In this document: positions 1 to 24,000 of the stretch, one piece after another
Position numbering within the stretch: the first letter of the stretch is position 1
Layout: each line of letters starts with the position of its first letter
Assembly (NCBI RefSeq): GCF_001183965.1
Contig: NZ_LFZV01000001.1
Location: forward strand, 1,198,438-1,222,437
Length of the DNA: 24,000 nucleotides
From: Bacillus sp. FJAT-27916
Lineage (GTDB): Bacteria > Bacillota > Bacilli > Bacillales > Pradoshiaceae
Direction of reading: 5' to 3'
Notes under the pieces: generated by a model
Told to the model about the DNA's origin: nothing
The model's database searches: none
The model's input: only the letters and a program-made list of their open reading frames with translations
Position numbers and translations under genes: made by a program

Positions 1-16
1 TGTATCAAGACTTGTT

Positions 17-2440
17 ATGATCGATCGCTATTCGTTTAAGGATACGGAGAAGCTTACGCTTGCCAATGGGGACTTCGTTGTCTTGACGATCAAGGAAGAT
101 CCAAAATTCCCAGCCCGCGGACTAGGATATATTCAAGAAATTGATTGGGAAAAGAAAACAGCCCATGTGCTTGTAGAAGAAGAATACAGAGCTTCGTTGG
201 ACAAGCATGATGAAATGAAAACAGGTTTGATTTGCAAGTCGCTTGATGTCATTGAAAAGCCGCTTGAGATTTACTATGAGCAAATCGCCAAACGCAATGC
301 GCGCGGTTTGGCACAAGTGGAGAAGACAGAAGAGAAGCGTCAGGAATCCTTTGAGAGATTCTATCAGCAATTGGTTCAAACAAACTTTATCCCTGCTGGC
401 CGTGTGCTGTATGGAGCTGGATCGGAGACAGAGGTGACATATTTTAACTGTTACGTTATGCCGTTCATCAAGGACAGCCGTGAGGGTATCTCTGAACACC
501 GCAAGCAAGTTATGGAAATTATGAGCAGAGGCGGCGGAGTAGGTACAAACGGTTCTACCTTGCGTCCACGAAACACCCTTGCCCGTGGTGTTAACGGCAA
601 ATCCTCGGGAGCGGTTTCCTGGCTTGATGATATCGCGAAGCTGACTCATTTGGTCGAACAAGGCGGTTCACGTCGCGGTGCGCAAATGATTATGCTTGCT
701 GACTGGCATCCCGATATTGTTGAGTTCATCATCTCTAAGATGCAAAATCCGAAAATCCTGCGCTTCTTGATGGAAGTATCAGAAGATGAGACGATTCAAA
801 GGCTGGCTGCAGAGAAATTAAAATTCACACCTCTTTCCATTCAGGAACAAGCCATGTATCAGGGAATCGTGAACTATAAGACCATTCCAGGACTAGGCGG
901 TTTCAGTGAAGCCATCATTCAAGAAGCAGAGGAAAAACTGGCGCACGGCGGCAATGACGCTGTCCATAATCCAGACTTCCTAACAGGTGCAAACATCTCT
1001 GTCTGCTTGACAAAGGAGTTCATGGATGCTGTTGAGAATGATGCTGAATATGAATTGCGCTTCCCTGATGTAGAATCCTACAGCCCAGAGGAAATGGAAA
1101 TCTATAATAATGAATGGGCGGATTGCGGAGACGTACGGGAGTGGGAAAAACGCGGCTATGGTGTGCGTGTTTACCGTAAAGTGAGAGCGAAGGAATTATG
1201 GAATTTAATTAATATTTGTGCTACTTACTCTGCGGAGCCTGGTATTTTCTTTATCGATAATGCCAATGACATGACTAATGCAAAGAGCTATGGACAAAAG
1301 GTCGTTGCGACAAACCCATGCGGTGAGCAGCCTTTAGCTCCTTATTCCGTATGTAACCTGGCAGCCGTGAACTTAGCGGAAATGACAGATAAGGACGCAA
1401 AAACGGTCAATTTCGATAAGCTGAAGGAAACGGTTAAAGTCGGTGTTCGCATGCAGGATAATGTCATTGATGCGACTCCATATTTCCTTGAAGAGAATAA
1501 ACGCCAAGCCTTGGGCGAAAGACGTGTCGGCCTTGGAGTTATGGGTCTTCATGATATGCTCATCTACTGTGAGAAAGAATACGGCTCAAAAGACGGCAAT
1601 GAGCTTGTTGACCGTGTATTTGAAACAATTGCGACTGCAGCCTATGAGGAATCCATTGAACTCGCTAAGGAGAAGGGAAGCTTCCCATTCTTGGTTGGAG
1701 ATACTGAGGAAGAAACAAAAGCATTGCGTGAAGCCTTTATTCAATCCGGCTTCATGAAGAAAATGCCGGAGCATATCCGTCAAGATATTCTCAAATATGG
1801 AATTCGCAACTCTCACCTGCTTACTGTTGCACCGACAGGAAGCACGGGAACGATGGTAGGAGTATCGACAGGACTTGAGCCATACTTCTCCTTCACTTAC
1901 TTCAGAAGCGGACGACTCGGTAAATTCATTGAAGTAAAAGCGGATATCGTAGAGGACTACTTGGCGCGCAATCCTGAGGCAGATCCTCATAACCTTCCGG
2001 AATGGTTTGTATCTGCGATGGATCTCACTCCTGAGAAACATGCGGATGTACAGTGCATTATCCAGCGCTGGATCGACAGCTCCATCAGTAAGACGGTTAA
2101 TGCTCCGAAGGGCTACTCTGTCGAACAGGTTGAGAAAGTGTACGAGCGTCTTTATAGAGGCGGAGCAAAAGGCGGTACCGTGTATGTGGACGGAAGCCGT
2201 GACACGCAAGTCTTGACTTTGAAGAAGGAAGAGAGTACCGAGACAGCTGAAATGCCAAAGGAAAGAACGGAACAGCATGTCGTGCTAGTTGACACCATCA
2301 ATGCGCTTGAATCAACGAGCGTCACTATTGGAAGCGAAGTCGGCAACACTTGTCCGGTTTGCCGAAAAGGCAAGGTTGAGGAGCTTGGCGGCTGCAATAC
2401 CTGCACGAACTGCGGCGCGCAGCTGAAATGCGGATTGTAA
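17..2440 (+). CDS. nrdJ: Adenosylcobalamin-dependent (class II) ribonucleotide reductase with C-terminal Cys-rich zinc-finger tail
   Basis: 807-aa ORF with RNR core motifs in the translation: ATNPCGEQPL active-site Cys/Glu loop, LTVAPTGSTG and SISKTVNAP. The C-terminus CPVCRKG...CNTCTNCG is the Cys-rich finger common in class II RNRs. The frame stays open back to position 2 and no SD is visible in the 16 nt before ATG 17. The real start may therefore lie upstream of the window. Confidence 0.88.
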   Translation: MIDRYSFKDTEKLTLANGDFVVLTIKEDPKFPARGLGYIQEIDWEKKTAHVLVEEEYRASLDKHDEMKTGLICKSLDVIEKPLEIYYEQIAKRNARGLAQVEKTEEKRQESFERFYQQLVQTNFIPAGRVLYGAGSETEVTYFNCYVMPFIKDSREGISEHRKQVMEIMSRGGGVGTNGSTLRPRNTLARGVNGKSSGAVSWLDDIAKLTHLVEQGGSRRGAQMIMLADWHPDIVEFIISKMQNPKILRFLMEVSEDETIQRLAAEKLKFTPLSIQEQAMYQGIVNYKTIPGLGGFSEAIIQEAEEKLAHGGNDAVHNPDFLTGANISVCLTKEFMDAVENDAEYELRFPDVESYSPEEMEIYNNEWADCGDVREWEKRGYGVRVYRKVRAKELWNLINICATYSAEPGIFFIDNANDMTNAKSYGQKVVATNPCGEQPLAPYSVCNLAAVNLAEMTDKDAKTVNFDKLKETVKVGVRMQDNVIDATPYFLEENKRQALGERRVGLGVMGLHDMLIYCEKEYGSKDGNELVDRVFETIATAAYEESIELAKEKGSFPFLVGDTEEETKALREAFIQSGFMKKMPEHIRQDILKYGIRNSHLLTVAPTGSTGTMVGVSTGLEPYFSFTYFRSGRLGKFIEVKADIVEDYLARNPEADPHNLPEWFVSAMDLTPEKHADVQCIIQRWIDSSISKTVNAPKGYSVEQVEKVYERLYRGGAKGGTVYVDGSRDTQVLTLKKEESTETAEMPKERTEQHVVLVDTINALESTSVTIGSEVGNTCPVCRKGKVEELGGCNTCTNCGAQLKCGL

Positions 2441-2466
2441 TCCAATAAGGCTAAGGCAATGATTTC

Positions 2467-2502
2467 AAAAGGATGGCAAACTTTCTTGCCATCCTTTTTT
2501 TG
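2467..2502 (+). terminator. Intrinsic terminator after nrdJ
   Basis: Stem AAAAGGATGGCAA (2467-2479) pairs with TTGCCATCCTTTT (2486-2498). The loop is 6 nt and the stem runs into a T-tract. Confidence 0.8.
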
Positions 2503-2511
2503 TGTCTTGAA

Positions 2512-2518
2512 CATACTA
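2512..2518 (+). promoter_or_regulatory. Possible forespore-type (sigma-G/F-like) -10 element CATACTA upstream of splB
   Basis: CATACTA fits the CATnnTA -10 pattern of forespore sigma factors and lies ~20 nt before the splB SD. I could not find a clean GnATR -35. splB is sigma-G dependent in B. subtilis (established). The site assignment here is only inference. Confidence 0.22.
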
Positions 2519-2539
2519 CCTGTAAGGTAGGTGAGATGA

Positions 2540-3568
2540 TTGAAACCATTCATTCCTCAACTGGTCTATTTTGAGCCTAAGGCTTTAGACTATCCATTAG
2601 GTCAAGAACTATGGGAGAAATTCCGGACAATGCCGAATGTTGAGATCCGCCAGACAACCTCCCATAATCAAATTAGGGACCTTCCTGGAGAAACGGAACT
2701 GCAGAAATATCGAATAGCCAAATCGACGATGGTGGTAGGCTTGAGGAAAACCTTGAAATTCGATACCTCCAAGCCATCAGCAGAATATGCTATCCCGCTT
2801 GCGACAGGCTGTATGGGTCATTGTCATTACTGTTATTTGCAGACGACACTTGGGAGCAAACCGTATATACGCGTGTATGTTAATCTGGAGGAGATTTTTT
2901 ACAAAGCACTCACCTATATAGGTGAACGTGCACCAGAGATTACCCGCTTTGAGGCAGCCTGTACGTCAGACATTGTCGGTATTGATCATTTAACCCATTC
3001 ATTGAAAAAGGCAATAAATTTTTTCGGGGAAACTGAGCTTGGACGCTTACGTTTTGTGACGAAATTTCATCATGTCGATCATTTGCTTGATGCACGGCAT
3101 AATGGACATACGAGCTTCCGATTCTCCATTAATTCCCGCTATGTCATCAAGAATTTCGAACCGGGTACGTCCTCGTTTGATGAAAGGCTGGAGGCGGCCA
3201 GAAAGGTAGCAGCAGCCGGTTATCATTTAGGATTTATCGTAGCCCCCATCTATATGCATGATGAGTGGGAGGAGGGCTATGCGGAGCTGTTTGACCGGCT
3301 CAAAAAGGCGCTGGGGGAATATGCGGATCTTCCGCTTTATTTTGAACTCATCCAGCACCGTTTCACAAAGCCGGCCAAAAAGGTTATTGAGGCCAGATAT
3401 CCGAAATCAAAACTTGAGATGGATGAAACGAAACGAAAATATAAATGGGGCAAGTACGGGATTGGAAAATATGTTTACCCGGATGATGAGGCTGCCCGTT
3501 TAAGAAGTCATATTGAAGAATCTATCCAAGCTCACTTTCCGCAGGCAGAAATTAAATACTTTACCTAA
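2540..3568 (+). CDS. splB: Spore photoproduct lyase (radical SAM)
   Basis: 342 aa, near-colinear with B. subtilis SplB as I recall it (PQLVY.EP.AL.YPLGQEL, TSHNQ, FVTKFHHVDHLLDA.HNG, ELIQHRFTKPAK, KYFT end). The radical-SAM motif is CMGHCHYCY. TTG start at 2540 is preceded by AGGTAGGTGAG. Confidence 0.95.
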   Translation: MKPFIPQLVYFEPKALDYPLGQELWEKFRTMPNVEIRQTTSHNQIRDLPGETELQKYRIAKSTMVVGLRKTLKFDTSKPSAEYAIPLATGCMGHCHYCYLQTTLGSKPYIRVYVNLEEIFYKALTYIGERAPEITRFEAACTSDIVGIDHLTHSLKKAINFFGETELGRLRFVTKFHHVDHLLDARHNGHTSFRFSINSRYVIKNFEPGTSSFDERLEAARKVAAAGYHLGFIVAPIYMHDEWEEGYAELFDRLKKALGEYADLPLYFELIQHRFTKPAKKVIEARYPKSKLEMDETKRKYKWGKYGIGKYVYPDDEAARLRSHIEESIQAHFPQAEIKYFT

Positions 3569-3642
3569 ACCGTTCTAAAATGCACTCCTACTGCTTAAAG
3601 ATGATAAGTAAGCGAGAACATCTTGGGAGGGAGTGCATCGGT

Positions 3643-4545
3643 TTGTACATAGATGGTGTTTTCTGCGGCGGGGGAATCAAAGGATTTGCCCTTATCGGTG
3701 CCGTGATGGAGCTGGAGCAGCAGGGATACACGTTTAAACGTGTAGCGGGAACAAGTGCAGGCTCCATTATTGCTGGATTTCTCGCGGCTGGATACAGTGG
3801 TGCTGAGATTAAGCTCTTAATGGAGGATGTTGAGCTCAGCCGGTTATTGGAATCGAAGAAACGGATCCAATTTCCTTTTGCCCGCTGGTTGAAATTATAT
3901 TGGACGATGGGTTTATATAAAGGAGATGCCCTAGAGTGCTGGATCAAGGAAATTCTTGAGAAAAAAGGGATTCATACTTTCGGAGATCTTTCAGATAAGC
4001 AGCTGCGTATCATTGCCTCCGACCTATCAAATGGGCGTATGCTTATATTGCCTGATGATCTTGCTGCCTATAATATTGAACCGAAACAGTTCCCTGTCGC
4101 AAAAGCGATTCGGATGAGCTGCTCCATTCCCTTTTTCTTTGAGCCGATCAAGCTGAAAACAGTCGGGGAAAAATACATTGTCGTCGATGGCGGGGTGTTG
4201 AGTAATTTTCCGATGTGGTTATTTGATCAGGATAATATTAATCCTATCAGACCAGTACTTGGTCTTAATTTAGTTCATGAGAAGACAGAGAAGAGCAAAG
4301 AGGAAATCACGAATGCGATTGGTCTTTTTTCTTCTCTTTTTGAAACGATGCGTAATGCACATGATTCTCGTTATATCTCACGTAAGTTTGTCAAAAATAT
4401 TATTTTTATCCCAGTGAAGGATGCAGGTTTTATTGAGTTCTCGCTGACAGATGAGCAAAGGACAGGACTGGTTGAAAGCGGACGGAGGGCTGCGGCTCAG
4501 TTCGTCAAACATTGGACGCATCGAATAAAGAAGAAAATGAATTAA
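3643..4545 (+). CDS. yqhO: Patatin-like phospholipase (YqhO-like)
   Basis: Patatin motifs are present: GGGIKG oxyanion loop, GTSAG nucleophile elbow (GxSxG) and VVDGG catalytic Asp. I prefer TTG 3643, which lies ~9 nt after GGGAGGGAG (3625-3633). The ORF track starts at 3580, and ATG 3601 is another option. Both upstream starts lack an SD. Confidence 0.85.
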   Translation: MYIDGVFCGGGIKGFALIGAVMELEQQGYTFKRVAGTSAGSIIAGFLAAGYSGAEIKLLMEDVELSRLLESKKRIQFPFARWLKLYWTMGLYKGDALECWIKEILEKKGIHTFGDLSDKQLRIIASDLSNGRMLILPDDLAAYNIEPKQFPVAKAIRMSCSIPFFFEPIKLKTVGEKYIVVDGGVLSNFPMWLFDQDNINPIRPVLGLNLVHEKTEKSKEEITNAIGLFSSLFETMRNAHDSRYISRKFVKNIIFIPVKDAGFIEFSLTDEQRTGLVESGRRAAAQFVKHWTHRIKKKMN

Positions 4546-4546
4546 G

Positions 4547-4583
4547 AAAAAAGGTTCAAGCACAATGCTTGAACCTTTTTAGC
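4547..4583. terminator. Bidirectional intrinsic terminator between convergent yqhO-like and yqhP-like genes
   Basis: Stem AAGGTTCAAGC (4551-4561) pairs with GCTTGAACCTT (4567-4577). An A-tract lies upstream and a T-tract downstream, so it reads as hairpin plus U-tail on both strands. Confidence 0.8.
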
Positions 4584-4587
4584 TTGT

Positions 4588-4992
4588 TTAAAACAGGGCG
4601 CGATTTTTTTTGCGGGCCTTTTTGCCTTCGATGACAGTCAACTGAATGTTTGATTTCTTTTTTGGCTTGTTAATTAAGGTTTCTTTTGAAATCACGGTTA
4701 GTCCATGTGTATTATGGTGCTTGCTTCTTTTGGGTTTCATCGTATCTTGTTTATGTTTCTTAGCTGAGATTCGGGCTGCCTTCCGGTATGCTTGACGCTC
4801 TTTGCCTGTTTTGCCTGAGCTACCTTTCAGCATGAATCGTTTGTACACAAGATAGATTACCCCAATGATTGCCGCTCCGATAAGCACACTTCGTATGAAT
4901 GATGCAGCGTTGTACTGCAATGTATAAATCAAGCCCACTACCGCTAATCCCAGAAGAACATAAATGATGATAGTTGATTTGTTACGATTCAT
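4588..4992 (-). CDS. Small membrane protein with two N-terminal TM helices and a Lys/Arg-rich C-terminal tail (YqhP-like by position)
   Basis: Hydrophobic segments IIIYVLLGLAVVGLIY and VLIGAAIIGVIYLVY are followed by a strongly basic tail. ATG at 4992 is preceded by AAGGAGGTG plus a 6-nt spacer. The track start at 5001 is a GTG inside that SD. The position between yqhO-like and yqhQ-like genes matches B. subtilis yqhP. Confidence 0.7.
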   Translation of the reverse strand: MNRNKSTIIIYVLLGLAVVGLIYTLQYNAASFIRSVLIGAAIIGVIYLVYKRFMLKGSSGKTGKERQAYRKAARISAKKHKQDTMKPKRSKHHNTHGLTVISKETLINKPKKKSNIQLTVIEGKKARKKNRALF

Positions 4993-5076
4993 AGAAAGCA
5001 CCTCCTTAAGAGCATCATTAGCGTATTTATGGGAATTTAAACAGCTATACCAATAAATTTTTCTCTTAATTTTAAT

Positions 5077-6030
5077 TTACACAATTTTCTCTCCGTTCAA
5101 ACCTTGTCCAGCCCTCTTTTCGGCTTCAAGCATGTTATTGAAGGAAATGATGGCGGTTTGAATCTGGTCATCATTCGGTTCCTTCGTTGTCAGAAGCTGC
5201 AGCCATAGACCTGGGTAGCCAAGAAAACGGAGCACTGGTACATCGCGCAGCTTATTGGTCAGCTGTAAAACCTCGAAGGAGAGGCCCAGAACAACCGGAA
5301 TGAGAGCCAACCGGTTTAGAATCCGTGCATATAACGGATCGGTCGGGACGAACATATACAGGAACAATCCAACAACGACAGTAAAGAGAATGAAACTGCT
5401 GCCGCAGCGGTAATGAAGCCGGGATGCATGTCGTACGTTTTCAACAGTCAATTCCTTATTTGCCTCAAAGGCGTTAATGACTTTATGTTCAGCACCATGA
5501 TATTGGAACACGCGCTTAACGAGAGGTGTCATGGAAACAAAGTATATATACAAAAGTAATAATGTTAATTTGAAGAATCCTTCTATTAATATTTGAGCTC
5601 CCTTTGCCGGTGCGACACCTTGGAAGATTGCCGCCAAGAATACGGGGATGAGGGTGAACAAAACTTTCCCAAGAATGAACGATAGAATGCCGACAGCCGC
5701 GACACCGAGAATCATGCCTAGCTTTGAGCTTTCCTCTTCCTGTACGATTTGGTCGTCATCCTTCGGGTCAACATCAAAGCGGTCAGTAGAAAAGGATAGA
5801 TGCTTTGAGCCGACGGCGCTTGATTCGATAATAGCCACGATGCCTCTGAGAAAAGGGATTTTCTTAAGTTTTTGAATGGTTGGATGGCTCTTTCGCGGCA
5901 TCGAAAAGGAATCGTATGTTCCATCCTTCCGTTTGATCGTTGTCACGGTGCAATGTTTGCCGCCGAACATGACTCCTTCTACGACAGCCTGCCCGCCGTA
6001 GACTGGTTTATTTTCCACTGTATTCACCAC
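5077..6030 (-). CDS. yqhQ: DUF1385-family membrane protein (YqhQ-like)
   Basis: 317 aa. The N-terminal YGGQAVVEGVMF and the later YHGAEHK motif are characteristic of the DUF1385/YqhQ family as I recall it, and there are several TM segments. GTG start with a weak SD, so the start is uncertain by a few codons. Confidence 0.8.
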   Translation of the reverse strand: MVNTVENKPVYGGQAVVEGVMFGGKHCTVTTIKRKDGTYDSFSMPRKSHPTIQKLKKIPFLRGIVAIIESSAVGSKHLSFSTDRFDVDPKDDDQIVQEEESSKLGMILGVAAVGILSFILGKVLFTLIPVFLAAIFQGVAPAKGAQILIEGFFKLTLLLLYIYFVSMTPLVKRVFQYHGAEHKVINAFEANKELTVENVRHASRLHYRCGSSFILFTVVVGLFLYMFVPTDPLYARILNRLALIPVVLGLSFEVLQLTNKLRDVPVLRFLGYPGLWLQLLTTKEPNDDQIQTAIISFNNMLEAEKRAGQGLNGEKIV

Positions 6031-6159
6031 TCCATGTTATTTATAGTATGAATGTTTATCTTCTTATTTTACCGAATCTTGAGGGATATCTCTACTATTG
6101 GATTCATTCATCATGAAGTTTGCTTAAACGGTACATACTAGTCTATGAGGTGAAGATGA

Positions 6160-6669
6160 ATGGAAGAGAATGTAACAGAAGTAAAAGAGCCATTAAGCTA
6201 TGGAGCTACAGTGACAGCGATTGGTTTGTTCGCTGGTGTGTTTTGGGGGGCAATCTTTCAATTATTTGTGTATTTTAACTTTACGGAAATTGGCCCTGCC
6301 TTTGTGATACGGTCTTGGATTAAGGCTGATTTCGCCAAGGGATGGGTGGGTGTCATTCTCTCACTTGTTTGTCTATCCGTGATATCCTTGCTGTTTGCCT
6401 ATTTGTATTCCGTTGTTTTTCGCAAAATATACTCCTACTGGCTTGGTGTTGGTTATGGTCTTGTTATTTGGGCATTGATTTTCCTTGTGTTAAGGCCTCT
6501 GTTCCCAGGCATGAAGACCGTAATGGAATTGTCCTTCCATACAATCCTTACGACCGTATGCTTATTTCTCCTTTATGGGCTATTCGTCGGTTACTCCATC
6601 AGTTTTGAGTATAACGAAAGACAGCTGGAAAAAAAAGGGCAGACAGAAAATAACGAAGCTCAGGTATAA
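6160..6669 (+). CDS. Integral membrane protein (YqhR-like by position)
   Basis: 169 aa with about 4 hydrophobic helices. SD GAGGTGAAG lies 4 nt before the ATG. It is divergent from the yqhQ-like gene, as in B. subtilis. Confidence 0.7.
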   Translation: MEENVTEVKEPLSYGATVTAIGLFAGVFWGAIFQLFVYFNFTEIGPAFVIRSWIKADFAKGWVGVILSLVCLSVISLLFAYLYSVVFRKIYSYWLGVGYGLVIWALIFLVLRPLFPGMKTVMELSFHTILTTVCLFLLYGLFVGYSISFEYNERQLEKKGQTENNEAQV

Positions 6670-6820
6670 ATATATAGTGGTCCCTTTCCTGCATATGATA
6701 AAATGATTAATATCCATTAAAGGCTTACTTTAGCGGTTGGTCATACATATATACAGGGGCTTCAAGCCTGGCTCCGGAACAGGCAGCAGCTATTATATTA
6801 GATAAGGGAGAGAATGTATA

Positions 6821-7882
6821 ATGGAAAAATTACAAAGATTTCGTGAAAATCTTGCCGCAGAAAAAATAGATGCCATGATTATCACAAATCCTTACAACCG
6901 AAGATATATCTCAAATTTCACAGGTACATCAGGCATAGTTGTCATTTCTGAAAAGGAAGCAAAATTTATTACAGACTTTCGTTATACGGAACAAGCGGCC
7001 AAGCAGGCGGTTGGATTTGAGATTGTTAAGCATACCGGTCCGATTGAGAATGAGGTGGCGGCACAGCTTAAAGCAATGGGCGCCAAGAAAGTTGGCTTTG
7101 AGCAGGATGACCTTACATTTGCCCTATACAAAACCTATGAAGGCGTGGTAGAGGGGGAGCTTGTTCCTTTATCCGGCTTTGTAGAAAAATTGCGCTTGAT
7201 TAAGACTCCTGAAGAGATTAAGATATTAAAGGATGCGGCAGACATTGCAGATGCTGCCTTTGAGCATATTTTAGGGTTTATCCGTCCAGGTTTGACGGAA
7301 ATGGAAGTTTCCAATGAGCTTGAATTCTTCATGCGTAAAGCGGGTGCTACCTCTTCTTCCTTTGATACAATTGTGGCTTCCGGCGCGCGTTCGGCGCTTC
7401 CGCATGGTGTCGCAAGTGATAAGGTGATTGAGAAGGGTGATTTTGTCACTCTGGATTACGGCGCACTCTACAAAGGGTATATATCTGATATTACCCGTAC
7501 AGTTGCTGTTGGTGAACCAAGTGATGAGCTGAAGAAGATCTATGGGATAACGCTTGAAGCGCAGGTTTATGCGATGGAAAATATTAAACCTGGCTTAACA
7601 GGCAAACAAGCAGATGCACTTGCACGGGATATCATCGCCGCAAAAGGCTATGGTGAATATTTCGGACATTCCCTTGGTCATGGAATCGGCCTTGAAGTCC
7701 ATGAAGGCCCTGGCTTGTCCTTTAAATCAGATATAGTCTTAGAGAAGGGCATGACCGTGACATGTGAACCAGGCATTTATTTACCGGGAGTCGGCGGCGT
7801 GCGAATCGAGGATGATTTATTGCTGACAGAAGGCGGCAATGAAAGATTGACCCATTCAACAAAAGAATTAATTATTTTATAA
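6821..7882 (+). CDS. papA: Xaa-Pro aminopeptidase/dipeptidase, M24B family (YqhT/PapA-like)
   Basis: 353 aa with a creatinase-like N-domain plus a pita-bread fold. The metal-ligand context is visible ([38 protein letters not shown]). SD AAGGGAGAG is present. The gene sits immediately upstream of efp, as in B. subtilis. Confidence 0.9.
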
Positions 7883-7904
7883 GGCAGTAGGAGGCTATTA
7901 TCAC

Positions 7905-8462
7905 ATGATTTCTGTTAATGATTTCAAAACAGGCTTAACAATCGAAGTAGACGGCGGTATTTGGCAGGTTATCGAATTCCAGCACGTAAAACCAGGTAAA
8001 GGTGCGGCATTCGTGCGCTCTAAATTACGTAACCTTCGTACAGGCGCGATTCAAGAGAAAACATTCCGTGCCGGTGAAAAAGTATCGAAAGCGCATATCG
8101 ACAACCGCAAAATGCAATACCTTTATGCAAGCGGCGATAACCATGTATTCATGGATAACGAAACATATGATCAAATCGAATTGCCTACTGCGCAAATCGA
8201 ATATGAATTGAAATTCTTGAAAGAAAACATGGAAGTGTCCATCATGATGTTCCAAACAGAAACACTTGGCGTTCAGCTTCCAACAACTGTTACATTAGAA
8301 GTAACTGAAACTGAACCAGGAATCAAAGGGGATACAGCATCCGGCGGTACGAAGCCGGCAACTGTTGAAACCGGTCTTGTTGTTCAAGTTCCATTCTTCG
8401 TAAATGAAGGAGACAAGCTTATCATCAATACATCTGACGGTTCATACGTTTCCCGCGGATAA
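7905..8462 (+). CDS. efp: Elongation factor P
   Basis: 185 aa beginning [17 protein letters not shown]..., with the [17 protein letters not shown] loop carrying the modified Lys. SD is GTAGGAGG. Confidence 0.97.
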
Positions 8463-8478
8463 TCGATTGTCTTATAAG

Positions 8479-8531
8479 AAAAAGCTGCAGAGCACGCCAA
8501 TCATTCTTTTGGCAGCCTGCAGCTTTTTTTT
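8479..8531 (+). terminator. Intrinsic terminator 1 after efp
   Basis: Outer stem AAAAAGCTGCAG (8479-8490) pairs with CTGCAGCTTTTT (8517-8528). Inner pairing is GCCAA with TTGGC. A run of 8 T follows. Confidence 0.75.
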
Positions 8532-8532
8532 G

Positions 8533-8562
8533 CACCCAGGAGAGCGCTCCTGGGTGTTTTTA
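8533..8562 (+). terminator. Intrinsic terminator 2 after efp (tandem)
   Basis: Perfect 10-bp stem CACCCAGGAG (8533-8542) pairs with CTCCTGGGTG (8547-8556). The loop is AGCG and TTTTT follows. Confidence 0.7.
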
Positions 8563-8603
8563 GTACCTGGAACACTTGTCTAATCTTTTTCTGGGTTGAA
8601 GGG

Positions 8604-8631
8604 ACATAAAATACTTGTCCATGAATACATT
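8604..8631 (+). promoter_or_regulatory. Candidate sigma-E-type promoter for spoIIIA operon
   Basis: AATACATT (8624-8631) resembles the sigma-E -10 CATACAnT. ACATAAA (8604-8610), ~13 nt upstream, weakly resembles the -35 kmATATT. spoIIIA is sigma-E dependent in B. subtilis (established). The match here is partial. Confidence 0.25.
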
Positions 8632-8664
8632 TTAAGTAAATGACACATATAGCGAGGGAGATGT

Positions 8665-9588
8665 ATGGAAGGAGTATTGGAAATGCTGCCCAAGGCTATT
8701 CTCGCTGACATGACGGGAATGACCTTGAATGAAGAGGATGTGGAGGAAATCCGTATCCGTGTCGGAAGGCCGCTCGAAGTCATGGCAGGCAGACAGGTTC
8801 ATTACGGGAGACGGCCCGTCGGACGGGAGGAGGCTGAGATCTTCATGAACAAAATCAGTCAATTTTCTTTCTATATGCTCGATGAAGAATTGAAGAGGGG
8901 CTATATCACCATTAAGGGAGGACATCGAATTGGCATCGCGGGGAAGGTGATTCTTGAAAATGGCAGTGTGAAGGGGATACGGGAGGTCACCTTTTTTAAT
9001 ATTCGAATTGCCAGACAGAAGAAAGGACTTTCAGAGGGGTGGATACCCTACTTGTACCAAGGGCGGTGGTTATCCACTTTAGTCATCGGTCCGCCTCAAT
9101 CAGGAAAGACAACCTTTCTGCGAGATTTAGCCCGGATTGCCTCGACAGGAGATGAAAGGCACCGGATTTCGCCTAAGAAGGTTGGGATCATAGATGAACG
9201 TTCGGAAATAGCGGGATGTGTTCACGGGGTGCCGCAGATGGAATTCGGTATCCGAGTAGACGTGCTTGATGCCTGTCCAAAGGCGGAAGGAATGATGATG
9301 ATGATTCGATCCATGAGTCCAGACATTCTCGTAGCAGATGAAATAGGAAGAAGAGAGGACAGAGATGCTGTCATGGAAGCGGTCAATGCAGGTACCGCTC
9401 TCTTTATCACAGCTCATGGTCATAGTTTAGAGGATATTCTGTCAAGACCCAGTATGAAAGCAATTATTACAGAGGCGCAGTTTGAACGGTTTATCGAACT
9501 TGCGCGGATAGACAAGCCGGGGTGTGTGGTCAAGGTCAGAGATGGAACAGGAAAAATCTTATATGACGGAGAAAGAGTGAGGACATGA
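8665..9588 (+). CDS. spoIIIAA: Stage III sporulation protein AA (secretion-type ATPase)
   Basis: 307 aa with Walker A GPPQSGKTT and Walker B ILVADEIG. It is the first gene of an 8-gene colinear spoIIIA cluster. An alternative start at ATG 8683 has better SD spacing (GGAAGGAG plus 8 nt). Confidence 0.93.
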   Translation: MEGVLEMLPKAILADMTGMTLNEEDVEEIRIRVGRPLEVMAGRQVHYGRRPVGREEAEIFMNKISQFSFYMLDEELKRGYITIKGGHRIGIAGKVILENGSVKGIREVTFFNIRIARQKKGLSEGWIPYLYQGRWLSTLVIGPPQSGKTTFLRDLARIASTGDERHRISPKKVGIIDERSEIAGCVHGVPQMEFGIRVDVLDACPKAEGMMMMIRSMSPDILVADEIGRREDRDAVMEAVNAGTALFITAHGHSLEDILSRPSMKAIITEAQFERFIELARIDKPGCVVKVRDGTGKILYDGERVRT

Positions 9589-10100
9589 TTAAACTACTTG
9601 GTGCCGTGCTGATCGTTTTTTCAACCTCCTGGATAGGGTGGGATTTCTCGAAACGGCTGATTGCCCGACCTAAGCAAATACGGGATTTGAGGGCTGCATT
9701 GCAAATCTTGGAGGCAGAAATCATGTATGGTCACATGCCGCTAAGGGAAGCTGTTTTGAAATTGGCCAAGCAAATTCCCGAGCCGGTTGCAAGAGGCTTT
9801 ACCTTGTTTGCAGATTACTTGAACGAAGAAAATCAGACGGTCACGAATGCCTGGCGTCAAAGTATCGAGGAAATGATGAAATGGACTGAGCTTGAGGATA
9901 AAGAGGCCGAAATCCTTCTTCAGTTTGGAGAGACTCTTGGAAAGCATGATCGGGATACGCAGCGGAAACAAATTCAACTGGCATTGACACATCTCGAGCG
10001 GGAGGAAATGCTGGCACTCGATAAACAAATGAAATACGACAAGATGGTGAAAAGTCTTGGTTTCTTCTCAGGTCTTTTAATTGCCATCCTATTGTTGTGA
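9585..10100 (+). CDS. spoIIIAB: Stage III sporulation protein AB
   Basis: 171 aa with terminal TM segments and an internal soluble domain. ATGA overlaps the spoIIIAA stop. Position 2 of the operon. Confidence 0.9.
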   Translation: MIKLLGAVLIVFSTSWIGWDFSKRLIARPKQIRDLRAALQILEAEIMYGHMPLREAVLKLAKQIPEPVARGFTLFADYLNEENQTVTNAWRQSIEEMMKWTELEDKEAEILLQFGETLGKHDRDTQRKQIQLALTHLEREEMLALDKQMKYDKMVKSLGFFSGLLIAILLL

Positions 10101-10122
10101 TGAATAGGGGGAAATGAGCGGA

Positions 10123-10326
10123 ATGGGCATCGATATTGATATTATTTTTAAAATTGCGGGTGTTGGACTGATTGTCGCGTTCATTCATACGATTCTCGAT
10201 CAAGTCGGCAAGAAGGAGTATTCACAATGGGTAATCTTGGTCAGCTTTATTTATATTTTGTTCAATGTTGCCCAAGTTGTCGGGCAGCTGATTGACCGGA
10301 TTAAATCCGTATTCCTATTTCAATAG
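10123..10326 (+). CDS. spoIIIAC: Stage III sporulation protein AC
   Basis: The 67-aa two-TM protein reads MGIDIDIIFKIAGVGLIVAFIHTILDQVGKKEY...VFLFQ and closely resembles B. subtilis SpoIIIAC. ATG 10123 lies 10 nt after AGGGGGA. The track start at 10114 is only 1 nt after the SD. Confidence 0.9.
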   Translation: MGIDIDIIFKIAGVGLIVAFIHTILDQVGKKEYSQWVILVSFIYILFNVAQVVGQLIDRIKSVFLFQ

Positions 10327-10351
10327 AAGCTTGGGGTGATGAGCCATCGAA

Positions 10352-10735
10352 ATGCTGCAAATAACCGGTGTAGCCCTGATTGGGGCGTTCCTTGCCATGA
10401 TTATAAAGGAGCAAAAGCCAAATCTCGCCTTTTTGCTTGTTGTCTTTGTTGGAAGCTCAATCTTTTTATTCCTAGTCGACAAGATTTACGAAATCATCCA
10501 AATGGTTCAACAATTGGCCGTAAACGCCAATGTGAACATGGTGTATTTATCAACTGTACTGAAAATTATCGGAATTGCCTATATCGCGGAGTTTACGTCT
10601 CAAATCACGAAGGATGCCGGGATGGGGGCGATTGCCTCCAAGATTGAGCTCGCAGGAAAAATTCTTATCCTGACGATGGCAATCCCAATCTTGAGCGTAA
10701 TTATCGAGAGCATCATCCAGATGATCCCGAATTAA
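10352..10735 (+). CDS. spoIIIAD: Stage III sporulation protein AD
   Basis: 127-aa membrane protein. The conserved KEQKP, NANVNMVY, LKIIGIAYIAEF, TKDAG.GAIASKIELAGKILIL block matches SpoIIIAD. An in-frame stop lies 4 codons upstream of the ATG. Confidence 0.92.
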   Translation: MLQITGVALIGAFLAMIIKEQKPNLAFLLVVFVGSSIFLFLVDKIYEIIQMVQQLAVNANVNMVYLSTVLKIIGIAYIAEFTSQITKDAGMGAIASKIELAGKILILTMAIPILSVIIESIIQMIPN

Positions 10736-10775
10736 CTCCCGGATTGGGAAGCAATTAAAGGGGCTGAATATTTAT

Positions 10776-11975
10776 ATGAAGCATTTTTTGCGGACAAGCA
10801 TTCTACTCTTCATTCTTCTATTTCTTTGCAGCTATAGCCAGCAAGTGTTGGCTGCCCCGGGAACAACGACCGTAAACACGCAGCAAGAGGAGGCGGTTGA
10901 AACATTCGGTGTGGAGGACATTCCGCTTGATGACTTAAAACAGTTTTGGGATTCGGTCTATGACCAATATGGCGGTTTTCTACCGGAATCTCAAAAAGGG
11001 AGTTTCTTCGATTTCATCAGCGGCGAAAAAAAATTCTCCTTTAAGGAGTGGCTTTCTGGAATCATTCAGTTTATCTTTCATGAGTTAATCGCGAATGGAA
11101 AGCTGCTTGGAACGCTCATTCTGCTGACGGTGTTCAGTGTCTTTCTCCAATCTTTGCAAAGTACCTTTGAGAAGACATCTGTCAGCAAGGTGGCAAACTC
11201 GATTGTTTTTATGGTTTTAATGATTATTGCACTGAACAGTTTCTATGTGGCAGTCAATTATGTCACCTCGACAATTTCACAGATTACCGATTTTCTGATT
11301 GCACTAGTGCCGCTACTATTAGCTCTGATTGCAAGCTCAGGCGGCGTCCTCTCTGCGGCCTTCTTTCATCCGATGCTCTTATTCCTCATGAACACGAGCG
11401 GTGCCCTGATTGAGTACATCGTCTTGCCGCTGCTCTTCCTCTCAACCTTACTGAGCATTGTCAGCATGCTGTCAGAGCATTATAAGGTGACCCAGCTGGC
11501 CGGACTGTTACGAACATGGAGCGTTGGTCTTTTAGGAATTTTCATGACTGTTTTTCTTGGTGTAATCTCGGTTCAAGGAATTTCAACAGCGGTTGCTGAT
11601 GGAATCGGCCTGCGTACGGCTAAATTCCTGGCAGGAAATTTCATCCCGGTCATCGGACGGATGTTCACGGACGCTGCGGATACAGTCATAGGGGCATCTC
11701 TGCTCTTAAAGAACACAGTCGGAATTGCTGGTGTGGTCATGCTTTTGATTATGGCTGCATTTCCTGCTTTGAAGATCCTGTTGATTGCTCTCGTTTATAA
11801 ATTTGCCGCTGCCATCTTACAGCCTCTTGGGGCAGGTCCCATTATTAAATGCTTAGATGTGATTGGCAAGAATATCATTTATGTCTTTGCTGCATTGGCC
11901 ATTGTCAGTCTTATGTTCTTTCTGACGGTCACGGTAATTGTTGCTGCTGGAAATGTCACAATGATGGTTCGATAG
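10776..11975 (+). CDS. spoIIIAE: Stage III sporulation protein AE
   Basis: 399 aa with a signal peptide (…QQVLAAPG) followed by a polytopic membrane domain. Position 5 of the operon. Confidence 0.92.
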   Translation: MKHFLRTSILLFILLFLCSYSQQVLAAPGTTTVNTQQEEAVETFGVEDIPLDDLKQFWDSVYDQYGGFLPESQKGSFFDFISGEKKFSFKEWLSGIIQFIFHELIANGKLLGTLILLTVFSVFLQSLQSTFEKTSVSKVANSIVFMVLMIIALNSFYVAVNYVTSTISQITDFLIALVPLLLALIASSGGVLSAAFFHPMLLFLMNTSGALIEYIVLPLLFLSTLLSIVSMLSEHYKVTQLAGLLRTWSVGLLGIFMTVFLGVISVQGISTAVADGIGLRTAKFLAGNFIPVIGRMFTDAADTVIGASLLLKNTVGIAGVVMLLIMAAFPALKILLIALVYKFAAAILQPLGAGPIIKCLDVIGKNIIYVFAALAIVSLMFFLTVTVIVAAGNVTMMVR

Positions 11976-11988
11976 GAGGGAGCTGTCC

Positions 11989-12612
11989 ATGTCTTTTTTG
12001 ACAACATGGGTGACCAATATTATTGTTTTCATCTTATTCGCTGTTGTGCTGGACATGCTCCTTCCCAATTCATCGATGCAGAAGTACACCAAGCTTGTGG
12101 TTGGGTTATTGCTGACAGCCATCTTTTTAACCCCGATTCTTACCTTGCTTAAACAGGACTTCACCAGTGATATTCAGCATAAAATCATGTCCAACGGGGT
12201 TTGGGGCAATCAGGAAATGGAAAATTCGCTGGAATCGAAGAAAAAAGAAATAGAAGAGACGCAGCAAGCATATATATTGGAACAGATGGCTGTCCAACTG
12301 AAAAGTGAAGCAGAAAAGGAGCTGACAGAAAGGAGTGGGTACGAAATCCAAGATGTGGAGATCCGGCTCATCAATCCTAAAGGGGAGATGAAGGAGGAAA
12401 ACATCGAGTCCATTCATGTCACCCTCGTAGAACAGAGCAAGGAAGAGGCAGAGGGTGTACAACCTGTAGAGAAGGTTGACATTGACTTAGAAGAACAGCA
12501 ATCGCTTATAACCGCACCTTCACCCCAGATACAGGAAATTTTGTCGGAGAAATGGGGAGTTAGCAGCAGCAAATTAATAATCGAAATCAATGAAGGGGGT
12601 GATGGTCTTTGA
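11989..12612 (+). CDS. spoIIIAF: Stage III sporulation protein AF
   Basis: 207 aa with two N-terminal TM helices and a Glu/Lys-rich soluble domain. SD is GGAGGGAG. Confidence 0.9.
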   Translation: MSFLTTWVTNIIVFILFAVVLDMLLPNSSMQKYTKLVVGLLLTAIFLTPILTLLKQDFTSDIQHKIMSNGVWGNQEMENSLESKKKEIEETQQAYILEQMAVQLKSEAEKELTERSGYEIQDVEIRLINPKGEMKEENIESIHVTLVEQSKEEAEGVQPVEKVDIDLEEQQSLITAPSPQIQEILSEKWGVSSSKLIIEINEGGDGL

Positions 12613-13259
12613 ATAAAGAAAAACTGAACAAACTCAAAGGGATGTTTATGAAACAGGATGGAGACGGAAAGAAACCGCCATATCGGAATATTGCCATCCT
12701 GCTTCTGGCCGGCATCCTGCTGATGGTCAGCAGCCTGTTTATCAATCGGGGGGATGAGACAAAGGACAAGACCAACGCGGTGTTTGAGGCGGCCAGCAAG
12801 GAAGTGAAGGAGGACGCAGCTGAAACATTCGGCTCCGGCAATTCCAAGAAAACCGGCACGATTGCTTCTATTGAGAAAGCTTATGAAAGCGAGCTGAAGG
12901 AAACCCTTGAGACGATGAATGGAGTTTCTAATGTATCCGTGATTGTCAATGTCGACTCGACGGAGGAAAAAGTGTATGAGAAAAATGCCGTATCCCAGCA
13001 TCAAATCACGGAGGAAACTGACCGTGACGGGGGAGAAAGAAAGGTAGAGGATTTCTCAACCGATGAGAAGGTTGTCATCATCCGGGAAGGTGACAAGGAG
13101 GTCCCGCTTGTTCAGCAAACAAAAAAACCCACCATCAGGGGAGTACTGATTGTTGCCAAGGGAGCAGATAATATCAGCATAAAAAAGGAAATAGTAGAAG
13201 CTGTCACACGCGTGCTTGATGTACCAAGCCATCGTGTTGCTGTTAGTGCCAAAAAATAA
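12609..13259 (+). CDS. spoIIIAG: Stage III sporulation protein AG
   Basis: 216 aa with one TM helix, then a ring-building-type C-domain (VSNVSVIVNVDS..., IRGVLIVAKGA..., VLDVPSHRV). TTG start overlaps the spoIIIAF stop (TTGA) and follows GAAGGGGGTGATGG. Confidence 0.9.
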   Translation: MNKEKLNKLKGMFMKQDGDGKKPPYRNIAILLLAGILLMVSSLFINRGDETKDKTNAVFEAASKEVKEDAAETFGSGNSKKTGTIASIEKAYESELKETLETMNGVSNVSVIVNVDSTEEKVYEKNAVSQHQITEETDRDGGERKVEDFSTDEKVVIIREGDKEVPLVQQTKKPTIRGVLIVAKGADNISIKKEIVEAVTRVLDVPSHRVAVSAKK

Positions 13260-13282
13260 CGAAATAAGAGGAGGAACTATCC

Positions 13283-13822
13283 GTGTTGCTAAGAAAACAA
13301 ACAGTATGGTTGTTGACAATGTTAAGTTTGGTGGCGGTCTTGAGTGTCTACTATATTACTTCTCCGCAGGAAACTACTGTGAATCAGGAAGCACAGGAGG
13401 AGACGGAAAACGGAAAAGGCGGGGATAGCGGCAATGCTGAACAATCCACTGTCGTATCTAATGAGGCAAGTGATTCTGCGTTTGAGGCGATGCGCATGGA
13501 CTTGAATGATGAGCGCAGCAAGGAGAAGGAACAGCTGACTGAAAAGGTAGCATCAAGCGATCTGTCAGAGGAAGAGCGGGTAGACGCGCATGAGCAGATT
13601 GAGCAGCTGGATGAATTGTCGACAAAAGAGGATATGCTTGAATCAATGATTGTCGCCTTAGGATATAAGGATGCGTTAGTGAGGGCAGACAATAACCAAA
13701 TCCAAATCACTGTTAAAGCAGAGAAGCCTAATGCTGAGGCTGCTAACAAAATCATTCAAATGGTCACTAAGGAAATCGGCAAGACAAATGCTGTTGCAGT
13801 AGAATTTCAGCCGGAAAAATAA
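13283..13822 (+). CDS. spoIIIAH: Stage III sporulation protein AH
   Basis: 179 aa. The N-terminus MLLRKQTVWLLTMLSLVAVLSVYYITSP is nearly identical to B. subtilis SpoIIIAH. GTG start follows AGAGGAGGA. Confidence 0.92.
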   Translation: MLLRKQTVWLLTMLSLVAVLSVYYITSPQETTVNQEAQEETENGKGGDSGNAEQSTVVSNEASDSAFEAMRMDLNDERSKEKEQLTEKVASSDLSEEERVDAHEQIEQLDELSTKEDMLESMIVALGYKDALVRADNNQIQITVKAEKPNAEAANKIIQMVTKEIGKTNAVAVEFQPEK

Positions 13823-13829
13823 ATCAATA

Positions 13830-13890
13830 AAACAGTTGAATGAACAGGTGGAAAGGCCGATTTGGTTTTTCAATCTGTTTTTTCTTTTTG
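13830..13890 (+). terminator. Weak terminator-like hairpin after spoIIIAH
   Basis: AAACAGTTGAA (13830-13840) pairs imperfectly with TTCAATCTGTTT (13869-13880). The loop is large (~28 nt). TTTTTCTTTTT follows. Confidence 0.35.
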
Positions 13891-14128
13891 GGGTAAAGGT
13901 TTCGACCGGCTGTGTTGAAGGAGCGTATAACAAACCTTGCAGGGAATTAGAGTATGTACCCTCCCGCTCCATCTTGGCCGTTATTACGTAAATAATCTTT
14001 ATTAAATCTTTTCGAATAAGCTAATATTTCCGCCTAACTGTTTTTCTGCGAAAGAGTAAGGTGGCTAGGCAGTCATGAGAGAGTGAAAAAAATTATAAAT
14101 GTGTAGAGTTATGTGTCAAAAGTTTTTT

Positions 14129-14157
14129 TTGACATTGACTATTTATATAACAATATT
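14129..14157 (+). promoter_or_regulatory. Candidate sigma-A promoter (distal) in spoIIIAH-accB spacer
   Basis: Perfect TTGACA (14129-14134), a 17-nt spacer, then AATATT (14152-14157, 4/6 to TATAAT). The TTGACA is part of an inverted repeat TGTCAAAA/TTTTGACA. Confidence 0.3.
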
Positions 14158-14158
14158 T

Positions 14159-14177
14159 TTTAATGATAATCATTATA
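14159..14177. promoter_or_regulatory. Fur-box-like operator (perfect 7-1-7 palindrome TAATGAT-A-ATCATTA)
   Basis: TTTAATGATAATCATTATA matches the classical 19-bp Fur consensus GATAATGATAATCATTATC at 16/19 positions, counted by hand. The internal 15 nt (14161-14175) form a perfect inverted repeat. The site starts 2 nt after the distal candidate -10. Confidence 0.35.
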
Positions 14178-14247
14178 TTTATATATAAAATTTTGGCAGT
14201 TTTAAAGCAGAGAAGTTCCTGGGCTGCTGATATCAGTCTTTTAACCG

Positions 14248-14276
14248 TTCACTTTTCTGCCAAAAAATATTATGAT
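14248..14276 (+). promoter_or_regulatory. Candidate sigma-A promoter (proximal) for accBC
   Basis: TTCACT (14248-14253), a 17-nt spacer, then TATGAT (14271-14276). It lies ~75 nt upstream of the accB start. Confidence 0.35.
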
Positions 14277-14348
14277 AGGCTTATATGGTATTTTTTACAT
14301 ATTCATGCTTTTATGAATTATTTTGTAAATAACTAGGAGGGCTGAATC

Positions 14349-14858
14349 TTGATGAAGGTACAGGAAATACGTGAAATCATTAGATTAATCGATCAAACAA
14401 GTATTGATGAATTTGTCTTTGAACAAGAGGGGACCAGACTTGAAATCAAAAGAGGGGCAAAGGAAAAACTTGAAGCCGCCTCAGCCTCTGTTCCAGAAGT
14501 TGTGAAAGCTCCAGCTGCCCAAGCAGAGCCGCCTCAGCCTGCCGAAGCACCGGCAGCAAGCCCGGCGCCAATACAGTCAGGTGAAGCTTCCTTGCCAGCG
14601 GTCAAGGATGAGACAAGCTATCATAAGATTACGTCCCCAATGGTTGGAACCTTTTACAAGGCCTCCTCACCTGATGATGATCCATTTGTGAAGGTTGGAG
14701 ACCGAGTAGGGAACGAATCCGTTGTCTGCATCGTTGAAGCAATGAAATTATTTAATGAAATTGAAGCGGAAGTATCCGGTGAAATCAAGGGAATTCTTGT
14801 AGAGGACGGCCAATTGGTTGAATACGGACAGCCTTTATTCTTGGTAAAACCCGAATAG
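14349..14858 (+). CDS. accB: Acetyl-CoA carboxylase biotin carboxyl carrier protein
   Basis: 169 aa with an Ala/Pro-rich linker and the biotinyl-lysine motif [16 protein letters not shown] is TAGGAGGG. The start is TTG 14349 or the adjacent ATG 14352. Confidence 0.95.
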
Positions 14859-14868
14859 GAGGAACAAG

Positions 14869-16221
14869 ATGATTAAAAAAGTTCTAATTGCCAATCGGGG
14901 CGAAATAGCGGTCCGAATTATTCGGGCATGTAAAGAAATGGACATTGAAACAGTTGCGGTTTATTCAGAGGCAGACAAGACAGCCTTGCATGTACAATTA
15001 GCGGATGAAGCTTACTGTATTGGTCCGACCACATCAAAAGACAGCTACTTAAATACAACAAACATTATAAGCCTGGCGAAGCTGACAGACTGTGATGCCA
15101 TTCATCCGGGATACGGATTTTTGGCAGAAAACGCTGATTTCGCTGATATGTGTGAAGAGTGTCATTTAACCTTTATCGGCCCATCCTCTGAGGCCATTTC
15201 AAAAATGGGGACGAAGGATGTAGCCCGTGAGACAATGCGAGCGGCTGGTGTTCCAATCGTTCCCGGCTCAAGAGGGATTGTTGAGGACGAGGAGGCAGCT
15301 GTTAAAACAGCTGAGAGCATTGGCTATCCGGTCATCATTAAAGCGACAGCCGGCGGCGGCGGCAAAGGGATCCGGGTGGCGAAGGATGTGGATGAACTTC
15401 GGAAGGGTTATCGAATCACAAGGCAGGAGGCAGCAACAGCCTTCGGCAATCCGGGTGTATATTTAGAGAAATTCATTGAGGATTTCAGACATGTGGAAAT
15501 CCAGGTACTTGGTGATCATTATGGCAATGTCATTCATCTTGGAGAGCGTGATTGCTCTATTCAAAGACGGCTCCAGAAATTGCTTGAGGAAACTCCTTCA
15601 CCAGCCATTGACAGCGAGATGCGTGATGAAATGGGACAGGCAGCCGTCACTGCTGCGAAGGCTGTACAATATTCCGGTGCCGGTACGGTTGAATTCATTT
15701 ATGATCATGTAAACCGTAAGTTTTATTTCATGGAGATGAATACGCGTATCCAGGTTGAGCACCCTGTAACAGAAATGGTGACAGGGATTGACTTAATCAA
15801 GGAGCAGATTCTTGTTGCATCTGGCGAGAAATTAACCATTCAGCAAGAAGATGTACAAATGAATGGATGGGCGATCGAATGCCGTATAAATGCGGAGAAT
15901 CCGGAGAAGAAATTCATGCCGTCAGCAGGCATGGTGGATATGTATCTTCCTCCTGGAGGCTTTGGCGTCCGGGTTGATTCGGCAGTGTATACCGGTTATT
16001 CTATCCCGCCGTTTTACGATTCTATGGTCGCTAAATTAATCGTCCATGCACCATCAAGGGAAGAAGCAATCAAGAAAATGAAAAGAGCCTTGGATGAGTT
16101 TGTCGTAAAAGGTATTGATACGACAATCCCTTTTCATATAAAATTATTAAATCATGATGTTTTTGTTTCTGGTGATTTTAATACGAAATTCCTTGAAACT
16201 TACGACGTGATGAACTCATAA
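14869..16221 (+). CDS. accC: Acetyl-CoA carboxylase biotin carboxylase subunit
   Basis: 450 aa with the ATP-grasp fold: [39 protein letters not shown]. It lies directly downstream of accB. Confidence 0.97.
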
Positions 16222-16249
16222 TAGAGTAGATGATTTGGAGGTGTTAGAC

Positions 16250-16657
16250 ATGAGTGAAAATCATGCATTGGAAATGGATGGATATGATGGCGGTTTAGGC
16301 AAGGTTGAAATTGCCCCTGAAGTCATTGAAGTAATTGCTGGTTTAGCTGCTTCAGAAGTGGAAGGAATCGCACAAATGAGAGGGAATTTCGCTTCAGGCG
16401 TTGTCGAAAAGCTAGGAAAGAAAAACCACGGAAAAGGCGTCAAGGTTGAGCTTAGTGAAGATGGCATTAAAATAGATGTGTATTGCCTGGTGAAATTCGG
16501 AATCTCCATCCCGAAAGTTGCGCAGGAAGCACAGGATAATATCCGCCAAACGTTACTTAATATGACTGCGCTCGATGCGAATGAAGTAAACATTCACATT
16601 GTCGGCGTACAATTTGAGACAGCAAAAGCTGAACCTGAAGTAGAAGAACAGCATTAA
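16250..16657 (+). CDS. yqhY: Asp23/Gls24-family alkaline-shock-type protein (YqhY-like)
   Basis: 135 aa with typical Asp23-family sequence (GKVEIAPEVIEVIAGLAASEVEGI...). ATG 16250 lies ~6 nt after GGAGGTG. The track start at 16235 is a TTG overlapping that SD. Its position after accC matches B. subtilis. Confidence 0.88.
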   Translation: MSENHALEMDGYDGGLGKVEIAPEVIEVIAGLAASEVEGIAQMRGNFASGVVEKLGKKNHGKGVKVELSEDGIKIDVYCLVKFGISIPKVAQEAQDNIRQTLLNMTALDANEVNIHIVGVQFETAKAEPEVEEQH

Positions 16658-16664
16658 GAACATC

Positions 16665-16712
16665 CATAAGAGACCATGGCCCTTTTTATAGGGTCCTGGT
16701 CTCTTATTGTAT
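16665..16712 (+). terminator. Long hairpin / probable terminator after the Asp23-family gene
   Basis: The 18-bp stem pairs 16665-16682 with 16689-16706, with one mismatch and one G-U. The loop is TTTTAT. The tail TGTATGT is U-poor, so termination efficiency is uncertain. Confidence 0.55.
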
Positions 16713-16906
16713 GTATACGGATGAACGGAGGCGGGAATACTTCATGCGGAGATTCTGTCGTCCATGAGAAAAGAATTTGATGCAGCAATTTCCAAAAAGA
16801 TGACCGCACACTACCTTTCAAGGGCTTGATGTGTTATTATCTTCATATATGAAATGAAGTGCGAGCAGATGCTTCGTATTTTTAGACAAAGGAGTAATAG
16901 TAATTC

Positions 16907-17293
16907 ATGAAACGCAGAGAGGCAAGAGAAAAGGCTCTTCAAGCTCTTTTTCAAATAGATGTAGGGAAAGTCGAAAAAGAAACAGCGCTGGAGCATGTAA
17001 TTGAAGAATCTGAAGCAGATTCTTATCTAATGGAATTGGTAGACGGCGCAACAGACCATGCAGCTGAGGTTGATCGGATGATTGAGTCGAACCTGGAGAA
17101 CTGGAAGCTGGACCGTTTATCGAATATTGACCGTAATATCCTTCGATTGACAACATATGAGCTTCTATACAGCAAGGATGTTCCGCAAAATGCTGCCATC
17201 AATGAAGCTATTGAATTGGCTAAGCTGTTTGGTGATGACCAATCGCCGAAATTCGTGAACGCTGTTTTATCTAAGATTAAGAATTCTTTATAA
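16907..17293 (+). CDS. nusB: Transcription antitermination factor NusB
   Basis: 128 aa beginning [16 protein letters not shown], with [14 protein letters not shown] and [17 protein letters not shown] is AAAGGAG. Confidence 0.95.
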
Positions 17294-17337
17294 AGCTTTG
17301 CTATAAATAGAGAGTGAATTAAGGGGGAGCAGGAGTC

Positions 17338-18195
17338 ATGCCAGCAAACATATTAGACGGAAAAGCCATATCGGCCTCTATTAGAGAGGACATTGCCAAG
17401 GAGGTTGAAATACTGAAGGGCAAAGGGGTAACCCCGGGGCTTGCAGTTATATTAGTTGGAGATGACCAAGCTTCTCATACATATGTCAGGAACAAGGAAA
17501 AGGCTTGTGAACAGCTTGGGATGTACTCGGAGCTTATCAAGCTTCCTGCCTCTGTCACGGAAGAGGAATTGCTTGGTCGTTTACGTGAATTAAATGCTGA
17601 TCCAAGGATAAACGGCATATTGGTTCAATTGCCATTGCCAAAGCACATTGATGAAAAGCTCGTCATCGAAACCATTGACCCTGCAAAGGATGTCGATGGC
17701 TTCCATCCTATTAATATTGGGCGCATGATGACGAAACAAGAAGCTCTTCTTCCGTGTACGCCATTTGGCATTCTGAAGATGGTAAAGGAAACGGGAATTG
17801 ACATTAAAGGAAAGCATGTCGTTGTTATCGGCCGAAGCAATATTGTCGGTAAGCCGGTTGGACAGCTTTTCCTTAATGAGGATGCAACAGTTACCTACTG
17901 TCATTCCAGAACGAAGGATTTGAGAGCCTTCACCACTCAAGCGGATATATTGATCGCCGCTGTCGGGGTCGCAAAAATGGTTAAAGCGGAGGATGTCAAA
18001 GAGGGAGCAATCGTCATTGATGTCGGCATGAACCGGGATGAGGAAAATAAGCTTTGCGGGGATGTTGATTACACGGATGTCGCCCCTAAGGCCTCCTACA
18101 TTACCCCTGTGCCAGGCGGTGTAGGACCAATGACCATCACGATGCTGATGTACAATACTGTTCAGGCAGCAAAGATGGTCCAAAAGCAATCATAA
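17338..18195 (+). CDS. folD: Bifunctional methylenetetrahydrofolate dehydrogenase/cyclohydrolase
   Basis: 285 aa with [53 protein letters not shown] and [10 protein letters not shown]. Confidence 0.97.
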
Positions 18196-18211
18196 ATTTC
18201 AATGTTACCTG

Positions 18212-18257
18212 AAAGCTGCCGGAAATTGCTATAATGAGATTTGCGGCAGCTTTTTTT
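18212..18257 (+). terminator. Terminator-like hairpin between folD and xseA
   Basis: AAAGCTGCCG (18212-18221) pairs with CGGCAGCTTT (18244-18253). It extends inward by AAAT/ATTT, and 7 T follow. The loop contains TTGCTATAATG. Confidence 0.6.
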
Positions 18258-18292
18258 CTATGGATGAATATTATGCCAAGGAGGCCATGCCA

Positions 18293-19645
18293 ATGGACAA
18301 AAATCAATATTTAACAGTGGCCGCCCTCACGAAATACATTAAGCGCAAGTTTGATGCAGACCCTAATTTAGATAATATTTATTTGAAAGGGGAAATCTCA
18401 AACTTCAAAAGGCATTCAAGCGGACATATGTATCTAACGTTAAAGGATGAGAAATCACGCATTAATGCTGTCATGTTCGCTCAATCGGCAAGAGGGCTTG
18501 CCTTTGACCCTGAGAATGGGATGAAGGTGCTTTTGCGAGGAGAGGTCCGTGTATACGAGCCGACAGGCGGCTATCAAATGTACATAAAAGAAATGATGCC
18601 TGATGGAATTGGAGAATTATTTATCGCTTATGAGCAATTGAAGAAAAAGCTCGAGCAGGAAGGTCTTTTCGACATTCGGCATAAACAGCCAATTCCAGCA
18701 TTTCCAGCGAGAATCGGAGTCATTACCTCCCCGACTGGAGCAGCGATAAGAGACATCATCACGACCCTAAAGAGGCGTTACCCAATTGGAGAGGTCCTCA
18801 TTTTCCCTGCACTCGTCCAAGGACAACAGGCAGCGCCGTCCATCGTTAACGCCATTGAGACGGCGAATCAGCATCCAATTGATGTCTTGATTGTCGGGCG
18901 CGGAGGCGGGTCTATCGAGGAGCTATGGGCCTTTAATGAGGAACCTGTCGCCCGAGCCATCTTTAATTCACAGATTCCGGTTATCTCAGCTGTCGGACAT
19001 GAAACAGATACGACGATCAGTGACTTCGTTGCTGACCTGAGGGCACCGACACCAACAGGGGCAGCGGAAATGGCTGCACCAAAGGTGAGTGATATCGCTG
19101 AGAGAATCAAGATGATGGAAGCAAAAATCAGCCGCTATACAACGCAACGTATTGAAAGTGAAAAGAAACGACTCGTGTCAATAGAAAAATCTTATGCCTT
19201 TAAATACCCGCATCTGCTGTATCAGCAAAAGATGGAACAGCTGGACCGAGTGACGGAGCGGATTGCACGCAACAGTACACTTTACTTTGAACGTAAAGGA
19301 GACAAGCTCGAGCACTTGGCGAAGATGATTGAACGTCATAATCCGCTGAGCACAATCTCGAAGAAATCAGCGGATATCATACAGCTGCAGGGACGAATGA
19401 CAAGGGCAGAGGCAGCCATTATTCGGAGTAAGCAGCAGGCATACTTAAACAGGGTGTCTCTCTTAAAGGCTGTGAGTCCGCTCAAGATTATGGAGAAAGG
19501 CTTCGGCCTTGTTTATAATGAGCAGGATGAACTGATTAAGACAAGGGATTCGGTGAAGGCCGGCGATCGATTGACCGTTGTCATCCAGGACGGAAAGCTG
19601 GATTGTACCGTTAATGAGATTAGGGAGAGTGATTCCAATGACTAA
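18293..19645 (+). CDS. xseA: Exodeoxyribonuclease VII large subunit
   Basis: 450 aa starting from MDKNQYLTVAALTKYIKRKFD, which parallels the B. subtilis XseA N-terminus. ATG 18293 lies 8 nt after AAGGAGG. The track start at 18260 overlaps the upstream terminator T-tract. Confidence 0.93.
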   Translation: MDKNQYLTVAALTKYIKRKFDADPNLDNIYLKGEISNFKRHSSGHMYLTLKDEKSRINAVMFAQSARGLAFDPENGMKVLLRGEVRVYEPTGGYQMYIKEMMPDGIGELFIAYEQLKKKLEQEGLFDIRHKQPIPAFPARIGVITSPTGAAIRDIITTLKRRYPIGEVLIFPALVQGQQAAPSIVNAIETANQHPIDVLIVGRGGGSIEELWAFNEEPVARAIFNSQIPVISAVGHETDTTISDFVADLRAPTPTGAAEMAAPKVSDIAERIKMMEAKISRYTTQRIESEKKRLVSIEKSYAFKYPHLLYQQKMEQLDRVTERIARNSTLYFERKGDKLEHLAKMIERHNPLSTISKKSADIIQLQGRMTRAEAAIIRSKQQAYLNRVSLLKAVSPLKIMEKGFGLVYNEQDELIKTRDSVKAGDRLTVVIQDGKLDCTVNEIRESDSND

Positions 19646-19871
19646 GGAACAGTCAAACATTACTTTTGAGGAAGCGATGGAAAAGCTTGAAAAAATCGTA
19701 GGGCGTTTAGAGGATGGAGAGGTGCCGCTGGAGGAATCCATTAATCTTTATAAAGAGGGAATGGAATTATCCAAATGGTGCCATGATAAGCTAAAGACCG
19801 CCGAGGAGCAGCTTACGCTTATCATGAAAGACGATGCGTTAAAACCATTCTCTATTGAAGAGGAGGAATAA
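19638..19871 (+). CDS. xseB: Exodeoxyribonuclease VII small subunit
   Basis: 77 aa reading MTKEQSNITFEEAMEKLEKIVGRLEDGEVPLEESI.LYKEG. ATG overlaps the xseA stop (ATGACTAA). SD is GGGAGAG. The longer track ORF starting at 19578 lies inside xseA. Confidence 0.92.
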   Translation: MTKEQSNITFEEAMEKLEKIVGRLEDGEVPLEESINLYKEGMELSKWCHDKLKTAEEQLTLIMKDDALKPFSIEEEE

Positions 19872-19873
19872 GC

Positions 19874-20764
19874 GTGGCAGAGCTGCTGGAGGCCTTTTCT
19901 CGAGAATATAAGCGAAAGATTGAAGAGAGAATGAAGGGTATTGTCTCTGATTTGAATACGCCTGAAAACCTAAGGTCTGCCATGAATTATTCATTGGAGG
20001 CAGGAGGGAAAAGACTTCGCCCGCTGCTTGTTCTTGCTGTATTGCGTGCATTTGGGAAAAATCCGCTGATTGGTCTTGATACGGCCTGTGCGATTGAAAT
20101 GATTCATACGTATTCATTAATACATGACGATTTGCCGAGCATGGATGACGACGACCTGCGCCGAGGTAAGCCGACTAATCATAAGGTGTATGGCGAGGCA
20201 ACAGCGATCCTTGCTGGCGATGGATTACTCACCCTAGCTTTTGGGGTGATTGCTAACCAAGAGCAAGCTCGGCAGAACCCGGCCGTTGCCCTTGAATTGG
20301 TTGCTGAGCTTTCCAAGGCTGCGGGTGCAGAAGGAATGGTCGGCGGGCAGGTTGCTGATATGGAAGGTGAAATGAGGAACTTGAGTTTATCAGAGCTTGA
20401 ATACATCCATGTACATAAAACTGGTAAACTGTTATCCTACAGCATTCTTGCAGGGGCCATTTTAGCTGGTGCTGATGATTGGGAGAAGGAGCATTTGCAG
20501 ACGTATGCCCATCATCTTGGACTTGCCTTTCAAATCAGGGACGATATCCTCGATATCGAAGGAAGCGAAAGCAAGATTGGCAAGCCGGTGGGAAGTGATG
20601 AAACGAATCATAAGAGCACCTATCCTTCTCTCCTTTCCATGGAGGGGGCTAAGGAGAAGCTGGGTTTCCATGTTAATATGGCAAATGAAGCGCTCGGAAA
20701 TACTAATTTCCAAGCCGGCATATTAGCTGAAATGCTGGAATTAGTTGCAAAAAGAGACCATTGA
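19874..20764 (+). CDS. ispA: Farnesyl-diphosphate synthase ((2E,6E)-FPP synthase)
   Basis: 296 aa with the first Asp-rich motif IHDDLPSMDDDDLRRG and the second FQIRDDILD. GTG start follows GAGGAGGA. Confidence 0.93.
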   Translation: MAELLEAFSREYKRKIEERMKGIVSDLNTPENLRSAMNYSLEAGGKRLRPLLVLAVLRAFGKNPLIGLDTACAIEMIHTYSLIHDDLPSMDDDDLRRGKPTNHKVYGEATAILAGDGLLTLAFGVIANQEQARQNPAVALELVAELSKAAGAEGMVGGQVADMEGEMRNLSLSELEYIHVHKTGKLLSYSILAGAILAGADDWEKEHLQTYAHHLGLAFQIRDDILDIEGSESKIGKPVGSDETNHKSTYPSLLSMEGAKEKLGFHVNMANEALGNTNFQAGILAEMLELVAKRDH

Positions 20765-20811
20765 TTGCCCATCGTTTCCACTGACATCCACTTACGTCCA
20801 TTTAAGTTGTG

Positions 20812-20820
20812 TGCTATACT
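20812..20820 (+). promoter_or_regulatory. Extended -10 (TGcTATACT), candidate promoter for the OLE RNA gene
   Basis: TGnTATACT lies at 20812-20820. The -35 region is poor (TTACGT). Read-through from ispA is equally possible because no terminator follows ispA. Confidence 0.35.
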
Positions 20821-20824
20821 AATT

Positions 20825-21456
20825 GTACATTTCGAGTGGTGCAGTATTCTAGTCGGTCTACCGTTCTGGAGGGTGAGGCTAAAAATTCACTAGAGGGCAC
20901 ATCGATGAAGTTCGTTGGATTGGCTCGGAGCGCCCAGCTTTGGGTCGGTCCAGGGAGTAAGGAATTAGGGCGATCCACAATGGCATGTGGGCGATGACCC
21001 TGATTCCGCGGAGGCTTTATTCTCCTTTTGCAAGGGGGATATTGAAAAACCTGCATATCAGGAAACTGCGTGCAGCGTAGCCTGCCTTGAGTGAAGTATG
21101 AGGGGATTGCGTACTAGGCATATACATCAGTTGGCCATTGATATATTTGCTGGTCTGTCATGCATGAAATCTGCTTTGCAAAAGAGGCTAAGGAATTGGT
21201 TAAAGGCCGCCGGGGAAATCCCCTAGACTGTTCGTTCAATGACATATATAGAGGATTAAGGTGCGGACTAAGTGGCAATCCAGTCCAGCTTTCGGAGACG
21301 GGGCTGAGTTGGCTTTAAAGGGAAACCGCCGAGATGGCGACATTCGGCAGCTGATTGGGAAATCCTACTGGACCTAAGCCGTAAAATTAACTCTATTTAT
21401 GGCCACTCGTTTCTATACGAAAAGAACAAAGCTTGCGCTTAGCAAGCTTTATTTTA
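20825..21456 (+). ncRNA. ole: OLE (ornate, large, extremophilic) RNA, boundaries approximate
   Basis: The ~630-nt gap between ispA and a 4-TM protein gene plus dxs is the canonical OLE genomic context. It contains only short, mutually overlapping ORFs on both strands, and none has an SD. GC is higher than in other spacers of the window.
Local helices:
- 20975-79/20986-90
- 21010-13/21022-25
- 21118-29/21139-50
- 21212-15/21220-23
- 21265-69/21282-86
- 21328-32/21344-48
A possible closing helix pairs 20833-40 with 21402-09. A terminal hairpin with U-tail lies at 21428-21456. I could not run a covariance model. Confidence 0.7.
21428..21456 (+). terminator. Hairpin + U-tail at the 3' end of the OLE region
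   Basis: AAAGCTTGC (21428-21436) pairs with GCAAGCTTT (21442-21450). The loop is GCTTA and ATTTTA follows. It is probably leaky, since oapA and dxs lie directly downstream. Confidence 0.55.
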
Positions 21457-21482
21457 CATACAGGATGTGTCTTACTTACAAC

Positions 21483-22094
21483 ATGAAGGAAACTCTAAAG
21501 AAGACAGCGAAATGGACAATTACGATCTCAATCATTACATTTATATTAGCAGCTATCTTTACCGTGGCCTCTACGCTTTCCTTAAAGGGGGTAAGCTTTA
21601 GTGTTGGTCTTGCGATTGTACTTGTCATTGTACTAATTGGCATATTCTTTGATATGATTGGAATTGCAGCAACCGCCGCAGATGAAACGCCCTTTCATGC
21701 AATGGCATCGAAGCGGATTCACGGCGCGAAGCATTCCATTCGGATTATACGGAATGCAGACCGATTCGCGAGCTTTTGCAATGATGTGATTGGTGATATC
21801 TCTGGGATTGTAAGCGGGACAGCGGCTGCCCTCGTTATTACGCAGCTGGCTCTTCGTTTCCAATGGGGCGAAGCGTCTCCATCAGAGAGTATCAGTTCCA
21901 TCGTTCTGACGAGTACGATCGCAGCATTAACCGTCGGAGGCAAAGCGATGGGAAAGACATTTGCCATCCAGCATTCTAAAGATATTATCTTTGGAGTCGG
22001 AAAAATGTTATCCTTTCTTGAGCGAAACTTCCAAATTGTTATAATAAAAGAAAATAGGGGCAAAACGACTCAAAAGAATACGAAACGAAAGTGA
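21483..22094 (+). CDS. oapA: OLE-associated protein A (four-TM membrane protein)
   Basis: 203 aa from MKETLKK, with four predicted TM helices and a Lys/Arg-rich C-terminal tail (KENRGKTTQKNTKRK). It lies immediately downstream of the OLE-like RNA and abuts dxs. The track start at 21399 would translate through the 21428-21456 hairpin. ATG 21465 is another option. No strong SD precedes any of the three candidate starts. Confidence 0.7.
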   Translation: MKETLKKTAKWTITISIITFILAAIFTVASTLSLKGVSFSVGLAIVLVIVLIGIFFDMIGIAATAADETPFHAMASKRIHGAKHSIRIIRNADRFASFCNDVIGDISGIVSGTAAALVITQLALRFQWGEASPSESISSIVLTSTIAALTVGGKAMGKTFAIQHSKDIIFGVGKMLSFLERNFQIVIIKENRGKTTQKNTKRK

Positions 22095-23999
22095 GTGATC
22101 CTGTTGGATCTATTGTCTATAAAGGACCCATCTTTTTTAAAGAAGATGACAAACGCAGAACTTGAAGCGTTGTCACAGGAAATAAGAACATTTTTGATTG
22201 AGCAGCTGTCAAAGACCGGCGGGCATATCGGCCCAAACCTAGGGGTAGTTGAACTTACCATTGCCTTGCATAAGGAGTTTAACAGCCCAAAGGATAAATT
22301 GTTATGGGATGTCGGCCACCAAAGCTATGTACACAAAATATTGACCGGACGCGCAAGCCAATTTGATACACTCCGTCAATACAAAGGACTGTGCGGCTTT
22401 CCAAAGATGAACGAAAGCAAGCATGATGTATGGGAAACAGGTCATAGCTCAACCTCCTTGTCGGCGGCGATGGGAATGGCCATTGCCCGGGATTTAAAAA
22501 AGGAGAAAAGCTATATTGTGCCTATTATCGGAGATGGTGCCCTGACAGGCGGCATGGCGCTTGAAGCCCTTAATCATATCGGCCATGAGAAAAAGGATAT
22601 GATTGTGGTCCTAAATGATAATGAAATGTCTATCGCACCGAATGTCGGTGCCCTGCACTCCATTCTTGGCCGGATGAGAACAGCCGGGAAGTATAATTAT
22701 GTCAAAGACGAACTGGAGCTTCTTCTTAAGAAAATCCCTGCAGTCGGCGGTAAGCTTGCAACTACAGCTGAACGCGTGAAGGATTCCCTTAAGTATCTCT
22801 TAGTGAGCGGAATGTTTTTCGAGGAGCTTGGGTTTACGTATCTCGGACCTGTTGATGGACATAACTTTGATGAATTATCTGAAAACCTAAAATATGCTAA
22901 AAAGACGAAAGGCCCTGTTTTGCTTCATGTGATTACGAAGAAGGGCAAAGGCTATGATCCTGCTGAAACGGATGCCGTAGGAACTTGGCATGGGACGGGT
23001 CCATATAAGATGGAAACTGGGGACATTATTAAGGAAGTCAATGCTCCTCCAGCTTGGAGTGCACTCGTCAGTGAAACTGTCAGACGGCTTGCACGCGAGG
23101 ATGACCGTATAGTTGCCATTACACCGGCGATGCCGGTAGGCTCTAAGCTTCTTGGGTTTGCTAGTGAATTCCCGGATAGAATGTTTGATGTCGGCATTGC
23201 GGAGCAGCATGCCACCACCGTTGCAGCCGGGCTTGCGACTCAAGGGATGAAGCCATTTTTAGCCATCTATTCTACGTTCCTTCAGCGTGCCTATGACCAA
23301 ATGCTGCATGACATTTGCCGCCAGAAATTAAATGTCTTTGTCGGGATCGATCGTGCCGGCCTTGTCGGTGCTGATGGAGAGACACATCAAGGGGTATTTG
23401 ATATATCCTTCCTGCGTTCAATGCCGAATCTAGTGCTGATGATGCCTAAAGATGAGAATGAAGGGCAGCATATGGTTAATACAGCTATTAAATATAATGA
23501 TGGTCCAATCGCGATGCGCTTCCCAAGAGGAAATGGTCTTGGTGTTGAGATGGATGAAGAATTAGAAATTATTCCAATCGGCACATGGGAAGTCCTTCGA
23601 GAAGGGAAGGATGCTGTTATTTTAACATTTGGAACGACTATTCCAATGGCGCTTGAAGCGGCAGAGGCAATGGCTCAGAAAGGCGTACAAGTTAAGGTCG
23701 TCAATGCTCGTTTCATCAAACCGCTTGATGCAGCTATGCTCTCTGAAATCTTGGCATCCAATCTTCCAATTCTCACTATTGAGGAGGCTGTCCTTGAAGG
23801 CGGGTTTGGCAGTGCCGTTTTAGAATTCGCTGAGGAGCACAGCTTTTCCCAAGCATATATTAAACGGATGGGAATTCCTGATGAATTTGTTGAACATGGC
23901 AGCGTAAGCAGGCTTCTTGCAGATATTCACTTGACTACAGAAGCTGCCATTGAACATTTAACGAAAATGACCTATAAAGAAACGAAAAAGGCGTATTAA
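22095..23999 (+). CDS. dxs: 1-deoxy-D-xylulose-5-phosphate synthase
   Basis: 634 aa with very high similarity to B. subtilis Dxs as I recall it ([41 protein letters not shown] thiamin-diphosphate motif, GIAEQHA). GTG 22095 directly abuts the oapA stop. TTG 22104 would reproduce the B. subtilis-like MDLLSI N-terminus. Confidence 0.96.
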
Positions 24000-24000
24000 A

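Follow-up and report, generated by a model that had tools for sequence, protein, structure and literature searches.

Thousands of OLE RNAs are known, and they are among the largest structured RNAs of bacteria that still lack an assigned biochemical function. Members of the family are ~600 nt long, have ~25% of their nucleotides nearly invariant and fold into about 25 helices supported by covariation. Their genes have oapA immediately 3' and sit among isoprenoid, DNA-repair and further housekeeping genes such as ispA, dxs, xseA/B, folD and nusB; high abundance, a long half-life, a membrane location and stress phenotypes are further marks of the family. The experimental model of the family (Rfam RF01071) is the OLE of Halalkalibacterium (Bacillus) halodurans C-125, in which a proximal promoter and the 5' ends of the RNA have been mapped (PMC3413148). 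What the protein partners recognise has been defined in part: OapB requires a GNRA tetraloop on P13 together with a single-nucleotide bulge (PMC7936274), and OapC needs the J4a/5 kink turn (PMC9723947), whose J4a/5 strand includes an essential C (C85 in B. halodurans). In cryo-EM structures the L4 loop forms an A-A dimer bridge (PMC12286853, PMC12265935), switching of the palindrome in the terminal loop of P9, L9.3, has been reported (PMC12286853), and a P3/P3.1 stem of ~12 bp next to the OapA site has been proposed to span the membrane (PMC12265935). A DxxxD motif is a feature of OapA that is missing from CNNM domains (PMC11332333).

We analysed a 24-kb stretch of DNA (the window) in which the gene order is nusB-folD-xseA-xseB-ispA-ole-oapA-dxs. 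An earlier note on this DNA had read the gap between ispA and dxs as an ole locus, assigning it to a described family rather than to a new class. The gap and its surroundings are laid out as follows:

19874..20764, + strand: ispA (farnesyl diphosphate synthase; NF045485, 430 bits), the upstream neighbour of ole
20765-21482: the 718-nt spacer between ispA (stop at 20764) and oapA (ATG at 21483)
20820..21422, + strand: OLE RNA gene (ole), matching Rfam RF01071 with 472.4 bits (E 6.1e-136) over model positions 1-616 of 616
21483..22094, + strand: oapA, encoding a 203-aa membrane protein with a DxxxD motif and a basic C-terminal tail, 61 nt past the end of the Rfam match
22095..24000, + strand: dxs (TIGR00204, 965 bits), the downstream neighbour, which continues to the window end

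When both strands were scanned with the Rfam OLE covariance model, the predicted full-length match was obtained on the plus strand, end to end and far above the gathering score of 50 bits, and the minus strand of the window gave no OLE match. A profile search with nhmmer placed the match at 20823-21418, and the RNA measures 603 nt by its Rfam extent and 577 nt from P1 to P1. Long invariant blocks run through the alignment of 21 OLEs, and the window has every one of them. No other Rfam family gave a credible match on either strand of the 24 kb, permissive threshold included; a Noro_CRE match inside xseA from the permissive scan (24.9 bits, E 0.07) was set aside as chance. We hold it to be very nearly certain that the ispA-dxs gap contains a complete, full-length OLE RNA followed by oapA, that is, a functional ole-oapA locus. 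The match to RF01071 also confirms that this OLE belongs to an already known family; it is neither a discovery nor a new class.

The surroundings were compared across 80 homologous loci gathered via the downstream protein (an OapA homologue), all 80 of which have OLE directly upstream. The H. halodurans locus is absent from these 80, and likeness to its RNA was judged through the Rfam OLE model. An OLE lies directly 5' of an OapA homologue in 20/20 diverse loci examined with Rfam and adjoins it in 81/81 sources examined with nhmmer; ispA precedes ole on the same strand in 80 of the 81 sources and dxs follows in 74, so that the ispA/oapA/dxs context claimed earlier is both present and conserved. 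Neither oapB nor oapC (ybxF) was found within the 24-kb window; published correlations lead one to expect both, oapB coding for a KOW-motif protein, elsewhere in the genome and mpfA to be missing from it. The closest relatives of the window OLE come from an uncultured Bacillaceae MAG (94% identical) and a Pradoshia sp. (85%), and the window differs from NCBI GCA_051873915.1 at 3 positions in 5518 nt; in this near-identical contig, protein gene calling left the 718-nt gap unannotated. The host belongs to the Bacillaceae (Bacillota) and is Pradoshia-like. Pradoshia eiseniae was isolated from earthworm gut.

The GC content of the spacer, described earlier as higher than that of other spacers, is 0.469 compared with 0.27-0.43 in the other eleven spacers of at least 40 nt, and the P1-to-P1 core reaches 0.494 versus 0.45 in coding sequence. 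The z-score of the minimum free energy is -4.1. The count of at least six local hairpins in the earlier note proved an understatement, since 143 of the 153 Rfam pairs mapped onto the window are canonical. Covariation in homologous ispA-dxs spacers, which that note had asked for, is strong. In a structure-blind MAFFT alignment of 21 OLEs, in which we evaluated 175 pairs in 27 helix segments, standard pairs occupy 89.6% of pair cells versus 39-44% with slid partners, and compensatory change on both sides is seen in 96 pairs versus 35-52 when slid; none of 500 shuffles matched the observed value. RNAalifold alone found 72 compensatory pairs. P1 and P3/P3.1, which lie outside the Rfam model, both covary. 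The individual elements, apart from P7 and P8, are:

20833..20840, + strand: P1 5' strand CGAGUGGU, pairing with 21402-21409
20841..20852, + strand: P2 5' strand GCAG-UAU-UCUAG, pairing with CUAGACUGU at 21223-21231
20854..20867, + strand: P3 and P3.1 5' strand, 13 bp in total with 21192-21209
20872..20891, + strand: P4 hairpin with A-rich loop CUAAAAAU at 20879-20886; the stem covaries
20895..20910, + strand: J4a/5 GGGCACAUCGAUGAAG, predicted strand of the OapC kink turn; motif in 79/80 loci
20911..20957, + strand: P5/P5.1 hairpin with loop GCCCA; 19 pairs, 96% paired, 9 covarying; loop in 78/80 loci
20961..21007, + strand: P6/P6.1 hairpin with GGCAUGUGGGCG, conserved in 80/80 loci
21092..21176, + strand: P9 arm, 85 nt, of normal length (78-90 nt across loci)
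21131-21138, + strand: P9 terminal loop (L9.3) UUGGCCAU with palindrome GGCC, a predicted symmetric kissing-loop dimer contact
21192..21209, + strand: P3.1 and P3 3' strand, partner of 20854-20867
21286..21306, + strand: P13 hairpin CAGCU-U-UCG[GAGA]CGGGGCUG with a GNRA loop (GAGA) and a single bulged U, the predicted OapB site
21328..21348, + strand: P14.1 hairpin with GCGA loop, a predicted secondary OapB site (PMC7936274)
21402..21409, + strand: P1 3' strand GCCACUCG, partner of 20833-20840

The 8-bp long-range closing helix that had been suspected between 20833-20840 and 21402-21409 is P1 of OLE. It consists of seven Watson-Crick pairs and one G-U; the seven of its eight pairs that were tested are 100% paired in the 21 OLEs, and three of the seven covary (for example AU:10, GC:10). 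The sequence of P2 is invariant in the 21 OLEs, and covariation is therefore uninformative for this helix either way. P3/P3.1 has 94.7% of its cells paired versus 25-53% when slid, a value reached by 0/500 shuffles, and 9 of its 13 pairs show change on both sides. In P13, 7/8 pairs covary and the GNRA loop occurs in 79/80 loci.

The functional motifs are without exception intact in the window, and 70-80 of the 80 loci conserve them. The L4 loop is present in 80/80 loci. The J4a/5 strand CACAUCGAUGAAG at 20898-20910, a putative kink-turn strand, occurs in the window and in 79/80 loci, and the RNAalifold consensus pairs J4a/5 with J6/7, as in the cryo-EM model. Among the 71 loci in which L9.3 could be scored by pattern, the palindrome is GGCC in 66, GATC in 4 and AGCT in 1. 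Judged from these motifs, the elements of dimerisation, A-rich L4 and palindromic L9.3, are present in the window OLE.

The window OLE is distinguished by two short hairpins:

21017..21041, + strand: P7 hairpin, shortened to a 10-bp stem with UUGC loop; -9.9 kcal/mol fold
21051..21075, + strand: P8 hairpin, shortened, with GAAA loop; fold retained

The P7 region is 32 nt versus a median of 48 (third shortest of the 80 loci) and the P8 region 27 nt versus a median of 33 (joint shortest). The shortness of P7 and P8 explains why, of the 21 OLEs scanned with Rfam, those of the window and its two nearest relatives score lowest. A reduced P7-P8 region is likewise a mark of the OLE variants 1 (TANB77) and 2 (RF39) described by Fernando & Breaker 2024. 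However, variant 1 also has a shortened P9 and often lacks the OapB site, both of which the window OLE retains intact, and variant 2 is without P7 and P8 altogether, whereas the window OLE has both as short hairpins. Assignment to either variant was rejected, as P7 and P8 are still hairpins, P9 is 85 nt long and the P13 site is intact; with P7 and P8 unusually short yet present, this is a full-length OLE and no published truncated variant. Tentatively, and with more doubt than conviction, we suggest that the clade of the window, the metagenomic MAG10 and Pradoshia carries a naturally minimised, fully functional OLE, together with a hairpin of its own that perhaps sets the ratio of RNA to OapA. 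On this suggestion P7 would have been trimmed to ~10 bp and P8 to ~8 bp, with P9 and the elements for OapB, OapC and dimerisation left in place. If true, P7 length and any L7 dimer contact seen in the Clostridium cryo-EM structure would prove dispensable in a member of the Bacilli that lives freely and forms spores, and the minimised OLE of this clade would offer a compact OLE for structural work.

The RNA is bounded by two further features:

20812..20820, + strand: extended -10 of ole, TGcTATACT (TGCTATACT), with the -10 hexamer at 20815-20820
21428..21456, + strand: 9-bp hairpin AAAGCUUGC / GCAAGCUUU (stem 21428-21450), then AUUUUA, flagged by the scan as terminator-like

The coordinates proposed earlier for the extended -10 are exact, and TGnTAnnnT is found in 80/80 homologous loci at a nearly constant distance from P1, its best-placed match lying 19-31 nt before the conserved TGGTGCAG (40 in locus L080). 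A generic promoter scan reported no ole promoter because the -35 is poor; it is this conservation that confirms the element. Transcription is predicted to start near A20827, 6-7 nt before P1, and the promoter geometry in the window matches that mapped in B. halodurans. Of the terminal hairpin with U-tail that had been claimed, the stem is real; the U-tract is weak, and the hairpin is a weak element of this clade and no typical OLE terminator. The hairpin at 21428-21450 is common only to the window and loci L001 and L002, and a hairpin with a T-run after it was seen in only 2/80 loci. It is probably a leaky terminator or a 3'-end protector, and in the clade of the window, MAG10 and Pradoshia it could set the RNA:OapA ratio via partial termination.

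The protein encoded immediately downstream carries the motif DVIGD at residues 101-105 (D101, D105); across 81 homologues the motif is DVIGD in 79 and DVVGD in 1. Nine of the 30 C-terminal residues are K or R. Three segments stand out clearly by hydropathy, near residues 12-30, 43-61 and 102-124, the predicted fourth transmembrane helix being only weakly hydrophobic, and an AlphaFold model built from an alignment of database homologues has long helices at 2-34, 39-68, 82-127 and 133-163 (pLDDT 65.6, moderate confidence). With this model, the top five Foldseek matches in the PDB are transmembrane domains of CorB/CorC (probability 0.63-0.92, TM ~0.35), with E values of 0.15-0.7 that are not significant; a sequence-profile comparison of OapA with the PDB returned chance matches only. 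The nearest relatives of OapA are the CNNM-domain Mg2+ transporters MpfA, CorB and CorC, to which it may be likened, in line with published work, by a weak PF01595 (CNNM) match (22.7 bits, below the cut-off of 28.4), a predicted all-helical transmembrane domain and fold matches short of significance. OapA differs from them in having no CorC_HlyC cytosolic domain and no CBS domain, none having been found in OapA, in having four predicted transmembrane helices rather than three, and in its DxxxD motif and constant position beside ole, CNNM domains being without DxxxD. No NCBIfam family names OapA, and public sources call its homologues 'hypothetical' or 'CNNM family'. Since protein-only gene callers leave the gap empty and its partner is labelled in these ways, both genes, ole and oapA, deserve proper names.

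We considered whether the interval could instead act purely in cis, as a riboswitch or attenuator in an extended, structured 5' leader of oapA-dxs, with no RNA function of its own. The tight packing of ole, oapA and dxs on one strand would suit such a leader, as would the fact that a promoter of oapA's own was not identified and that a hairpin with a short U-run stands between ole and oapA; given that hairpin, the oapA transcript probably has OLE sequence at its 5' end as well. Against a leader, experiments have shown the family matched here over its full length to be a stable and abundant RNA that works in trans within a ribonucleoprotein, and no known leader comes near 600 nt with about 25 helices and dimer contacts. 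Moreover, OLE itself is constant among relatives whose ole-oapA spacers range from 21 to 337 nt, and riboswitch families gave no match in the permissive Rfam scan of the window. We judge regulation in cis alone to be very improbable.

That the interval is instead a decaying or non-functional remnant of an OLE is suggested by the Rfam scores, the lowest of the 21, and by the shortness of P7 and P8, yet the invariant blocks, loop motifs and long-range helices are all intact alongside the canonical pairs counted above, the short P7 forms a stem in the window, L001 and L002 despite differing sequence, and the promoter and an intact oapA have been kept. Published natural OLE variants, too, have short P7/P8 stems or none, and decay is in our estimation highly improbable. 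Small proteins are a vanishingly improbable content of the interval. Open frames are indeed present, one of 62 aa on the plus strand and one of 80 aa on the minus strand besides a few of 42-54 aa, all of them short, and nothing longer was found; the first two are the shadow ORFs of the earlier note. Stops interrupt the 62-aa frame in 18/20 homologues and the 80-aa frame in 19/20, and the latter is frameshifted even in L001 at 94% nucleotide identity. Substitutions have no 3-periodicity, variable sites being spread evenly over codon positions (27/23/29), and compensatory changes are found in RNA helices instead; the coding signature that had been named as evidence against an RNA gene was looked for, and none was seen. 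A functional OLE RNA remains the reading that we adopt.

How such a locus might work can be proposed by transferring every step from the OLEs of Halalkalibacterium halodurans and Clostridium. Transcribed from a promoter of its own and with a 5' end a few nucleotides ahead of P1, ole would give an abundant, stable RNA of ~580-630 nt, expected to fold into a domain 1 (P3-P9) and a domain 2 (P1, P2, P10-P15) and to dimerise via A-rich L4, the L5/L6 loops and the palindromic GGCC loop of P9. A dimer of OapA would anchor the RNA to the cell membrane, with the ~13-bp P3/P3.1 stem alongside OapA and, in the current model, spanning the bilayer. OapB would bind at the P13 GNRA loop and bulged U, and OapC at the J4a/5 kink turn. 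The resulting ribonucleoprotein may aid the cell under stress from short-chain alcohols, cold or excess Mg2+ and on poor carbon sources. Expression of oapA, and probably of dxs, would most likely occur via read-through of the weak hairpin at 21428-21450.

Set beside the studied OLEs, the window copy is an incremental data point, a full-length OLE with compact P7/P8 from a Pradoshia-like Bacillaceae, and opens no new question. With the H. halodurans OLE, as judged via the Rfam model, it shares a full-length architecture with P1-P14.1, A-rich L4, the GGCC loop of P9, a putative J4a/5 kink-turn strand and a P13 GNRA loop with bulged U; the two loci are also alike in a proximal promoter just 5' of P1, in oapA directly 3' and in the xseA-xseB-ispA ... 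dxs cluster. Unlike the H. halodurans OLE, that of the window has shorter P7 and P8, a P13 loop of GAGA rather than GUGA and a clade-specific hairpin after the RNA, and its host is no alkaliphile. The OLEs of Clostridium acetobutylicum and C. botulinum, known as dimers from cryo-EM (2025), have an L4 loop, L5/L6 loop sequences and a palindromic L9.3 that are found in the window too, and the J4a/5-J6/7 pairing of the Clostridium dimer recurs in the RNAalifold consensus. These are OLEs of Clostridia whereas the window belongs to the Bacilli, and P7 is ~8 bp shorter in the window, so any L7 contact of the Clostridium dimer would have to differ here.

We scanned the entire 24-kb window on both strands with 4227 Rfam families, and the sole match above threshold is RF01071 (OLE), a known ~600-nt bacterial non-coding RNA, in the spacer between ispA and dxs (472.4 bits, gathering score 50, E 6.1e-136). 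The match spans model positions 1-616 of 616; in a permissive scan the window yields, beyond OLE, just a chance-level viral element within xseA. An earlier note had read this spacer as a likely OLE RNA gene and expected a near-full-length plus-strand match to the covariance model, which is what was obtained. The locus is arranged as follows:

19874-20764, ispA, farnesyl diphosphate synthase (NF045485, 430 bits)
20765-21482, whole spacer, from the ispA stop codon to the ATG of a 203-aa ORF
20820-21422, plus strand, OLE RNA (RF01071)
21483-22094, the 203-aa ORF (oapA), abutting dxs
22095 to the window end, dxs (TIGR00204, 965 bits)

Gene calling on a contig of GCA_051873915.1 that differs from the window at 3 of 5518 overlapping bases left the OLE interval empty. 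Among species representatives, an uncultured Bacillaceae MAG comes nearest, its OLE being 94% identical, followed by Pradoshia sp. at 85%. The element belongs, as the earlier note held, to a described family and not to a new class; because that family is well described, its known members number in the thousands and its curated model picks up the window copy trivially, the element is already known and its interest is low to moderate.

The composition and folding of the spacer are those that had been described from the sequence alone. It holds only short ORFs, its G+C content is 0.469 against 0.27-0.43 in the eleven other window spacers of at least 40 nt, and the core, at 0.494, is richer than coding sequence (average 0.45). 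None of 20 dinucleotide shuffles folds as well as the region (z = -4.1), and 153 of the 159 Rfam consensus base pairs map onto the window, 143 of them canonical. A protein-coding signature, which would have spoken against an RNA gene, is absent: the frame of the 62-aa plus-strand ORF carries stop codons in 18/20 homologues, that of the 80-aa minus-strand ORF in 19/20 (it is shifted already in the 94%-identical relative), and variable sites fall evenly over the codon positions (27/23/29).

Relatives of the 203-aa protein, searched at one genome per species, gave 80 loci, all from Bacillaceae-like genomes. In all 20 diverse loci scanned with Rfam, a full-length OLE directly precedes the gene for the protein (469-548 bits), and an nhmmer profile finds OLE in 81/81 sources, one copy being cut by a contig end; ispA is upstream on the same strand in 80/81 and dxs downstream in 74/81. 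Twenty-one OLEs were aligned with MAFFT without structural guidance (mean column identity 72%, long invariant blocks), and RNAalifold predicted 167 pairs, 72 with compensatory changes. When the Rfam consensus, mapped via the window row, was scored together with the long-range helices, standard pairs occupied 89.6% of cells versus 39-44% with the 3' partners slid by 1-3 columns, and pairs changed on both sides numbered 96 versus 35-52; none of 500 shuffles reached the observed values. Homologous spacers thus show the covariation whose lack would have counted against the RNA reading. The helices that score low are those in the P7/P8 region; there MAFFT is unable to hold stems of variable length in register. 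The closing helix proposed earlier (20833-20840 with 21402-21409) is real and is OLE P1: 7 of its 8 pairs were tested over the 21 sequences, all are always paired and 3 covary, one position being AU in 10, GC in 10 and GU in 1. The P3/P3.1 stem, which is without counterpart in the Rfam model and has been proposed to span the membrane with a length of ~12 bp (PMC12265935), has 13 pairs in the window and is 94.7% paired over the alignment versus 25-53% when slid.

The window has an intact copy of every element to which the literature on OLE ascribes a function, and each is kept in 70-80 of the 80 relatives. These include the A-rich loop of P4, L4 (CUAAAAAU), which would make the A-A dimer bridge; the loop sequences of L5 and L6; the J4a/5 strand, predicted here to form the OapC kink turn as published (PMC9723947); the P14.1 GCGA loop; and P13 with its GNRA loop (GAGA) and single bulged U, the OapB site being a P13 GNRA loop with a single-nucleotide bulge (PMC7936274). 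The P9 terminal loop is palindromic, GGCC in the window, and among the 71 relatives scored of 80 its central tetranucleotide is GGCC in 66, GATC in 4 and AGCT in 1, always a palindrome. From such palindrome switching Kretsch et al. argued for an intermolecular kissing loop (PMC12286853), and the pattern in our loci is consistent with self-kissing of this kind.

Of the 21 OLEs scanned with Rfam, the three that score lowest are the window copy and those of its two nearest relatives. In these the P7 region measures 32-33 nt (median 48) and the P8 region 27-28 nt (median 33), and P9 has its normal length of 85 nt. Both short stems still fold, P7 forming in all three despite differing sequence. In published work P7/P8 is the variable part of OLE, on which dimer contacts do not depend and which some variants lack. 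Assignment to OLE variant 1 or variant 2 was rejected since none of P7, P8, P9 and the OapB site is missing; the window OLE is a compact full-length OLE.

The extended -10 at 20812-20820 (TGCTATACT), another element of the earlier reading, is also real. TGnTAnnnT, mostly TGnTATAAT, occurs in 80/80 loci, the best-placed copy (one per locus) lying 19-31 nt 5' of the conserved TGGTGCAG (40 nt in L080, one of the relatives), and its flanking sequence varies among genera. In B. halodurans a promoter directly upstream of ole boosts expression >100-fold and the RNA 5' ends map close to the P1 start (PMC3413148); the extended -10 geometry of the window and its relatives matches that promoter. The -35 is poor in the window. 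At 20785-20800 there, and in the two nearest relatives, a conserved CCACTTAC replaces the TTGAG/ATTGAG -35-like element of other genera, with the extended -10 retained. Of the proposed terminal hairpin the stem (21428-21450) stands and was flagged as terminator-like by a scan, and the supposed U-tail is merely AUUUUA. Because this hairpin is shared by the window with its two nearest relatives only, and a hairpin followed by a T-run occurs in just 2/80 loci, it is probably a clade-specific leaky terminator, or else a 3'-end protector. Among relatives the ole-oapA spacer measures 21 to 337 nt, the longest being that of L078. It is ~190 nt, versus 21-66 nt, in a Cytobacillus-like clade (L029, L033, L036, L039, L043; about 2815-3000 in L029), where the fold is strong (-49 to -56 kcal/mol), with a GAGGGG...CCCCUC hairpin directly 3' of OLE and a long stem ending in a proper terminator-like GCCUCUUUUUCAUUC; in L029 and L036 this spacer has no Rfam match.

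The 203-aa protein has hydrophobic segments near residues 12-30, 43-61 and 102-124, a basic C-terminal tail and a DVIGD motif at residues 101-105; DxxxD is reported as the hallmark of OapA, absent from CNNM domains (PMC11332333). The protein's match to the Pfam CNNM domain is weak (22.7 bits, below cut-off), in line with what has been published on OapA. An AlphaFold model from 37 sequences is all-helical with moderate confidence (pLDDT 65.6), and CorB/CorC transmembrane domains take all five top places among its PDB matches; with E-values of 0.15-0.7 these matches agree with the literature on OapA and are not proof. Of the 4970 homologues in public databases none bears the name OapA; their labels are 'hypothetical', 'membrane protein' or 'CNNM family'. 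Upstream of oapA there is no Shine-Dalgarno at normal spacing, either in the window (21460-21485) or at the corresponding position of most loci. Its sole SD-like element (AGGA in the window; in Rossellomorea, as in many others, ACGGUGUGU) lies at a conserved 15-17 nt before the ATG, which suggests that initiation may be unusual or regulated. The first in-frame start of dxs is a GTG at 22095 abutting the oapA stop codon (window 22092-22104; 3610-3625 in the near-identical contig, L081), and in that contig dxs is called three codons later (631 vs 634 aa); under either start the packing is tight enough for translational coupling.

Several other loci deserve mention. The second-largest spacer (13823-14348, 526 nt, low G+C of 0.325), between the last spoIIIA-type ORF and accB, has no Rfam match, even at the permissive threshold. 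A 321-aa patatin-like phospholipase (3580-4545, plus strand) lies between splB and an SA1362-family gene, and its best NCBIfam matches, all far below cut-offs, include CBASS cGAMP-activated phospholipase and anti-phage phospholipase. A B12-dependent ribonucleotide reductase (NrdJ-type; 17-2440, plus strand) matches its NCBIfam model from position 45 onward only; the ORF begins at window base 17, its upstream region lying outside the window. Past dxs and the window end, L081 (5520-6612) contains a methyltransferase gene of S4/FtsJ (TlyA-like) type as well as argR, whose product is named in a 2025 review as an unpublished OLE-binding protein.

The sequence and its relatives thus show that the RNA belongs to the OLE family, that its structure and motifs are intact, and that the promoter element, the partner gene and the synteny are conserved. 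By analogy with H. halodurans and Clostridium, its OLE would be an abundant, stable RNA that may dimerise, would be tethered to the membrane by an OapA dimer with P3 alongside, would be bound by OapB and OapC, and may help the cell withstand alcohol, cold, Mg2+ and poor carbon sources.
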